This document shows, in pieces, positions 1 to 64,000 of a stretch of 64,000 nt of DNA. The translations under genes were made by a program, and so were the position numbers. Location: positions 18,005 to 82,004 of the forward strand of contig JAUMTX010000003.1 of assembly GCA_030530985.1 (NCBI GenBank). Direction: 5' to 3'. This stretch comes from Corynebacterium sp. (lineage in GTDB: Bacteria; Actinomycetota; Actinomycetes; Mycobacteriales; Mycobacteriaceae). The notes beneath the pieces were generated by a model. It saw only the letters and a program-made list of their open reading frames with translations, was not told the origin of the DNA and did no database searches. Every line of letters starts with the position of its first letter. The first letter of the stretch is position 1.

Positions 1-913
1 TTCGCAGCGGCGCTCGTAGACGTGTGGGGCGGCTGGCTCGGTGAAGACATATTCATCGCGGAAGGTCACGCAGCCGGAGTTTTCCATGGCGCCCATATTG
101 TATTCAGGGCAGAAGATCTGGTCGTACTTGCCAAATGGGTAGGCCATGCCAAAGTGCTTGTGGTAGTAGTCGAAGCCCTGGCGGGTCTGTTCAAAGATGA
201 CATCGGCATCCAGCGCATGCGCCACAGACTTGCGGCAGTAGATGCCGAATGGCACGGTCAGTTCGGTTGGCTCACCAGCCGGTGTTTCCGGGTGGTGTGT
301 GAGCGTGCCGCTCCAGGAGGAGCGCACCTCGTGGTATGGGCCAATGCAGAAGGCAACCAGGTAGGTGGAGACGCGGTAGCCGGTGGCACCTTCGTGCACG
401 GTGCCGTCCTCGGAGACGGTCATTTCTGGGTTGGAGATGACGCGCCAGTTGGCTGGGGTGCGTACCTTCATGGAGTAGCTGGCCTTCAAATCCGGCTGGT
501 CAAAGCAGGCGAAGACGCGCTTGGCGTCGGCGGTTTCAAACTGGGTGTACATGTACACTTCATTATCGGCTGGGTCCACATAGCGGTGGAGGCCCTGGCC
601 GGTGCGGGAGTAGAGGCAGCGTGCGCTAATGACCAGCTCATGTGGGCCGGCGCTGAGCGTCAGTGGGATGCCTTCTTCTTCGTGATAGGTCGCTGGGGTG
701 ATGTCTTCATCATCCAGCAAGACGGAGCTCACTTCGGCGGCACGTAGGTCGATAAAGGTGGAGCCATCCGCCTTTGCGGTGAATCGCACAGTGGTGGTGG
801 ATAGGAAGCTTTCCGCATCCCCGGTCACATCAAGGTCGATATGGTAGTTATCAATTTCAAGCAGGGCAGCGCGGGCTTCTGCTTCGATACGTGTTAGATT
901 TGTGGAACTCATA
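1..913 (-). CDS. pepN: Aminopeptidase N (M1 family), N-terminal part only; the gene continues beyond the window start
   Basis: The minus-strand translation from the ATG at 913 reads MSSTNLTRIEAEARAALLEIDNYHIDLD...GAMEN..., carrying the GAMEN exopeptidase motif typical of M1 aminopeptidases. It is not in the ORF track because it runs off the window edge. The + ORF 22..747 is its shadow. Confidence 0.85.
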
Positions 914-938
914 CCCTCTAGGGTACTAGACTGGTTCT

Positions 939-1556
939 ATGTCTGAAAATGTTTCTTTGTATTTTGATGTGTCCTGCCCATTTTGCTGGGTGACAAGCCG
1001 TTGGATTAAGGAAGTCGAGAAGGTTCGTGACGTTAATGTCACCTTTAAGCCTATGAGTCTTGCGGTCTTGAATGATGGCCGTGATATTCCGGCTGATTAT
1101 GCCAAGAAGATGGAGGCTAATTGGGGTCCTGCCCGCGTCTTTGCTGAGGTCGCGGAGCGTTTCCCTGAGAAGGTCGATGAGCTTTATACCGTCATGGGTA
1201 CGAAGATTCACAATAATGACTGGCCTGAGCGTCGCGGTTTTGGCGCTTATAATCCTGTGATTGCGGAGTCCCTCGCCGAGGTTGGCCTGCCAGCGGAGCT
1301 CGCTGATTTTGCTGAGACCGACGCCCATGATGATCGCCTTCGCGCACTGCAGAAGGCCGCCACCGATTTGGTGGGTAATGACGTGGGTACCCCCGTTATC
1401 CAAATCGGCGATGTCGCCTTCTTTGGCCCTGTCATTACCCGTATCCCTCGTGGTGAGGCTGCAGGCGAGCTTTTCGACGCCTCCGTCACTCTCGCCTCCA
1501 ACCCATACTTCTTCGAGCTCAAGCGCTCACGTACTGAGGGCCCACAGTTTAGCTAG
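939..1556 (+). CDS. DsbA-like thioredoxin-fold oxidoreductase with a CPFC active site (mycoredoxin-2/Rv2466c-like)
   Basis: The N-terminal CxxC motif (SCPFCW) and the DsbA-like length fit this family. The position next to pepN matches the mycobacterial Rv2467-Rv2466c arrangement. Confidence 0.7.
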   Translation: MSENVSLYFDVSCPFCWVTSRWIKEVEKVRDVNVTFKPMSLAVLNDGRDIPADYAKKMEANWGPARVFAEVAERFPEKVDELYTVMGTKIHNNDWPERRGFGAYNPVIAESLAEVGLPAELADFAETDAHDDRLRALQKAATDLVGNDVGTPVIQIGDVAFFGPVITRIPRGEAAGELFDASVTLASNPYFFELKRSRTEGPQFS

Positions 1557-1581
1557 TAGTTTTTAACTAGTAGGTTTTTTA

Positions 1582-2373
1582 CTAGCAGCTTTCAAGGACG
1601 CGTTGGATCGCGTCCTTTTCTGCTTGGGTGACCCAGAGGTTATAGCGTGCCTTGACGATAACCTGGTGTTCCACATAGGTGCAGCGGTATTCCTTATTTG
1701 GTGGGAGCCAGGAGGCCGCATCATAGTCGGACTTTTGCTGGTTTGTTGGGCCATCGACCGCAACGAGGTTATCAGGGTCATTGGCGAGTGCGGTGCGGGT
1801 GGCAAAGTCGAGCTGCTGCGCACCGGTCTGCCAGGCATTGGAGAGGGCAACAATGTGGTCGATCTGCACATCGGCCGAGGTGTCCTTACCTCGGGTGAAG
1901 TTAATAATCTTGCCTGTATATGGGTCGTGGAGTACACCGGATTGGACGGTACAACTATTGCGCATGACTTTCTCGGTCAGGTCGCGCTGCAGAATGTCAT
2001 TGCGGGTATCGCAGCCATTATGGCCACCGGCAACATTGACATCATCGGTCCAGGCTTCACCAAATTCGCTGCGGCTATAGCCTGTCTTTGGTGCGCGACC
2101 CTTGACTGGCAGGCTGTCGAGCAAGGCCAGGGTAGAGGAGGCTTGGGCAGTAACAGTGGTGGTGACAACCGGGGTTTCAGTGACTGTTTCGGTTTCGGTC
2201 GAAGTCTCGGTCGAAGTCTCGGTTGGGGTGCCTGCTTCGGAGGAGCTTTCTGGTGCTGCGCTTGGGCTGCTTGAGCTTGTAATTCCGGCGGGGGAGGTGG
2301 CCACATCTGTGTGCCCACAAGCGGCCGCTGCCAGCGCCAATACTGAGTAAAGAGCAAAGTTAATAATACGCAT
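1582..2373 (-). CDS. Secreted lipoprotein with a C-terminal DUF1524/His-Me-finger (HNH-like) nuclease domain
   Basis: A signal peptide with a lipobox (LAAAACG) is followed by a Ser/Thr/Glu-rich low-complexity linker (TETSTETSTETETVTETP). The C-terminal domain carries GHNGCDTRNDIL...IDHIVALSNAW, typical of DUF1524 nucleases. Confidence 0.7.
   Translation of the reverse strand: MRIINFALYSVLALAAAACGHTDVATSPAGITSSSSPSAAPESSSEAGTPTETSTETSTETETVTETPVVTTTVTAQASSTLALLDSLPVKGRAPKTGYSRSEFGEAWTDDVNVAGGHNGCDTRNDILQRDLTEKVMRNSCTVQSGVLHDPYTGKIINFTRGKDTSADVQIDHIVALSNAWQTGAQQLDFATRTALANDPDNLVAVDGPTNQQKSDYDAASWLPPNKEYRCTYVEHQVIVKARYNLWVTQAEKDAIQRVLESC
2197..2220. repeat. Perfect 12-bp tandem duplication (ggtcgaagtctc x2) inside the linker-coding part of the nuclease lipoprotein gene
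   Basis: Seen directly in the sequence. It encodes the TETS repeats and is preceded by a ggtttc ggtttc mini-repeat. Confidence 0.8.
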
Positions 2374-2412
2374 GGTGACTTTAGCCTACCGCATGCATGG
2401 AAATGTAGGGAA

Positions 2413-2895
2413 TTGAGTTATGATAGACGTATGCGTGTATACCTAGGAGCGGACCATGCAGGGTTCGAAACAAAGAATGCCATTGCTGAGCATCTCAAAG
2501 CCCAGGGTCATGAGGTTATTGACTGTGGTGCTCATGAGTATGACGCCAATGATGACTATCCAGCCTACTGCATTGAGGCTGCTACCCGAGTAGTCAATGA
2601 TCCAGGTTCCTTGGGCATTGTTCTCGGTGGTTCTGGTAATGGTGAGCAGATTGCCGCTAATAAGGTCAAGGGTGCACGTTGTGCTTTGGCTTGGTCTGTG
2701 GAGACCGCAAAGCTGGCACGCGAGCACAATAATGCTCAGTTGATTGGTCTTGGTGGCCGTATGCACTCCGAGGAGGAGGCTTTGGCTATTGTTGATGCCT
2801 TTATTTCTGAGGCATGGAGCAATGAGGAGCGCCACCAGCGTCGTATCGACATTCTCTCCGAGTATGAGAAGACTGGTATTGCCCCAGCTATCTAA
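2413..2895 (+). CDS. rpiB: Ribose-5-phosphate isomerase B
   Basis: MRVYLGADHAGFE...GSGNGEQIAANKV is the RpiB/LacAB signature. The start is either TTG at 2413 or ATG at 2431. Confidence 0.9.
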   Translation: MSYDRRMRVYLGADHAGFETKNAIAEHLKAQGHEVIDCGAHEYDANDDYPAYCIEAATRVVNDPGSLGIVLGGSGNGEQIAANKVKGARCALAWSVETAKLAREHNNAQLIGLGGRMHSEEEALAIVDAFISEAWSNEERHQRRIDILSEYEKTGIAPAI

Positions 2896-2983
2896 TTCTC
2901 TTCTACACATATAAACAGAGTGGCTACCTACTAAGTAGGTAGCCACTCTTTGCGGTTGGAAGTGGATATGCGGGGTTTGGACT

Positions 2984-3199
2984 TTAGGAAGAAGCAGCCT
3001 TCTTGCGCTCCTCGATCCAATCGAGGACTTCGTCCGAATCCCACAGAGTCAAGCCATGAAGCTTAGCGACCGGCTTTGGGGCACGGCCACGGCCAGCATA
3101 GGAGGTGAAAGTACCACGTGCAGTGCCAGAGCGCTGTGCACATTCAATGGCGGTCCAGAGTTCCTTACCGGTTTCGGAGTTAATAATCTTTGGGTTCAT
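2984..3199 (-). CDS. Small AlpA/excisionase-family (MerR-like) helix-turn-helix DNA-binding protein
   Basis: A 71-aa protein whose C-terminal motif RGRAPKPVAKLHGLTLWDSDEVLDWIE matches the AlpA/Xis pattern (P-K-P-V...W...EV..WI). The RBS is weak. Confidence 0.55.
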   Translation of the reverse strand: MNPKIINSETGKELWTAIECAQRSGTARGTFTSYAGRGRAPKPVAKLHGLTLWDSDEVLDWIEERKKAASS

Positions 3200-3503
3200 G
3201 ATTGAAATGCTAACTCGCCTTTCTTGAGAAAGTTGACAAACTACCTTAGAGTTACCTGAAATGTTCTATCAAATTAGATACATGCTGGTCAGCGGAAGAT
3301 TGCCTAAAGATGTGGTTGGTTTCGCGATATAGATTAGCAGATCTGCGGGTAAAATGCTAATCCAACAATAAAATGCGATTAATCCGATAGGTAATTTGCT
3401 ACCTGACGTGGACTTTTTGCCGAATCAGCCCCATATGGTATAGTCTTTGCTTGTTGCTTATAGCTTGTAACTTTGAGCTTATTGCTTATGGCAGCGCATA
3501 TAG

Positions 3504-3575
3504 GGGAACGTCGTATAGTGGCTAATACCTCAGCCTTCCAAGCTGAAGACGCGGGTTCGATTCCCGTCGTTCCCT
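3504..3575 (+). tRNA. tRNA-Gly (anticodon TCC)
   Basis: A manual cloverleaf fold gives acceptor GGGAACG/CGTTCCC, D-stem GTAT/ATAC, anticodon stem TCAGC/GCTGA with loop CTTCCAA, and T-arm GCGGG-TTCGATT-CCCGT, total 72 nt. A TATAGT -10-like box lies upstream. Confidence 0.9.
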
Positions 3576-3658
3576 CCGCCTGGTCGTGTACCGGATGAAA
3601 GTTGAACACTCTCTTCCGTACACGGCCTTTTTGTATATCAGACTCAATATATAAATGA

Positions 3659-3708
3659 CCCGGCCGGGGACTATGCGTCCTATCCGGCCGGGCCGCCCCT
3701 TCGGTTTT
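3659..3708. terminator. GC-rich hairpin (CCCGGCCGG...CCGGCCGGG, 9-bp stem) followed by a T-tract; probably a bidirectional terminator
   Basis: The inverted repeat is seen directly. It lies downstream of tRNA-Gly (+) and downstream of the small minus-strand ORF 3707..3862. Confidence 0.5.
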
Positions 3709-3862
3709 ACTTCTGTAGCTCTGCTAGCAAGAAGATAAGTGCGAAGGAGAATGCGGCGATCATGCAGATGCCAGCAACTGGAATATAACCAAAGACTGCG
3801 AGAACAACGCCGATCACCAGTGAAATTACGAGGCCACTGAAGCCGACACGTTCGGTGGTCAT
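3707..3862 (-). CDS. Small hydrophobic membrane protein (51 aa), not in the ORF track
   Basis: The minus-strand ATG at 3862 has a good RBS (AAGGAAG at -6). The translation is MTTERVGFSGLVISLVIGVVLAVFGYIPVAGICMIAAFSFALIFLLAELQK, giving two predicted TM helices. Confidence 0.4.
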   Translation of the reverse strand: MTTERVGFSGLVISLVIGVVLAVFGYIPVAGICMIAAFSFALIFLLAELQK

Positions 3863-4179
3863 TGTTTGCTTCCTTTCTGTTGGGGGTTAATAAATTGAGG
3901 TCTGTACTTGTCTTTATTTTAGCAATAACTAGGGCGTGGTAGCAATAGTATTGCCGATGTATTTTAATATGCTGACCTGCAGTTTCTGTGCAAAATTGCG
4001 CGGCTTCAGGAAGGCGCTTGGGCTCGTGGTATGGGGGCTCGCGCAATGTAAACTATGATTCGACACTATATTGAGTCGTTTAGGCTCAGATTTATTGGTC
4101 TACGTGGGGATTAGGTGAAAATTCTAGTCTCGTGTATAGTTATTTTCTGTTGCTAAGAGCGAATAAAGTTCACAGCAAA

Positions 4180-4253
4180 CGGGGCGTGGCGCAGTTTGGT
4201 AGCGCACCTGCTTTGGGAGCAGGGGGTCGCAGGTTCAAATCCTGTCGCCCCGA
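4180..4253 (+). tRNA. tRNA-Pro (anticodon TGG)
   Basis: The fold has acceptor CGGGGCG/CGCCCCG, D-stem GCGC/GCGC, anticodon stem CCTGC/GCAGG with loop TTTGGGA, and T-arm GCAGG-TTCAAAT-CCTGT, total 74 nt. Confidence 0.9.
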
Positions 4254-4375
4254 CGGACAATGGCCGTCGCAATACCTTCTTAGGAAGGGGCGGCGGTCAT
4301 TCTCATATGTTCAGTTCGTTACGTCCGGACTGGTCAGTAACTTGAAATTTCGATGGATTCAGGAGAATTTAGCTC

Positions 4376-5722
4376 GTGAAGAGTTCTGTAGATCGTCTAG
4401 ACGACACCACTGTTAAGGTAGCCATTGAGGTTCCATTCTCTGAGATGGAGCCTGAATTCGACAAGGCCTATAAGGAAATCGCCAAGCAGATCAATGTCCC
4501 AGGTTTCCGCCGTGGCAAGGCACCTCGCAAGGTTGTTGAGTCCCGCGTTTCCCGCGAGTATGTTTTGGGCGATGTCTTCAACGAGGCTATCCCATCCCGC
4601 CTGAACTCCGTATTGGAAGAGGAGAAGCTCAAGCTTCTCGGTACTCCATCCATCGAGGTCACCAGCGCAGCTGACGCTGACCCATTGGCTTTCGAGGCTA
4701 CTTTCTCTGTTAGCCCAGAGTTCACCGTTCCAGATTTCTCCAAGATCTCCGTTGAGGTTGACCCAATCGAGGTAACCGACGAGGCTATCGACGAAGAGAT
4801 CGAGAAGCTCCGCGTTCGCTTCTCCACCCTCAAGGACGTTAAGCGTAAGGCTAAGAAGGACGATGTTGTTACCTTCAACGTCAAGGTAGAGGTCGAGGGC
4901 AAGGAAATCCCTGAGGCTGCTGCTGAGGGCCTGACCCACACCATCGGCTCCGAGATTGAAATGATCGAAGGCCTGGACAAGGCTGTTAAGGGCCTCCACG
5001 CTGATGAGTCCGCTACCTTCGAGGCTCCAGTTCCAATGGCTGAGGGCAAGACCGGCACCGTGACCGTTGACGTCACCGCTGTTAAGGGTCGTCAGCTTCC
5101 TGAGGTTGACGAGGAGTTCGTACAGGAAGCTTCCGAGTTCGACACCGTTGAAGAGCTGCGCGAGGGTCTCAAGTCCCAGCTCGAGGATGCTGCTAAGTCC
5201 CAGCAGGCTGTTGCTCTGCGTGACGCTGTTCTCGAGAAGGCTTTCGAGGCTGCTGCATTCCCAATCCCAACCCGCTATGTTGATGAGCAGGTTCAGAACC
5301 AGATCGACAATATGGCTCGCCAGTTCGGTGGCGAAGCTGGTCTGGCTGAGGTCATGAAGATGCAGAACACCACTCTCGACGAGTACAAGAAGACCCTGGA
5401 AGAGCAGTTCACCCAGACTGTTCGCACCCAGATTCTTCTCGACGCTGTCGCTGATCTCGACGAGCCAACCGTGACCAATGATGATGTCAACGAGCACCTC
5501 ATGTTCACCGCTTCTTCCTATGGCATGGACCCACAGACCCTCCTGAACCAGTTGGCTCAGGCTGGTCAGCTGCCAAGCCTCTTCCAGGACGTTCGTCGTG
5601 GCAAGGCTCTCGCCGCTTCCATCTGCAAGGTATCCGCTAAGGACACCGCTGGTAATGTCATCGACACCACCGAGTATTTCGGTGAAGAGTCTGAGGCTGA
5701 AGCCGAGACCGAAGAGAAGTAA
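4376..5722 (+). CDS. tig: Trigger factor
   Basis: There is a GTG start with an AGGAGA RBS. The N-terminus MKSSVDRLDDTTVKVAIEVP and an FKBP-type PPIase middle domain are present, with an acidic C-terminal tail typical of actinobacterial Tig. Confidence 0.9.
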   Translation: MKSSVDRLDDTTVKVAIEVPFSEMEPEFDKAYKEIAKQINVPGFRRGKAPRKVVESRVSREYVLGDVFNEAIPSRLNSVLEEEKLKLLGTPSIEVTSAADADPLAFEATFSVSPEFTVPDFSKISVEVDPIEVTDEAIDEEIEKLRVRFSTLKDVKRKAKKDDVVTFNVKVEVEGKEIPEAAAEGLTHTIGSEIEMIEGLDKAVKGLHADESATFEAPVPMAEGKTGTVTVDVTAVKGRQLPEVDEEFVQEASEFDTVEELREGLKSQLEDAAKSQQAVALRDAVLEKAFEAAAFPIPTRYVDEQVQNQIDNMARQFGGEAGLAEVMKMQNTTLDEYKKTLEEQFTQTVRTQILLDAVADLDEPTVTNDDVNEHLMFTASSYGMDPQTLLNQLAQAGQLPSLFQDVRRGKALAASICKVSAKDTAGNVIDTTEYFGEESEAEAETEEK

Positions 5723-5741
5723 ATAGACTTTCTTTTCAGCG

Positions 5742-5768
5742 AATCCCCACCGCTTGGTGGGGATTTTT
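5742..5768 (+). terminator. Rho-independent terminator after tig (AATCCCCACC-gctt-GGTGGGGATT + TTTT)
   Basis: A perfect 10-bp stem with a tetraloop and a T-tract. Confidence 0.8.
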
Positions 5769-5851
5769 CGCTATAAGCGAACATTGATGCCAAGCCCGTC
5801 TGGGGCGGGTATTCTAGTGAGAAAGCACTTAGTCAGTAAGGATATTCACTA

Positions 5852-6433
5852 ATGGATAAAAATCTAATGGCCTCCGGGGCCGGCGCAGGTCTGAACCTGT
5901 CCGACTCTGTATACGAGCGTCTCCTTCGTGAGCGCATTATCTTCCTGGGTAGCCAGGTGGACGATGAGATCGCTAATAAGCTCTGCGCGCAGATTCTGCT
6001 TCTGAGCGCTGAGGATCCAACGAAGGACATTCACCTCTATATCAACTCCCCAGGTGGTTCCGTGACCGCTGGTATGGCCATCTACGACACCATGAAGTAC
6101 AGCCCTTGTGATGTGGCCACCTATGCCATGGGTCTTGCTGCTTCCATGGGTCAGTTCCTGCTCTCCGCAGGCACCAAGGGCAAGCGCTACGCTCTGCCTC
6201 ACGCCCGTATTATGATGCACCAGCCTTCCGCTGGTGTTGGCGGTACTGCTTCCGATATTGCTATTCAGGCTGAGACCTTCGCCCACACCAAGCGCGAAAT
6301 GGCTGAGCTGATTGCAGAGCACACCGGCCAGACCGTTGAGCAGATCACCAAGGATTCCGACCGCGACCGCTGGTTCACCGCCCAGCAGGCACTCGAGTAC
6401 GGTTTCGTCGACAAGGTAATTGAAGGGAAATAA
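5852..6433 (+). CDS. clpP1: ATP-dependent Clp protease proteolytic subunit 1
   Basis: The [19 protein letters not shown] and MGQ..LL.AG..GKR motifs are present. It is the first of a tandem clpP pair, as in actinobacteria. Confidence 0.9.
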
Positions 6434-6436
6434 GCA

Positions 6437-7054
6437 ATGGAAATGCCTTCCTCCCGTTATATTCTTCCAAGTTTCGTTGAGCAGTCTGCTTTCGGCGCTA
6501 AGGAATCTAACCCATATAACAAGCTCTTTGAAGAGCGCATTATCTTCCTGGGCACCCAGGTTGACGATGCTTCCGCCAATGACATTATGGCGCAGCTTCT
6601 CGTTCTCGAGGGTCTCGACCCAGAGCGCGATATCACCATGTACATCAACTCTCCTGGTGGTTCCTTCACCAGCCTGATGGCCATCTATGACACCATGCAG
6701 TATGTGCGCCCAGACGTACAGACCGTCTGCCTCGGCCAGGCCGCTTCGGCCGCCGCCGTGCTTTTGGCTGCTGGCGCCCCAGGTAAGCGTGCCGCTCTGC
6801 CTAATGCACGTGTGCTGATTCACCAGCCACGTACCGGCGGCATGCAGGGCCAGGTTTCCGATCTGGAAATCCAGGCTCGTGAAATTGAGCGTATGCGTAC
6901 CCTGATGGAAGACACCCTTGCTTTCCACACAGGCAAGACCTCCGAGCAGGTTCGTCTCGATACCGATCGTGATAAGATTCTTACAGCCCAGGAGGCTGTA
7001 GAATATGGTCTTATCGACCAGGTCTTTGACTATCGCAAGCGCGAACGCAACTAA
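6437..7054 (+). CDS. clpP2: ATP-dependent Clp protease proteolytic subunit 2
   Basis: [19 protein letters not shown] identifies the second ClpP paralog. Confidence 0.9.
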
Positions 7055-7071
7055 CTTTTAGTGGAAGAAGA

Positions 7072-8337
7072 ATGGCAAAAATACAAGACGGTTTTGATGG
7101 CTTGAAGTGCTCTTTCTGTCAGAAGAGCCGCAGTCAGGTTGAGCGCCTCATTCATGGCAATGGCGTGTATATCTGTACTGATTGTATCGAGCTGTGCAAT
7201 GCGCTGATTGCTAGCGAGCAGCAGGCAGATGGGGATAGCAAGGCGATCAATGACGGTCTGCCTAAGCCAACGGAGATCCATGACTTCCTCGATGAGTATG
7301 TCATTGGTCAGGAGGATGCCAAGCGTGTCCTCTCCGTGGCTGTGTATAACCACTACAAGCGCATTCGTGCCGTAGACCAGAAGAGCTTGGGCCCTGAGGC
7401 TGCAGAGATCGAATTGGATAAGTCCAATATTCTGCTTCTTGGCCCAACCGGTTCGGGTAAGACCTATCTTGCCCAGACTCTGGCTAAGCGTCTCGATGTT
7501 CCTTTTGCCATTGCTGATGCGACCTCTCTGACCGAGGCCGGCTATGTGGGTGAGGATGTGGAGAATATTCTTCTGCGCCTCATCCAGGCTGCTGATTTTG
7601 ATATTCAGCGTGCACAGCGCGGCATTATCTATATCGACGAGATTGATAAGATTGCCCGCAAGTCGGAGAACCCATCCATTACCCGCGATGTTTCCGGTGA
7701 GGGTGTGCAGCAGGCTCTTCTGAAGATTCTTGAGGGCACTGTTGCGGCGGTTCCACCACAGGGTGGCCGTAAGCATCCAAACCAGGAACTCATCAATATC
7801 GACACCTCCAATATTCTCTTTATTGCCGCTGGTGCTTTCGCTGGCCTGGATAAGGTCATTGAGGCCCGCATGGGCAAGGGAAGCTTGGGCTTTGGCAATG
7901 AGATTGGCAGCACCGCAGATATTTCTGATATTTATGCGGAGGCCCGTCCTGAGGATTTGGTGAAGTTCGGGTTGATCCCTGAATTCATTGGCCGTCTGCC
8001 TATTGTGGCTTCGGTTAAGGATTTGGATATTGAATCCATGGTCAAGGTTTTGACTGAGCCAAAGAACTCTCTGGTCCGCCAGTACAAGCTGCTTTTGCAG
8101 ATGGATGGCATTGAGTTGAGCTTCCAGGATGATGCCCTTGAGGCTATTGCCGAGAAGGCTCTGGAGCGCAAGACTGGTGCCCGTGGCCTGCGCGCCATTA
8201 TGGAGGAGATTCTCAATCCTCTCATGTACTCGCTGCCTAGCCGCGATGATGTTGCTGAGGTTATTATCACCGCAGAATGTGTTCGTGGTGAGGGTGAGCC
8301 AATTTTGGTCAACCACCCAGTTGATACCTCTGCCTAG
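7072..8337 (+). CDS. clpX: ATP-dependent Clp protease ATP-binding subunit ClpX
   Basis: The N-terminus carries the C4 zinc finger (CSFCQK...CTDC). The Walker A motif GPTGSGKT is present, and the length is typical. Confidence 0.9.
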
Positions 8338-8364
8338 TATGCAGATTCGGTCTTAGGACCGCAT

Positions 8365-8400
8365 GAAAAAACGGAGCCCTCGGGCTCCGTTTTCTTTGTT
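8365..8400. terminator. Bidirectional rho-independent terminator (A-tract, ACGGAGCCC-tcg-GGGCTCCGT, T-tract) between clpX and the convergent TetR gene
   Basis: Seen directly in the sequence. Confidence 0.8.
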
Positions 8401-8412
8401 TGTGGGGTATTT

Positions 8413-9123
8413 CTAGTCGTAGATATTATCTTGCTCGTAGAGGGCTGGCATGGAGTCGTTCTTAAACTCGCCCTGCAGGTAGCTCATCTGGCCATTGCTC
8501 TCAATATTGGCAGTGAGGAAGGCCAGAACGGCATCAATGACTAGCTGCTTCAAACCAGCAAGGTTTTGCTTGGAGTGAAGGTCGGTGCCATAGAGGTTCT
8601 TAAAGGTTGCGCGGCCACCCAGGCGCAGCAGGCAGAGGGAATTAATCAGTGCATAGACATCCAGGGCACTAATGCCAGGGCGGAAGGCACCGGCATCCTG
8701 ACCAACCATGAGGATCCTATCGGTCTGCAGTAGGATATTGGATTGGTCGGCCAGTGGGGGAGCGTAGAGCATGGAGACATCCCCAAAGATATTTTCCAGC
8801 GTCAGTAGGCGAAGGGCCTTGGGGTGCGCCGCCATCTGATCGTAGATAGCGGAGACAACAGCACGGATACCCTCAGCCGGAACGACCGAGTCGGTAATCA
8901 TCTTATCCGGGGTAGGGCGCAGCTGTTCAATAGCCAATTGGAGGGCACGAGTGTAGAGGCCCTTTTTATCGCCAAAGTGGTAGTGGATCATTCGCTTTGA
9001 CATGCCGGACTCGTGGGCGATGGTATCCAGACGAGTTTCGGAATAGCCATTGCGACCAAAAACCTCAAGTGCGACGTTAATCACATTCTCGACGCCGGGG
9101 TCGCTGCTCATGGGCATGCTCAT
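8413..9123 (-). CDS. TetR-family transcriptional regulator
   Basis: The N-terminal HTH region reads ...GYSETRLDTIAHESGMSKRMIHYHFGDKKGLY. The start is taken at the ATG preceded by the AAAGGA RBS; the ORF track extends to a TTG at 9150. Confidence 0.75.
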   Translation of the reverse strand: MSMPMSSDPGVENVINVALEVFGRNGYSETRLDTIAHESGMSKRMIHYHFGDKKGLYTRALQLAIEQLRPTPDKMITDSVVPAEGIRAVVSAIYDQMAAHPKALRLLTLENIFGDVSMLYAPPLADQSNILLQTDRILMVGQDAGAFRPGISALDVYALINSLCLLRLGGRATFKNLYGTDLHSKQNLAGLKQLVIDAVLAFLTANIESNGQMSYLQGEFKNDSMPALYEQDNIYD

Positions 9124-9190
9124 CGGTATTCCTTTCGGTGGGTTCCTCAAAACCGATATTCTTACTACTAGTTTTCCCTAAAATTTCTGA

Positions 9191-10207
<1,017 letters not shown>

Positions 10208-10240
10208 AAGGGTCGCCCATTCTTAGGTAAGATAGACGTT

Positions 10241-12883
10241 ATGTCTGAATTGCCAAAGAATTGGGATCCGAAGGCTGTCGAAAGCCAGCTATATGAAAAC
10301 TGGGTGGAAAAAGGCTACTTTACGGCCGATGTCAACTCCGAAAAGCCGCCTTTTTCCATCGTTCTGCCTCCGCCCAATGTGACAGGTCAGCTGCATATGG
10401 GCCACGCCCTGGATCACACCTTGATGGATGTGCTCTCCCGCATGAAGCGCATGCAGGGCTATGAGGTTCTTTGGCTGCCTGGCATGGACCATGCCGGCAT
10501 TGCTACCCAGACCAAGGTCGAGGCCATGCTCAAGGAAACTGAGGGCAAGGACCGCTTCGACTATGAGCGCGAAGAATTTATTGAGCGCGTCTGGGATTGG
10601 AAGAAGGAATACGGCGGCAAGATTGGCCGCCAGATGCGCGCCATTGGTGACTCTGTGGATTGGTCCCGTGAGCGCTTCACCATGGATGAGGGTCTTTCCC
10701 GCGCTGTTACTACTATTTTCAAGAAGCTCTACGATAAGGGCTTGATTTATCGTGCCAACCGTCTGGTTAACTGGTCCCCAGTTTTGGAGACCGCTGTTTC
10801 CGATATTGAGGTTGTGTACAAGGACGTTGAGGGCGAGCTCGTCTCCCTGCGTTATGGCTCCATGAATGATAATGAGCCACATGTGGTTGTTGCTACTACC
10901 CGTGTTGAAACTTTGCTTGGCGACGTCGCCGTTGCTGTCCACCCAGAAGATGAGCGCTATAAGGACTTGGTGGGCTCCACTTTCGATCACCCACTGATGC
11001 CTGGTCAGAAGCTGGTCGTTGTTGCCGATGACTATGTGGATCCAGAGTTCGGTACTGGTGCTGTGAAGATCACCCCAGCTCATGATCCAAATGACTATGC
11101 TGTGGCTTTGCGCCATGACCTGCCAATGCCAACCATCTTTGATACCAAGGGCCGTATTGCCAATACTGGTACCGAGTTTGATGGCCTGGACCGTTTTGAG
11201 GCCCGCGTAAAGATCCGTGAGGCCCTTGCAGCCCAGGGTCGTATTGTCTCCGAGAAGCGTCCTTATGTTCACGCTGTTGGTCACTCCGAGCGCAGTGGTG
11301 AGCCTATTGAGCCACGCCTCTCCAAGCAGTGGTACGTCAAGGTGGAGGAGCTTGCCAAGATGGCTGGCGATGCCATCCGTGAGGGCGATACCCAGATTCA
11401 CCCATCTTCCCAGGTTGCCCGCTACTTTGACTGGGTTGATGATATGCACGATTGGTGCATTAGCCGCCAGCTGTGGTGGGGCCACCGTATCCCAATCTGG
11501 TACGGCCCTAATGATGAGGTCATCTGCGTTGGTCCAGATGAGGAAGCACCAGAGGGCTATGTTCAGGATCCTGATGTTTTGGATACCTGGTTTAGCTCTG
11601 CACTGTGGCCATTCTCCACTATGGGTTGGCCAGATAAGACCCCTGAGCTTGAGAAGTTCTACCCAACCTCGGTTCTTATCACCGGCTATGACATTCTCTT
11701 CTTCTGGGTTGCCCGCATGATGATGTTCGGCACCTTCGCTTCCACTTTGGATGAGGAGCTTGGTGGCGTTCTTGGCGCAGGCAAGGATGGTCGCCCACAG
11801 ATTCCATTCACCGACCTGTACCTGCACGGTCTGGTTCGTGACTCCCAGGGCCGTAAGATGTCCAAGTCCTTGGGCAATGGCATTGACCCAATGGACTGGG
11901 TTGAGCGTTTCGGTGCTGATGCACTGCGCTTCACCCTGGCCCGTGGCGCTAATCCTGGTGTGGACCTTCCACTGGGTGAGGATTCTGCCCAGTCTTCCCG
12001 TAACTTTGCCACCAAGCTCTTTAATGCCACCAAGTTTGCCCTCATGAAGGGCGCTAAGGTGGGCGAGCTGCCAGCCCGCGAGTCTTTGACTGATGCGGAT
12101 AGGTGGATTTTGGATCGTCTTGAGGAGCTTCGTGTCTCCGTGGATGATTACCTCTCCCGCTACCAGTTTGCTAAGGCCCATGAGGCCATGTACCAGTTCG
12201 TCTGGAATGAGTTCTGCGACTGGTATTTGGAGATTGCCAAGGTTCAGGAGGATTCCTCCCTCGTTCTTGGTCGCGTGCTCAATGTGGCCCTAAAGCTGCT
12301 GCACCCATCCATGCCATTCGTGACTGAAACCCTGTGGTTGGCTCTGACCGAGGGTCAGCTGGAGGAGTCCCTGGTGATTTCTTCCTGGCCTACCGCCCAG
12401 GACACCAATGGTGGGGTAGAGACTGATGCTGTTGCTGCCCGCCGTATGGAGGATGTGCAGAAGCTGGTTACTGAGCTTCGTCGCTTCCGTGCCGATCAGG
12501 GTGTGAAGCCAAGCCAGCGTGTTCCAGCCCGCTATGATTTCGGCGACCTTCCAGCCGAGGTTATTGGCAGCCTTGCCCGTGTGGATGAGCCTACTGCTGA
12601 TTTCACAGCCACCGCGTCCATTGAGGTTCGTCTCAGCGAGCGCACTGTGACTGTGGAGCTTGATACTTCCGGCACTGTGGATAAGGATGCTGAGCGCAAG
12701 CGCCTGGAGAAGGATCTTGCCGCAGCTCAGAAGGAACTTGAGGGCACAACAAAGAAGCTTGGTAATGAAGCTTTCTTGGCCAAGGCCCCTGATGCGGTTG
12801 TGGAAAAGATCCGTGGCCGCCAGCAGATTGCGGAGGAAGAAGTGGCGCGTATTAGCGCGCGTCTCGCAGAACTCCTAAACTAG
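10241..12883 (+). CDS. valS: Valine--tRNA ligase
   Basis: The class I HMGH motif ([10 protein letters not shown]) and KMSKS (KMSKSLGN) are present. The C-terminal coiled coil and 880-aa length fit valS. Confidence 0.95.
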
Positions 12884-12888
12884 GAGGC

Positions 12889-14355
12889 ATGCTCAATATT
12901 AATGATGATGGTTTGAGCCTTGATCTCAATGCTCCAACCAACGAGGCTGAATCCCGGGAGATTACTCCCGAGGATTTGGCTGATCTAGCGCGTGTAGAGG
13001 AAGAACTCGATAGCCGCTGGAATGAAACCTCCATTGACCCCACGCTTGACCGCATGGAGTTGTTGATGGACTACCTGGGTCACCCAGAGCGCAGTTTCCA
13101 TTCCATCCATGTGGCTGGCACCAATGGTAAAACATCCACGGTGCGCATGATTGAGTCCCTCTTGCGCGCTTTTCATATGCGTACTGGTCGTACCACCAGC
13201 CCCCATTTGCAGTTGGCGACCGAGCGCATTGGTATTGATGGTCTTCCAATTCACCCACGCGACTATGTGCGCACCTGGGAAGAAATCAAGCCTTTTGTTG
13301 AGATGGTGGATGCTAAGAGCCAGGCTGAGGGCGGCCCACGCATGTCCAAGTTTGAGGTTCTTACCGCCATGGCCTATGCGGCCTTTGCTGATGCCCCTGT
13401 CGACGTCGCCGTTGTCGAGGTCGGTCTTGGTGGGCGTTGGGATGCCACCAATGTGATCAATGCCGATGTTTCGGTGGTCACCCCTGTCGGTATTGACCAC
13501 ACTGATTTTCTTGGTGACACCATTGAGGACATTGCGGGGGAAAAGGCCGGCATTATTAAGAGCCGCTGGGATAAGGAGGATCTCCTCACCCCACCAGATA
13601 ATGTGGCCATTATTGCCGAGCAGGAAGCCGGGGCAATGAAGGTGCTTTTGGAGCGCGCCGTCTCCGTGGATGCTTCCGTGGCCCGTGCAGGTTTTGAATT
13701 TGGTCTTATGCATTCCTCCATTGCTGTTGGTGGCCAGATGATTGCCATTAAGGGTTTGGGTGGCGAGTACACGGACATTTTCCTGCCACTGTCTGGTGAA
13801 CACCAGGCTCGTAATGCTGCTGTGGCTTTGGCTGCGGTGGAGGCCTATTTTGGTGCCGGTGCCGGCAGGCAGTTGGACCAGGAGCAGGTACGTGAAGGCT
13901 TTGCCATGGTGCAAAGCCCGGGCCGTTTGGAGCGCGTGCGCAGCGCCCCAACTACTTTTGTGGATGCCACCCATAATCAGCATGGGGCCAAGGCCTTGGC
14001 GGCAGCTTTGGAGCGTGACTTTGATTTCCAGCGTCTTATTGGTGTGGTGTCTATCTTTGGGGATAAGGATGCCCGTGGCATGCTTGAAGCCCTGGCCCCT
14101 GTGCTTTCGGAGATTGTGGTCACCCAGAATTCCTCGCCACGCGCATTGGACGCCCACGAGCTTGCAGAATTGGCCGTAGAATACTTTGGTGAGGAACGCG
14201 TTCGCGTGGAGCCTAATCTTGCCGGTGCCTATGAGCTTGCGGTGGAATTGGCTGAGGACGGGGAAGAAGACCCGGCTGGCTGCGGCGTGATTATTACCGG
14301 TTCGGTTGTCACTGCGGGTGATGCCCGCGCCATGTTTGGAAAGGAACCAGCCTAA
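12889..14355 (+). CDS. folC: Bifunctional folylpolyglutamate synthase / dihydrofolate synthase
   Basis: GTNGKTST is the Mur-ligase P-loop. The RBS is TAGGAGG. The gene lies directly downstream of valS, as is conserved in actinobacteria. Confidence 0.9.
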   Translation: MLNINDDGLSLDLNAPTNEAESREITPEDLADLARVEEELDSRWNETSIDPTLDRMELLMDYLGHPERSFHSIHVAGTNGKTSTVRMIESLLRAFHMRTGRTTSPHLQLATERIGIDGLPIHPRDYVRTWEEIKPFVEMVDAKSQAEGGPRMSKFEVLTAMAYAAFADAPVDVAVVEVGLGGRWDATNVINADVSVVTPVGIDHTDFLGDTIEDIAGEKAGIIKSRWDKEDLLTPPDNVAIIAEQEAGAMKVLLERAVSVDASVARAGFEFGLMHSSIAVGGQMIAIKGLGGEYTDIFLPLSGEHQARNAAVALAAVEAYFGAGAGRQLDQEQVREGFAMVQSPGRLERVRSAPTTFVDATHNQHGAKALAAALERDFDFQRLIGVVSIFGDKDARGMLEALAPVLSEIVVTQNSSPRALDAHELAELAVEYFGEERVRVEPNLAGAYELAVELAEDGEEDPAGCGVIITGSVVTAGDARAMFGKEPA

Positions 14356-14771
14356 TGGCGGAAGAAGAATACGGCCCACTCGGCCCCGGCCATGCCCCAG
14401 CCAAGGACCCATTGAAGGGTCTGCGTGGTGTTATGGCTGGCACCCTGGTGATGGAGTCCATTAGTTTGCTTCTGGTACTCACCGTGATTGCCCGCGTGGA
14501 TGGTGGCGCCCACTGGACCACCTTTAATTGGGTAACAGTCACCGTTTTGGGTATTGCACTCTTTGCCGCTGGTTTTGTGCAGCAGCGCCCATGGGGCCTA
14601 AAGTTTGCCCTAGTGCTGCAGGCACTGGCCCTGCTGAGCTCCTTCTTTATCCACTATTCCATGGTGATTATGGTGCTCGTCTTTATTGCCGTGTGGTGGT
14701 ATATTATGGTGCTTCGCCGCAATCTCATTGCGCGCATGAAGCGTGGACTTCTCACCACACAGCACACCTAA
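14355..14771 (+). CDS. DUF4233-family small membrane protein (Rv2446c-like)
   Basis: Three predicted TM helices. The start overlaps the folC stop (TAATG). The syntenic position is conserved. Confidence 0.7.
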   Translation: MAEEEYGPLGPGHAPAKDPLKGLRGVMAGTLVMESISLLLVLTVIARVDGGAHWTTFNWVTVTVLGIALFAAGFVQQRPWGLKFALVLQALALLSSFFIHYSMVIMVLVFIAVWWYIMVLRRNLIARMKRGLLTTQHT

Positions 14772-14789
14772 CATCACACCCAGTACTAC

Positions 14790-16019
14790 TTAAATACTCA
14801 TTAGGAAGTACAGATCCAGGCCTGTAAGGACCAGGGCTATTATCCAGCCCACAATGGTCGTTGCAGGCCTGTTTTTATATTCACCAAGGAAGCGCTGGGA
14901 GCTGGTTATCCACACCAGGGGAATAATGGTGAAGGGCAGGGCAATGCTCAGGAAGACCTGGCTATTAATAAGCAGGGCATCCAATTCCTGTGGGCCCCAG
15001 AAAATCGCGCAGATAAGCACAGGAATAACGGCAAGACCACGGGTAATGAGCCTGCGCAGCCAGGGGCTTATGCGCAGATTAATAAAACCCTCCATTACAA
15101 TCTGACCCGATAGCGTGCCAGTAATGGTGGCATTTTGACCACTGGCCAGAAGAGCCACAGCAAAAAGAGTGGCAACCAATGGGCCCGATACTGTATCCAA
15201 ATGATCATAGATGGCTTGGAAGGACTCCACCTCCATACCGTGGAAGAGGGCCGCACCAAGAATGAGCAGCATGCAGTTGACCACAAAGGCAATACTGAGC
15301 TGAATATGGGAATCCCAGGCGGCAAAGCGAATAGCCTGGCGGGTATTTACAGTTTCACGGGACTGCACAATGCTCGAATGCAAATAAAGATTATGGGGCA
15401 TAACAGTCGCGCCAATAATACCCAGGGCCAGCAATAGAGCATGGCCGTGGAAAACCTGGGGTTCGAAACCCTGCGCCACCTCCACAAAATTAGGGGCAGC
15501 CATATAGGTTTGGTAGAAGAAAATCAACGTCACCGTGGCAATGAGCACCATGACCAGGGCCTCAACCTTGCGGAAACCCACATGGGTGAGCAACAAAAGC
15601 AAGAAGACATCGGCCACGGTTATCAGAATGCCAAGCACCAAAGGCCAATGGAAGAGCAGGTGCAGGGCAATAGCGGCACCAATAATTTCGGCAATATCGG
15701 TGGCCATAATGGCAAGCTCAGCAATAAGCCACAGACCAATACTCAAACGGGGGCCAAGCAGCAGGCGGGTGGCCTGCGCCAAATCTATACGGGCACCCAC
15801 ACCCATCTTCACACAGAGGTATTGCAAGAACATGGCGGCCAGGCTGGAAAAGAGAATGACACTGAGCAGAGCATAGCCAGTATTGGCGCCACCTTGGATG
15901 CTGGTCACCCAATTGCCGGGGTCCATATAGCCCACAGCAACCAGCGCCCCGGGACCAATAAAAGCAAGGGCGCGCCGGGCCGGTATAGTGCGATTAATTT
16001 CTTGTAAAGAAGGAGTCAT
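14790..16019 (-). CDS. mntH: NRAMP-family divalent metal (Mn2+/Fe2+) transporter
   Basis: The NRAMP signature YMDPGNWVTSIQGGA... and MPHNLYLHSS are present, with about 11 TM helices. Confidence 0.9.
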   Translation of the reverse strand: MTPSLQEINRTIPARRALAFIGPGALVAVGYMDPGNWVTSIQGGANTGYALLSVILFSSLAAMFLQYLCVKMGVGARIDLAQATRLLLGPRLSIGLWLIAELAIMATDIAEIIGAAIALHLLFHWPLVLGILITVADVFLLLLLTHVGFRKVEALVMVLIATVTLIFFYQTYMAAPNFVEVAQGFEPQVFHGHALLLALGIIGATVMPHNLYLHSSIVQSRETVNTRQAIRFAAWDSHIQLSIAFVVNCMLLILGAALFHGMEVESFQAIYDHLDTVSGPLVATLFAVALLASGQNATITGTLSGQIVMEGFINLRISPWLRRLITRGLAVIPVLICAIFWGPQELDALLINSQVFLSIALPFTIIPLVWITSSQRFLGEYKNRPATTIVGWIIALVLTGLDLYFLMSI

Positions 16020-16036
16020 AAGGGCCTTTGAAGTTA

Positions 16037-16058
16037 AAAGTTCAACTGATTGAACTTT
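16037..16058. promoter_or_regulatory. Perfect palindrome AAAGTTCAA-ctga-TTGAACTTT in the mntH/ndk divergent promoter; candidate metalloregulator operator
   Basis: A 9-4-9 perfect inverted repeat lies 18 bp upstream of the mntH start codon. Confidence 0.55.
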
Positions 16059-16145
16059 TTCGATATGGCTCTATTGTAGGAGGATTAGGAAAAGAATTCA
16101 ACCAGTAGTGGAAACGTCGATAGGCCCAGTGGTAACGTAGATACT

Positions 16146-16556
16146 ATGAGTGAACGTACTTTCTTCCTGATTAAGCCAGACGGCGTAGCCCGCAACCTGA
16201 TCGGCGAGGTCATCAGCCGTATTGAACGCAAGGGCCTCAAGATTGTGGCCATGGATCTTCGTGTGGCTGATGAGGCAACCGCCAAGCAGCACTATGCCGA
16301 GCATGTGGAGAAGCCATTCTTTGGTGAACTGGTAGATTTCATCACCTCCGGCCCACTGGTTGCCGGTGTGCTTGAGGGTCCACGTGCCATTGAAGCATGG
16401 CGCCAAATCGCTGGTGGCACCGACCCAGTTGCCAAGGCAACCCCAGGTACCATCCGTGCCGATTATGGTTTGGAAGTGAATAATAATATTGTTCACGGCT
16501 CAGATTCTCCAGAGTCTGCGGCACGTGAGATTGGTATTTGGTTCCCAAATCTCTAA
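16146..16556 (+). CDS. ndk: Nucleoside diphosphate kinase
   Basis: FLIKPDGV...NIVHGSDS includes the active-site His motif. The length is 136 aa. Confidence 0.95.
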
Positions 16557-16577
16557 AATAGGTGGAAGTAGGTAAAA

Positions 16578-16610
16578 GGCTCCGTGTGGCTGCGCTTCGC
16601 GCCCGGAGCC
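16578..16610 (+). promoter_or_regulatory. Extended GC-rich stem-loop (GGCTCCG...GCGC-ttc-GCGC...CGGAGCC) between ndk and rne
   Basis: The hairpin has no T-tract. It could be an ndk transcript end or an rne 5'-UTR element. Confidence 0.4.
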
Positions 16611-16641
16611 TGACCGTAACTTTCATAAAATAGGAGATTCC

Positions 16642-19350
16642 GTGGCTGGTACCACAGGTAAAATACGCGTTCATGCGTTAGCAAAGCAGCTCGGTATGAG
16701 CTCAAAGGAGCTTGTACTCAGGCTAAATGATCTAGGGATTATTAAGGTCGCCCAGTCGACCCTGACAGATGACGAAGTCGCAGCTGTCCGCACATCCCTG
16801 GATGAAGAGACAGATAATTCGGATACAAAGACAGGCACAAAGTCCGGTAAAAAGGGCGCTAAGAAGGCTGCCAAGAAGGGCAAGTCCGCCACAGACGAAG
16901 TATCCGATGAGAAACTTCGCCACCGCATTCGTAAGAATGTGGAAAATGAGATTCACCAGATCGAAGCAAAGGTCGAACGTGAACTCAGCCGCGAAGAAAT
17001 TGAAGAACTGGTTGATGAACTAGAGATTCATGAGCCACAGCCGGAACCACCGGCCATTAATCTTGACCCCATCTTTATTGCCCCAAGCATTAGCCCCGAA
17101 GAGGCTGATGACTTTAGCGATGATGATTCCCTCATTACCGAATTCGACACCGACTTCGATCTTGACGCGGAACCAAGCCCACGCAAGCGCGGCTCCCGCG
17201 GCACCGGTCGCGGTAAGGGTGCAAGCAAGGGTGCATCTAAGGGTGGCAAGCAGGCAAAGCCAGTAGAGGAAGAGCCAGCTGAAATCACGGAGCCGGTGGC
17301 CATTAAGGGTTCCACCCGCTTGGAGGCGCAGCGTCGTCGCCGCACCAACCTGCGCACCGAGGGGCGCAAGAAGCGCCATGTGGTGAGCCAGGCTGAGTTC
17401 CTTGCGCGCCGCGAGTCCGTGGATCGTGTCATGGTGGTGCGTGAGCGCCGCCGTAATGATGACCTGGGCAATGTTACCCAGGTGGGTGTTCTTGAGGATG
17501 ATCTGCTCGTTGAGCACTTTGTCACCTCCGAAACCCAAAACTCCACTGTGGGCAATATTTATCTTGGCCGCGTCCAAAATGTGCTGCCTTCCATGGAGGC
17601 CGCCTTTATTGATATCGGCACAGGCCGCAATGGCGTGCTTTATGCTGGTGAGGTGGATTGGCGTGCCGCCGGTCTTGGTGGCCGCAACCGCAATATTGAA
17701 CAGGCCCTCAAGCCGGGCGACCAGGTTCTGGTCCAGGTGGCCAAGGATCCAGTGGGGCAGAAGGGTGCGCGACTGACCACCCAGATTTCCCTGGCTGGTC
17801 GCTACCTGGTGTATGTGCCGCACGGTAATTCCACTGGCATTTCGCGCAAGCTGCCAGAGGATGAGCGCCGTCGCCTTCGCGATATTGTGAAGGAAGTTGT
17901 GCCAGCCAATGCCAGCGCCATTATCCGCACCGCCGCCGAGGGTGTGAGTGAGCGCGATATTGCTGCTGATGTTGAGCGCCTCCAGTCCGTCTGGGAGTCC
18001 ATTGAATCTGCCACCAAGAAGGCAAAGAATGCGCGCGGCACCAAGCCACGGACCCTCTATGAGGAGCCGGATATGCTGGTCAAGATTGTGCGCGATGTAT
18101 TCAATGAGGACTTCTCCAAGTTGATTGTTGAGGGCCAGCGCCCATGGACCACGGTCAAGAACTATGTGGAAACCATGGCCCCTGATTTGATGGAGCGTGT
18201 GGAGCGCTACCAGCCTGAGCAGAATGCTGGGGTGGATGTTTTTGAGCGCTACCGCATTGATGAGCAGCTGCACAAGGCGCTCTCCCGCAAGGTCTGGCTG
18301 CCATCCGGCGGCACCCTGATTATTGACCGCACTGAGGCCATGACTGTCATCGATGTGAATACCGGTAAGTTCACCGGTTCCGGTGGCAATCTGGAAGAAA
18401 CCGTGACCCGCAATAACCTTGAGGCCGCGGAGGAGATTGTGCGCCAGATGCGTCTGCGCGATCTGGGCGGCATGATTGTGGTCGACTTTATTGATATGGT
18501 TCTGCCGGAAAACCAGGAGCTGGTTTTGCGCCGTCTGCGTGAGTTCCTGGGCCGTGACCGTACCCGCCACCAGGTTTCTGAGGTGACCAGTCTTGGTTTG
18601 GTCCAGATGACTCGTAAGAAGCTGGGCCAGGGCCTGCTGGAGACCTTCGCCACTACCTGTGAGTGCTGTAATGGTAGTGGTGTGATTGTTCACGCCGATC
18701 CTGTGGAGCATGCCGCTGATGGCATTACGCCTATCTCCCCGGAGAAGGCCGCCAAGCGCAAGGCCCGTGAGGAGAAGAAGCCAGCCAAGTCGGGTGGCAA
18801 GAAGCTGCAGATCCGTGAGGATGACCTGCCACCATCACGCCCAGAGCCAACAGTTGAAGAGCCAGCCGATACTGTCGATACTGACACTATCTTTAACGAG
18901 CCTGAGCAGTCCATTGTGGATATTGCCATTGCGGCAGTGGCCACCGCGGAGAGCCAGGATCCTGATGATGAGTTTGGTAAGGTGCTGCGCAAGTGGGAGG
19001 ACAACCCACGTCGTCGTCGCGCTACCCGTGGTAACTCGCGTTCTGATCGTCGTCCTGAGCAGCGAGCTTCTCGACGCGCCGAAAAGCGTCTGGACCCTAA
19101 GGCGGAAAATAGGACTGCTACTGTGGCGTCGCCAAGCGAAGGGGATGCGGATGTCCGCGTCATTCGTGGACGCCGCCGTGCAGTGCGTAGGCCAGCCACC
19201 GCAGCGGTGGAACCAAAGAGTCCAGTAAAGAACCAGAGTGCTAAATCTGGCTCTAAATCCAGCGCTAAATCTGGTGCCAAAACTGTGGTGGAAACACCAG
19301 TAGTTAATACGCGTAAGCGCCGTCGTGCGGTGCTCAAGACACGCGGCTGA
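16642..19350 (+). CDS. rne: Ribonuclease E/G
   Basis: A GTG start with an AGGAGA RBS. The S1 and catalytic domain (NIYLGRVQNVLPSMEAAFIDIG...) is present, flanked by acidic N-terminal and Arg-rich C-terminal low-complexity regions. Confidence 0.9.
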   Translation: MAGTTGKIRVHALAKQLGMSSKELVLRLNDLGIIKVAQSTLTDDEVAAVRTSLDEETDNSDTKTGTKSGKKGAKKAAKKGKSATDEVSDEKLRHRIRKNVENEIHQIEAKVERELSREEIEELVDELEIHEPQPEPPAINLDPIFIAPSISPEEADDFSDDDSLITEFDTDFDLDAEPSPRKRGSRGTGRGKGASKGASKGGKQAKPVEEEPAEITEPVAIKGSTRLEAQRRRRTNLRTEGRKKRHVVSQAEFLARRESVDRVMVVRERRRNDDLGNVTQVGVLEDDLLVEHFVTSETQNSTVGNIYLGRVQNVLPSMEAAFIDIGTGRNGVLYAGEVDWRAAGLGGRNRNIEQALKPGDQVLVQVAKDPVGQKGARLTTQISLAGRYLVYVPHGNSTGISRKLPEDERRRLRDIVKEVVPANASAIIRTAAEGVSERDIAADVERLQSVWESIESATKKAKNARGTKPRTLYEEPDMLVKIVRDVFNEDFSKLIVEGQRPWTTVKNYVETMAPDLMERVERYQPEQNAGVDVFERYRIDEQLHKALSRKVWLPSGGTLIIDRTEAMTVIDVNTGKFTGSGGNLEETVTRNNLEAAEEIVRQMRLRDLGGMIVVDFIDMVLPENQELVLRRLREFLGRDRTRHQVSEVTSLGLVQMTRKKLGQGLLETFATTCECCNGSGVIVHADPVEHAADGITPISPEKAAKRKAREEKKPAKSGGKKLQIREDDLPPSRPEPTVEEPADTVDTDTIFNEPEQSIVDIAIAAVATAESQDPDDEFGKVLRKWEDNPRRRRATRGNSRSDRRPEQRASRRAEKRLDPKAENRTATVASPSEGDADVRVIRGRRRAVRRPATAAVEPKSPVKNQSAKSGSKSSAKSGAKTVVETPVVNTRKRRRAVLKTRG

Positions 19351-19470
19351 CCAGGCACTTTGGTGCTCATTTTGAATAGTTTTTCCCTGTGGGGTAAACT
19401 TGACCAGTCGCAGTTTTCGAGTGAAACTGCTGTAAGTAATCGTCCGAGTTAGATAAGGGGTAACCCTCCT

Positions 19471-19776
19471 ATGTACGCGATCGTCAAGACCGGCGGCAAG
19501 CAGTACAAGGTTGCTGAAGGTGACCTCGTCAAGGTCGAGAAGATCGAGGGTGAGTCTGGTACTGCCGTGGCTCTCACCCCCGTTCTGCTCGTCGATGGCG
19601 CCGATGTGACTACCGCTGCTGACAAGCTTGCCAAGGTAAGCGTCAATGCAGAGATCGTCGAGCACGTTAAGGGCCCGAAGATCCGCATCCTCAAGTATAA
19701 GAACAAGACCGGCTATAAGAAGCGTCAGGGTCACCGTCAGTCCTTGACGGTACTCAAGATCACCGGTATCAAGTAA
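19471..19776 (+). CDS. rplU: 50S ribosomal protein L21
   Basis: [14 protein letters not shown] matches L21. Confidence 0.95.
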
Positions 19777-19823
19777 GTCGATTTTCATTCGACCCTAGTA
19801 TTTCCTGAAGGAGGGAAACCGAC

Positions 19824-20081
19824 ATGGCACACAAGAAGGGTGCATCAAGCTCCAATAACGGTCGCGATTCAGAGTCAAAGCGACTTGGTGTGAAGCGTTT
19901 CGGTGGCCAGCAGGTTAAGGCCGGTGAGATCCTCGTGCGTCAGCGTGGTACTGCATTCCACCCAGGTGAGAACGTAGGCCGCGGCGGCGACGACACTCTC
20001 TTCGCTCTTGCTGCAGGTTCTGTGCAGTTCGCTATTAAGAAGAACCGCCGTACCGTAAACATTGTTCCAGCTGAGGTCTAA
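19824..20081 (+). CDS. rpmA: 50S ribosomal protein L27
   Basis: [10 protein letters not shown]...GRDS..KRLGVK matches L27. Confidence 0.95.
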
Positions 20082-20097
20082 GCCTCTACTGGACACA

Positions 20098-20131
20098 CCC
20101 GCCGAGGCAATCGCCCCGGCGGGCTTTTTTT
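20098..20131 (+). terminator. Rho-independent terminator after rpmA (CCCGCCG...CGGCGGG + T7)
   Basis: Seen directly in the sequence. Confidence 0.8.
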
Positions 20132-20150
20132 ATAACTAAGAAGGGATGCA

Positions 20151-21650
20151 ATGAACCGCTTTATTGACCGCGTCGTTCTCCACCTCATCGCTGGTGATGG
20201 CGGCAATGGCTGCGCCTCCATCCACCGTGAAAAATTCAAGCCCCTAGGTGGACCTGATGGTGGTAATGGTGGCCATGGTGGCGACATTATTTTTGAAGTC
20301 AGCCCCCAGGTTCACACCTTGATGGATCTCCACTACCGTCCACATTTGAAGGCCACCCGTGGCGCTAATGGTGCCGGTGATCACCGTAATGGTGCGCGCG
20401 GCCAGGACCTGGTTGTGGAAATTCCAGCAGGTACCGTGGTCAAGGATGAGAAGGGTAATGTTCTTGCCGATCTCACCACCATTGGTACCCGCTTTGTGGC
20501 TGCTGCTGGTGGCCACGGTGGTCTTGGTAATGCGGCTCTTGCATCCCGCGCACGTAAGGCCCCTGGTTTTGCTTTGAAGGGTGAGCCAGGTGAGCAGTTG
20601 GAGCTCACCCTGGAGCTCAAGTCCATGGCGGATGTGGGCCTGGTGGGTTTCCCATCGGCCGGTAAGTCCTCCTTGATTTCTGTTCTTTCCGCAGCCAAGC
20701 CAAAGATTGGTGACTACCCATTTACCACCCTGCAGCCAAATCTTGGTGTGGTTGATATGGGCACCAATTCCTTTACCATTGCCGATGTGCCGGGTTTGAT
20801 TCCTGGTGCTTCTGAGGGCCGTGGTTTGGGCTTGGACTTTCTGCGCCATATTGAGCGCACCGCCGTGCTTGCGCATGTGGTGGACTGCGCCACCTTGGAG
20901 CCGAACCGTGACCCAGTCTCTGATATTCAGGCTTTGGAGGCGGAGCTTGCCGCCTACCAGGAAAGCCTGGAAGAGGATACTGGTTTGGGTGATCTCCGTG
21001 AGCGCCCACGCATTATTATTCTCAATAAGGCCGATGTGCCTGAGGCCCGTGAGCTTGCAGAATTCCTCATGGATGAGCTCAAGGAATTCGGCTGGCCAAT
21101 CTTTATTATTTCCGCTGTGGCCCGCCAGGGCTTGGAGCCTTTGAAGTATGCCTTGATGGAGATCGTCGATAAGCACCGCAAGGAGCGCGCCGAAACCAAG
21201 CGCAAGGTTGAAGTTCAGACCATTGTGCGCCCCAAGGCTGTGCGTGGCAAGCGTGAATTCACCATTGAGGCCGACCCAGAGGGCGGCTGGATTATTCGTG
21301 GTGAAAAGCCGGAGCGTTGGATTATCCAAACCGACTTTGAAAATGATGAGGCCGTGGGCTACCTGGGTGACCGTCTGGCCAAGTTGGGCATTGAGGATGC
21401 CCTGTACAAGGCCGGTGCAGAAGAAGGCGATACAGTCACTATCGGCGAAGTCTCCTTCGATTGGGAGCCAATGACTGCTGCTGGTGTGGATACCACCCTG
21501 ACTGGTCGCGGCACCGATATTCGTCTTGAGCAGACTGGTCGTGTCAGTGCTGCTGAGCGTAAGCGTGCCAGCCAGGTGCGTCGTGGTCTCATTGATGAGT
21601 TTGATTTTGGTGATGACCAAGAGGCCGATCGCGATAGGTGGCAGGGCTAG
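20151..21650 (+). CDS. obg: GTPase Obg/CgtA
   Basis: The Gly-rich N-terminal Obg fold is present ([25 protein letters not shown]). The G1 motif is GFPSAGKSS. The C-terminal TGS-like extension is present. Confidence 0.9.
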
Positions 21651-22723
21651 TGACCCGGGAGCAGATTCGCACCGCCCGCCGCCTGGTGGTAAAAATTGGC
21701 TCCTCCAGCCTCACGCGGCCTGACTATACGGTCGACCCGGCCCGCCTTGATGCTCTTGTCGACGCCATCGCCCAGCGCATTAAAGCCGGCAGCGAAGTCA
21801 TTGTGGTTTCCTCCGGCGCTATTGCCTCCGGCATTGGCCCCATGGGCTTGCACTCCCGCCCCTCCGACTTGGCTACCCGCCAGGCCGCTGCGGCGGTGGG
21901 CCAGGTGCACTTGGCCCAGGAGTGGGGCAGGAGCTTTGCCCGCTATGGGTTCACCACCGCGCAGTTGCTGCTAACCGCTTCTGATGCGGGTGATCGTGCC
22001 CGTGTGCGCAATATTCAGCGCACCATTGAGCGCCTCTGCCAGCTTGGGGTGGTGCCCATTGTGAACGAAAATGACACAGTCGCTACCTCCGAGATGCACT
22101 TTGGTGATAATGACCGCCTGGCAGCCGTGGTGAGTTTCCTCATTGGGGCTGATGGTTTGGTGCTGCTCTCCGATGTGGATGGGCTTTATACCGATAATCC
22201 ATCCAATCCGGATGCGCGCTTTATCGCCCAGGTTTCAGGTCCTGAGGACCTGGAGGGTGTTATTGCCGGTGAAGGTGGGGCAGTGGGCACTGGTGGCATG
22301 GCCACCAAGGTTGCTGCGGCCACCATGGCCACCCGCTCTGGTATTCCTGTGCTGTTGACCTCTGCTGCGCTGATTTCGCAGGCCCTTGGTGCTGCCGAGG
22401 TTGGCACCGCCTTTGCTGCAGGGGAGCGCAAGCTTTCCGCCTGGAAGGCCTGGGCCTTGGATGTGGCCGATGTTTCCGGTGGTGTGCGCGTGGATGAAGG
22501 GGCCATGAAGGCCCTGTTGTCTGGCGGGCACTCCCTGCTGGCTGTGGGCGTCACCGAGGTCATTGGTGAATTCCACACCGGCGATATTATTGAAGTACTT
22601 GGCCCTGTTGGGCAGCTCATTGCCCGCGGTGAGGCCGGTTGTGATTGGGATGAAGCCAAGGAACGCATGGGCCAGGCCCATGTGCGCCCTATTATTCATG
22701 CCGATTACCTTTCCCTTTCTTAA
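21638..22723 (+). CDS. proB: Glutamate 5-kinase
   Basis: [12 protein letters not shown] carries the amino-acid kinase motif. A C-terminal PUA domain is present. The start overlaps the obg end; an alternative GTG lies at 21650. Confidence 0.9.
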
Positions 22724-22740
22724 AGTTTTGAAGGAATCCT

Positions 22741-23982
22741 ATGTCCGAAACTGCTGCTGTTCTTGAATGTGCCCGCGTGGCTAAGGCCGCCTCCCGTGAG
22801 GTGGCTAGGCTCAGTACCTCCCAGAAGAATGCTGTTCTGCGTGAGGCTGCTGCAGCCCTTCGTGCGCATAGTGCCTCCATTATTGCTGCTAATGCCAAGG
22901 ACCTGGAGGAGAATGCCCACCTTTCTGATTCTTTGAAGGATCGTCTGGCCTTGGATGAGGCCCGTGTTGATGGCATTGCCTCCGGTTTGGAGCAGGTGGC
23001 GGACTTGCCGGACCCTGTGGGTGAGGTTTTGGAACACCGCACCATGTACAACGGCATTGATATGAAAAAGGTGCGTGTGCCACTGGGTGTTATGGCCATG
23101 GTCTATGAGGCCCGCCCTAATGTGACAGTGGATGCATTCGGCCTGGCCTTCAAAACCAATAATGTGGCCTTGCTGCGCGGTTCCAAGACCGCGTGGCATT
23201 CCAACCAGGAGTTGGTGCGTATTCTGCGCGAAACCCTGGAGACCAATAATGTCACCCCGGATGCGGTGGTGCTGCTTCCATGCCAAACCCATGAGTCGGT
23301 GCAGGATGTTATTACTGCCCGTGGTTTGGTGGATGTGGTGATTCCACGTGGTGGTGCCGGTCTGATTCGTGCCGTGGTGGATAATGCCACCGTGCCTACC
23401 ATTGAGACTGGTGCCGGCAACTGCCATGTCTATATTCACCACACCGCCCCAATCCAGCGCGCCGTGGATATTGTTATTAATGCAAAGACCCGTCGCCCAT
23501 CGGTCTGCAATGCAGCCGAAACTGTGCTTATCGACGTTTCCTGGTCCGGGGTCGAGCAGTTGCTCCAGGCTTTGGTGGATGCGGGGGTCACCCTGCACGG
23601 CGACCCATCCGCTTTCCCTGGCTTTGCCGTTGTTCCGGCTACGGAACAGGATTGGGAAGAGGAATATCTTTCCAATGATATTGCGGTGAAGCTGGTTTCC
23701 GGTATTGATGAGGCCCTGGATCATATTGCTCGCTATTCCACTGGCCACACCGAGGCCATTGTGGCGGATGATGCTGAGGCCGAGCAGGCCTTTGCCCTGG
23801 GTGTGGATTCGGCGGCTGTCATGATTAATGCGTCCACAGCCTTTACCGATGGTGAGCAGTATGGCATGGGTGCCGAGATTGGTATTAGTACCCAGAAGCT
23901 GCATGCCCGCGGCCCAATGGCCCTGCCAGAGTTGACCTCCTATAAGTGGATTTTGACTGGTGAGGGGCAGACCCGCGCATGA
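22741..23982 (+). CDS. proA: Gamma-glutamyl phosphate reductase
   Basis: Aldehyde-dehydrogenase-family features are present, including the catalytic cysteine region [11 protein letters not shown]. The RBS is GAAGGAA. Confidence 0.9.
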
Positions 23983-24581
23983 GGCGCATCGGCATTATGG
24001 GTGGCACCTTTGACCCCATCCACCACGGGCACTTAGTTGCCGGATCTGAAGTGGCGCACCGCTTTGGTCTTGATGAGGTCATCTATGTGCCCACTGGTAA
24101 TCCCTGGCAGAAAGATATTGGTTCCGTCACCGCCGCGGAGCACCGCTATTTAATGACTGTGATTGCCACCGCGGCCAATCCACGCTTTGGTGTATCCCGT
24201 GTGGATATTGATCGAGGTGGGCCTACGTATACCGTCGATACGCTCGCGGATTTAGCGGAACAATATCCGGATGCCGAACTGTACTTTATTACCGGCGCAG
24301 ACGCCCTGGCACGTATTGTGACCTGGCGTAACTGGGAGGAAATGTTCGAGCACGCCCAATTCGTTGGTGTGACCCGCCCCGGATACTGCCTGGATACGGA
24401 CGCAATCCCCGAGGGTGTTGCCCACCGTGTGCACCTGGTAGAAATCCCCGCCATGGCAATTTCCTCCACGGACTGCCGTGAACGCGCCGGCCGTGGCGAG
24501 CCACTCTGGTACTTGGTACCCGATGGAGTGGTGCAGTATATCGGCAAATATGGTTTATACGGCACAGAAAAAGTGCGATAA
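23979..24581 (+). CDS. nadD: Nicotinate-nucleotide adenylyltransferase
   Basis: [15 protein letters not shown] carries the (H/T)xGH nucleotidyltransferase motif. The start overlaps the proA stop (ATGA). Confidence 0.9.
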
Positions 24582-24616
24582 GATAGAAAAGTTAATTTCC
24601 AATAAGAAGGTAGAAG

Positions 24617-25069
24617 ATGAGCCCAACTCCACAAGAGCAAGCAACCATCGCAGCCCTGGCTGCCAGCGAGAAGCTCGGCCAGGATATTAGTGTTTTTGAT
24701 GTGAGCCAGCAGCTCCCATTCGCAGACTATTTTGTTATCGTGTCTGCAGATAATGAGCGCCAGATTAGCTCCATTGTTGATGAAGTAGAAGATAAGATGC
24801 GTGAGGCTGGCGTCAAGCCAGTCAACCGTGAAGGTGTGCGCGATACCCGCTGGGCCCTAGTGGACTTCGGCGATATTATTGTCCACATTATGCGCGAATC
24901 CGAGCGCGAATTCTACAACCTTGATGGCCTGTGGGGCGACTGCCCACGCCTCGAGGTGGAGGGTATTGAATCCACCGTCCGCCCAGAGGATGCTGTCAAT
25001 ATTCGCACCGTTAGCTCCATCGACCAGATTCCACTGGCCACCCCATCCCCAGACGAGGATGAGCTATGA
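24617..25069 (+). CDS. rsfS: Ribosome silencing factor RsfS (Iojap)
   Basis: It is about 150 aa, carries DYFVI...IVHIM as in the RsfS family, and keeps the conserved position after nadD. Confidence 0.85.
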   Translation: MSPTPQEQATIAALAASEKLGQDISVFDVSQQLPFADYFVIVSADNERQISSIVDEVEDKMREAGVKPVNREGVRDTRWALVDFGDIIVHIMRESEREFYNLDGLWGDCPRLEVEGIESTVRPEDAVNIRTVSSIDQIPLATPSPDEDEL

Positions 25070-25776
25070 GCCGACACCTGATTCTTCTGCGTCACGGTGA
25101 AACCACCTATAACCACGAGGGCCGCATGCAGGGCCACATGGATACTCCACTGACCGATAATGGTCGTGAGCAGGCGCGTCGCGCAGGTGAGGCTCTCCGT
25201 GAAGCTGGAATCACTCGGATTCTTGCCTCCGATCTTTCCCGCGCCCATGAGACTGCCACCATCATTGGTGAGATGCTTGGTCTTGAGGTGACTGTGGATC
25301 CACGCCTGCGTGAAACCCACCTGGGTGACTGGCAGGGCATGAAGCATGTCGATATTGATGAGCAGTATCCGGGCGACCGTGCCCGCTGGGCTTATCGTGA
25401 GGACTGGGCCCCTAATGGTGGCGAAACCCGCACCCAGGTGATTGCCCGCTCCCGTCCTGTTATTCAGGACCTCATGGTTTCCTATCCTGAGTGGGAGCAC
25501 CAGACGGTGCTCATGGTCTCCCATGGTGGCACCATTAAGGGCCTGGCTAGCAGCCTTTTGGGCAACCGCGTCCTCATGAGTGGTTTGGGCAATGCCTGCT
25601 GGGCGCAGCTGACCGCCCGCCCACATTTTGATGGTTTTAATACTGATTTCAGTGGTGAGGGCGATGATTTTGTGCCGCACTCTGATTTCACTCCTGGTGA
25701 TGCTGAGCAGGCAGCCAAGGCCGACTGGTATCTTGACGGCTGGAACCTGGGCATGACCATTCGCCGCAGCAAGTAG
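25066..25776 (+). CDS. Histidine-phosphatase-family protein (phosphoglycerate-mutase-like; GpgP/Rv2419c-like)
   Basis: LLRHGETTYN carries the catalytic RHG motif. The second His lies in MVSHGG. The start overlaps the rsfS stop. Confidence 0.8.
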   Translation: MSRHLILLRHGETTYNHEGRMQGHMDTPLTDNGREQARRAGEALREAGITRILASDLSRAHETATIIGEMLGLEVTVDPRLRETHLGDWQGMKHVDIDEQYPGDRARWAYREDWAPNGGETRTQVIARSRPVIQDLMVSYPEWEHQTVLMVSHGGTIKGLASSLLGNRVLMSGLGNACWAQLTARPHFDGFNTDFSGEGDDFVPHSDFTPGDAEQAAKADWYLDGWNLGMTIRRSK

Positions 25777-25840
25777 GCGGATTCTAGCCCTGACCTGGGG
25801 CTTGTTCAATGAATTCTCTGGGATCTGTCATGCTTAGGGC

Positions 25841-26470
25841 ATGAAGAAGAATAGCTCGATTCGTGACCGAATCTCAGAGATTACCCAGCCCACCGGGGCT
25901 GAGGAGAAAATGCAGGTCAGTTACCCTAAACCGCGCTTTGCTGTAAAGCCGGTTCAGGTGATTGGATTCTTGGCCATCCTGGCTGTGCTGGTGGGTGGTT
26001 TGGTTTTGCGTGAACCAAGCCCGCCGGCAGCCCCGCCACCCACATGGGAGGAGCAGGAGGCTGGGCCAAGTATTCTTGTGGTTTCCGTGCAGGGGGCGGT
26101 GGCCAATCCGGGAATGTACACTGTGGAGGCCGGTGTGCGCGTGGGGGATTTACTGACCGTGGCGGAGCCACATTCCAATGCTGATATTAGTTCCCTCAAC
26201 CATGCCCAAAAGCTTGTCGACGGCCAACAAATCACCATCCATCGCATTGGTGAAGCCCCGGCCGCAGCCGCTGAAAGCGCCAAAGTGTCTATTAACACCG
26301 CCACCGCCGCAGAATTAGAAAAACTGCCCGGTATTGGGCCGGCCACTGCCCATGCCATTGTGGTGCATAGGGAAAAGAATGGGCCTTTTGAAAAACTTGA
26401 GGATATAACAGAAATCAAGGGCATTGGGCCACGAACCTTGGAGCGATTCATCGACCAGATTGAGCTCTAA
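25841..26470 (+). CDS. comEA: ComEA-family DNA-binding protein (SLBB domain plus tandem helix-hairpin-helix)
   Basis: An N-terminal TM anchor is followed by VNINTATAAELEKLPGIGPATAHAIV..., the HhH motifs. Confidence 0.85.
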   Translation: MKKNSSIRDRISEITQPTGAEEKMQVSYPKPRFAVKPVQVIGFLAILAVLVGGLVLREPSPPAAPPPTWEEQEAGPSILVVSVQGAVANPGMYTVEAGVRVGDLLTVAEPHSNADISSLNHAQKLVDGQQITIHRIGEAPAAAAESAKVSINTATAAELEKLPGIGPATAHAIVVHREKNGPFEKLEDITEIKGIGPRTLERFIDQIEL

Positions 26471-27825
26471 TGCGGGAGTTACGCCTGGTTCCTGCAGCCC
26501 TCACCGTCTGGCTCTGTGTGCTGCTGCCATGGTGGGGTGTGATTCCCGCCCCCGGTGCTGTTGTGGTGGCTGGTGCTTTTCTCCTTGCCTCCAAGCCTGC
26601 CATGGCGGCACTCAGTGGGATGAGTGGTTTCCTGGTGTGGCTGCGGGTCTATTTACAATCCACCTATGTGCCCGATGGGACGGTTCTTGCCCAGATTCTT
26701 AGTGCGCCCCGCCAAACCAAGACGGGGCGCTGGATTGCCACAGTGGAGATTGATGAGCACCGCTTTACGGTGCTGAGCAAAGACCCTTTGGGCACCAATG
26801 ACCTGTACCGGATGGATGTGTCTCTTATTGAGGATGCCTCCGGTACCTTGCTGCGTGCCAGCAATGTCTCTTTGGTGGAGCAGCGCACCACCTGGTCGGA
26901 GGCCGTCAAAGATATTTTCCTTGAGGCCGTGGTGCGCTTTGGTGGTGGGGAAGGGCTCATTCCCGGAATGGTGGTGGGGGATACGCGCCTGCAAAGCCCC
27001 AGCGACCAGACTGTCTATACATTGACGGGGCTTTCCCATTTGAGTGCTGTTTCTGGCTCCAATGTGGCCATTGTTCTTGCCACAGTGGCCATTGTAGCAG
27101 CCAAACTCAACCACCATCTGCGCCTGGGATTATGCGCCTTGGCCTTGCTGGGTTTTGTTTTTCTTGTTGGCCCTGAGCCCAGTGTGCTGCGCGCTGGGGT
27201 GATGGGGGCAGTGGGCTTGGTGGCTGTGCTTTTCCATAGCCGCATGGAGCCCATCCATGCGCTCAGTCTCGCTGTTATTCTTTTGCTCTTTGTGGACCCG
27301 GAATTGGGGCGGCACTATGGTTTTGCCCTTTCTGTGGCGGCCACAGCCGGGATTATTGGGCTCTACCCGGCCTTTCTACCGGCCTTTAGTCGCCTGCCCG
27401 CCATAGTGGCCAGGGCTCTTGCTGTTACCATTGCTGCCGATATTGTTACCCAGCCGATTATTGCCATGATGAGTGGGCGCATTAGCTTTGTCAGTGTGTC
27501 CTGCAATATGCTGGCGGCCCCACTGGTGCCGGTGGTCACGGTCCTTGGAATGCTGGCCTGTATTTTGAGCCTCATTCCCGGTAATTTTGAGGCCTTGCCT
27601 TTGCTTATTTGTCGCTGCTGTGCTTGGTGGATTGACCTGGTTGCCAATACGGCCTTTAGTCTGCCCATGGCCAATGTGGAATTAGGCATGGGGTTCATCA
27701 GTATTTTTTGGGCCACCATGCTTGCCCTATGGGTGCACGCAATTTTGTGGGGGATTACGCGCAAGAAAAAAGCGGGCCCCGAAGGACCCGCCATAGATAA
27801 AGGCTTGGTTAACAAGCAGGATTAG
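26470..27825 (+). CDS. comEC: ComEC/Rec2-family membrane channel protein (no C-terminal metallo-beta-lactamase domain)
   Basis: A polytopic membrane protein that overlaps the comEA stop (TAATG). The competence-domain region GLSHLSAVSGSNV is present. At 451 aa it carries only the transmembrane core. Confidence 0.75.
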   Translation: MRELRLVPAALTVWLCVLLPWWGVIPAPGAVVVAGAFLLASKPAMAALSGMSGFLVWLRVYLQSTYVPDGTVLAQILSAPRQTKTGRWIATVEIDEHRFTVLSKDPLGTNDLYRMDVSLIEDASGTLLRASNVSLVEQRTTWSEAVKDIFLEAVVRFGGGEGLIPGMVVGDTRLQSPSDQTVYTLTGLSHLSAVSGSNVAIVLATVAIVAAKLNHHLRLGLCALALLGFVFLVGPEPSVLRAGVMGAVGLVAVLFHSRMEPIHALSLAVILLLFVDPELGRHYGFALSVAATAGIIGLYPAFLPAFSRLPAIVARALAVTIAADIVTQPIIAMMSGRISFVSVSCNMLAAPLVPVVTVLGMLACILSLIPGNFEALPLLICRCCAWWIDLVANTAFSLPMANVELGMGFISIFWATMLALWVHAILWGITRKKKAGPEGPAIDKGLVNKQD

Positions 27826-28118
27826 CGCAGGAACGGTGGAATCACGGTTCGTGGCAGATAACCCATATCAACCAGGGTATTGTAGCCATTGGTCAGCAGC
27901 ACAGTGGTGGCTGCCATCCACACCAGACCCAGGCCGCTAAAGGCACCCAGGACGGATGCGCGTTCAGCAACAGACATATCTTCACTGGACAGGGCGCTAT
28001 TCACGCGGCTAATGGTCAGGCCGGAGCCGGTGGATTCTTCAGCACCAGCTGGGGCAACAACACCGGTCACCAGGGCAGCACTAAGGGCAGTTGCGCCGAT
28101 AATCTTCTTGAGCTTCAT
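27822..28118 (-). CDS. Small secreted, membrane-anchored protein (paralog 1 of 3)
   Basis: An MKLKK signal peptide ends in the AGA-EE cleavage site. There is a single C-terminal TM segment and a YNTLVD motif. The RBS is GAAGGA. Confidence 0.6.
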   Translation of the reverse strand: MKLKKIIGATALSAALVTGVVAPAGAEESTGSGLTISRVNSALSSEDMSVAERASVLGAFSGLGLVWMAATTVLLTNGYNTLVDMGYLPRTVIPPFLR

Positions 28119-28143
28119 ATCTATATCCTTCTTCGAATCGGCC

Positions 28144-28359
28144 TTAAAGTCGGCGGAGTGGCTCGATCATACGAGCATCAACCAAGGCATTATAGATGGC
28201 AATCTGGGCTGCCAAGATCACAGTCAGGGATGCTGGCACGAAAAGAATCTTGCCAACTACATCCTTGGTATCAGCATGAGCTGGGGCAGAAGGGGCAGAC
28301 ACAGCCAAGGAGGCTGCCGCGACTACACTCAAAGCAGCTGCAGTAAGACGCTTTTTCAT
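28144..28359 (-). CDS. Small secreted, membrane-anchored protein (paralog 2 of 3)
   Basis: An MKKR signal peptide ends in AHA-DT. There is a C-terminal TM segment and a YNALVD motif. The RBS is AAGGAG. Confidence 0.6.
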   Translation of the reverse strand: MKKRLTAAALSVVAAASLAVSAPSAPAHADTKDVVGKILFVPASLTVILAAQIAIYNALVDARMIEPLRRL

Positions 28360-28371
28360 TCTCGTGACTCC

Positions 28372-28575
28372 TTAGCTAGAGAAATTGGACTTGTACATGA
28401 CGGTGAGCATACCCACAACAATCACCAGTGCAACTGGAACTGCATATGGATTGACACCTGGATCAACGACCTGTTGTGCGACGGCATCCTGCTGTACTGG
28501 CTCAGCATGGGCAGGAGCAGTAATGCCAGCGGTCAAAGTTGCGGCGGCTACGAAGCCTGCAATTACTTTCTTCAT
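28372..28575 (-). CDS. Small secreted, membrane-anchored protein (paralog 3 of 3)
   Basis: An MKK signal peptide ends in AHA-EP, with a C-terminal TM segment. The RBS is AAGGAGAA. Confidence 0.6.
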   Translation of the reverse strand: MKKVIAGFVAAATLTAGITAPAHAEPVQQDAVAQQVVDPGVNPYAVPVALVIVVGMLTVMYKSNFSS

Positions 28576-28640
28576 ATGTTCTCCTTTGGTCTAAGGCCTA
28601 AAATATACCTTACTACAATAACGATGGTAAGGTAGGGCTA

Positions 28641-29531
28641 ATGAATCATCTAATCCTGGGCGAACAAGAATTCTTCGCCGACCGCATTCGCAGGGAGCTG
28701 ACTAAAGGGCTCCCTACTACGGTTATCAAAGCTAGCGAGCTTGTACAGGATCTCACCCCCATCGGCCCAACCCTCTTTGCGGAGGACCGTGCCGTGGTGG
28801 TCACTAATGTGCAAGATATCTCCAAGGCCTCCATTCAGCCTTTGATTAATGCACTTGATGATCCACAACCTGGACTCACTATTGTCCTCATGCACAATAA
28901 CAAGGGACGCTTCAAGGCAGTTATTAAAGACCTTGAAAAGAAATGTACAGTCCATGCGGTTCCCACCTTTGACTATAAAGAACGCGTGCCATGGGTGGTG
29001 CGCGAATTTAGCAACCTTGGGGTGCGCGTCAATAGCGAAATTGCAGAAACAGTCTTGGATGCGGTGGGCTCCGACCCCCGTGAACTCGCAGCCGCCATTA
29101 ACCAGCTGGTCGCCGATACCGAAGGCCAAGTGACCGTGAGTGCGGTGCGCGCCTACTATGGTGCCACCGCTGAGGTCTCCGGTTTTAATATTGCTGATGC
29201 TGTGGTGGCCGGTAATAGGGGACTGGCATTGACCAGTACGCGCCGGGCCCTGCAGATTGGTGTGGCCCCCGCACTCATTGTGGCCGCACTCAATATGAAG
29301 TTTTCTTTGATTGCGAAGGTCTATACTTCACGTCAGCAACCAGCCGATGTGAAAGATGCCCCATGGAAAATCCGCCAGGCCATGCAGCAGGCACGCCGCT
29401 GGCCGGAGGCGTCGATAAGCCAAGCAATGATCATTATTGCCGAATTGGATGCGGCGGTGAAGGGCCGTGGCGGCGAGATTGAGTATGAGGTTGAAAGCGC
29501 TGTGGCTAAACTTGCAGCACTTGCTAAGTAG
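28641..29531 (+). CDS. holA: DNA polymerase III delta subunit
   Basis: The length and features fit the delta subunit, and the gene keeps the conserved position between comEC and rpsT. An upstream alternative start is possible. Confidence 0.75.
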   Translation: MNHLILGEQEFFADRIRRELTKGLPTTVIKASELVQDLTPIGPTLFAEDRAVVVTNVQDISKASIQPLINALDDPQPGLTIVLMHNNKGRFKAVIKDLEKKCTVHAVPTFDYKERVPWVVREFSNLGVRVNSEIAETVLDAVGSDPRELAAAINQLVADTEGQVTVSAVRAYYGATAEVSGFNIADAVVAGNRGLALTSTRRALQIGVAPALIVAALNMKFSLIAKVYTSRQQPADVKDAPWKIRQAMQQARRWPEASISQAMIIIAELDAAVKGRGGEIEYEVESAVAKLAALAK

Positions 29532-29550
29532 CTAGCCGGGGCAGGGCATA

Positions 29551-29590
29551 AAAAAGGGGCTTGGCAGTGCCAAACCCCAGAAAGCCAAAA
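29551..29590. terminator. Bidirectional terminator between convergent holA and rpsT (A-tract, GGGGCTTGG...CCAAACCCC, A/T-rich tail)
   Basis: An inverted repeat with one mismatch. Confidence 0.65.
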
Positions 29591-29593
29591 ACC

Positions 29594-29857
29594 TTAGGCC
29601 ATCTTGTTAACAGCAGAAGCCATAGCGGACTTCTTGTTAGCAGCGTTGTTGCGGTGCAGAACGCCCTTAGATACAGCCTTGTCCAGCTTACGGGAAGCGA
29701 CGCGAAGCTGAGCAGCAGCCTCTTCCTTGTTACCAGCGGCAACTGCCTCACGGAGCTTGCGGATCTCGGTGCGAACAGCAGACTTTACAGCCTGGTTGCG
29801 GAGACGAGCAGCCTCGTTAGTGCGGATACGCTTCTTCTGGGACTTGATATTAGCCAT
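29594..29857 (-). CDS. rpsT: 30S ribosomal protein S20
   Basis: [15 protein letters not shown] matches S20. Confidence 0.95.
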
Positions 29858-29992
29858 GTGTAAAAATACCTCTTGGTTCTAGAAATTGAACAGGAAACTG
29901 CCCATCAGCTTGTCGTTAGTGGAGACGAACCCAAGGTCCTGCCCGCCATCACGCTAACCTGATTTTGACAGCTTATCCAGTATATCAGAGAT

Positions 29993-30523
29993 TTAGCCCC
30001 AACCATATTCGGAGCGCATGCGGGCACTGACACGGTCAAAGCAATTCTGCGGCATGATGGTGCCTTGGCGGCGAACACCAGACTCAGAAATCTCAATGAT
30101 TTTATCCAGGCGCAGCCAGCAGGAGCGGCCCTTATCATCCCAGGCGCCGGAACCAATATCCACCCAGTTTTCTTCCTTGGAGTGGTCCCCATGTGGGGAA
30201 ATGAGCTGGCCAAGCAGGGCGCGCTTGGTGCGGCCAATAACCAAAATGGCGCGTTCCTCATGCAGATCATCAACCTTAATCCACACAATTTCGCCTGGTT
30301 CTGCCTGGCCATCCATGGTCGGGGCATAGTACATTGCCAGGTCGATGGTTTCGGCCCGGTGGGTGGTGATATTGGTGGAGTAGCGGTGATTGGTGGCATG
30401 GTGGCCCGTGCCCATGTGGTCACTAATCTTGACCAAAGCCTTATCCACATCCTCCCGGCCGGGGCCCAGGAAAATGCGGCGGAGCCGTGCGCGCCACGGC
30501 GACCCTTCTTCGACGGCATGCAT
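29993..30523 (-). CDS. PemK/MazF-like domain protein with an N-terminal extension (176 aa); no antitoxin gene nearby
   Basis: The core GEIVWIKVDDLHEERAILVIGRTKRALLGQLI resembles the MazF/PemK GDIVWVDF...RPALVxS pattern. The overlapping ORF 29905..30726 is a shadow. Confidence 0.45.
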   Translation of the reverse strand: MHAVEEGSPWRARLRRIFLGPGREDVDKALVKISDHMGTGHHATNHRYSTNITTHRAETIDLAMYYAPTMDGQAEPGEIVWIKVDDLHEERAILVIGRTKRALLGQLISPHGDHSKEENWVDIGSGAWDDKGRSCWLRLDKIIEISESGVRRQGTIMPQNCFDRVSARMRSEYGWG

Positions 30524-30619
30524 AGTGGAATTTTAGCACGCACCATATAAGCTAGGATAGAAAGGTTCAAATAAAAAGCCTTAGAGAATATAGGGTTCAC
30601 GCGAAAGGGATTATCGACC

Positions 30620-32467
30620 ATGGCCAAGAATTTTGCAGAAGCGACGTTCACTGACCCCGCCAATATCCGTAACTTTTGCATCATTGCCCATATTGACCAC
30701 GGTAAATCCACCCTGGCAGACCGCATTTTGCAGCTGACCGGTGTGGTAGATGCGCGCGATATGCGCGATCAGTATCTCGACAATATGGATATTGAGCGCG
30801 AGCGCGGTATCACCATTAAGGCGCAGAATGTGCGCCTGCCATGGGTGCCACGTTCCGGTGCCTGTGAGGGGCAAGAGATTGTTATGCACCTCATTGATAC
30901 CCCTGGTCACGTGGACTTTACCTATGAGGTTTCCCGTGCCCTTGAGGCCTGTGAGGGTGCCATTTTGCTGGTTGATGCCGCCCAGGGTATTGAGGCCCAG
31001 ACCTTGGCTAATCTGTACTTGGCCATGGAAAATGACCTGGAGATTATTCCGGTTCTGAATAAGATTGACCTTCCTGCGGCCGATCCAGAGAAGTATGCCC
31101 TGGAGATTGCCAATATTATTGGTTGCGAGCCGGAGGATGTTCTCCGCGTATCCGGTAAGACCGGTGAAGGTGTGCCTGAGCTGCTCGATCGTGTATGTGA
31201 GCTTATTCCTGCACCGACCACTGAGGCCCCAGTGGATGCGCCTGCCCGCGCCATGATTTTCGACTCTGTCTATGACACCTACCGTGGTGTGGTCACCTAT
31301 ATTCGTATGGTTGATGGCAAGCTTGAGCCACGTCAGCGCATTAAGATGATGTCCACCGGCGCCACCCACGAGCTTTTGGAGATTGGCATTGTGAGCCCAA
31401 CCCCAAAGAAGTGTGCGGGCCTTGGCCCAGGTGAGGTGGGTTATCTCATTACTGGTGTGAAGGATGTGCGCCAGTCCAAGGTGGGTGATACTGTCACCTG
31501 GGCAACCCGTGGCGCCGAGGAGGCCCTCAAGGGTTATGCCGAGCCAAAGCCAATGGTGTACTCCGGCCTCTTCCCAATCTCCCAGGCGGATTATCCCGAC
31601 CTGCGTGATGCTCTGGAAAAGCTCCAGCTTAACGACGCCGCTCTGACCTTCGAGCCAGAGACCTCTGTGGCCCTTGGTTTTGGTTTCCGATGCGGCTTCC
31701 TGGGCCTGCTTCATATGGAGATTACCCGTGCCCGTTTGGAGCGCGAGTTTGACCTGGATCTGATTTCCACCAGCCCAAGCGTGTCCTACCGTGTGGTTGC
31801 TGAGGATGGCAGTGAAATGATGGTGCATAATCCTTCCGACTGGCCAGCCGGTAAGCTGCGCGAGGTCTGGGAGCCAATTGTGAATACCACCATTATTGTT
31901 CCTAGCGAGTTTGTTGGTACCACCATGGAGTTGTGCCAGTCCAAGCGCGGCCAGATGAAGGGCATGGATTATCTTTCTGAGGATCGTGTGGAGCTGCGCT
32001 ATGTTATGCCGCTTGGTGAGATTATCTTCGACTTCTTTGACCTGCTCAAGAGCCGTACGAGAGGCTACGCATCTCTTAACTATGAGGAGGCTGGCGAGCA
32101 GCAGGCCGATCTGGTCAAGGTGGATATTCTGCTTCAGGGTGATGCGGTGGATGCTTTCTCCGCTATTGTTCACCGTGATAATGCCCAGTGGTATGGCAAT
32201 AAGATGACTGTGAAGCTCAAGGAACTGATTCCTCGCCAGCAGTTCGAGGTGCCAGTGCAGGCTGCTATTGGTTCCAAGATTATTGCCCGTGAGAATATTC
32301 GTGCCCTGCGTAAGGACGTTCTTGCCAAGTGCTACGGTGGCGATATTTCCCGTAAGCGCAAGCTGCTGGAGAAGCAGAAGGAAGGTAAGAAGCGCATGAA
32401 GTCCATTGGTTCGGTCAGCGTGCCACAGGAAGCCTTCGTGGCTGCGCTCTCCACGGATGAGAAGTAG
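30620..32467 (+). CDS. lepA: Elongation factor 4
   Basis: [15 protein letters not shown] is the G1 motif. The unique LepA C-terminal domain is present, and the length is 615 aa. Confidence 0.95.
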
Positions 32468-32476
32468 TATAGAAAT

Positions 32477-32884
32477 ATGTTGAATCACCCAGCTGTCCGC
32501 GATGCTGCATTGCTGATACTGCGCCTTGCTTTAGGTGTGGTTTTTGTCGCGCATGGCTGGGATATTCTTTTTCACACGGGCATTATTGAAACCGCCGGCC
32601 AGTTCAGTGCCGTTGGTGTTCCCGATGCCAAAATAGCTGCCTATGTGGCTTGTGCTGTGCAGCTCATTGCTGGCCTTGGCGTGCTGCTTGGCTTCATAAC
32701 TGGCTTCTTTGCCGGGGTGCTTGCCATCTTTATGTGCTGTGCTTTCTATTTTGTCCACCTGGGGCATGGAATTTTTGTGAACCAGGGTGGTGCAGAATAT
32801 GTGATGGTCATGTTTGCCGCCCTTGTGGTTTTGGTGGTTTTCGGACCTGGCCGTGTGAGTGTTGATGGGGTGTTGACACGATGA
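32477..32884 (+). CDS. DoxX-family membrane protein
   Basis: Four predicted TM helices. The DoxX-like N-terminus is LLILRLALGVVFVAHGW. Confidence 0.75.
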   Translation: MLNHPAVRDAALLILRLALGVVFVAHGWDILFHTGIIETAGQFSAVGVPDAKIAAYVACAVQLIAGLGVLLGFITGFFAGVLAIFMCCAFYFVHLGHGIFVNQGGAEYVMVMFAALVVLVVFGPGRVSVDGVLTR

Positions 32885-33510
32885 TTAGTTGCGAACAGGT
32901 TCAAGCCGCCCTTTCCGCGCGTCTCGACGGCGAAGCAACCAAGCTCAGTGATGATATTGTCGATGCCCACGTCGCCGGATGTGCCGACTGCCAAGCCTTT
33001 TGGGAGCGCGCCCAAGCCCTGCAGATTCAGCTCCAACCTGCCCGTGAGGTGGGGCCGCCACCAAGTTTGGAGGCCGCCATTCTTGCCGGTGTTGAGGAGG
33101 AGAGTCGCCGCCGGGCAGCCACCCGATTTATCCAATTGGTGTGGGGCCGTATTGGTTTGGTCCTCACCGGTTTGGGATTCCTGGCCGTGGCCATCCACAC
33201 CTTGAGCTTTATGGCGGTGGATGATTCCTCCCTCATGATGGATGCCGTGGCCCTCCATTTGAGCCTTGGTGTGGGATTATTCTTTGCTGCTTGGCGGCCA
33301 CGCCTGGCTGGTGGAATGTTCCCCGTCTATGCGGCCCTGTGGTCCTTTAGTTTGGGTTTCCACATGCAGGAGATTTTCTTCGGTGGTTTTGATACCAAGA
33401 TTCTTTTGCTTCTCCCAGCTGTCATTTGTTTGGCGTGGGTGTGGCTGGTGGATTATGGCATTGATGCCTTCACCTATAGCTGGCGCCAACTCGGCTCCCG
33501 TAGTCTTTAG
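32881..33510 (+). CDS. Membrane-bound zf-HC2 anti-sigma factor (putative)
   Basis: The N-terminal HxxxCxxC zinc motif (DAHVAGCADCQ) is followed by about four TM helices. The start overlaps the doxX stop. Confidence 0.6.
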   Translation: MISCEQVQAALSARLDGEATKLSDDIVDAHVAGCADCQAFWERAQALQIQLQPAREVGPPPSLEAAILAGVEEESRRRAATRFIQLVWGRIGLVLTGLGFLAVAIHTLSFMAVDDSSLMMDAVALHLSLGVGLFFAAWRPRLAGGMFPVYAALWSFSLGFHMQEIFFGGFDTKILLLLPAVICLAWVWLVDYGIDAFTYSWRQLGSRSL

Positions 33511-33563
33511 ACACGAAAAAGCTCCTTCCACGTGGAAGGAGCTTTTGTTATTGGTGGCTTAAT

Positions 33564-35264
33564 TTACTTCCAGCTTGGCAGCCACATCAGGCTGTTGTAC
33601 CAGGAGGTCGGAACCATATATCCGTAGAGGATAGGGGACCAGTAGATAAAGGCTGCAACCACAAGGCCCATGTAGATGCACACGGCCAGGGAACCAGGGG
33701 TGAGGTTCAAACGGCCAAAGAAGAGGGCAATCTTAGTACCCAAACCAACCTTGGAGGCGGTGGCTACGGCAGGCGCAGGGCTATCGGCAGGGGCGTCGAG
33801 AAGCTCAGGATCGGCCTGGGCAGCATTCTTTGCCTCAAGAGCAGCCTTGGCCATGGCAGGCCAGTCCTTACCGCGACCCCACAGGTCATGGCAGGCCATG
33901 GCAATCATGACAATGGTAAATGGGATGAGTGCGGCAGCATAGAAGAAGTACATCTGGCGGCCGAAATTGCTAAACCATGGAAGCCAGCCGGCGGCGAAGG
34001 CAACCAGCGGGAGGATATAGCGCTGACGGCGACGAATCACAGCGGAGTACAGGGCCCAGGCAATAGCAGGGACGGTCATCCACCAGATGGCTGGGGTACC
34101 AAAGAGGTAAATCATGCCGGAGCAGGATTCGCCGCCCATGCAGGTGCCATTGGAGGAATAATAAAGAATTGGGCGGGAGGCAACCAGCCAGGACCATGGC
34201 TTAGATTCCCACGGGTGCATATGGCCATTGGCATTGGTCAGGGAAGCATGGAACTTGAGCACCGACTGGTGATAGTAAATCCAGTTGCCCAAGGAATCAG
34301 GGAGCTTAGTCACCCAACCAGTGGCCACACCTTCACGGATGGCGTGGCGGTAGACGGCAGTCTCATCGGAGAACCATGCGCGCCAGGCCCACACATAGAG
34401 CAGCACAGGCATGAGGAAAAGGGAGCCCAGGGCAGGAATGGTGTCGTAGAGCAGGGCGCCAAGCAGTGGGCGCTGCGCCTGATACTTATGGCGCAGATAC
34501 CAGTCCAGGGCCACGCTGAGCACACCGAAGAAAGCAATATAGTAGAGGCCCGACCACTTAACAGATAGGGAGCAACCAATCATGACGCCTTCAGCAAAGC
34601 GCCACCAGCGGAAACCAAAACGAGGACCATAGGCCGAACCCCAGTCGCCGTCGTATTTAAAATAGGCTTCGTGGATGCGGCGGTGCATTTGGTTAAAGTC
34701 CTGGACTGCAAAGAGTGCTGCAGCCACAATAAAGAGGACCTGGAAGATATCCAGCATGCCAAAACGCGAGGTGACGAGCAAAACACCATCGCAGACACCC
34801 AGCACACCGGCAATAGTCATTGCGGTGCGGGAGCGGGAAAGCTGGCGGGCAAGAAGCATAATGAGCAGCACCGTTGTGGTGCCACAAATAGCCGCCATGA
34901 GGCGCCAACCAAGCGGGGAGTAGCCAAAGAAAAACTCACCAATAGCAATAATCTGCTTGGCTAGTGGTGGGTGCACAACCAGGCCATAGCCCGGGTTGAG
35001 TTCAATGCCGCCGGTAATAAAATTGGAGGCATCCTTGACCATATCGAAGGCCTGCGGAACATAGTGCTTTTCATCAAAGACTGGGGTGCCAGTCGCAGTG
35101 GCCGCGGTGAGGCGGAAAAAGCGGGTCAGCAGGGTGATAGTGGCGAAAACCAGGAGGATAGTTGTATCAGTAGCAGTCCATGCAAGTTTGCGTGGAATGC
35201 GCAGGATAACCGCCTGGCGTGGTTCTTTTTTCTTTGCAATTGCTCGTCGCGTGGCTATAGTCAC
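33564..35264 (-). CDS. pmt: Protein O-mannosyltransferase (GT39 family)
   Basis: A large polytopic protein with the GT39 N-terminal loop (DEKHYVPQA...). It lies divergent from rsmI, as in the Rv1002c/Rv1003 arrangement. Confidence 0.8.
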   Translation of the reverse strand: MTIATRRAIAKKKEPRQAVILRIPRKLAWTATDTTILLVFATITLLTRFFRLTAATATGTPVFDEKHYVPQAFDMVKDASNFITGGIELNPGYGLVVHPPLAKQIIAIGEFFFGYSPLGWRLMAAICGTTTVLLIMLLARQLSRSRTAMTIAGVLGVCDGVLLVTSRFGMLDIFQVLFIVAAALFAVQDFNQMHRRIHEAYFKYDGDWGSAYGPRFGFRWWRFAEGVMIGCSLSVKWSGLYYIAFFGVLSVALDWYLRHKYQAQRPLLGALLYDTIPALGSLFLMPVLLYVWAWRAWFSDETAVYRHAIREGVATGWVTKLPDSLGNWIYYHQSVLKFHASLTNANGHMHPWESKPWSWLVASRPILYYSSNGTCMGGESCSGMIYLFGTPAIWWMTVPAIAWALYSAVIRRRQRYILPLVAFAAGWLPWFSNFGRQMYFFYAAALIPFTIVMIAMACHDLWGRGKDWPAMAKAALEAKNAAQADPELLDAPADSPAPAVATASKVGLGTKIALFFGRLNLTPGSLAVCIYMGLVVAAFIYWSPILYGYMVPTSWYNSLMWLPSWK

Positions 35265-35313
35265 GGATACTATTCTATGTCAATATCCCCCTGCGGGTTA
35301 TATCATTGGGATT

Positions 35314-36162
35314 ATGGATTCCTCTTACACGCTTCCGCAGGGCATTATTATTGCAGCGACCCCACTGGGCAATATTGATGATGCATCCCCACGCCTCAAG
35401 GTCGCCCTGGAGCGGGCCACCGTGGTGGCTGCGGAGGATACGCGCCGCACAAAGAACCTGGCGCAGGCCCTTGGCGTGGTCATTAGTGGCCAGATTGTGT
35501 CCAATTTTGACCATAATGAGGCCAGCCGTGTGCCTATGCTTCTCGACGCTGCCCGTACAGGCACAGTCCTTGTTGTCACCGATGCCGGTATGCCGAGCGT
35601 CTCGGACCCTGGTTTCCCTCTAGTTGAGGCCGCCTATGAGGCCGGCGTTCCTGTTACCTGTTTCCCCGGCCCATCGGCCGTACCAACCGCTCTTGCCTTG
35701 AGTGGTTTCGGTGTGGGGCATTTTATCTTTGATGGATTCGCCCCACGCAAGAAGGGACAGCGCGAGGCCTGGTTGCAGAGCCTTGTGGGGGAGAAGCGTG
35801 CCGTATGCTTCTTTGAATCCCCTCACCGTATTGCAGCGACCCTGGCTGATATTGCCACTATTCTTGGGGATTCGCGCAGGGTTGCTGTCTGCCGTGAGCT
35901 CACCAAGACCTATGAGGAGGTGCGCAGGGGTAGTGCCAGTGAACTTGCTACCTGGGCGGCCGATGGCGTGAAGGGTGAGATTTCCGTTGTTATTGAAGGT
36001 GCTACCGCTGGGGTAGTAGAAGTGGACTTTGATAGTGCCGTGGATGAGGTTGTGGCCAAGGCTGAGGCAGGTATGAGGCTCAAAGCTGCAGCTGAGGAAG
36101 TGGCGACTGCTACTGGCCTGAGCAAGAAGGAGCTTTATAATGCAGCTGTCGCTAAGAAGTAA
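35314..36162 (+). CDS. rsmI: 16S rRNA (cytidine1402-2'-O)-methyltransferase
   Basis: The tetrapyrrole-methylase fold is present (LYIVATPLGNIDD-like IIAATPLGNIDDASPR; DAGMPSVSDPG). The start is the ATG at 35314; the track ORF from 35086 overlaps pmt. Confidence 0.85.
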   Translation: MDSSYTLPQGIIIAATPLGNIDDASPRLKVALERATVVAAEDTRRTKNLAQALGVVISGQIVSNFDHNEASRVPMLLDAARTGTVLVVTDAGMPSVSDPGFPLVEAAYEAGVPVTCFPGPSAVPTALALSGFGVGHFIFDGFAPRKKGQREAWLQSLVGEKRAVCFFESPHRIAATLADIATILGDSRRVAVCRELTKTYEEVRRGSASELATWAADGVKGEISVVIEGATAGVVEVDFDSAVDEVVAKAEAGMRLKAAAEEVATATGLSKKELYNAAVAKK

Positions 36163-36301
36163 TTGTTATGGTTCCGTTAATTTTAATAGTGTAAACCCAG
36201 CATAATTGGGGGTAGTCGGGGGTAAAATTTGGTAACAGATTGATAACATTCACTGGTTTACAAGCCTTTTTATAGAGGTCGTTCTTGATATAGCTTAGGT
36301 T

Positions 36302-38119
36302 ATGCTTCATGCTAGATATATGAACGAATCCGACCCAATTAAAAAGACATCAGCGCAGTCGCTGGCTGCCGCGCAGCAAGATCCTGCGCCAGATGCTGAT
36401 CTGTCCAACACGGCCGGTGAGGCGATCTCCGCCACCCAGCAGCTGGCCGCTATGCTCGACCAAAAGCATGAAATCCCTGCCGATAATGCTCTCGGCGGCG
36501 GTGACTATGTTTATGACGAAGACCATCCTAATGTGGACTGGAAAGTCGTCGGACCAACCATCGCTATCATTTTGGCGGTTGTGGTCTGGGGTCTTGCTAG
36601 CCCAACGACTTTCACCGATTATGTAGCAACAGCCCTTGCGTGGATTGTTGATAGTTTCGGTTGGGCCTTTGTGCTCTTTAGCACGATGTTCCTGGTCTGT
36701 ATTCTATGCATCGCCGCATCCCGTTTCGGTAATATCCGCCTTGGCGGTGACCAAGAAGGACCAGAATTCAGTACCCCAAGCTGGATTGCCATGATGTTTG
36801 CCGCAGGTATGGGCATTGGTCTCATGTTCTACGGCACGACTGAGCCACTGACCTTCTTCCGTAATGGTGTTCCTAGCCATGGCTCCGGTGAAGTCTCTAC
36901 TGCCTTTGCTCAAACACTCTTCCACTGGACGCTGCATCCATGGGCAATCTACGCCATTGTTGGTCTAGCTATTGCTTATAGCACCTACCGTATGGGCCGT
37001 AAGCAGCTCATTAGCTCCGCCTTCACCCCATTGATTGGTGAGAAGCGTGCCGATGGCTGGCTTGGTCGCATCATTGACATTCTCTCCATTATTGCCACTG
37101 TTTTTGGTACCGCTGCTTCCTTGGGCATTGGTGCCACCCAGATTAGTGCTGGTCTTGACCGTTCCGGTCTTGTTAAAGACCCAAGCATGAATGTCATTAT
37201 TTGCATTGTTCTTGTATTGACCTTCGCCTTTGTACTCTCTGCTGTTAGTGGTGTGGGTAAGGGCATTCAGTATGTGTCCAATGCCAATATGGTGATGGCT
37301 GCGGTCCTGGCAATCTTTGTATTCCTTCTTGGCCCAACAGTTAATATCCTCAATATTCTCCCAACCGCATTGGGCGGATACTTCCAGGAATTCTTTGAAA
37401 TGGCCTCCCGCACCAGCGACTCCAATGGTGAAAATGTTGGTGGCTGGCTTTCCTCCTGGACCATCTTCTACTGGGCATGGTGGATCTCTTGGAGCCCATT
37501 CGTAGGTATGTTCTTGGCTCGTATTTCCCGTGGCCGTACTATCCGTGAGTTCATTGTTGGTGTGACCATTGTGCCGTCCATTCTCTCCCTGGTGTGGTTC
37601 TCCATCTTTGGTGGCACCGCTGTTCACCTGGAGCGTGTGGGCGAGTCTATCTGGGGTGAGGGTGACTCTCGCTCCCAGCTCTTTGACCTGCTCCACACTC
37701 TGCCTGCTGGCTTCATTGCCGGCATTGTAGCCATGGTTCTGCTGGCCACCTTCTTCATCACCTCTGCAGACTCTGCTTCTGCAGTGATGGGTACCTTGAG
37801 CCAGCATGGTCGCCTTGACCCATCCGGTTGGGTAGCTGCCTTCTGGGGCCTTTCCACCGCAGCCATTGGTATCACCCTGCTGCTTACCGGTGGTAGTGCA
37901 TCCCTGAATAACCTCCAGTACATGACCATTATTGTGGCAAGCCCATTCTTGCTCATCATTATTGGTCTGATGGTTGCCCTGGTCAAGGGTCTGCGTGAAG
38001 ACCCAATCTACCTGGACCACCGCGAGCAGCAGCGCTTCGCTATGCAGCTTGCACGTGAGCGCCGCATTCATGCTGAAGCCGTTCGCCGCGAATGGAAGAA
38101 GCACCATCACTGGGATTAA
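36302..38119 (+). CDS. BCCT-family (betaine/carnitine/choline) transporter
   Basis: The BCCT signature [24 protein letters not shown] is present. There are 12 TM helices and a charged C-terminal tail. Confidence 0.85.
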
Positions 38120-38147
38120 TCCTCCTGTAGCCAGGAGTTCCTAATGA

Positions 38148-38181
38148 GGACCCAAGCTATATGCTTGGGCCCTTTTGTTTT
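38148..38181 (+). terminator. Rho-independent terminator after the BCCT gene (GGACCCAAGC-tatat-GCTTGGGCCC + TTTTGTTTT)
   Basis: Seen directly in the sequence; the stem has one mismatch. Confidence 0.7.
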
Positions 38182-38269
38182 GGGTCTATCAGATTTGATT
38201 CTGGTGGAGTATAATGGGAGGTAACAAACAGAATAACGCTACCGTTCACTCGCCATAGGAGGAGGAGAA

Positions 38270-38623
38270 ATGACACACGCTACTGTTAAAGAACCAGGCT
38301 TCATTATCCGCATGCTTCCATTCATCGGAACCTATGTGGTTGCCTTCAATGTATCGTCCACCCTGAATGCAGAATCCATTAGCGGACTCTTCCTCATCTA
38401 TCTGGCAGTTATTGCAGTGGCTGCGATCGCCGTTATGGCATGGCTCCAAGTCAAGTACCCTAAGCCAAAGCGCCTCAAGGTATTCTTTGTTTACTCCGTT
38501 GGCCTATTGTGCTACGGCCTCATATTCCCAACAGGCTGGACTCGGTTTGTCATGATGCTGCTCGTACTGGCCTTCTTCTACCACCAGCTCAAAGCTAGCT
38601 ACAAAGACGAGAGCATAATCTAG
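38270..38623 (+). CDS. Small integral membrane protein (117 aa, 3-4 TM), unknown function
   Basis: A strong RBS (GGAGGAGGAG) and a TATAAT -10 lie upstream. GC content is lower than the neighbouring genes. Confidence 0.6.
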   Translation: MTHATVKEPGFIIRMLPFIGTYVVAFNVSSTLNAESISGLFLIYLAVIAVAAIAVMAWLQVKYPKPKRLKVFFVYSVGLLCYGLIFPTGWTRFVMMLLVLAFFYHQLKASYKDESII

Positions 38624-38721
38624 TATTCACCAGAGGCCCTGTCACCATTCGGTGGCAGGGTCTTTGCTATACTTAACCTCGTTCATATTTCCTAGTCGGA
38701 GGACTATATTCAGTTGATTCG

Positions 38722-38777
38722 CTAATCTCCACCCCCAGCTGTATAAACAGCCCATTTCTATACCCTTTGGAGATTAG
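38722..38777 (+). promoter_or_regulatory. 9-bp inverted repeat CTAATCTCC...GGAGATTAG spanning the ABC-F 5' region; the 3' arm contains the ABC-F Shine-Dalgarno
   Basis: Seen directly in the sequence. A 3-codon uORF (TTG ATT CGC TAA at 38714-38725) with an upstream GGAGG overlaps the 5' arm. Confidence 0.4.
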
Positions 38778-38779
38778 AC

Positions 38780-40261
38780 ATGTCACAGATTCAACTGCAC
38801 AATATTTCTTTTTCCTATTCCTCCGAGCCACTTCTGCACAATATTTCCCTCCACATTGGTGAAGGGGAGCGCGCCTGTATTCTCGGCCCTAATGGCAGCG
38901 GCAAAACCACCCTTCTCAAAATCATTGGTGGGCTCATTAGCCCAGACCAGGGCAGTGTTAATGGCAATGCTGTTCTTGAGGGCATTCCTGATACCGGCAC
39001 TGTGGAGCAATTCCTGCGCAGCCGCCTTGCGCAGAGCTTCGACACCATTGAAAATTTCAATGCGTCCCTAGCTACTGAGTCACTAGCCACCATGGGTGAA
39101 GACTATGATGCACTACTCACTGAAATGAGTGCCAAGAACCTGTGGGATATTGACCTGCGAATTCAAGAGGCCCTTGGTGATATTGACCGCGCCCAGAAAA
39201 TGGAGGAGCTCTCCCCAGGACAGCGCGCTCGACTGGGACTCGCTGTCATTGGTATTGCCCAGCCTGAGGTGCTGGTGCTCGATGAGCCAACCAACCACCT
39301 GGATAGCCAAGCGGTAGAGGAGCTCATTGCCATGGTGCGCGGATGGAATGGCCCCGTCATTATGGTGAGTCACGACCGTGCCTTTATCGAGGCCACAGCC
39401 ACAGTCATCTATGACCTCGACGTGGACTGCTGGCAGGCATTGGCTACGGCCAAGGGTGAAAACCTGGGTGGAATCTACCGCTGCAATGGCACCTATAGCG
39501 ACTATATGCGTGAAAAGACTGCTGCCCGTGAAGCCCATAAGGAAATTCATGCACGCCAGCAAAATGACAAGAAAGTGATTAATGCCCATAAAGAAGCCAG
39601 CGAAAAAATAGCAGGTGGTGGCACCAAGCTTGCGCAGGCTACCGGTATTTACAAGAAATTCTATTCCGATAAGGCCTCGGCCACAGCGAGGAATAGGACG
39701 CGCTCTGATGACCGCAAGCTTGAAGAGCTACAGGGCAGGGAAGTGCGAAAGCCCCGTGAGGCCGGCTTCGACTTTGAGATTCCAGCAGTGTCCCCGCGAG
39801 CAGGTATTGCCCTAGGGGAATGCAACCTTGCTTATGGTGAGCATCTGCTTGTCACCGGGCCAAATGGCATTGGTAAATCCACCTGGCTGCGCGACATAGT
39901 CGCAGCCAACCCAGAGCGAGTCACCTATATTCCGCAGGCTTTGCCCAAGCCGACGGAGCAGATAATAGGGGAGCGTGGTAAGGGCTTTATTCACCCACGC
40001 CTATGGTCGGTGCCAATCAAAGACCTCTCAGCCGGCAATGCGCGCCGGGCCCAATTGGCCCTGGCTATTGCACAAAAGCCAGAGATTCTGATTATTGATG
40101 AACCAACTAACTACTTGGATGTGGATAGCGTCGAAAAGCTAGAAGAGGAACTGAAAAAGTGGAATGGGACGCTCGTTGTAGCAACCCACGACACGTGGCT
40201 CATTGACCATTGGGAAGGCCAGCACCTACGCCTTCCCCTCCAAATCCTCGATGGAGAATAG
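38780..40261 (+). CDS. ABC-F family ATPase (two tandem ABC domains, no TMD); short, with degenerate signature motifs
   Basis: The Walker A motifs are GPNGSGKTT and GPNGIGKST. The signature motifs read LSPGQ and LSAGN rather than LSGGQ. The interdomain linker is about 130 aa. Confidence 0.8.
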   Translation: MSQIQLHNISFSYSSEPLLHNISLHIGEGERACILGPNGSGKTTLLKIIGGLISPDQGSVNGNAVLEGIPDTGTVEQFLRSRLAQSFDTIENFNASLATESLATMGEDYDALLTEMSAKNLWDIDLRIQEALGDIDRAQKMEELSPGQRARLGLAVIGIAQPEVLVLDEPTNHLDSQAVEELIAMVRGWNGPVIMVSHDRAFIEATATVIYDLDVDCWQALATAKGENLGGIYRCNGTYSDYMREKTAAREAHKEIHARQQNDKKVINAHKEASEKIAGGGTKLAQATGIYKKFYSDKASATARNRTRSDDRKLEELQGREVRKPREAGFDFEIPAVSPRAGIALGECNLAYGEHLLVTGPNGIGKSTWLRDIVAANPERVTYIPQALPKPTEQIIGERGKGFIHPRLWSVPIKDLSAGNARRAQLALAIAQKPEILIIDEPTNYLDVDSVEKLEEELKKWNGTLVVATHDTWLIDHWEGQHLRLPLQILDGE

Positions 40262-40561
40262 GGCGGGCTGGTCATCATCGAAATTCGGTGCTGCCAGGTC
40301 AATAGCCATTTTCAAGGCTTCAAGGTCGCGGGGCTCAACCCAATAGAGAACGGTGCTGAGCCTGCGGCCATTTTTATTTAGATCGCGATAACGCGCACGG
40401 TTCAAAGGAAAAATAGTATTGCGCATCAGCATCAAAACCTCATCGCTGATTTCGGCGCGCTTAACTACTTCCTTGTCATCAAGGCCATGAAGGAAGAGGG
40501 TGAATACCTCCTCTAGCTTGGACAATAGCTCCTTATTCGACATAGCTTTTGCTTTCCACAT
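40226..40561 (-). CDS. Hypothetical protein (111 aa); its 3' end overlaps the convergent ABC-F gene by 36 bp
   Basis: The ORF has lower-GC codon usage and no recognisable domain. The start is probably at MSNKELL. Confidence 0.4.
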   Translation of the reverse strand: MWKAKAMSNKELLSKLEEVFTLFLHGLDDKEVVKRAEISDEVLMLMRNTIFPLNRARYRDLNKNGRRLSTVLYWVEPRDLEALKMAIDLAAPNFDDDQPALFSIEDLEGKA

Positions 40562-40614
40562 ACTTATATTTTCACTGCTAAAGCTTTAGTTAGCAAACCG
40601 AAAGATAATAGGAT

Positions 40615-40632
40615 TTGTTGATTCATCAACAA
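40615..40632. promoter_or_regulatory. Perfect 18-bp palindrome TTGTTGATTCATCAACAA in the divergent promoter upstream of the FMN reductase gene
   Basis: Seen directly in the sequence; likely a transcription-factor operator. Confidence 0.55.
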
Positions 40633-40650
40633 TCTGTTAAAGTGTGTCCT

Positions 40651-41205
40651 ATGAAGAAGATTTTGATTGTTCTCGGCTCCCAGCGTGAGAAGTCCTTTAA
40701 TGGTGTCCTTGCTAATGCTATTGCCTCCTCCCTTGAGGGCAAGGCTGAGGTTTCCTTCCTCGACTTCGCAGATGTTCCATTCGTAAATCAGGACATTGAA
40801 GTTCCTGCACCAGCCCCAGTGGCACGCATCCGTAACGAAGTTACTGCTGCTGATGGTGTGTGGGTTGTTAGCCCTGAGTACAACCACTCCTACCCAGGTC
40901 TGGTTAAGAATGTTATTGACTGGTTGAGCCGTCCACTGGACCTGACCGATCCAAACCGCGTTTCTGTACTTACCGGTAAGAAGACCACCGCCTCCTCCAT
41001 TGCTGGTGCTGATGCCGGCGCTACCGTACTAGAAAAGCTCAACGAGCTTCTTTCCTTCATTGGTGCCGACCACCTCGCCGAGGACCAGGCTGGCCTTATG
41101 ATTCCAGGCGCTTCGTGGGCAACCAACGAGCTTGAGCTCGATGCAGAGCAGCAGGCTGCAGTAGAGAAGCAGGTTGCTCGCTTCCTCGAGTTTCTTGAGA
41201 ATTAA
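40651..41205 (+). CDS. NAD(P)H-dependent FMN reductase (flavodoxin-like fold)
   Basis: MKKILIVLGSQREKSFN...VSPEYNHSYPGLVKN matches the FMN_red family. The ATG start is at 40651; the track ORF begins at a TTG inside the palindrome. Confidence 0.8.
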   Translation: MKKILIVLGSQREKSFNGVLANAIASSLEGKAEVSFLDFADVPFVNQDIEVPAPAPVARIRNEVTAADGVWVVSPEYNHSYPGLVKNVIDWLSRPLDLTDPNRVSVLTGKKTTASSIAGADAGATVLEKLNELLSFIGADHLAEDQAGLMIPGASWATNELELDAEQQAAVEKQVARFLEFLEN

Positions 41206-41262
41206 TCATTCGCGGCAGGCCGGATAAGAGATCAGAGAGCCAATTTGATAAGGTAAGACATT

Positions 41263-43086
41263 ATGACTAAGCAGATTCTTACCGCCGTTGCGTGGCCATA
41301 TGCCAATGGTCCACGCCATATTGGCCACGTTGCAGGTTTTGGTGTCCCCTCTGATGTCTTTTCCCGCTACCAGCGAATGTGCGGTAATGACGTGCTCATG
41401 GTCTCCGGTACCGATGAGCACGGCACTCCGCTTTTGGTCCAGGCTGATAAGGAAGGCCTGAGTGTTCAGGAACTCGCTGACCGCTATAACCGCCAGATTG
41501 TTGAGGACCTTGCGGGCCTCGGTCTGAGCTATGACCTCTTTACCCGTACTACCACCCGCAACCACTACGCCGTTGTTCAGGAGCTCTTCACGGGTCTCTA
41601 TGAAAATGGCTACATGATTAAGCAGACCACATTCGGCGCCATCTCTCCATCTACCGGTCGTACCCTCCCTGACCGCTATATCGAAGGTGAGTGCCCCATT
41701 TGTCATGCCGCAGGTGCCCGCGGCGACCAGTGTGATAACTGTGGTAACCAGCTTGATCCTTCTGATCTTATTAACCCTGTTTCCAAGATCAATGGTGAGA
41801 CCCCTGAGTTCGTCGAGACCGAACACTTCCTCCTCGACCTGCCATCTCTGGCTGATGCCCTTGCCGAGTGGCTCAAGGGTCGTGAGGATTGGCGTCCGAA
41901 CGTACTCAAGTTCTCCCTGAATCTGCTTGAGGACATTCGTCCACGTGCCATGACCCGCGATATTGACTGGGGTGTTCCAATCCCAATCGAGGGCTGGCAG
42001 GATAATAATGCCAAGAAGCTCTATGTATGGTTCGACGCTGTCGTCGGCTACCTCTCTGCCTCCATTGAATGGGCATACCGTGTTGGTGAGCCTGAGGCGT
42101 GGAAGCGCTTCTGGCAGGACCCAGAGACCCTGTCCTACTACTTCATGGGCAAGGACAACATCACTTTCCACTCCCAGATTTGGCCAGCTGAGCTGCTCGG
42201 TTACCAGGGCACTGGCGCCAAGGGTGGCTCTGAGCACGAGCTGGGTGCACTCCAGCTCCCAACTGAGGTTGTGTCCTCCGAGTACCTGACCATGTCCGGC
42301 TCCAAGTTCAGCTCCTCCAAGGGTGTCGTCATTTATGTGAAGGACTTCCTGAAGGAATTCGGCCCAGACCCACTGCGCTACTTCATTGCTGTAGCTGGCC
42401 CAGAAAATAATGACACCGACTTTACCTGGGACGAGTTCGTCCGCCGTGTCAACAACGAGCTGGCCAACGGCTGGGGCAACCTGGTCAACCGTACCGTCTC
42501 CATGGCATTCAAGAACTTTGGTGAGGTCCCAACCCCAGCAGAGCTCACTGAATCCGATAAGAAGATTCTCGACCTGGCAGCCAATGCCTATGAGGTCGTT
42601 GGTGAGGCCCTGGCTAATAACCGCTTCAAGGCAGGCATTACCCACGCCATGCACGTGGTGGGCGAGGCCAATGCCTATATCGCTGAAAATGAGCCATGGA
42701 AGATTGAGAAGGATGACCCACGTCTCGGTACCGTTCTGTGGGTAGCCCTGCAGGTCGTCTCCGACTGCAATACTCTGCTCACTCCATACCTGCCACATAC
42801 TGCACAGCGAGTTCACGAAACCCTCGGCCGCGATGGCATCTGGGCAGCAATGCCTGAAATCCACGAGGTCAAGGACGATATGCCAGTGAACCCAGTGGGT
42901 GTAGGTCTGCCAGCTGAAGGCCGTAGCTACCCAGTTATCATGGGTGACTACACCACGCAGCAGGCAAAGTGGCAGCGCACCGAAATGGTGCCTGGTACTG
43001 CACTGGCCAAGCCAAAGCCAATTATTGCCAAGCTGGATCCAAAGCTCGGTGAGACCGGCCCAGAATGGGCTCCAGTCCAGAGCTAA
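41263..43086 (+). CDS. metG: Methionine--tRNA ligase
   Basis: The HIGH motif ([12 protein letters not shown]) and KMSKS (KFSSSKG) are present. The zinc knuckle is CPICHA...CDNCG. Confidence 0.95.
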
Positions 43087-43116
43087 ACCACTATTTAACT
43101 AACTAGGAACTTCGCC

Positions 43117-43902
43117 TTGTTTATTGATGCCCATACCCACCTGAGCTCTATTATTCGCAAGGGTGAGCCGACCACTGTTGAAGAACTCATGGAACGAGCA
43201 GCAGCGGTCGGTGTAGGCTCTGTCATCACCGTGAGCGATGACATGGCTGAATCCGAGGAAGCCGTAAAGCACGCACAGCAAAATGAGAATGTGTACTGCT
43301 CCCTGGCCTTCCATCCCACCAATGCACATGAACTCGACGAAGAATGCCGCGCACGCATGCAGGAACTCGTCCGTGATCCTAAATGCGTAGCCATCGGCGA
43401 AACAGGTCTCGACGAATACTGGATTGGCAAGATGGAAAGCTGCCCAGAGCTGCCAGTGCAGGAAGAAGCCTTCCGCTGGCATATTGCTCTGGCCAGGGAC
43501 GTCGACAAGCCAGTGATGATTCACAGCCGTGACGCAGATGAAAATCTGCTTCGCGTATTGCGCGATGAAGAGCTGCCCCGCGAGGTCATGCTTCACTGCT
43601 TCTCCTCACCAATGGAAACAGCGCGTGAAGCCTTGGACCTCGGGTGCGTGCTCTCCTTCTGTGGCAACACCACATTCAAGCGCAATGATTACCTGCGTGA
43701 AGTCGCTGCTTATGCGCCTCTAGACCGAATCCTCATTGAGACGGATGCACCGTTTATGAGTCCGGAGCCAAAGCGAGGCCGCCGCAACGAGCCAAGCCAT
43801 ATCGTCCATACATATCAGTGTGTGGCAGACGCGCGCGGAATGAGCCTTGAGGCTTTGGAAGAGGCAGTGGAGCAGAACTTCCACCGCATTTTTAGGGTTT
43901 AA
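43117..43902 (+). CDS. tatD: TatD-family metal-dependent DNase/hydrolase
   Basis: FIDAHTHL is the metal-binding motif. It lies downstream of metG, as is conserved. There is a TTG start with an AGGAAC RBS. Confidence 0.85.
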   Translation: MFIDAHTHLSSIIRKGEPTTVEELMERAAAVGVGSVITVSDDMAESEEAVKHAQQNENVYCSLAFHPTNAHELDEECRARMQELVRDPKCVAIGETGLDEYWIGKMESCPELPVQEEAFRWHIALARDVDKPVMIHSRDADENLLRVLRDEELPREVMLHCFSSPMETAREALDLGCVLSFCGNTTFKRNDYLREVAAYAPLDRILIETDAPFMSPEPKRGRRNEPSHIVHTYQCVADARGMSLEALEEAVEQNFHRIFRV

Positions 43903-43917
43903 CCCGTGTGATGTGAA

Positions 43918-44643
43918 CTAGGTACTCGTAGAGTCACCCTCCTTCACATTCATCTTGACCAGGCGTCTAATATCGCCATCTTCCATTGCATTCTCGAAGA
44001 CAAAATTGACTGCGAGGCCGATGATGTCTCCGCGCAATTTGGCCAGGCGCTCCTGACCTTCCTTGGTCAGATCCCCGAAGATAACTTCCATCGTCGCGCA
44101 GAGAGTCTCATAACGACTCTTGGCGATGGTGACAGGGAAGGTGACAGTTTCGCCGTTCTCAACTGGCTCAAAGTGGCCGGTGCTGGAAGGGCGAACCTTG
44201 CTTTCTCGCAGTTCAACCTGCTTATAGAAAGTTTCAAGAAACTCAGCACAGATGGCGGCGACCTCAGGTTGGGTAGTCGCACCAGTGCGCTCGACCTGAG
44301 CAACAACACGGCGCACATAACGCACGCGGTCCTGCATCTGAACAAACTTCACGCTCTTCTTGAAAATAAACGCGAGCTGCTCATTGCTGATCACATTATT
44401 TTCCAGAGCCTTGCGGATCTTGGTTTCTCGACTCAGACGATCAAGCACGTCAAGCTTGTTTAGACGCGCAGCAGACCAGCCATAATTTTTGCTGAGCTCC
44501 TTGCGCTCATCCTTGTCGATCTTTGAGATTTCACTTGCGATGGCGCGCTCGAATTCATCGAGTGAAGCCATAGCAAGCTCCATATCTAAAGTGCCGTCCT
44601 CTCGGCGGCACTGATTGACGACGTTGAGGTTAGACATCGGCAA
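43918..44643 (-). CDS. Hypothetical protein (241 aa), highly charged, no recognisable domain
   Basis: The ORF has consistent codon usage and lies upstream of the long rpfB leader region. Confidence 0.5.
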   Translation of the reverse strand: MPMSNLNVVNQCRREDGTLDMELAMASLDEFERAIASEISKIDKDERKELSKNYGWSAARLNKLDVLDRLSRETKIRKALENNVISNEQLAFIFKKSVKFVQMQDRVRYVRRVVAQVERTGATTQPEVAAICAEFLETFYKQVELRESKVRPSSTGHFEPVENGETVTFPVTIAKSRYETLCATMEVIFGDLTKEGQERLAKLRGDIIGLAVNFVFENAMEDGDIRRLVKMNVKEGDSTST

Positions 44644-46362
<1,719 letters not shown>

Positions 46363-46375
46363 TCGACCAATTAGC

Positions 46376-46417
46376 TCAAAAAATACCGATACACTCTATG
46401 GTGTATCGGTATTTTTG
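46376..46417 (+). terminator. Rho-independent terminator after rpfB (ATACCGATACAC-tctatg-GTGTATCGGTAT + TTTTG)
   Basis: A perfect 12-bp stem. Confidence 0.85.
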
Positions 46418-46431
46418 TCTATTATTGGTTT

Positions 46432-47379
46432 ATGACGAAAAAGATGATCCTAGACCTGGACACGGGCATCGATGATGCTCTCGCCATTGCTTATGCAGTG
46501 GGCAGCCCAGAAGTTGAACTAATTGCTATTACCGGTACCTACGGCAATGTCTTGGTGGAGCAGGGTGTGCGTAACTCCCTCGCCATCACTGAACTGCTCA
46601 ATCGCCCTGATGTGAAGGTCTATGAGGGCCTATCACATGCACTGGCCAAGGACTCCTTTGAAGTCCAGCCAATCTCCGCCTTCATTCACGGCGAGAACGG
46701 CATTGGCGAATGCGAAATCCCAGACGCAACCCGCGAGGCAGAATCCACCGCCGCTGTTGACTTCCTGATTGAAGCCATCAATACCTACGGTGAGGACTTG
46801 GTTTATGTGCCAACCGGCCCAATGACCAATATCGCTGCAGCACTGAAGAAGGACCCATCTATTGCCAAGAAGATTGGCAATATTGTCCTCATGGGTGGCG
46901 CAGTTACCGTCCACGGCAATGTAAGCCCATGGTCCGAAGCTAATATCTCCCAGGACCCAGAGGCAGCTGACTACCTGCTTCGCTCCGGTGCACCAATCAC
47001 CGTCATCGGTCTGGATGTCACCCTGCAGACTCTGCTGACTAAGAAGGAAACCGCGCAGTGGCGTGAACTTGGTACCCCTGCAGGTGAATTCTTCGCCGAT
47101 ATGACCGACTACTACATCAAGGCATATGAGACCACCGCACCACACCTTGGCGGCTGTGGCTTGCACGACCCACTGGCAGTAGCAGTGGCTGTGGACCCAA
47201 GCTTGGTGACCACCCACCGTATGAATCTCTCTGTTGACCTCGAAGGTGCTACTCGTGGCCGTACAATCGGTGACCACCCTCGCCTCAACGATTCCGAGAA
47301 AAATGTGTTAGTAGCTGTCGATGTTGATGTGTTACGCTTTTTGCGTGAGTTCATGACTCGCATTTCACGCATTCTCTAA
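46432..47379 (+). CDS. iunH: Inosine-uridine-preferring nucleoside hydrolase
   Basis: The N-terminal DxDxGxDD motif is DLDTGIDDALAI, and the IU_nuc_hydro fold features are present. Confidence 0.8.
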   Translation: MTKKMILDLDTGIDDALAIAYAVGSPEVELIAITGTYGNVLVEQGVRNSLAITELLNRPDVKVYEGLSHALAKDSFEVQPISAFIHGENGIGECEIPDATREAESTAAVDFLIEAINTYGEDLVYVPTGPMTNIAAALKKDPSIAKKIGNIVLMGGAVTVHGNVSPWSEANISQDPEAADYLLRSGAPITVIGLDVTLQTLLTKKETAQWRELGTPAGEFFADMTDYYIKAYETTAPHLGGCGLHDPLAVAVAVDPSLVTTHRMNLSVDLEGATRGRTIGDHPRLNDSEKNVLVAVDVDVLRFLREFMTRISRIL

Positions 47380-47414
47380 TACACATCGTCATATTGGAAT
47401 AAACAAGGGCATCT

Positions 47415-48797
47415 ATGACTCAAACTATGGACAACGCGAAGGTGGTACGAGCGCTGCTTATGCTGCTCGTCATCTTCATCTTGGGAACCCTGTGTCTCCA
47501 GGGTTTCAACTTGGTATTTGAACAGGTTGGTGCCGATGTTGGTGCACCACACCAGGCTTCACTCATCACTGCATTCCCTAGTATTGTGCTGGGTATTGTG
47601 TGCTTTATTTATGGCTCACTCGGTGACTTCGTATCTCTTAAGCGCCTCGTCGTTATTGGCTTGATTACCCTCTTCGTGGGTTCGGTCGGTGGCTTCGTGG
47701 CGACTTTTTATATGGAGCCTAATCTGTGGGTTGTTATCGTAACCCGTATCCTGCAGACCGCAGGTGAGCAGGTTGCTGGTTCTGTCTACCTCGTTATTGC
47801 AACGAAGTACCTCAAGCCAGAACTCAAGGTCATCTTCTTCGGTCTCTTCACCGCGGGCTACCAGCTTTCCGCCTCCATCGGCGTGTTCGCTGCAGGTATG
47901 CTCAGCTCCATCCACTGGCAGTATCTCTTCCTTATTCCTGCCATCACCATCGTCTTCCTCCCATCCCTGCTCAAGGGTCTCCCAGACCGTCAGGCAGCGA
48001 GCGAGAAGGTCGACTGGTTGGGTATCAGCCTCTTCGGCTTGGCAATTGCCTTCCTGACTCTCTTCTTCTCCTACATGAAGTGGTCCCTGCTTGGCATTTC
48101 CATCCTGCTGTTCATCGTCTTCGCGGTATACATCAGCAAGGCTGCACACCCATTCATCACCCCAGCATTCTTTGCTAACTCCCGTTGGATCATGGGCATC
48201 AGCCTCATCATCCTGTTCTACTTCACCAACTACTGCATGTCCCCAATCTTCAACGCGGTTGGCGGCAGCGTATATGGCATGACCACCTCCCAGGTTTCCA
48301 CTCACATTGTGTGGGCCTTCGTGATTGCTGCCATCTTCGGTACTAGCTCCGGTTGGATTGTTGACAAGATTGGTCGCAAGGCCGCCATCATCTGCGCTTC
48401 TTCGCTCATGATCATTGGCTTCCTCGGTGCCGCTTTCACCATCAACTCTGGCTTCGTCGTGATGACCGTCTTCGGCTGCATCTTCTATGCAGGCTGCGGC
48501 ACCATGTACTCCCCAGTAGTCTCCACCGTTCTGGACACCCTTCCTCAGGAAGAGTCCGGCCGTGGTGTTGGTATGAACGACCTCTTCATGAACGTCACCG
48601 CATCCATCGGTATTGCACTGTTCGGTACCTGGATGGGCAAGGGCACCTTCGCCGGCAGCTCCCTCGTGGGCGTTACCGGTGACGCTGCTAACTACGCTAA
48701 CCTCCTCACCATCGGTGCGGGCGTTGTCGTTGTTGGTCTCGTGGTCTTCCTCGTATGTAACCGCAAGATCTACAACGGTGTTGCTGAGACTGTCTAA
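47415..48797 (+). CDS. MFS transporter (possibly nucleoside-related, by context)
   Basis: It has 12-14 TM helices and MFS loop motifs, and appears co-transcribed with iunH. Confidence 0.75.
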   Translation: MTQTMDNAKVVRALLMLLVIFILGTLCLQGFNLVFEQVGADVGAPHQASLITAFPSIVLGIVCFIYGSLGDFVSLKRLVVIGLITLFVGSVGGFVATFYMEPNLWVVIVTRILQTAGEQVAGSVYLVIATKYLKPELKVIFFGLFTAGYQLSASIGVFAAGMLSSIHWQYLFLIPAITIVFLPSLLKGLPDRQAASEKVDWLGISLFGLAIAFLTLFFSYMKWSLLGISILLFIVFAVYISKAAHPFITPAFFANSRWIMGISLIILFYFTNYCMSPIFNAVGGSVYGMTTSQVSTHIVWAFVIAAIFGTSSGWIVDKIGRKAAIICASSLMIIGFLGAAFTINSGFVVMTVFGCIFYAGCGTMYSPVVSTVLDTLPQEESGRGVGMNDLFMNVTASIGIALFGTWMGKGTFAGSSLVGVTGDAANYANLLTIGAGVVVVGLVVFLVCNRKIYNGVAETV

Positions 48798-48819
48798 AAT
48801 TTCAGTCTTGAACTTTCTA

Positions 48820-48849
48820 GTAACCGCGCTTCGGCGCGGTTACTTTTTT
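48820..48849 (+). terminator. Rho-independent terminator (GTAACCGCGC-ttcg-GCGCGGTTAC + T6)
   Basis: A perfect 10-bp stem with a TTCG tetraloop. Confidence 0.9.
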
Positions 48850-48879
48850 ATCTACACCAAGCACACACTAGACTAGAAC

Positions 48880-49749
48880 ATGATGAGTGGCATTGATAAA
48901 GCACAGTTGCTTGGACCAGTAGAAATTAGGCAGTTAGCGGAAGAGCTCGACCTCCGCCCAACAAAGAAGCTAGGGCAGAACTTTGTTCATGACCCTAATA
49001 CTGTGCGCCGCATTGTGGCAGAGGCGCATATTGATTCTTCTGTGCCCGTAATCGAGGTGGGGCCAGGCCTTGGCTCCCTCACCCTTCCACTTTTGGATAC
49101 CGCCAAGAGCGTGACCGCAGTCGAGATTGACCCACGCCTTGCTACTAAGCTGCCTGAAACAGTGGCTAATCGTGCCCCTGCCTTTGCTGATAATCTTCGT
49201 GTAATCAACAAGGATGCCCTCCTTGTAAATAAGCAAGACATTCCAACCGAGCCACGTGCCCTGGTTGCCAACCTCCCATATAATGTCTCCGTTCCCGTGC
49301 TTTTGCACCTCCTGGAGGAATTCCCAAGCATCGAGCGAGTCCTCGTGATGGTGCAGCTCGAGGTGGCGGAACGTCTCGCAGCCAAGCCAGGCTCCAAGAT
49401 TTTCGGTGTACCAAGCCTCAAGGCCTCCTACTATGGCGAAGTCTCCCTGGCCGGCAAGATTGGCAAGAATGTATTTTGGCCAGCACCAAAGATCGAGTCC
49501 GGTTTGGTGGCCATTGACCGCTACAAGGAAAGCCCATGGACTGCACCACGTGAGCGCATCTTTGAGCTTATCGACGCTGCCTTTGCTCAGCGCCGTAAAA
49601 CCCTCCGCGCATCCCTCTCTGGCGTATGCGGTGGGGCAGAGCAGGCCGAATATATTCTCAACCAGGCTGGTATTCCAATCACCGAACGTGGTGAGAAGCT
49701 CAGTATTGAGGACTTCCATAAACTAGCCATGGTTGAGGTGGAATCTTAA
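48880..49749 (+). CDS. rsmA: 16S rRNA (adenine1518/1519-N6)-dimethyltransferase
   Basis: The KsgA features are present: [12 protein letters not shown] and [12 protein letters not shown], the SAM motif. Confidence 0.9.
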
Positions 49750-50669
49750 TGACCACCCGTACCTACACTGCCTTTGGCAAAATAAACCTCGTATTGGGCG
49801 TTGGTCCTGCCCGCGAGGATGGCTTCCACAAGATTGAAACCATCTACCAGAGCATTAGCCTGCATGACACCATTAGCTTTAGCCCCAATGAAGGCCAAGC
49901 CCATGTGCTGACAGTCAGCGGCCTTGATGCTGCTAATGTTCCAACAGATTCCTCGAATCTCCTCATCCGCGCACTCGAGCGCATTAACCCAGAACCAGAG
50001 TTCTACCTCGATATCCACATCGAGAAGGGCATCCCAACAGCTGGTGGCATGGCTGGTGGCTCTGCAGACTGTGCAGCTGGACTCAAAGCCGCCAATGACA
50101 TCTACGGTCTTAATAAGACCGAAGAAGAACTATGCGCAATTGCCGCCGAGCTGGGTAGTGACATCCCATTCTGCGTAGTCGGTGGCACCCAATACGGCAC
50201 CGGTCGCGGTGAAATCCTCGAAGCACAGCCCTGCCCAAATACATACCACTGGGTTGTCGCAGTCTCCGACACAGGACTGTCTACCCCGGAAGTATTCCGC
50301 AAGTTTGATGAGATGAATATCTCCCATGAAGCATTCATGCACATGACCATGGGCAATGTGTATCGTGAGACGCTCGACAGAGCCTTCCACGCACCAACCT
50401 ACGAAGGCAGCGTACTCCAACTTGCCCAGCTCATGGCCAATGACCTTGAGCGACCAGCCTTGGCCCTCAGGCCAGAGCTCTCTGAAGTACTAGAATTCGG
50501 TAAAAACAATGGTGCTATGCGTGCCATGATTTCCGGTTCCGGCCCAACCTGCATCTTCCTTGTATCCAATGAAGACGCAGCAGCTAATCTAGTAGAAAGC
50601 TTCAAAAACAAGGGCATAACTGCATTTGCCGCACACACAGAGAAGGATGGTGTACGAAGTGGTAGCTAA
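49749..50669 (+). CDS. ispE: 4-diphosphocytidyl-2-C-methyl-D-erythritol kinase
   Basis: GHMP-kinase motifs are present: KINLVLGVG and PTAGGMAGGSADCAA. The start overlaps the rsmA stop (TAATG). Confidence 0.9.
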   Translation: MTTRTYTAFGKINLVLGVGPAREDGFHKIETIYQSISLHDTISFSPNEGQAHVLTVSGLDAANVPTDSSNLLIRALERINPEPEFYLDIHIEKGIPTAGGMAGGSADCAAGLKAANDIYGLNKTEEELCAIAAELGSDIPFCVVGGTQYGTGRGEILEAQPCPNTYHWVVAVSDTGLSTPEVFRKFDEMNISHEAFMHMTMGNVYRETLDRAFHAPTYEGSVLQLAQLMANDLERPALALRPELSEVLEFGKNNGAMRAMISGSGPTCIFLVSNEDAAANLVESFKNKGITAFAAHTEKDGVRSGS

Positions 50670-51591
50670 GAAAGCCTATTTTGCAGGTGGCTGCTTTTGG
50701 GGCGTCGAAAAGTTCTTTAAGGGACTAACCGGCGTAATCGACACGGAGGTCGGCTACGCCCAAAGCCGCAAGGCAAACCCAACCTATAAGGATATTTGTG
50801 CAGGTAAAGTCAAGGCCATTGAGACCTTATGCATTACCTACGATGAGGATGCGACGACCCTCTACAAGCTTGCCCTCATGCTCGTAGACACCATCGACCC
50901 ATATTCCTATAACAAGCAGGGCCCAGACGAGGGCTACCAGTACCGAAGCGGCATGTTCTGGACCGATGCAGAACAGAAGGCCGTCTACGACAAGGTCTAT
51001 AAGCGCCTCACAGCGGTATATAACGAAGAACCACTCATCGAAGTATCTGAGCTCAAAAACTTCTACACCGCAGAGGAATATCACCAAGACTACTTGGATG
51101 AAAACCCAGATGCGCACTGCCACATCTTCCGCTATAAATTCGAGGAAGCCACACAGCGTGAGCGACACATCGAAGCAATCTACAACCTCAACCACCGCCA
51201 ATTCATCTGCATCCAGCCAGAAGCAACCAGCTTCCACGCCGGCAAAGAATACCTAGGCGACTACCGTCCAGGCGTCTTTGTCGATATCATCACCGGCAAA
51301 GCCCTCTTCGGCACCAAGCACAGGATGGAAGACGAACTAGGCAACCTCGTATTTAAGCGCCCAATCAACCCAGACGAGATGACACTCGCAGCAGGGTACA
51401 AGGGGCCAAAGAAGAACGCCTACCTCGTATTCATCCCCGAATCTACAATCTATATTGGCGTAGCCCAGCTCAATGACGATAATTCCGTCAATAGCTTCCA
51501 CGTACGTGGCAATAGCGTGCGCTTCGTACCACACGAAGAAATGATCGAACAAGGCTATGGCCGCTACCTCGACCAAGTAAAGGCAGACTAG
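50647..51591 (+). CDS. msrA: Peptide-methionine (S)-S-oxide reductase MsrA fused to a divergent MsrB/Mss4-like C-terminal domain
   Basis: The MsrA active site AGGCFWGVE is present. The C-terminal half aligns loosely to MsrB (GVFVDIITGKALF..., RFVPHEEM..GYGRY) but lacks CGWPSF, HLGHVF and the zinc cysteines. The ATG start lies inside the ispE 3' end. Confidence 0.7.
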   Translation: MVYEVVAKKAYFAGGCFWGVEKFFKGLTGVIDTEVGYAQSRKANPTYKDICAGKVKAIETLCITYDEDATTLYKLALMLVDTIDPYSYNKQGPDEGYQYRSGMFWTDAEQKAVYDKVYKRLTAVYNEEPLIEVSELKNFYTAEEYHQDYLDENPDAHCHIFRYKFEEATQRERHIEAIYNLNHRQFICIQPEATSFHAGKEYLGDYRPGVFVDIITGKALFGTKHRMEDELGNLVFKRPINPDEMTLAAGYKGPKKNAYLVFIPESTIYIGVAQLNDDNSVNSFHVRGNSVRFVPHEEMIEQGYGRYLDQVKAD

Positions 51592-51600
51592 AAAACACTA

Positions 51601-53388
51601 ATGGCAAACCTCATTAATCTCGAGAATGTCTCAAAGTCCTTCGGGCTCAAAACACTCCTGGATAAAGTAAGCCTCGGTGTTCAAACAGGGGACCGCGTCG
51701 GCGTCGTCGGCCTCAACGGTGGCGGCAAAACCACACTGCTCGAAATCCTGACAGGAATCGAAGAACCCGATGAAGGTCGCGTATCCCACCTCAACGACCT
51801 GCGCATGGCCGTAGTAACCCAGCGCGCTGAACTCAACCCCGAGCACACCATCGCCCAGGTAGTAGTCGAACCACTCGGCCTCCAAACCTACGAATGGGCA
51901 TCCAACCCAAAGGTACGCAAGGTACTCGATGGTCTAGGAATTGAAGACCTTGAGAAAAAAGTTGGTGGACTATCCGGTGGTGAACGCCGACGCGTCAACC
52001 TGGCTGCAGCACTAGTTCGCGACCTCGACCTCATCGTCCTCGACGAGCCAACCAACCACCTCGATGTCGAAGGCGTCCAATGGCTCGCCGACTACCTGCT
52101 GGAAAATAAAATGGCAGTCGTCGTGGTTACCCACGACCGCTGGTTCCTCGACACAGTCGCCACCCTGACCTGGGAAGTCCATGATGGCACCGTCGATATT
52201 TTCGAAGGCGGCTATAACGACTGGACCTTCGCCAGGGCAGAGCGTGACCGCCAAGCCAGTGCAGAATGGCAGCGCAAGCAAAACCTCGCACGTAAGGAAT
52301 TGGCATGGCTACGCCGCGGTGCACCCGCACGAACCTCCAAGCCACGCTACCGCGTAGAAGCTGCTGAAGCACTCATTGCTGATGTGCCTGCGCCTCGCGA
52401 TACCGTTGAGCTGATGGCATTCTCCAAGCAGCGCCTGGGCAAGAAAGTCATCGACCTAGTCGATGCAAGCATCTCCACACCAGACGGCAGGCCACTGGTT
52501 GAAGACCTCACCTGGCTTATCGCGCCGGGCGAGCGCGTTGGTTTGGTTGGTGTGAATGGCTCCGGTAAAACCACCTTGCTGCGCACTATTGCCGGCGACT
52601 ACCCACTTACAGCAGGTACCCGTACGCAGGGCAAGACTGTGCGTCTGGGATGGTTGCGTCAGGAATTGGATGACCTCGACCCGAATCTGCGACTGCTTGA
52701 AGCCGTCCAAGAAGTAGCTAGCTATGTTGAATTTGGCAAGAAGCAGCTTTCTGCATCCCAGCTTGCTGAGCGACTTGGTTTTAGCCCTAAGCGCCAGAAG
52801 ACTCCTGTTGGTGATCTCTCCGGTGGTGAGCGCCGCCGCCTCCAGCTAACCCGTATCCTCATGTCCGAGCCTAATGTGCTCTTGCTTGATGAGCCGACCA
52901 ATGACCTGGACATTGATACCCTGCAGGAACTCGAGTCCCTCCTTGATGAGTGGCCAGGCACGCTCGTGGTTATCTCCCACGACCGCTATCTGATTGAGCG
53001 CATCTGTGATTCCACCTGGGCGCTCTTTGGCGATAAAAAGCTGACCAACCTACCTGGCGGCATTGAGCAGTATCTAACTCGACGTGCACAGCTCGCCGCC
53101 CAGGAAGATGCAGCTGCAGCGCCAGCACCGAAGGCGGAGGCTGCACAGGCAGAGTCCACCTCTGGTTTGAGCGGTGCCGAACTACGCAAGGTAGAGAAGG
53201 AAATGCAGGCCATCGAGCGCAAGATGGATAAGCTGCGTGCCGATATCGAAAAGGTCGATGCGGAGATGGCAACCAAGGGTGATGATATTGGTGCACTGAC
53301 AGAGCTATCGGCCAAGCGCTCTGAGCTAGCAGATACCATTGACGAACTAGAGCTTCAGTGGATGGAACTTGGTGCAATGACCGAATAA
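51601..53388 (+). CDS. ABC-F family ATPase, Uup-like (two ABC domains plus C-terminal coiled coil)
   Basis: The Walker A motifs are GLNGGGKTT and GVNGSGKTT, and both signatures read LSGGERRR. The C-terminal heptad-rich tail is AELRKVEKEMQAIERKMDKLRADIEKV. Confidence 0.85.
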   Translation: MANLINLENVSKSFGLKTLLDKVSLGVQTGDRVGVVGLNGGGKTTLLEILTGIEEPDEGRVSHLNDLRMAVVTQRAELNPEHTIAQVVVEPLGLQTYEWASNPKVRKVLDGLGIEDLEKKVGGLSGGERRRVNLAAALVRDLDLIVLDEPTNHLDVEGVQWLADYLLENKMAVVVVTHDRWFLDTVATLTWEVHDGTVDIFEGGYNDWTFARAERDRQASAEWQRKQNLARKELAWLRRGAPARTSKPRYRVEAAEALIADVPAPRDTVELMAFSKQRLGKKVIDLVDASISTPDGRPLVEDLTWLIAPGERVGLVGVNGSGKTTLLRTIAGDYPLTAGTRTQGKTVRLGWLRQELDDLDPNLRLLEAVQEVASYVEFGKKQLSASQLAERLGFSPKRQKTPVGDLSGGERRRLQLTRILMSEPNVLLLDEPTNDLDIDTLQELESLLDEWPGTLVVISHDRYLIERICDSTWALFGDKKLTNLPGGIEQYLTRRAQLAAQEDAAAAPAPKAEAAQAESTSGLSGAELRKVEKEMQAIERKMDKLRADIEKVDAEMATKGDDIGALTELSAKRSELADTIDELELQWMELGAMTE

Positions 53389-53486
53389 GCCACCAAAGCA
53401 TAAAAAATGGCGGGACCACCTAGAGTGGCCCCGCCATTTTGCAACTGGAGAGGAGTTATGGAGAAACTAAATATGGAGAAGTGGAA

Positions 53487-54050
53487 TTAAGAGCCCATCA
53501 CCTCCTGGAGTGCAGCCAAGACGGTTGCCTCATCGAGACCGAGGTCAGATGCGATGGAAGCAGCCAAGTCGGCCTCAAAGCCACCGCCACCTGGGCCACC
53601 CTGGCCTGGTGCACCAGATGGAGGAGTCTGACCATCACCCGGAGCACCGGATGGTGGGGCCTGGCCGTCACCCGGAGCACCAGCTGGTGGCTCACCGGTA
53701 GGAGGAGTACCGCCGCCACCAGGGCTACCCTCACCTGGGCCGCCTGGGGCTGCATTGGCAATAGCCTCGCTCAACTCATCCTCGCTAACACCAAGCTTGG
53801 TAGCTAGGGTAGCAATCTGAGCTTCAGTGAGAAGCTGAGGCTGAACTGGGGCAGCAGCGTTACTGGAGGAGGAGCTGCTGGAGGTATGAGTGGTGGAGGT
53901 AGCTGTGGAAGTAGCTACGGTAGAGGTAGAGGTCGCAGTGGAAGAACTTTCACCCGAGGAACATGCGGCTAGGCCGGCGATAGCAACTGCAGCTGCACCG
54001 CTGTAGAGAGCGGCCTTCAGAGCCTTCTTGGAAAACTTATTAGTAATCAT
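53487..54050 (-). CDS. Secreted lipoprotein with Ser/Thr-rich and Pro/Gly-rich repeat regions
   Basis: A signal peptide with a lipobox (LAACS) is followed by an S/T tract and then GAPGDGQ(A/T)PPSGAPG tandem repeats, flanked by two short helical LG(V/L)(S/D)E motifs. Confidence 0.6.
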   Translation of the reverse strand: MITNKFSKKALKAALYSGAAAVAIAGLAACSSGESSSTATSTSTVATSTATSTTHTSSSSSSSNAAAPVQPQLLTEAQIATLATKLGVSEDELSEAIANAAPGGPGEGSPGGGGTPPTGEPPAGAPGDGQAPPSGAPGDGQTPPSGAPGQGGPGGGGFEADLAASIASDLGLDEATVLAALQEVMGS

Positions 54051-54284
54051 ATCGTGAACCTTTCATTCCGTTGGGGAACTTGATGAATATCATCTTAAGA
54101 GCCCGAACTGAGTAGATAGAGTGAAGCACTAGCAAGTTCGCTGAGAGGTTTCTGTAGGGTTTCTGTGCTTAATAATTTCATGCACTATGTGGCCGGTTTG
54201 CAAAGTTCTATTTATGAAAATTGCACAACTTTATGTATCATGTTTTATTGGCATTCATTTTCATGTTGGGCATTTGAGGAGGCC

Positions 54285-54944
54285 ATGGACGTCTTTCAGA
54301 CATCGGGATGCGTAATTTCCTACCGCACCCGGGAAGCTGCGAACCAGGATGGCGAGCTTAGCCATAGGATCCAGATTCCAGCATTCACCATTAAGAAAGG
54401 CGACCGGCTGGCCATCATCGGCCCCTCAGGCTCCGGCAAAAGTACTTTCTCCACCCTTGTTCTTGGGGAAACACTCGATGCGACCATCACCGGCGAATGG
54501 ACTACTAATACAGGAAAGTGTGCCTGGGTTGGGCAGGACCATTTTGGCAATCTGAATCCACGCGTTACTGTTGCACGCCACTTGGAACTTGCAGGTGCTC
54601 CACGCACCGAGGTGCCAGCCCTACTGGAAAAGGTGCAGCTGCCAGTTGAGTATTCCGGCCGTTTTCCATCGCAGCTATCCGGTGGTGAAAGGGCTCGTGT
54701 GGCTCTAGCAATTTGTTTTGCAGCAAAGCCAAGTCTCCTATGCATCGATGAGTTGACCTCGAGTTTTGATACCGAGACCACTCTGGAGATTCTGCGAATC
54801 ATTAAATCTATTGCTGGTGAACTCACTGTTCTTTTTATTACGCATGATCATGCGGCAGCGCACTACCTCTGTGACACGGTGCTGAGCTTTAGCGCAGATG
54901 GTGTTGCACAGTATTACCCAAGTTGGGAGGCTGCACATGCCTAA
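54285..54944 (+). CDS. ABC transporter ATP-binding protein (short; peptide/nickel-family-like NBD 1)
   Basis: Walker A is GPSGSGKST, the signature is LSGGERARV, and Walker B is LLCIDE. The start is the ATG at 54285 with a GAGGAGG RBS; the track ORF start at 54165 is an AT-rich non-coding extension. Confidence 0.8.
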   Translation: MDVFQTSGCVISYRTREAANQDGELSHRIQIPAFTIKKGDRLAIIGPSGSGKSTFSTLVLGETLDATITGEWTTNTGKCAWVGQDHFGNLNPRVTVARHLELAGAPRTEVPALLEKVQLPVEYSGRFPSQLSGGERARVALAICFAAKPSLLCIDELTSSFDTETTLEILRIIKSIAGELTVLFITHDHAAAHYLCDTVLSFSADGVAQYYPSWEAAHA

Positions 54945-55560
54945 GACTGTCGAGTTTCTCCAAGCCTTGACTGCCCAGCGCAATATTGCTCTCATCGGGC
55001 GCTCTGGTGCAGGTAAGAGTACCTTGCTGAACCGACTACGCAAGGGCGAACTAGGAACAGCGTGGAGCACTGCACTCATTCCACAGGACATTGATGCAAG
55101 TCTGAATCCGCACATTTCTTGCCGTCGCATTATCAACGCCACTGGCACCCTGGATGAAAACCAGCTCAGCCTTTTGGGCTTGGATGCTTCCATGCTTGAT
55201 AAAAAGCCAGGCCAGCTATCCGGTGGTCAGCGTGCCCGTGTAGCTGTGGCACGTGCTGTTGCCACCGGCGCCAAGGCCATCTTGGCTGATGAGGCATTGT
55301 CATGCCTTGATCAGGAGACAGCCGCACTAGTGGCTGACTATCTCCGACAAATGCCTAGTCCGGTCATTATGGTGACCCACAATCTTGACTATGCAGTTGA
55401 ATGGGCAGATGACTGGTTCTTCATTGAGAAGGACGGGGAGAATATCGGCCTCATTTCAGAGCATGGACACGGTAAGGAGCTGTGGGAACTCTCTAACGCA
55501 ATCCCAGCCCGGCGCAGCTTGGTTGGTGCGTATCTGGAGCTTGAAGGGAGGGCAGTGTAG
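54937..55560 (+). CDS. ABC transporter ATP-binding protein (short NBD 2)
   Basis: Walker A is GRSGAGKST, the signature is LSGGQRARV, and Walker B is ILADE. The ATG at 54937 overlaps the upstream stop by 8 nt. Confidence 0.8.
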   Translation: MPKTVEFLQALTAQRNIALIGRSGAGKSTLLNRLRKGELGTAWSTALIPQDIDASLNPHISCRRIINATGTLDENQLSLLGLDASMLDKKPGQLSGGQRARVAVARAVATGAKAILADEALSCLDQETAALVADYLRQMPSPVIMVTHNLDYAVEWADDWFFIEKDGENIGLISEHGHGKELWELSNAIPARRSLVGAYLELEGRAV

Positions 55561-56807
55561 TGGCAAATACTGATGTTGATAAAGAATTGAGTGCAGTGGA
55601 AAAGACTTCGAAGAAGCCTGCGATGCTGCAGCTTCCTGCTTCTGTGCAGCTGCTACTGCTTACGCAGCTGATGTTTAATGTGGGCTTCTATCTGGTGGTC
55701 CCATTCTTGGCTGTGTATATGAGTGACAGCCTTGGGGCTACAGCTGCCATGGTGGGTTTTGTTCTGGGTTTGCGTACTTTTACCCAGCAGGGCCTGTTCT
55801 TTATCGGTGGTGGCTTGGCTGACAAATTTGGTGTGAAGCCAATTCTGCTCATCGGTATTGCGATTCGAGTTGCTGGCTTTATTGTCACCGGTTTGTCGAC
55901 TTCTGTGCCGTGGATTATTGCTGGTGTAGTTTTGATTGGTTTTGCTGCGGCTTTGTTCTCGCCGGCTGCCGATGCTGCTCTGGCTTTTAGTGGCAAGCAA
56001 GCTGAGGAGCAGGGCATTATGCCCCGTGCTCGTGTCTTTGCTTTGGATACGACTGTGGGGCGTATTGGTGCTCTGACTGGCCCTGTTCTTGGCGCCATCA
56101 TTATTCCATTTGGTTTCAATAAGGCCTGCTTTGTTGCTGCAGGTATCTTTGGTTTGCTCTTCCTCGGGCATGCGTTGATTATTCCGGCGGTGCGTACTGA
56201 GAAGAAGGCCTCGGTGCTTGCTGGCTATAAGCATGTGTTGAAGAATCGCAGCTTCCTGCTTTTCGCTTTGGCCTATTCCACCAGCCTTGTTGCTTATAAC
56301 ATGCAGTATTTGGCTATGCCGCATGAGCTTGAGCGAATGGGCCGTGGTGGCGAGGAGACTGTGGCGGTCTTCTTTATTTTCGCCAGTGTATTTGTGTGCC
56401 TCTTCCAATATCCGGTGACGGTATTGTCGAGGCACATGTCCAAGCGAACCTGCCTGGTTCTGGGCTTTGGCTTGCAGAGTGTGGCTTTCTTATTTGTCGC
56501 GCTCTTCCAAGGTACTGTCGTTCCATATATTTCGGTGATCGGTATGCTGATTCTCTTGCATGCTGGCCAGATGATTGCTATCCCTATTGCTCGTGACTGT
56601 GTTGGTCACTTGGCAGGGGAGCAGCATCTTGGAACCTATTTTGGTTTCTTGAATTCAGTGGGCGGCCTTGCCGTGTTGATTGTTTCTGCTGTTGTCGGTT
56701 GGATTTTTGATTCGACCATGAATAACTCGGTTCTGCCGTGGTTGTTCCTAACCCTCGTTTTAGGTCTTTCGGCCGTGAGCATGTCTAGAAGGAGAATTCA
56801 TGCGTAA
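55560..56807 (+). CDS. MFS transporter embedded in the ABC operon
   Basis: Twelve TM helices. The GTG start overlaps the upstream stop. The gene is translationally coupled on both sides. Confidence 0.75.
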   Translation: MANTDVDKELSAVEKTSKKPAMLQLPASVQLLLLTQLMFNVGFYLVVPFLAVYMSDSLGATAAMVGFVLGLRTFTQQGLFFIGGGLADKFGVKPILLIGIAIRVAGFIVTGLSTSVPWIIAGVVLIGFAAALFSPAADAALAFSGKQAEEQGIMPRARVFALDTTVGRIGALTGPVLGAIIIPFGFNKACFVAAGIFGLLFLGHALIIPAVRTEKKASVLAGYKHVLKNRSFLLFALAYSTSLVAYNMQYLAMPHELERMGRGGEETVAVFFIFASVFVCLFQYPVTVLSRHMSKRTCLVLGFGLQSVAFLFVALFQGTVVPYISVIGMLILLHAGQMIAIPIARDCVGHLAGEQHLGTYFGFLNSVGGLAVLIVSAVVGWIFDSTMNNSVLPWLFLTLVLGLSAVSMSRRRIHA

Positions 56808-58236
56808 GATTTTTGCCCTCGTTGGTTCTGTTGCTGCTCTTAGCTTTGGCCTTGTTGCCTGTGGAAATAAGGGCACGGATGAGATTGCTATTGCTTTCCC
56901 TTTTACCCCAGTTGCCTCCTTCTCCCCATATTCGGATGATGCGACGTATCTGACTCGCCTTGGTATTGGTGAGACCCTGGTTAAGCTGGATGCCGATGGT
57001 GTTCCTCAGCCTTGGTTGGCTGAGAGCTTTGAAACTCTCGATTCTCGTACTGTCCGGTTTATTCTGCGTGAGGGCGCCACATTCCAAAACGGTGATGAGG
57101 TTACTGCCCAGGCTGTTGTCGCATCCTTGAATAATGCCTATAACGCGAGCGCTCGTCCGGCCGGTTTGGGTAAGAATAATCTGACCTTCACCGCTATTTC
57201 TGATTACCTCGTTGAGGTGACCAGTGATGTTGCTGATCCTATTTTGGCCCAGCGTTTCTCCGATCCAGGTACAGTGATTTTGGCTTCCGATAACACCGGT
57301 ACCGGCCCATTTACCTTGACCTCCTTTGACAATAGCAAGGCAGAATTGACTGCCTACGATAGCTATTGGAATGGCAAGGCGAAGCTGGATCACTATACTG
57401 CTGAATTCATCACTGATGGCACCACGCGTGCCAATGCGCTGCGCTCCGGTGAGGTCAGTGCTATTACCGCTGCACCAGTAAACCAGCTGGAGCAGTTGGA
57501 TAAGTATACTCTCGAGGCCTATGACATTCCTCGTATGACCATGGCCTATTTCAATACTGCTAGTGGTGTCTTTAGTGACCCAAGCCAGCGTGCCCGCGCA
57601 GCTGGCATTATTGATGGTGATTCCATTATCGCGAGTGTTTATGAGGGCCATGCGAGCTCCGCAGATAAGAGTCTGTTCAATCCTGCTGCTCAGTGGAATG
57701 CCTTCCGCACCCCAACTGGCACCATCACCTCGGCCCCAATTGCTGAAGAGGCTTCTACTGAACCAATCACTATTGGTACATATACCGACCGTGCCGAGCT
57801 CGGTGAGGTAGCATCCCTCGTTGCAGAGCAGCTCCGCACCGTTGGCTACACCGTCAATATTTCTGTTGCTGACTATAAGACCCAGGAACCACGCATGCTT
57901 GCTGGCGACTTCGACATTATTATCGGCAGCCGTAATTACCAGCTCAATTCCGGCGACGTAGTGAGCTACCTTGGCACTGACTTCTCTTGCAATGGCTCCT
58001 ATAATTTGGCGCGCTATTGCAATGCTGCCATTGATGCCCGTATTAGCGACGCAGCCCAGGAGGCTAATACGGACTTCCGCTACATGGATGCAGCAAGCAT
58101 TGGCGCCGATATTATCGCCGATAATGCTGTCGTCCCAATCGCAGTGAACCAGAGCCTGATTGCCCGCTCTACAGGCCTCAAGAACCTTGAACTCGACCCA
58201 TTCGAACGACTCTTCATCACTAATGAAACTGAGTAA
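56800..58236 (+). CDS. ABC transporter substrate-binding lipoprotein (family 5, peptide/nickel type)
   Basis: A signal peptide with a lipobox (LVACG) is followed by the SBP_bac_5 fold. The RBS is AAGGAGA. Confidence 0.8.
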   Translation: MRKIFALVGSVAALSFGLVACGNKGTDEIAIAFPFTPVASFSPYSDDATYLTRLGIGETLVKLDADGVPQPWLAESFETLDSRTVRFILREGATFQNGDEVTAQAVVASLNNAYNASARPAGLGKNNLTFTAISDYLVEVTSDVADPILAQRFSDPGTVILASDNTGTGPFTLTSFDNSKAELTAYDSYWNGKAKLDHYTAEFITDGTTRANALRSGEVSAITAAPVNQLEQLDKYTLEAYDIPRMTMAYFNTASGVFSDPSQRARAAGIIDGDSIIASVYEGHASSADKSLFNPAAQWNAFRTPTGTITSAPIAEEASTEPITIGTYTDRAELGEVASLVAEQLRTVGYTVNISVADYKTQEPRMLAGDFDIIIGSRNYQLNSGDVVSYLGTDFSCNGSYNLARYCNAAIDARISDAAQEANTDFRYMDAASIGADIIADNAVVPIAVNQSLIARSTGLKNLELDPFERLFITNETE

Positions 58237-59899
58237 TATCACCCGCTTAGCCACCATCCCAGTCCTTCTGCTGCTGGCTGTAATTGCCGTCGCCAGCTTG
58301 CCATTTATTGGCAATAGGGACTTGGCGATGATGGTTTTGCGATCCCGTGAGGCGGAGCGTGCCCCCGATGCCGAAACATTGGAGGCGCTTCGAACCGAAC
58401 TCAACCTCCCCTCAAATGCAGGGGAAGCTATTAAACAAATCCTCACGGGAAATATGGGGCAAAGCTGGGTCGATTCCGGTCGTAGCGCCTATGAAGTCGC
58501 ATTCAGTGGATTCGGCAGCACACTAATTCTTGCCGGCAGTGCCACACTGATTGCCGTTGCCATTGCTATCCTGATTGTGATTCCACGAATCCGCTCCATT
58601 ATTCGTGGCCGCCACAGCCGCACCTGGCACATCCTGCCGGTTGCGATTATTGGCTCCATTCCGGAATTCGTGCTGGCAGTGGGTATCGCAATTATCTTTG
58701 CTCTGCACTTTGGGCTTATTGCTGCCACCGGGCTCAGCATTGGTCCAGTTTTAGCCCTCGCTATTCCTGCCGGTGGTCTGCTTGGCCGTGTGGCACTTAT
58801 TAGCGTGGATGAAGTTGCGCAACGCGAATGGGTGCACAATTGGCGTGTCAATAGCTTCCCGCCAGCAGCCATTGCTCGTGCGATTATTCGCGAAACACTA
58901 AGCATCCTCGTACCTCAGGTTGCTATTTTCTTCGTGGGCCTACTGGCATCCACCGTACTGGTTGAAAAGACCTTCAATATTCACGGCATGGGTTCGGCGG
59001 CACTCACTGCAGCCCTTAACCAAGACCTTCCAGTCCTCCAGGTCATCACTCTATTTGTTCTTGCCCTTGGCATTATTGTTGGCAGCATAGCCAGCCTGCT
59101 CAAAACAGATATGACAAATGGCACTGCATCTTTGCGTGCACGTGCACTTCCGCGTCTTCGCTGGGGCTGGATTTTCCTCGCACTCCCACTACTGCCACTC
59201 ATCTATGGCTACTTCCGGGGTAGTGCAGCAATTAATGCGCAGAATCGCCTTCAGTCTCCTTCCATGGAGCACTGGTTTGGTACTGACCAGCTGGGCCGTG
59301 ACATTCTTGAGCGCATCGCCCATGGTTTCCTCTATACCGTCGGTGCCGGTGTTTTGGTAACCGTCATCTGTGTGCTCATTAGTTTCCTATTGTCTCTCAG
59401 CGGGACACTCAGCCCTTATATTGAGCGCATCGCCCAAGCATTTAATGCTATCCCCGCAGTGCTGCTTGGTTTGCTCCTTGCCGGCATGATGTCTGGCTCC
59501 AGCCTCACAGCAGCAATGGCAGTCATCCTTGTTGCCTGGATTCCACTGACCTTGCACGGCATTGGTGTTGCTCGTGCGGTACGCGAATCCGCATACTACC
59601 AATGGGGCCTCGACCACGGGGAGAGCGCAATCTCGCGTCTCCGTAATCATGTGCTTCCAAGCCTTGTGCCCGCATTGGTCCGCCACGGCGGTTCCCGTAT
59701 CGCTCACAACTCACTTGCCATTGCTGGCCTGGGCTTTCTCGGTGTTGGCGCACCCCATGATAGCCCTGAATGGGGTGTGATTCTCTCGGAATCTATCTCC
59801 TATGCTGAGCGTGCACCGTGGATGATCATTATGCCAACCGTCTACCTAATCTGGGTGGGTATCATTGCTGCTTGTGCTACCGATACTTCGGTAAAATAG
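58223..59899 (+). CDS. Fused ABC permease (DppB-like plus DppC-like domains in one polypeptide)
   Basis: There are two binding-protein-dependent transport permease domains. The start is taken at MKLSNITRL, overlapping the SBP gene. Confidence 0.75.
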   Translation: MKLSNITRLATIPVLLLLAVIAVASLPFIGNRDLAMMVLRSREAERAPDAETLEALRTELNLPSNAGEAIKQILTGNMGQSWVDSGRSAYEVAFSGFGSTLILAGSATLIAVAIAILIVIPRIRSIIRGRHSRTWHILPVAIIGSIPEFVLAVGIAIIFALHFGLIAATGLSIGPVLALAIPAGGLLGRVALISVDEVAQREWVHNWRVNSFPPAAIARAIIRETLSILVPQVAIFFVGLLASTVLVEKTFNIHGMGSAALTAALNQDLPVLQVITLFVLALGIIVGSIASLLKTDMTNGTASLRARALPRLRWGWIFLALPLLPLIYGYFRGSAAINAQNRLQSPSMEHWFGTDQLGRDILERIAHGFLYTVGAGVLVTVICVLISFLLSLSGTLSPYIERIAQAFNAIPAVLLGLLLAGMMSGSSLTAAMAVILVAWIPLTLHGIGVARAVRESAYYQWGLDHGESAISRLRNHVLPSLVPALVRHGGSRIAHNSLAIAGLGFLGVGAPHDSPEWGVILSESISYAERAPWMIIMPTVYLIWVGIIAACATDTSVK

Positions 59900-59904
59900 C
59901 AGGT

Positions 59905-61158
59905 ATGAAAATCCTTAGTCGAAACCTGCAATTTACAGTTCCTTGGGACTATTCCGAGCAGAATAGTCTCCTCATGGATCTCTATGCCCGTGAAATCTAC
60001 TACCAGGGCAATGAGGACAAGCCATACCTGGTCTACCTCCAAGGCGGTCCAGGCTTCCCATCCCCACGACCAACCTCTTATAACGGCTGGCTAAAGCCAT
60101 TCCTCGAGCGCTACCGAGTCATCCTGCTCGACCAGCGTGGTACTGGCCGCTCCACCCGCGTAGATGAAACCACCCCAGAGCTCATCACCACCTGGCACCT
60201 CTCCCGCCTCCGTGCTGATAATATCGCCAGGGACCTCGAGTTTATCCGTGAAGAGCTCGGGGTAGACCGCTGGAATCTCTTCGGCCAGAGCTTCGGTGGT
60301 TTCTGTATCACCACCTACTTGAGCATGTACCCACATAATGTGGACCGGGCATTCCTCACCGGTGGTATTCCAGGTGCCTTCAATGAGATTGAAGAAATCT
60401 ATACCCACACCTATGCCATGGTGGAGGAACGCTCAAAGCTCTTTTATCGCAAGTTTTACGGGGTAGAGGACCAGATTCGCCGCATCGCGCACCACCTGGA
60501 CACCCACGAAGAATTCCTACCAACAGGGGAGAGGCTCACCTCTCGGCGCTTCCGCATGCTGGGCATTAATCTTGGCCGTGGGATCGGCATGGAAGCCCTG
60601 GCTTATTTGCTGGAAGCACCATTCGCTGGCGGCCGTGAAGTTGGCACTAAGCTCAGCGGGGAGTTTCTCAGCGCAGTGGGCGCACAGCTTAGCTATGCGC
60701 GTGGTCCTCTCTACGCTGCAGTCCATGAGGCAATCTACGGGCAGGGCAGTGCAACCAACTGGGCAGCCCATAGGCTACGCGCAGAGATTGACGGATTTGC
60801 TGAAGATGCAGACCCATTGGATACAAGCTCCAAGTACTACATGACCGGTGAGCATATTTATCCATGGCAGTTCATTGAAGATCCTGCGCTGAAGCCATTC
60901 CGTGATGTCGCATTTGAACTGGCATCGAAGGAAGACTGGCCAGAGCTCTACAATGCGGATGCACTCGGCGACTCTAGCGCAATTGTGGCGGCCGCAGTCT
61001 ATGTGGATGATATCTTTGTCCCATTCGACCTATCCCGCCAAACCGCCAAGGCCTTTGCCGATATTAGGCTGCACATCACCAATGAATATCAGCATGATGG
61101 CATTGGCCATAACGGTGACGGCATTATCCGTACCCTCATTGAGAAGGCCGACCTCTAA
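59905..61158 (+). CDS. pip: Proline iminopeptidase / prolyl aminopeptidase (alpha/beta-hydrolase, S33 family)
   Basis: The nucleophile elbow is GQSFGG, and the HGG-like oxyanion region is LQGGPGF. The ATG at 59905 lies 5 nt after the permease stop. Confidence 0.75.
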   Translation: MKILSRNLQFTVPWDYSEQNSLLMDLYAREIYYQGNEDKPYLVYLQGGPGFPSPRPTSYNGWLKPFLERYRVILLDQRGTGRSTRVDETTPELITTWHLSRLRADNIARDLEFIREELGVDRWNLFGQSFGGFCITTYLSMYPHNVDRAFLTGGIPGAFNEIEEIYTHTYAMVEERSKLFYRKFYGVEDQIRRIAHHLDTHEEFLPTGERLTSRRFRMLGINLGRGIGMEALAYLLEAPFAGGREVGTKLSGEFLSAVGAQLSYARGPLYAAVHEAIYGQGSATNWAAHRLRAEIDGFAEDADPLDTSSKYYMTGEHIYPWQFIEDPALKPFRDVAFELASKEDWPELYNADALGDSSAIVAAAVYVDDIFVPFDLSRQTAKAFADIRLHITNEYQHDGIGHNGDGIIRTLIEKADL

Positions 61159-61159
61159 A

Positions 61160-62071
61160 CTAACTCAGGCCCTCCCAGCCCGTAGCAATCTCCAGCCCTG
61201 CTGCACTGAAGACTCGCGATAGCTCTTCAATTGCAGCGGGGCTGATGGCATGTATGCCTTCTGTAATTTCCGTTAGCTGGCCCGGCTTGGTTGCGCCAAT
61301 AATTGGGCGGATACCCAAGGAGACTGCCCATGCAGCAAGGACGGCAGCTCGAGAAACTGCGAACTGTGAAGCCACTTCACCAATGGCATCCGCTAGTGGC
61401 AGGATTTCTGCCCAATGAGCGCCGTAGTGCGTATCGCGAAAAGAACCTTTGGGGAAGGGATGCTGGGGTCCATAAATTCCGCCTAAAGCACCCTGTTCCA
61501 GGAGCATATATGCGTGCAAGTCAATATCATGCTCAGTGCAATAATTCACCAGGCCGGAAGATATAGACCTCTGGTAGAGCGGACTAATATGATTTTGAAC
61601 CGCAGCAATCGGCAAGTGCCTTTGAGCTTCCTTCACCTGTGCAAAAGAATGATTACTTAGCCCTATTGCACGAATAACACCCGATTCTAAAAAGGGCATC
61701 ATGCGATGCAAAAAGTCGGTAGTTTCCGAAGCATCATGTAAGTAATAGAGATCAATGTAGTCAGTGCCAAGATTGGCAAGACTCTGCTCCAGAGCCTCTT
61801 CGGGACCGAAGGGAAGCCACGAACTAAATTTAGTTGATATGTGAACATCTTCGCGGGCGTAGGAGTCCAGTAGCGTGCCAAGAATTCTTTCGGATTCACC
61901 GCGCGAATAACTAAGTGCGGTGTCAAAACTACTGATCCCAATCTTCATTGATTCATCAACAACTTTCTGAAGTGTGTTGGAATCTAAAGTATGGCCATAA
62001 TAAGGCTCTGGAGAATAGCTCCATGCGGCTGTGCCAGCGGAGAGCTCAACCTGCGCATTTCCATCCATCAT
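61160..62071 (-). CDS. Aldo/keto reductase
   Basis: The AKR catalytic tetrad region is present (D..Y in FDTALSY; K in HISTKF; H in LYYLHD). The IGLSNHS motif is also present. Confidence 0.85.
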   Translation of the reverse strand: MMDGNAQVELSAGTAAWSYSPEPYYGHTLDSNTLQKVVDESMKIGISSFDTALSYSRGESERILGTLLDSYAREDVHISTKFSSWLPFGPEEALEQSLANLGTDYIDLYYLHDASETTDFLHRMMPFLESGVIRAIGLSNHSFAQVKEAQRHLPIAAVQNHISPLYQRSISSGLVNYCTEHDIDLHAYMLLEQGALGGIYGPQHPFPKGSFRDTHYGAHWAEILPLADAIGEVASQFAVSRAAVLAAWAVSLGIRPIIGATKPGQLTEITEGIHAISPAAIEELSRVFSAAGLEIATGWEGLS

Positions 62072-62709
62072 GCTGTCTCCTCAGGAAATGGAAGCGTGAG
62101 AGTAATGCAGAGAGCAGTGAGGGTAGCTGCCTTTAAACTACGGTGGCGCCGCTTGGAATTCGCACGTAGGCGAGCAAACTGCAATTCGGCAGAAGTAGTG
62201 CACATATTGGCCACCCCGCAGAAGTTAATATAGATACCTTCGGCCAGCAGAATGGCGCGGTCCGGCGGGTATGGGCGTGACAGGCTCTGCAAGGCAAAGC
62301 GCAGGGCAGCAAAGAACCCATCCTCAATGCGCTGGTATAAAGCAATGATATCTGGGGCGGATTTATCCGCCAGGCAGGTTAAATCCGCCCCCATAAGGCG
62401 CAATATGGGTAAGCGTTCAGCGGCCTGCTCAGCCAAAATGAGGGCGAATTCTTCACGGGTAATGCGGGTGGAGACTGCTTCCTCAATCTCCTTGGTCCAT
62501 CTATAGAGGCCACGTGCCAGTGTGAGTAGGCAGAGCTCTTCCAAACTGGAGAAGTAGCTATTGAGCCTGGTTCTTTGTGGGCGAGCGCGTGTCTCAACCT
62601 CAGCGCGGGGAATATTCTGTACGCCCGATAACAGCAGCTGTACTTCGAGGCTATCCATCAATTGTGCACGGATGCCTTCATTGAAGTGATGAATACCAAC
62701 AAACACCAT
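62068..62709 (-). CDS. Hypothetical protein, possibly a TetR-like C-terminal domain without an HTH; co-operonic with the AKR gene
   Basis: An in-frame TAG lies immediately upstream of the TTG/ATG start, so no N-terminal HTH can be encoded. The function cannot be assigned. Confidence 0.4.
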   Translation of the reverse strand: MVFVGIHHFNEGIRAQLMDSLEVQLLLSGVQNIPRAEVETRARPQRTRLNSYFSSLEELCLLTLARGLYRWTKEIEEAVSTRITREEFALILAEQAAERLPILRLMGADLTCLADKSAPDIIALYQRIEDGFFAALRFALQSLSRPYPPDRAILLAEGIYINFCGVANMCTTSAELQFARLRANSKRRHRSLKAATLTALCITLTLPFPEETA

Positions 62710-62744
62710 AAGTCGATTGTACAACCGCGAAAAAGACTACACAA

Positions 62745-62778
62745 TAGCCAAAAGCCCCTGCCCGAAGGCAGAGGCTTT
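62745..62778 (-). terminator. Rho-independent terminator for the LacI gene (minus strand: GCCTCTGCC-ttcg-GGCAGGGGC + TTTT)
   Basis: The inverted repeat, with one mismatch, is followed by a T-tract on the minus strand. Confidence 0.65.
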
Positions 62779-62830
62779 GAGGTCTCTCAGTAATGACTAC
62801 GTGGAGTAGCTACCGAGCAAAATTCGAAGA

Positions 62831-63883
62831 TTACTTCTTGGCTGGACCAATAGAATCGCGAACAACAAGGCTCGTAGGCAGAGAGGTGATTGCCGGAGTA
62901 TTGTCGTTAGGAATTGGCTGGCCACGGCCTGCCTTGCGGCGACGCTCCTGCGCAAGGTTAATACCGTGCTGAAGAATCTCGAAGGAGGTCTTGCCGAGCT
63001 GTGCGACATTCTGGTCGATAACAGTCAGTGGGTGCTTCTGAACCTGGAAGCTCAAGAAGTTATCGAAACCGACGATGGAGATATCCTCGCCGATCTCCAG
63101 CTGACGGCCGTGAGCTGCCTGAAGAGCGCCCAGGGTCATCATGGAGTCGCCAGCGATAATAGCAGTTACCTTGGCATCAAGGAGGTTCTCTGCGCCTTCG
63201 AAGCCTTCCTCGAGGAGGTAGCCACCCTCAGCGATGACGAGGTCCAGGCCACCGAACTCATTGCAGAGATCCTCGACGGTCTGACGGCGCTCGACACCGG
63301 TAGAGGTGTTATCTGGGCCGGCAAGATAACCGATGCGGGTGTGACCGTTCTCCTTGAGCTGAGTAATAGCGGCGCGGAGACCAGGCTCTGGGTTAGAAAT
63401 AACCGCTGGAGCATCGCAGCCCTCAAGATGGCGGTCGAAAAGGATAATAGGAACACCCTTGGCACGAAGGTTATTAATATACTCTTCGCCACCTGCGTGA
63501 GGAACAACAATCAGACCGTCTACGCGCTGGTCTTCCATAACCTCAAGTGCGCGCTTGAGCTGGTCAGGATCTTCGTTGGTGCTGGCAATCAGGGTGCAGA
63601 GGGACGCATCCACTGCACTGTTCTGAATGGAGGTAGCCAGCTCAGCGAAGAACTGATTAAGCATATTAGGAACAATCAAACCAATGGTGTTGGTTCGGGC
63701 ACTACGCAGAGCACGTGCCTGTGCATTAGGGCGGTAGTTCAGCTTAGCTGCGGCCTTACGTGCGCGCTCCTGGGTTTCCTCAGGAATGACAGGGTTACCA
63801 GCGAGTGCTCGAGAAATGGTGCTGACGGAAAGGCCAGCTTCCTCTGCCACGTCACGAAGTGTGGCTGAACGATGTGTTGCCAT
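62831..63883 (-). CDS. LacI-family transcriptional regulator
   Basis: The N-terminal HTH is ATLRDVAEEAGLSVSTISRALAG, and a periplasmic-binding-protein-like sugar-binding domain follows. Confidence 0.9.
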   Translation of the reverse strand: MATHRSATLRDVAEEAGLSVSTISRALAGNPVIPEETQERARKAAAKLNYRPNAQARALRSARTNTIGLIVPNMLNQFFAELATSIQNSAVDASLCTLIASTNEDPDQLKRALEVMEDQRVDGLIVVPHAGGEEYINNLRAKGVPIILFDRHLEGCDAPAVISNPEPGLRAAITQLKENGHTRIGYLAGPDNTSTGVERRQTVEDLCNEFGGLDLVIAEGGYLLEEGFEGAENLLDAKVTAIIAGDSMMTLGALQAAHGRQLEIGEDISIVGFDNFLSFQVQKHPLTVIDQNVAQLGKTSFEILQHGINLAQERRRKAGRGQPIPNDNTPAITSLPTSLVVRDSIGPAKK

Positions 63884-64000
63884 ACGTTAACTCCTTTTAT
63901 CGAATTCTGCCCCGGGAAAGCCCCAAAGCGTCACTTACATAGATAGGGGTACTGCTCAAATTACTTCTAGAACAATCTTACCTTAAGTTGTGGAAAATTA

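Follow-up and report, generated by a model that had tools for sequence, protein, structure and literature searches.

A conserved operon for three small, putatively exported hydrophobic proteins beside comEC in a narrow Corynebacterium clade

Genes and transcription signals at the locus

The window analysed here is a stretch of 64,000 nucleotides from a Corynebacterium sp. genome, in which three small minus-strand genes, termed A, B and C in what follows, lie between comEC and holA. Gene A (28372..28575) encodes 67 aa, gene B (28144..28359) 71 aa and gene C (27822..28118) 98 aa; the ORF listing of the window returns all three with exactly the strand, endpoints and lengths given in a first-pass annotation of this DNA. 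On one side comEC (26470..27825, plus strand; Pfam Competence, 1.4e-41) runs convergently into the trio, its 3′ end adjoining C, and on the other holA (28641..29531, plus strand; NCBIfam delta subunit, 7.5e-85) is the divergent neighbour of A. The strong ribosome-binding sites that the annotation assigned to each gene are also present, as the Shine-Dalgarno sequences AAAGGAG, AAGGAG and GAAGGA at 5–8 nt before each ATG. An antisense ORF of 248 aa (27889..28635, plus strand) spans the whole trio; its product has a composition rich in Cys, His and Trp, and we judge it spurious and reject it as a gene, stops interrupting its frame in both of the other genomes that carry the trio.

A consensus scan predicts a sigma-70-type promoter-like site upstream of A (28602..28630, minus strand), TTACCA-17 nt-TATATT, placed ~27 nt before the start codon and inside the 65-bp divergent gap that separates A from holA. 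The promoter block GCCCTACCTTA(C/G)CAT..GTATATTTTAG is kept in the sister locus, L001. The consensus for sigma-D-type promoters, GTAAC..GAT, is absent upstream of A. At the far end of the transcript a terminator scan identifies an intrinsic terminator (27771..27792, minus strand), a 9-bp stem with 7 GC pairs and the loop TTCG followed by TTTTTTCTT; the terminator lies within the final codons of comEC, the convergent gene. A hairpin with a T-run also follows C in L001 and in the third genome, L005, with different stem sequences. The stop codon of A falls inside the Shine-Dalgarno sequence of B (TAAGGAG) in 3/3 genomes, and the ribosome-binding sites of the trio are conserved across the genomes carrying it. 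Rfam finds nothing in the trio region.

A-B-C forms a real, conserved operon that is self-contained, carrying a promoter-like site and a terminator of its own. The conservation of the trio and its dN/dS values (below), together with the Shine-Dalgarno overlap, the terminator in all three genomes and the promoter block in L001, show genuine genes that evolve under selection, keep their synteny and are arranged as an operon.

Conservation and distribution

The order A-B-C beside the comEC 3′ end recurs in two other Corynebacterium genomes (L001 and L005), and each gene has one 1:1 ortholog per genome. Orthologs of A are 73% identical in L001 and 43% in L005, those of B 91% and 63%, and the two C orthologs, P0002 and P0009, 65% and 46–48%. 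Values of dN/dS against L001 are 0.15 for A, 0.04 for B and 0.25 for C, at dS ~1–1.7; with the same-order conservation in both genomes, this range of 0.04–0.25 marks the trio as more than a chance set of ORFs. B, at 63% identity, matches rsfS and proA in its degree of conservation, with comEC at 50% in the same comparison. In L005 a phage head gene fragment replaces holA as neighbour of the trio; phage context is absent around the trio in the window and in L001.

The three genes had been described as paralogs, members of a tandemly duplicated and diversifying family. This description is not supported: besides the fixed order of 1:1 orthologs, pairwise BLASTP among A, B and C aligns only the leaders or a 6-residue motif, hhalign probabilities between their profiles are 15–30%, and cross-profile hmmsearch gives E-values of 0.02–0.5. 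The YN(T/A)LVD tail attributed to two of the proteins does exist, as YNALVD at residues 56–61 of B (28177..28194, minus strand), directly after the hydrophobic segment, and as YNTLVD at residues 79–84 of C (27867..27884, minus strand), and it is kept in orthologs; in the three B orthologs YNALVD is invariant, with synonymous codon changes. B and C thus share YNxLVD at the same position, which is the only part that hhalign aligns between them, and a common origin of these two is possible. The sequences favour a stable operon of three genes over a diversifying array.

Homolog searches with each of A, B and C return only the query itself and one sister MAG, and searching 1.84 billion representative proteins by profile adds one further member, P0009; among these 1.8 billion representative proteins, the trio is known from only three genomes. 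A contig scan with HolA recovers the sister genome and, beyond it, just one actinomycete (L004), in which the locus is not syntenic. The JGI metagenomes yield no match to the B profile and none to the ComEC profile, and no matches come from IMG/VR scans with B and C or from a tblastn search of plasmid and phage records with C. The LepA of this lineage is a singleton at 90% identity clustering, so the lineage is poorly sampled. The narrow, fast-evolving distribution of the trio resembles that of corynebacterial porins.

Profile searches against Pfam, NCBIfam, PHROGs, PADLOC and PDB place the trio in no known family, returning only sub-threshold leader-peptide noise. At E<=1 nothing beyond leader-only noise comes from Pfam-A or NCBIfam; the PDB, which includes solved structures of PorB, gives no relative at E<=10, PHROGs give only noise at E>=0.025, and PADLOC gives nothing. 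The operon appears to encode small exported hydrophobic proteins of a narrow, little-known Corynebacterium clade.

Leaders, helices and tails

Signal peptides and transmembrane segments were called by heuristic sequence scoring, which finds in each protein what the first-pass annotation had seen, an N-terminus resembling an export signal and a hydrophobic C-terminal helix, the leader being conserved in nine sequences. The leaders comprise MKK, a hydrophobic region of 15–18 residues, Pro and AxA, with predicted cleavage sites AHA-E (A), AHA-D (B) and AGA-E (C). This n-h-c architecture with Pro and AxA is kept in 9/9 sequences though the leader sequence drifts; the h-regions are rich in Ala, Gly, Thr and Ser and weakly hydrophobic (dG sums 2.4–3.8).

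In A the predicted leader occupies residues 1–24 (MKK...AHA-E) and leaves a mature part of ~43 aa that contains the conserved motif DPxxNPYAxP and a short hydrophobic helix and ends in an invariant SNFSS. The leader of B (residues 1–29, MKKR...AHA-D) precedes ~42 aa, made up of a hydrophobic helix with a conserved mid-helix Q/H, then YNALVDAR and an Arg-rich tail IEPLRR. For C (leader residues 1–26, MKLKK...AGA-E) the mature part is ~72 aa, and its predicted exported portion carries the conserved block A(L/F)SSxDMS...RA..L; the hydrophobic helix comes next, then YN(T/S)LVDM and the tail ..PPF(L/S)R. B ends in ..LRRL and C in ..PPFLR, and both have a conserved Arg after the helix; in the tail of A positive charge is not conserved, the residue being K in the window and Q in the two other genomes. 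Across the trio the hydrophobic helix and the C-terminal tails are the best-conserved parts, above the exposed N-terminal parts.

The second hydrophobic stretch, near the C-terminus of each protein, is 16–20 residues long. Scored on a crude biological hydrophobicity scale, this stretch is a borderline stop-transfer helix in A and B, and in C it scores like ordinary plasma-membrane transmembrane helices. A has a short, Pro-containing hydrophobic core, whose dG sum over 19 residues is 3.5–4.6, where control transmembrane helices have a median of 1.2. None of the helices is amphipathic, the maximum helical hydrophobic moment (muH) being 0.23–0.41, and the helix of A has no polar residues; a pore-lining amphipathic helix was rejected on these grounds, and the low muH means that a PorA/PorH-like pore is not indicated for the trio. 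An AF2 model of C is all-helical (helices at 36–44 and 50–84), at a moderate mean pLDDT of 61.

Several known classes can be set aside. The annotation had excluded pilins, rightly, since the nine sequences hold neither a class III leader (G-FTLxE) nor the Flp motif G-xxxxEY; type IV pilins, competence pseudopilins and Flp pilins are all rejected, the leaders being of SPase-I type with AxA instead. It had likewise excluded LPXTG substrates, and no LPXTG or LAXTG motif is present; the tails are moreover highly conserved, unlike sortase sorting signals. Lipoproteins are rejected for want of a lipobox Cys (the A, B and C of the window have no Cys at all), and a weak LPAM_1 match, at 16.5 bits against a cutoff of 20, is confined to the leader of A. 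The leaders contain no twin-Arg, which rejects Tat substrates, and a phage holin, a filamentous-phage coat protein or a defence system is rejected on the lack of PHROG or PADLOC homology and of matches to C in phage or plasmid records.

A candidate lipidation tag and the readings of the trio

The first-pass annotation overlooked one feature of A, its invariant C-terminal SNFSS (28375..28389, minus strand), which equals the O-mycoloylated C-terminus of Corynebacterium glutamicum PorB/PorH. A ends in SNFSS in 3/3 genomes despite an overall identity of 43%, and the codons differ synonymously in L005 (AGT AAT TTT TCC AGC vs TCC AAT TTC TCT AGC). The chance of NFSS at a C-terminus is ~2.8e-6. In the window and in L001 the Ser residues of mature A lie only within SNFSS, of which the penultimate Ser is the candidate O-mycoloylation acceptor. 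A C-terminal tag with penultimate Ser is present in A only and absent from B and C; C carries a conserved SS doublet in its predicted exported part.

PorH ends in 54NFSS57 and is modified on Ser56, PorB ends in 123NFSS126, its RevPorBhis primer decoding to SNFSS, and ProtX is modified on the penultimate Ser37 (PMC5310785). Mature PorB is mycoloylated at Ser7 and Ser98, in disordered termini, and many mapped mycoloylation sites are SS doublets (PMC11066868). The mycoloylome study found no strict consensus for mycoloylation. Known MOMPs are small, alpha-helical proteins with operon-encoded interdependent partners, of which one lipidated partner suffices (PMC13643282). The 64-kb window itself contains no cmt1 or mycolic-acid genes.

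The reading we favour, at close to even confidence, is that A-B-C is an operon of small Sec-exported envelope proteins in which A may well be a mycoloylated mycomembrane protein. From the sequence features we infer export, cleavage, mycoloylation, location and complex formation as follows. The precursors would reach the Sec translocon by their classical SPase-I leaders (MKK, hydrophobic core, Pro, AxA), and cleavage would release mature chains of ~43, 42 and 72 residues, in each of which a single hydrophobic helix predominates. A would display its flexible C-terminal SNFSS outside the plasma membrane, where a protein mycoloyltransferase (Cmt1/MytC in C. glutamicum) would esterify the penultimate Ser with mycolate, as at the C-termini of PorB and PorH, the lipid then targeting or anchoring A to the mycomembrane. 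B and C, encoded on the same transcript with coupled translation signals, would be the partners of A; with their shared juxta-helix YNxLVD and Arg-containing tails they might join A in the mycomembrane or serve as plasma-membrane Nout-Cin anchors.

Use of SNFSS for mycoloylation would require the C-terminus of A to be outside the cell, which conflicts with a C-terminal transmembrane anchor for A; an exported C-terminus is consistent with the absence of a conserved positive charge from the tail and with the short, Pro-containing core. Against mycoloylation stand the brevity of the link, a motif of five residues, and the lack of sequence homology between the trio and any porin or other family. 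The segment of C, moreover, scores like a plasma-membrane helix, the conserved Arg after the helices of B and C fits the positive-inside rule for Nout-Cin plasma-membrane proteins, and a strongly hydrophobic helix behind a Sec leader is normally a stop-transfer signal. The more specific proposal of a new Sec-dependent class of mini mycomembrane proteins, with an SNFSS-tagged, Cmt1-mycoloylated A joined by B and C in a three-component complex that possibly bridges both membranes, is rather unlikely.

The main rival reading, possible if somewhat doubtful, is that the trio consists of plain bitopic type I (Nout-Cin) plasma-membrane microproteins, small accessory or regulatory subunits that keep their C-terminal helix in the cytoplasmic membrane once the leader is removed and have their tails in the cytoplasm, and that the SNFSS match is coincidental. 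The tails SNFSS, YNALVDARxIEPLRR and YNxLVDM..PPFxR would then bind each other or a larger membrane complex, and their standing among the best-conserved parts is what a binding interface would give. Hydrophobic stretches of 16–20 residues after a Sec-type leader, the Arg after the helix in B and C, the control-like segment of C, the low amphipathicity and the one long helix (residues 50–84) of the C model all agree with such microproteins. Against it stand the invariant C-terminal SNFSS in a Corynebacterium (a-priori chance ~3e-6), which equals a proven lipidation site, the missing conserved positive charge in the tail of A, and the borderline quality of the A and B segments as stop-transfer helices. 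Microproteins of this size with cleavable leaders are uncommon in bacteria, which counts against the reading too.

If instead the N-termini stayed uncleaved, each protein would be a two-helix hairpin (Nin-Cin), such as a holin-like or stress-response membrane peptide. MKK with 15–18 hydrophobic residues could serve as a signal anchor, and positive charges at both termini fit an in/in topology, but we consider this improbable: the h-regions are weakly hydrophobic, Pro and the AxA box followed by an acidic or polar +1 residue in 9/9 sequences are the signature of a cleaved leader, and neither PHROG holin matches nor phage context (in the window and L001) were found.

A role as competence accessory proteins acting with ComEA and ComEC, a link hinted at in the annotation, is very improbable. 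The trio adjoins the comEC 3′ end in 3/3 genomes, but it does so within an ancient synteny block, comEA-comEC-holA-rpsT-lepA, where lineage-specific inserts are to be expected. We found no evidence for the link: the trio runs convergently to comEC with a promoter-like site and a terminator of its own, its holA neighbour has given way to a phage fragment in L005, features of pilins or pseudopilins are absent, and no homologs are found beyond this small clade though comEC is widespread.

Just as improbable is that the trio are secreted toxins, bacteriocins or signalling peptides accompanied by an immunity partner, or that they descend from the coat proteins of a filamentous phage. Small size, a leader peptide and narrow distribution, and in our own comparison a procoat-like layout (leader, short acidic N-terminus, helix, basic tail), speak for this. 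Against it, matches are lacking in PHROGs and PADLOC, in IMG/VR for B and C, and in phage and plasmid records for C; no processing, export or immunity genes lie nearby, and the chromosomal position within a housekeeping block is stable. Strong purifying selection, moreover, falls on the helix and the tail and not on any exposed active peptide, contrary to the annotation's suggestion of toxin-like or signalling peptides.

Little is established about how proteins arrive at and are retained in the mycomembrane, and very few of its corynebacterial proteins have been described (PMC13643282, PMC11066868). O-mycoloylation has no accepted consensus motif. If our favoured reading of A as a mycoloylated protein is true, a third unrelated protein, kept across species and combining a Sec leader with the SNFSS of PorB and PorH, would speak for a lipidation tag that can be recognised at the C-terminus, and a new small-protein operon would join the envelope inventory. 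On the more specific and rather unlikely proposal of a new Sec-dependent class, ..NFSS would be a portable, predictive signal for mycoloylation and targeting, common to unrelated proteins, by which mycomembrane proteins of uncultured Corynebacterium could be sought bioinformatically. Were the trio plain microproteins, it would be a clean example of conserved membrane microproteins with cleavable leaders in Actinobacteria, which are rarely annotated or studied. Practical impact is limited, as the genes are known from three genomes only.

Three named systems invite comparison. Bacterial single-pass membrane microproteins and proteins of the M13 procoat type have a leader, a short ectodomain, a transmembrane helix and a short charged tail; B and C are alike in size, putatively cleavable leader, single helix and Arg-containing tail, and differ in having no sequence relation to them and no phage context. 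PorH/PorA and ProtX of C. glutamicum, O-mycoloylated alpha-helical mycomembrane proteins of 38–57 aa, share with the trio very small size, predicted helicity and operons with interdependent partners, and PorH (..NFSS) and ProtX (..ASS), each modified on the penultimate Ser, invite comparison with the SNFSS of A. PorA, PorH and ProtX, however, have no signal peptide, their route across the plasma membrane not being established, whereas the trio has leaders that score clearly as Sec-type by our heuristic; the helices of the trio are hydrophobic and not amphipathic, and there is no detectable homology. The porH-porA genes are located elsewhere in the genome.

PorB and PorC of C. glutamicum, O-mycoloylated and co-transcribed porin proteins of the mycomembrane, use Sec leaders (PMC5310785), to which the putative Sec-type leaders of the trio would correspond. 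The trio, too, is predicted to be co-transcribed with partners, and both systems are Corynebacterium-specific. PorB is a soluble-like four-helix bundle of 99 residues with a disulfide, whereas A has ~43 residues, one very hydrophobic helix and no Cys; PorB/PorC form a pair and A-B-C a trio, with the tag absent from B and C. Beyond its five C-terminal residues A has no detectable similarity to PorB, nor a Pfam match at E<=1, yet its C-terminal pentapeptide SNFSS is that of PorB, whose penultimate Ser is a mycoloylation site.

Three genes between comEC and holA

The window covers a run of housekeeping genes from a Corynebacterium chromosome (GC 53.7%), in the order tig, clpX, mdh, Nramp, obg, proB, proA, nadD, rsfS, a His-phosphatase gene, comEA, comEC and the trio of small genes A, B and C, then holA, rpsT, lepA, DoxX, a zf-HC2 anti-sigma-like gene, PMT, rsmI, BCCT, metG, tatD, an rpf-like gene, ksgA and ispE. 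On the minus strand, A (28372..28575, 67 aa), B (28144..28359, 71 aa) and C (27822..28118, 98 aa) were found by ORF listing exactly where, and as long as, the first-pass annotation had placed them; NCBI annotates their products as hypothetical (Q3972_01355 to 01365; source 'MAG: Corynebacterium sp.'). C is convergent with the plus-strand comEC-like gene (26470..27825), overlapping it by 4 nt. The latter is short (451 aa; orthologs 443 and 451 aa) and the only domain that its protein matches is Pfam Competence (residues 167-427); a metallo-beta-lactamase domain is absent.

Other genes in the window include a 176-aa ORF between rpsT and lepA (29993-30523, minus), whose match to PemK/MazF-like toxins stays below threshold (E 5.6e-4; 20.5 bits, cutoff 23.1) and for which loci L001 and L002 have a 176-aa gene at the equivalent place; a gene (1582-2373, minus) whose 263-aa product carries a C-terminal GmrSD_C restriction-endonuclease domain (E 1e-20), close to tRNA genes at 3504-3575 and 4180-4253; and, ∼5 kb from the trio, a homolog of protein O-mannosyltransferase (PMT; 33564-35264, minus), itself an envelope protein-modification enzyme.

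A, B and C are real genes. The trio recurs at the comEC 3′ end, in identical order and orientation, in two further genomes: a sister MAG (L001, GCA_030530875.1; 68, 72 and 101 aa) and a far more distant, Corynebacterium-like contig of low GC (41.6%) from run SRR29005954 (L005; 71, 72 and 103 aa). Amino acid identities of the window proteins to L001/L005 are 73/43% (A), 91/63% (B) and 65/46% (C), beside 73/50% for comEC, 72/48% for comEA, 81/68% for rsfS and 90/70% for proA, so that B is constrained like housekeeping proteins. Between the window and L001, dN/dS values are 0.15 for A, 0.04 for B and 0.25 for C, with dS near-saturated. An antisense ORF crossing the entire trio (27889..28635, plus; 248 aa, with a Cys/His/Trp-rich translation) was rejected as spurious because it is interrupted in both L001 and L005; opposite-strand codon usage probably accounts for it.

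Transcription signals and flanking sequence

A sigma-70-like site (TTACCA-17-TATATT, 28630..28602, minus) lies upstream of A within a block conserved with L001. Each gene is preceded by a Shine-Dalgarno (SD) sequence; the A stop codon falls within the B SD (TAAGGAG) in all three genomes, and the B stop codon directly adjoins the C SD. After C, the terminator scan found a strong hairpin with a T-run (27792..27771, minus). L001 and L005 have equivalent terminators after C, whose stem sequences differ; the hairpin sits inside the final codons of convergent comEC (..KKAGPEGPA..) in the window and L001, and in L005 in a 50-bp gap, where it looks bidirectional. With its own predicted promoter, SD/stop coupling and terminator, the trio would therefore form an autonomous transcription unit.

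On the far side of A, the divergent holA (28641..29531, plus) starts only 65 bp away (gap 28576-28640), so the two promoters must overlap or holA may be leaderless. In L005 that place is taken instead by part of a phage major head protein gene (phrog_283, 1e-16; N-terminal 155 aa, L005 2-466, minus), separated from A by a 330-bp very AT-rich spacer (467-795). The adjacency to holA is thus incidental, and the gene fragment suggests that a prophage, or what is left of a phage, has inserted next to the L005 trio.

Protein architecture and relationships

The leaders of the nine A, B and C proteins from the three genomes have two or three basic residues, a 15–18-residue Ala/Gly/Thr/Val-rich core, a Pro, an AxA box and an acidic or small polar residue, except that C of L005 has a longer n-region; none has a lipobox Cys or twin-Arg. 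They are classical Sec/SPase-I leaders as predicted by heuristics, and would leave mature chains of ∼43 (A), ∼42 (B) and ∼72 (C) residues, each with one hydrophobic stretch near the C-terminus. By a crude stop-transfer measure, the Hessa-2005 scale summed over 19 residues, the median is 1.2 (IQR 0.15–2.2) for control TM helices from BCCT, ComEC, DoxX and PMT of the window, against 0.8–1.2 for C, 2.1–4.1 for B and 3.5–4.6 for A, whose hydrophobic core is short and Pro-containing. The predicted C-terminal TM helix is accordingly well supported in C, borderline in B and questionable in A; overall, the first-pass architecture of leader plus C-terminal hydrophobic helix holds. An AF2 model of C from its alignment has helices at 36-44 and 50-84 (pLDDT 61).

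Conservation is highest in the helices and C-terminal tails: DPxxNPYAxP...LTxxYxSNFSS in A, VPAxLTVxxAAxIAxYNALVDARxIEPLRR in B and A(L/F)SSxDMS..RA..L...W.A..T..L.N.YN.LVDM...PPF.R in C. Paralogy of the three, as first proposed, was not demonstrated: BLASTP aligned only leaders or the six-residue YNxLVD, hhalign probabilities were 15–30% and cross-profile hmmsearch gave E 0.02–0.5. YN(A/T/S)LVD, directly after the helix, is invariant in all six B and C sequences despite synonymous codon changes, making a shared origin or shared partner plausible for these two. Rather than a diversifying tandem array, the genes form three stable orthologous groups. Pfam, NCBIfam, PHROGs, PADLOC and PDB gave no family match beyond leader-peptide noise, JGI metagenomes gave none either, and searches of 5.8 billion clustered proteins and 1.84 billion representatives found carriers in three genomes only. 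This narrow distribution is partly a sampling effect, since the lineage is poorly sampled (clustered at 90% identity, the window LepA stands alone).

The C-terminus of A and its possible mycoloylation

The first-pass annotation missed the C-terminus of A, which is (K/Q)SNFSS in each of the three genomes. The motif is conserved at the protein level, as codons differ between L005 (AGT AAT TTT TCC AGC) and the window (TCC AAT TTC TCT AGC); the chance of a given protein ending in NFSS is ∼3e-6 from the amino acid composition of the window. We take the leader of C. glutamicum PorB to be 27 residues, making Ser98 the penultimate residue. PorB is dimycoloylated on Ser7 and Ser98, both in disordered termini (PMC11066868), and ends in 123NFSS126, a published reverse primer decoding to ...SNFSS; PorH ends in 54NFSS57 with O-mycolate on Ser56, and in ProtX the penultimate Ser37 is modified (PMC5310785). 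PorB and PorC carry Sec leaders, and their genes share a transcript (PMC5310785). Corynebacterial mycomembrane proteins are small, alpha-helical, operon-encoded interdependent partners, of which one lipidated partner is enough for assembly (PMC13643282).

In the window and L001, mature A has no serine outside SNFSS. Across the orthologs the A tail has no conserved positive charge, and its hydrophobic core resembles a TM helix less than those of B and C do, all of which fits a C-terminus outside the plasma membrane. We tentatively favour, at just under an even chance, an operon of small Sec-exported hydrophobic helical envelope proteins, in which A would be exported by Sec, O-mycoloylated and targeted to the mycomembrane as a probable lipidated peptide, with B and C as partners expressed from the shared operon. 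C has a conserved SS doublet in its predicted exported part; such doublets make up many of the mapped mycoloylation sites, and mycoloylation also occurs on some proteins anchored in the plasma membrane (CtaC, QcrC; PMC11066868).

A serious though less probable reading makes all three ordinary Nout-Cin plasma-membrane microproteins, SNFSS being coincidence or serving another purpose; in its favour are the Arg residues in the B and C tails, a C segment that scores like a TM helix, and helices that lack amphipathicity, and the A tail fits it poorly. Uncleaved two-helix hairpins are a minor alternative to the predicted cleavable leaders. A role as competence accessory proteins is likewise minor: the proposed competence link found no support in a unit convergent with comEC and carrying autonomous signals, and so joined paralogy and diversification among the parts of the earlier interpretation that did not stand, whereas its architecture was borne out. 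A toxin, bacteriocin or phage relic is improbable too; plasmid/phage records and IMG/VR gave no trio match.

The trio is a new small-protein operon. The mycoloylation reading draws on a five-residue motif in genes known from three genomes; if true, SNFSS would be a potentially predictive C-terminal lipidation tag. Tests for membership placed the trio outside the PorA, PorH and PorB sequence families, and with helical hydrophobic moments of just 0.23–0.41 a PorA/PorH-like pore is not supported. What is shared with these porins is one of kind, not homology: small, predicted exported, operon-encoded proteins with a C-terminal NFSS. Should the mycoloylation reading prove right, the trio would be a version of the corynebacterial O-mycoloylated envelope proteins that depends on Sec, is very small and comprises three genes.

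Follow-up and report, generated by a model that had tools for sequence, protein, structure and literature searches.

The window, by which we mean the whole 64,000-nt stretch of Corynebacterium DNA analysed here, contains a gene for a 493-aa protein that is, by its sequence, an ABC-F ATPase of subfamily AAF5 (Murina 2019). The gene is preceded by a leader of about 80 nt, counted from the Shine-Dalgarno (SD) sequence of an upstream open reading frame (uORF) to the main ATG. The uORF has three codons, and its stop codon lies in an arm (the anti-SD arm) that pairs with the SD of the ABC-F gene. We consider it fairly probable that the protein is a resistance-type, ribosome-binding ABC-F whose translation is attenuated by its own uORF leader, with drug-dependent stalling and resistance as the predictions of this reading.

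Resistance to lincosamides, streptogramins, pleuromutilins, macrolides, phenicols and oxazolidinones is increasingly due to ABC-F proteins that protect the ribosome. Two phylum-specific actinobacterial subfamilies flagged by Murina, AAF1 (Ard1) and AAF6 (OcrA/MAB_2736c), later proved to be resistance factors. Our literature search found neither published work on the function of AAF5 nor a resistance test of any AAF5 member. On the regulatory side, the leader makes members of this subfamily look like inducible resistance genes.

Organization and composition of the locus

Re-reading of the sequence returned the three open reading frames (117, 493 and 111 aa) that an earlier sequence-only reading had listed, with the same coordinates and strands (Table 1), as well as the 36-bp convergent overlap between the 3' ends of the 111-aa gene and the ABC-F gene. 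The 117-aa protein had been described as crossing the membrane several times, and three to four hydrophobic segments were found in it. A database search with this protein returned only itself, with no family match, and its gene is missing from the sister locus L001 and from the related contig L101. Homologues of the 111-aa protein were found only in L001 (59% identity) and L101 (43%); in L101 the gene occupies the same locus and the ABC-F gene is missing. Because non-synonymous change in the 111-aa gene is far below synonymous change (pN 0.29 vs pS 0.84), we regard it as coding. That the three genes form one unit is not supported, since the first is an orphan missing from L001 and the third is present in a relative that has no ABC-F gene.

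The segment 38270-40561 had also been presented as an islet of clearly lower GC. Its GC content is 51.4%, the window mean is 53.7% (sd 1.9% for same-size windows), and 11.7% of same-size windows have a GC content equal to or below that of the segment. The dip was traced to the DNA between genes and to the genes for the 117-aa and 111-aa proteins; at 59-61%, GC3 in these two genes is not low. The ABC-F gene itself (GC 53.3%, GC3 56.3%) matches its neighbours, as the BCCT gene illustrates (52.8%, 55.6%). The GC and codon check thus shows no significant compositional deviation, the islet was not upheld, and the ABC-F gene does not depart from its host in GC or codon usage.

Table 1 Features of the ABC-F locus in the window and domains of the encoded protein.
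Feature	Position	Strand	Remarks
Gene for 117-aa orphan protein	38270-38623	+	Neighbour outside the ABC-F system; strong SD upstream
Hairpin CCCTGTCACC-ATTC-GGTGGCAGGG	38637-38660	+	3' of the 117-aa gene; weak T tail; sequence read
TATACT, -10-like hexamer	38668-38673	+	Candidate leader promoter; kept in L001 (gcTTATACTTa)
uORF SD, GGAGG	38698-38702	+	11 nt 5' of the uORF start
TATATT, -10-like box	38705-38710	+	Not conserved in L001
Outer helix, 5' strand CAGTTGA	38711-38717	+	Includes the uORF start codon; RNAfold
uORF TTG-ATT-CGC-TAA (Met-Ile-Arg-stop)	38714-38725	+	Three codons; sequence read
Anti-SD arm CTAATCTCCA	38722-38731	+	Covers the last base of codon 3 and the uORF stop
Small local hairpin GCTGT-ATAA-ACAGC	38738-38751	+	In the loop; contains TATAAA
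TATAAA box	38742-38747	+	Within the loop of the local hairpin; missing from L001
SD arm TGGAGATTAG	38768-38777	+	Contains the ABC-F SD (GGAG); pairs with 38722-38731
ABC-F gene, 493 aa, subfamily AAF5	38780-40261	+	ORF read from sequence
Outer helix, 3' strand TCAACTG	38791-38797	+	ABC-F codons 4-6; RNAfold
Gene for 111-aa lineage-specific protein	40226-40561	-	Neighbour outside the ABC-F system; ORF read from sequence
NBD1	residues 1-238		Walker A 36, LSPGQ 144, Walker B 164, SHDR 197 (His198)
Helical-hairpin linker	residues 239-319		AlphaFold model
NBD2	residues about 343-485		Walker A 360, LSAGN 416, Walker B 436, THDT 469 (His470)

Assignment of the ABC-F protein to AAF5

PF00005 matched the 493-aa protein twice, in line with the two cassettes of an ABC-F, and neither a hydrophobic membrane segment nor a membrane domain was seen in the AlphaFold model or the domain search. 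By BLASTP, the AAF5 reference WP_005962792 scored 357 bits, compared with at most 193 bits for every other subfamily. In a neighbour-joining tree, which is a distance tree of 46 sequences and not Murina's full maximum-likelihood data set, the protein fell within the AAF5 clade with 100% bootstrap. This clade was sister to ARE4+AAF4 (91% bootstrap) and apart from EttA, Uup, YheS, YbiT and AAF6; within it, the proteins of the window and of L001 formed the earliest and longest branch. The best curated model was NF000355 ('ribosomal protection-like ABC-F'), ahead of the Uup and EttA models, with a score (256 bits) that did not reach the cut-off of 380 bits. Four other AAF5 members behaved in the same way, with NF000355 as the best model for all of them at 270-290 bits, under the cut-off. 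For NF000171 the protein reached 206 bits, below the cut-off of 800.

The two cassettes each retain intact Walker A, Walker B, catalytic Glu and H-loop motifs. The sequence-only reading had taken the signatures LSPGQ and LSAGN for degenerate ones; they are present, but because they are nearly invariant throughout AAF5 (the exceptions are one LSPGE and some LSDGN) they do not reflect decay of the gene in the window. In alignments of 10 and 54 members, the columns LSPGQ, LS[A/D]GN and the linker tip IAxGG...KKF were invariant, and the protein has the family motifs TLSPGQ, SHDRAFIE, RTRxDDxKLE and LSAGNxRR in common with AAF5. The long linker was borne out in part: from H-loop 1 to Walker A 2 the protein has 163 residues, 21-23 more than E. 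coli EttA, Uup, YheS and YbiT (140-142), but fewer than the four other AAF5 members measured (176-177). The AlphaFold model (pLDDT 86.5) predicts linker helices at 239-278 and 290-319, hence a helical hairpin between the cassettes, and a fold like that of ribosome-bound ABC-Fs, the best PDB matches being ribosome-bound EttA, Uup, PoxtA, VmlR2 and YbiT (TM 0.64-0.71).

The protein resembles the housekeeping EttA, Uup, YheS and YbiT and AAF6 (OcrA/Rv1473) in its fold, tandem cassettes and helical linker, but these belong to separate clades and share only 24-28% identity with it (98-149 bits). Identity to the sister group, ARE4 (OleB, CarA, SrmB, TlrC) and AAF4, is likewise just 28-30%; in its members, too, the third residue of the NBD2 signature is non-canonical (LSTGQ, LSYGQ, LSVGQ). 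The earlier suggestion of an ARE-like protein is therefore supported by the phylogenetic placement, beside proven ARE proteins and away from the housekeeping clades, and not by the reasons first given for it, since the shortness comes from lineage-specific deletions and the signatures are family invariants.

A conserved leader upstream of AAF5 genes

The GGAGG and the uORF described by the sequence-only reading were both found again. The inverted repeat had been given as 9 bp (38722-38730 and 38769-38777); these arms exist, but the perfect repeat is 10 bp. When the intergenic region 5' of the gene was shuffled 5000 times with dinucleotides preserved, a perfect complement of at least 9 nt to the 14 nt before the ATG arose just 31 times, and the isolated anti-SD:SD duplex has an energy of -12.8 kcal/mol.

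We found the leader at 12 of the 13 AAF5 loci examined, spanning eight genera or more, in Corynebacterium, Varibaculum, Trueperella, Actinobaculum, Gulosibacter and Devriesea as well as in metagenomes; at the Dermabacter AAF5 gene it was not found. The design comprises an SD, exactly three codons, and a stop inside U(A/G)AUCUCC, which pairs with GGAGAU(U/C)A of the main gene. The other 11 uORFs encode MIH, MTL (four times), MVL, MSL, MNS, MKM, MIL and MLL, three sense codons each. An SD-like purine run lies 10-13 nt 5' of the uORF start in 12 of 12 leaders, and this spacing is unusually long in every one of them.

Cells of the anti-SD:SD helix pair in 95.5% of cases in a structure-blind MAFFT alignment and in 96.0% in a 13-row alignment fitted to a covariance model; in slid controls 24-44% of cells pair. 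Compensatory changes were counted at four pairs (MAFFT) and six pairs (13-row alignment). The middle base of the uORF stop (TAA/TGA) covaries with the U/C 3' of the SD, and the U-G wobbles in this helix pair in sense-strand RNA only. The covariance model matched the leader at the start of two AAF5 genes outside its training set (69.9 and 54.2 bits) and gave 0 matches in 78 loci of other ABC-F genes. The attenuator-like uORF and SD-sequestering repeat suspected from one locus are thus kept, with compensatory changes, across distant AAF5 genes. The leader showed sequence similarity to no Rfam family; it is a compact and specific RNA motif of about 95 nt that can be used to find AAF5 genes.

Leaders from Actinomycetales also contain a conserved inner hairpin, CUC(G/A)GC..GC(C/U)GAG. 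The small local hairpin of the window is not homologous to it. A predicted outer helix joins 38711-38717 to 38791-38797 in the window and pairs CGATGA with TCATCG in main-ORF codons 3-6 in other leaders; it is less regular than the anti-SD:SD helix.

Predicted folding and proposed mechanism

In every leader folded, the minimum-free-energy structure from RNAfold contains the anti-SD:SD helix, though only partly formed in A. suis and as a shifted pairing in C. kozikiae. For the window leader the fold has an energy of -28.8 kcal/mol (z = -3.8). The anti-SD arm spans +9 to +18 counted from the uORF start, a stretch of the covarying helix that a ribosome on the uORF would cover. When the footprint of a stalled ribosome was blocked in silico, the helix and the strong fold were lost and the energy rose to -12.6/-14.7 kcal/mol. 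This masking lifted SD accessibility only modestly in some leaders, for the window from 0.21 to 0.30-0.39.

The most likely mechanism is translational attenuation, in which the ribosome is predicted to be stalled by a drug. In the off state, the 10-bp helix would hide the ribosome-binding site of the ABC-F gene, with the uORF stop holding the start of the anti-SD arm and the uORF SD left exposed. Without drug, a ribosome would translate the uORF and depart, and the helix would re-form. In the on state, a ribosome held on the uORF would cover the anti-SD arm, free the main SD and raise ABC-F synthesis; the hold may occur at the uORF start codon through a peptidyl-transferase-centre inhibitor (lincosamide, streptogramin A or pleuromutilin) or, alternatively, at the uORF stop codon. 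The product would be a soluble ribosome-binding ATPase, kin to the ARE4 resistance proteins of macrolide producers, and by acting on drug-stalled ribosomes it would feed back on its own induction. We infer that the uORF is translated, that ribosomes stall on it in a drug-dependent way, which drug class induces the gene and that the protein confers resistance. A bolder version is that the leader might sense a block of termination rather than of initiation, because the stop is always in the anti-SD arm and the uORF always has three codons.

In ermC, the SD of the resistance gene lies in a hairpin that is opened by a ribosome stalled on the leader ORF, and the AAF5 leader likewise sequesters the SD of a resistance-type gene. 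With its 19 codons, the ermC leader peptide detects macrolides by way of the nascent chain inside the exit tunnel. The AAF5 uORF, in contrast, has three; such a short peptide should be incapable of exit-tunnel sensing, and the stall would therefore fall at initiation or termination.

The AAF5 leader also resembles ARE leaders in having a three-codon uORF with its own SD beside a structure that hides the main SD. Regulatory uORFs of three or four codons control cplR (MRI), vmlR (MIN), vmlR2 (MK[L/Q]) and lsaA (MAGN) (PMC10201436). At are5scL1 (MLV, native TTG start, as in the window), lincosamide, streptogramin A and pleuromutilin drugs cause a start-codon stall and erythromycin does not (PMC12421871). 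However, the cplR, vmlR, vmlR2, lsaA and are5sc leaders are 190-230 nt long and mainly of the intrinsic-terminator type, whereas the AAF5 leader is terminator-less and, unlike them, makes the stop codon of its uORF part of the anti-SD arm.

Distribution and function of AAF5

Murina's table places AAF5 in some Actinomycetaceae only (PMC6723617). The distribution that we found is patchy and partly mobile. In Actinobaculum suis the AAF5 gene adjoins two serine recombinases, and the AAF5 genes of Trueperella and of a 'Corynebacterium' MAG, from two orders, are 96% identical; none was found on PLSDB plasmids. Among related Corynebacterium genomes the gene is a presence/absence polymorphism. AAF5 hosts are animal-associated bacteria and not antibiotic producers, whereas ARE4 protects macrolide producers.

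These features bear on the possibility that, behind a leader operating as proposed, the ABC-F is a translation-rescue factor of general use and no dedicated resistance protein, induced by any slow initiation or early elongation (starvation, hard-to-translate peptides, cold). The fold equally resembles housekeeping and resistance ABC-Fs, the gene of the window lies on the chromosome, has a native composition and keeps its locus in two species, and the hosts make no antibiotics, all of which would suit such a factor; other ABC-Fs of actinobacteria, AAF6 (OcrA/MAB_2736c) for one, have growth roles besides resistance (PMC13041422). We nevertheless think this rather unlikely, given that AAF5 is patchy and not core, that it is missing from a close Corynebacterium relative, that it adjoins recombinases in A. 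suis and has near-identical copies in two orders, that the tree groups it with ARE4/AAF4 and not with EttA, Uup, YheS or YbiT, and that three-codon uORFs have so far been documented as sensors of peptidyl-transferase-centre drugs (PMC10201436, PMC12421871).

Taking AAF5 as a resistance factor, we tentatively propose that AAF5 and its leader form an unrecognised, inducible and at times horizontally moving ribosome-protection determinant of animal- and human-associated Actinomycetota, although we would not yet bet on it. Trueperella pyogenes, a veterinary pathogen, carries it, as do Varibaculum, Actinobaculum suis and some Corynebacterium, and human urogenital and skin commensals are among the carriers. 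If the proposal is right, its inducers would be peptidyl-transferase-centre drugs (lincosamides, pleuromutilins, streptogramin A), all in livestock use; and part of the carriers' intrinsic or inducible tolerance to 50S-targeting drugs would be explained.

Transcription of the leader

Three -10-like boxes precede the ABC-F gene, and TATACT, 5' of the uORF SD, is the only one kept in both position and sequence in L001, which suggests a transcription start at about 38680. In L001, a terminator-like hairpin was flagged at the place equivalent to 38637-38660, 5' of the leader; in the window the terminator scan missed this hairpin owing to its short T run. Transcription from upstream probably stops there, and the ABC-F gene would therefore need its own promoter.

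It is very unlikely that transcription starts inside the leader, at TATATT or TATAAA, giving an mRNA without the uORF and 5' arm and leaving the repeat as a relic. The promoter scan did list TTCATA-17-TATATT (38682-38710), and corynebacterial promoters tolerate weak -35 boxes, but promoter-like matches in the region (6 vs 2.7 +/- 1.5 expected from shuffles) are just about 2 sd above expectation. The TATAAA box, which the sequence-only reading had placed in the loop of the repeat, exists there but sits in the loop of the small hairpin, and neither internal box is kept in L001. By comparison, the uORF, both arms and TATACT are kept between the window and L001 despite near-saturated synonymous sites, and the loop has diverged.

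A trimmed second cassette in Corynebacterium

Four deletions, in the arm and NBD2, are common to the window and L001 proteins only, and because of them this ABC-F is short by some 50 residues: the Corynebacterium form has 484-493 aa, most AAF5 proteins have 537-579 aa and one member has 510 aa. NBD2 lacks 13 residues at its beginning and a further 24 from Walker A to the signature. Judging from the alignment, one deletion appears to take the first strands of NBD2, the usual site of the A-loop, and the activity of the Corynebacterium form may differ from that of other AAF5 proteins.

With their deletions and long branch, these two proteins could be read as a decaying or neofunctionalised remnant, a reading that has little chance of being right: two species whose proteins differ at 34% of positions both have intact frames, comparison with the sister MAG gives a dN/dS of 0.15 (purifying selection), all catalytic motifs are kept, NBD2 is modelled confidently by AlphaFold, and the leader is maintained. 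If the resistance reading holds, the Corynebacterium form would be a naturally minimised working ABC-F, whose NBD2 does without its first strands and some of its helical subdomain, and would reveal how much of its second cassette an ABC-F can shed.

Probable translational rather than transcriptional control

No leader has a U tract 3' of the anti-SD:SD helix. Premature transcription termination (as in vmlR, lmo0919 and lmrC) in place of SD masking deserves scarcely any credence here, even though terminators operate in most of the ARE ABC-F leaders that have been characterised (PMC10201436, PMC12421871) and the scan flagged the hairpin 38738-38751 followed by CCATTTCTAT as terminator-like, because that stem has 5 bp and a poor T tract and is missing from L001, terminator-like matches in the region (4 vs 2.8 +/- 1.8 expected from shuffles) are not above expectation, and in the other leaders no U run follows the inner hairpin or the anti-SD:SD helix. 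With no U tract and a weak, non-conserved hairpin, the leader is of the translational and not the terminator/antiterminator type. Even if the resistance prediction fails, it would be a clean natural case in which a three-codon uORF controls a gene through translation alone.

The ABC-F protein belongs to the AAF5 subfamily

The window gene is a somewhat reduced ARE-like ABC-F gene behind a putative ribosome-sensing mini-uORF leader. It comes from a Corynebacterium metagenome-assembled genome (MAG), and its product matches, at 100% identity, an NCBI entry labelled 'MAG: Corynebacterium sp.'. The protein contains two ABC cassettes and has no membrane domain. The best curated model was the NCBI 'ribosomal protection-like ABC-F' at 256 bits, below the cut-off of 380, with the producer-type ARE4, Uup and EttA models ranking lower; for four other AAF5 members the same model also ranked first, at 270-290 bits, likewise below the cut-off. 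Its closest relative is a 484-aa protein of a sister Corynebacterium MAG (locus L001), with 66% identity. The next relatives share about 46-49% identity, are mostly 537-579 aa long and are found in Trueperella, Varibaculum, Actinobaculum, Dermabacter, Devriesea, Gulosibacter and a few Corynebacterium.

For classification, we used 34 reference sequences taken from the supplement of Murina et al. 2019 (PMC6723617) and from E. coli. In BLASTP, the protein reached 357 bits with AAF5, compared with 193 for AAF4, 187 for AAF3, 179 for ARE4 and 98 for EttA. In a neighbour-joining tree (46 sequences, 477 columns, 100 bootstraps), it fell within AAF5 with 100% support, and AAF5 was sister to ARE4 plus AAF4 (91%), apart from EttA, Uup, YheS, YbiT and AAF6. 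This placement outside the housekeeping clades agrees with the resistance-type (ARE-like) character proposed in the sequence-only reading. The genome table of Murina et al. 2019 (PMC6723617) lists AAF5 beside EttA, Uup and AAF6 in Trueperella pyogenes, Varibaculum cambriense and Mobiluncus curtisii, and the same authors predicted AAF5 among the new resistance factors; our literature search found no paper testing AAF5. When a genome collection was scanned with the single protein, the peptide patterns proved too specific, and L001 was the only true relative recovered. A metagenome scan with an alignment relied on generic ABC motifs and returned mostly other ABC-F subfamilies, which we reused as negative controls. 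In the plasmid collection AAF5 was not found, the best matches being Streptomyces ARE-type genes at 31% identity.

The signature motifs LSPGQ and LSAGN had been read correctly from the sequence, but as degenerate. In alignments of 10 and 54 AAF5 members, LSPGQ and LS(A/D)GN were invariant or nearly so, with LSPGE in Varibaculum as the sole exception to LSPGQ, and they are therefore family traits rather than signs of decay. The AAF5 representative in the supplementary alignment of Murina et al. 2019 (Actinomyces cardiffensis WP_005962792) carries the same family motifs, and a non-canonical third residue of the NBD2 signature also occurs in ARE4, AAF4, AAF1 and AAF3. Both cassettes retain intact Walker A, Walker B, catalytic Glu and H-loop motifs. 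A dN/dS of 0.15 against the sister MAG indicated purifying selection, so the gene is no pseudogene.

The short length results from four deletions common to the window and the sister MAG only, located at the end of the arm, in the first strands of NBD2 (13 residues) and in the NBD2 Walker A-to-signature stretch (15 and 9 residues). The second Walker A and second signature are separated by 56 residues in the window, versus 78-80 in other AAF5 members and 86-89 in E. coli ABC-Fs. From the first H-loop to the second Walker A there are 163 residues; the linker, described earlier as long, is thus longer than in E. coli ABC-Fs (140-142) but shorter than in other AAF5 members (176-177). The linker tip (IAGGG..KKF) is conserved. 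The AlphaFold model (pLDDT 86.5, pTM 0.80) showed a compact NBD2 and, at 239-319, a helical-hairpin linker. In the PDB, it matched best with ribosome-bound ABC-Fs of housekeeping and resistance types alike, and therefore the fold cannot tell the two types apart.

Genomic context of the ABC-F gene

All coordinates of the sequence-only reading proved correct when the sequence was read again. Its interpretation of the segment from the 117-aa ORF to the 111-aa ORF as a lower-GC islet was rejected. The segment has 51.4% GC, compared with 53.7% for the window and a standard deviation of 1.9% among same-size windows, 11.7% of which are as low or lower. GC and GC3 of the ABC-F gene equal those of the adjacent BCCT gene. 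The lower value of the segment is due to its spacers and two small genes; the GC3 of these small genes is not low.

Features of the ABC-F locus in the window, in gene order
Feature	Coordinates	Strand	Remark
rsmI			first in gene order
BCCT betaine transporter	36302-38119		
117-aa hydrophobic ORF	38270-38623		
TATACT	38668-38673		-10-like box
uORF SD to start codon	38698-38714		
TATATT	38705-38710		
uORF	38714-38725		TTG ATT CGC TAA
Anti-SD arm	38722-38731		CTAATCTCCA
TATAAA	38742-38747		in loop of 5-bp hairpin
SD arm	38768-38777		TGGAGATTAG
ABC-F, 493 aa	38780-40261	+	
111-aa ORF	40226-40561	-	convergent with ABC-F
Spacer, 80 nt	40562-40641		28.7% GC
FMN reductase, metG, tatD			in this order
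Low-GC spacer	44700-45150		upstream of 383-aa ORF
383-aa ORF	45211-46362		

The three genes of the segment had also been regarded as one unit, which did not hold. The 117-aa gene is an orphan: the only database match of its product was itself, and the gene is absent from L001, which otherwise keeps the synteny of the window, and from L101, a third related Corynebacterium contig. For both small proteins, word-based homologue searches returned the queries themselves only, and Pfam and NCBIfam gave no credible match. A full HMMER scan of 1.8 billion representatives with the 111-aa protein yielded only two small homologues, plus a weak partial match to a 2043-aa protein (E 3.7e-06); identity was 59% in L001 and 43% in L101. 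The 111-aa gene is real, as its pN of 0.29 (non-synonymous change) lies far below its pS of 0.84 (synonymous change). L101 has the order rsmI, BCCT, FMN reductase, small gene, metG, tatD. Since it carries the 111-aa homologue without an ABC-F gene, the ABC-F gene is an insertion or deletion in a variable rsmI-metG stretch, and the 111-aa gene is independent of it. In other genera, the genes flanking AAF5 had nothing in common with the window neighbours or with each other, and a three-gene module was rejected on the ground that nowhere are flanking genes conserved with AAF5.

In L101:3102-7898, the small gene (99 aa) and the FMN reductase gene are in swapped order relative to the window and L001; together with the missing ABC-F gene, this marks the rsmI-metG stretch as a rearrangement-prone variable region. 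In the window, the low-GC spacer between the divergent 111-aa and FMN reductase genes probably holds the promoters of both. Further downstream, GC falls to 40-43% in the spacer before the 383-aa ORF, where Rfam gave no match at the gathering threshold.

A conserved mini-uORF leader upstream of AAF5 genes

The inverted repeat reported upstream of the ABC-F gene exists at the place described, but it is 10 bp long rather than 9 bp. When the upstream spacer was dinucleotide-shuffled 5000 times, a stretch of at least 9 nt perfectly complementary to the 14 nt preceding the ATG arose in only 31 shuffles. The L001 spacer keeps TATACT, AGGAGG, the uORF (TTG ATT CAC TAA) and both arms, while its loop has diverged and lacks TATAAA. 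TATACT is the sole -10-like box kept in L001; TATATT and TATAAA are not conserved. TATAAA was rejected as a promoter on this ground and for its position in a hairpin loop.

uORFs of AAF5 leaders in other organisms
Source	uORF
Varibaculum cambriense	ATG ACA TTG TAA
Varibaculum-like metagenome contig	ATG ACT TTG TAA
Another metagenome contig	ATG AAC TCT TGA
Trueperella pyogenes	ATG ACG TTG TGA
Actinobaculum suis	ATG GTG CTG TAA
Gulosibacter hominis	ATG AGC CTG TGA
Devriesea agamarum	ATG ACC CTG TGA
Corynebacterium kozikiae	TTG AAG ATG TAA
Untrained AAF5 locus	ATG ATT CTG TGA
Untrained AAF5 locus	ATG CTT CTG TGA

The uORF has exactly three sense codons in every fetched distant AAF5 leader. Its stop codon opens the element U(A/G)AUCUCC, whose partner GGAGAU(U/C)A lies at the ABC-F ribosome-binding site. 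The distance from the uORF SD to the start codon is 10-13 nt in 12/12 leaders, above the usual optimum. Actinomycetales leaders contain an additional, also covarying inner hairpin, CUC(G/A)GC-NNN-GC(C/U)GAG, which is missing from both Corynebacterium MAG leaders. The leader was not found at locus L019 (40% identity) or at the Dermabacter locus, and the Dermabacter hominis AAF5 gene has a divergent spacer of just 60 nt.

To count pairs, we first used a structure-blind MAFFT alignment of 10 leaders. Standard pairs filled 95.5% of cells, versus 34-41% with the 3' partners slid, and four pairs showed compensatory change, including the middle base of the stop codon (A-U in 4 leaders, G-C in 4). For four of five measures, 0-4 of 500 shuffles reached the observed values; the fifth, the count of further pair types, was not above shuffles. 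A second MAFFT alignment (12 leaders) placed both Corynebacterium SD arms one column off-register and was left out of the counts. RNAfold recovered the helix in the minimum-free-energy structure of each folded leader, partially in A. suis and with shifted pairing in C. kozikiae; the window leader folded at -28.8 kcal/mol (z = -3.8).

A covariance model trained on the 10 leaders matched two untrained AAF5 loci directly at the gene start (69.9 and 54.2 bits); neither 78 loci with other ABC-F genes (L020-L097) nor the window beyond its leader gave a match. In a 13-row alignment to the model, the paired fraction of cells was 96.0% versus 24-44% in slid controls, with six compensatory pairs; this alignment leans towards structure because it was fitted to the model. 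Rfam found nothing in this region at permissive thresholds, and only two distant tRNAs in the whole window at gathering thresholds. The attenuator with a mini-uORF proposed earlier thus recurs as a design in distant AAF5 leaders, with compensatory pairs in its SD-masking helix. The leader is a conserved, specific RNA motif of the AAF5 subfamily.

The repeat could instead be a palindromic DNA operator. One helix pair includes six U-G wobbles, which are workable in sense-strand RNA only and therefore argue against an operator, and the repeat is also conserved in genomes without the 111-aa HTH-like gene; we rejected this alternative on both grounds. A transcription terminator was rejected as well, because no U tract follows the helix in any leader, and the predicted control by the leader is therefore translational.

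Proposed mechanism of the AAF5 leader

Numbered from the first nucleotide of the uORF start, the anti-SD arm occupies +9 to +18. Ribosome protection extends to roughly +16 when the start codon sits in the P site, and further when the P site contains codon 3 and the A site the stop codon. A ribosome held at either position would prevent the arm from pairing and leave the main SD free, and the 36-nt loop would give a second ribosome space to bind the main gene. A uORF length fixed at three codons would suit a stall at or just after initiation that must cover the arm. Masking this footprint in silico abolished the strong window fold (from -28.8 to -12.6/-14.7 kcal/mol) and raised the mean unpaired probability of the SD, in some leaders modestly (0.21 to 0.30-0.39 in the window).

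Close precedents have been published. cplR (MRI), vmlR (MIN), vmlR2 and lsaA are regulated by three- or four-codon uORFs (PMC10201436). The Streptomyces coelicolor are5scL1 uORF encodes MLV from a native TTG start, and lincosamides, pleuromutilins and streptogramin A, but not erythromycin, cause a stall at its start codon (PMC12421871).

Distribution and possible mobility of AAF5 genes

The carriers of AAF5 are animal- and human-associated actinobacteria, at times with the gene in mobile contexts. In Actinobaculum suis (LFUS01000017, L015:4688-7533), two large serine recombinase genes directly follow AAF5 and a TetR gene lies upstream, which suggests that this copy is on a mobile element. An AAF5 protein labelled as coming from a Corynebacterium glucuronolyticum MAG is 96% identical to its Trueperella pecoris counterpart (P0008 versus P0011; P0011 was not found on any contig), reflecting either recent between-order transfer or contig mis-binning.

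In Trueperella pyogenes (JBAGLR010000002), a 146-nt direct repeat with 92% identity (L014:1818-1963 and L014:2909-3054) comprises the AAF5 leader and the first ~54 nt of the ABC-F ORF. The repeats flank a RelB/ParE toxin-antitoxin pair (2111-2739, minus strand), and the upstream leader copy, untrained, matched the covariance model at 77 bits. The arrangement looks like a cassette insertion with duplication at the gene's 5' end. On a Varibaculum cambriense contig (L009:4678-6548), AAF5 is directly followed by three RelB with ParE/YafQ toxin-antitoxin pairs.

The Dermabacter hominis AAF5 gene is divergent across its 60-nt spacer (L012:2941-3001) from a gene for an Eis-like acetyltransferase (Acetyltransf_9/17 plus SCP2_2); in mycobacteria, this family has been linked to resistance against aminoglycosides. 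In Corynebacterium kozikiae (JANIKJ010000008), a tRNA-Glu(CTC) gene (L011:2644-2717), a possible integration site, is located ~190 nt 5' of the AAF5 leader.
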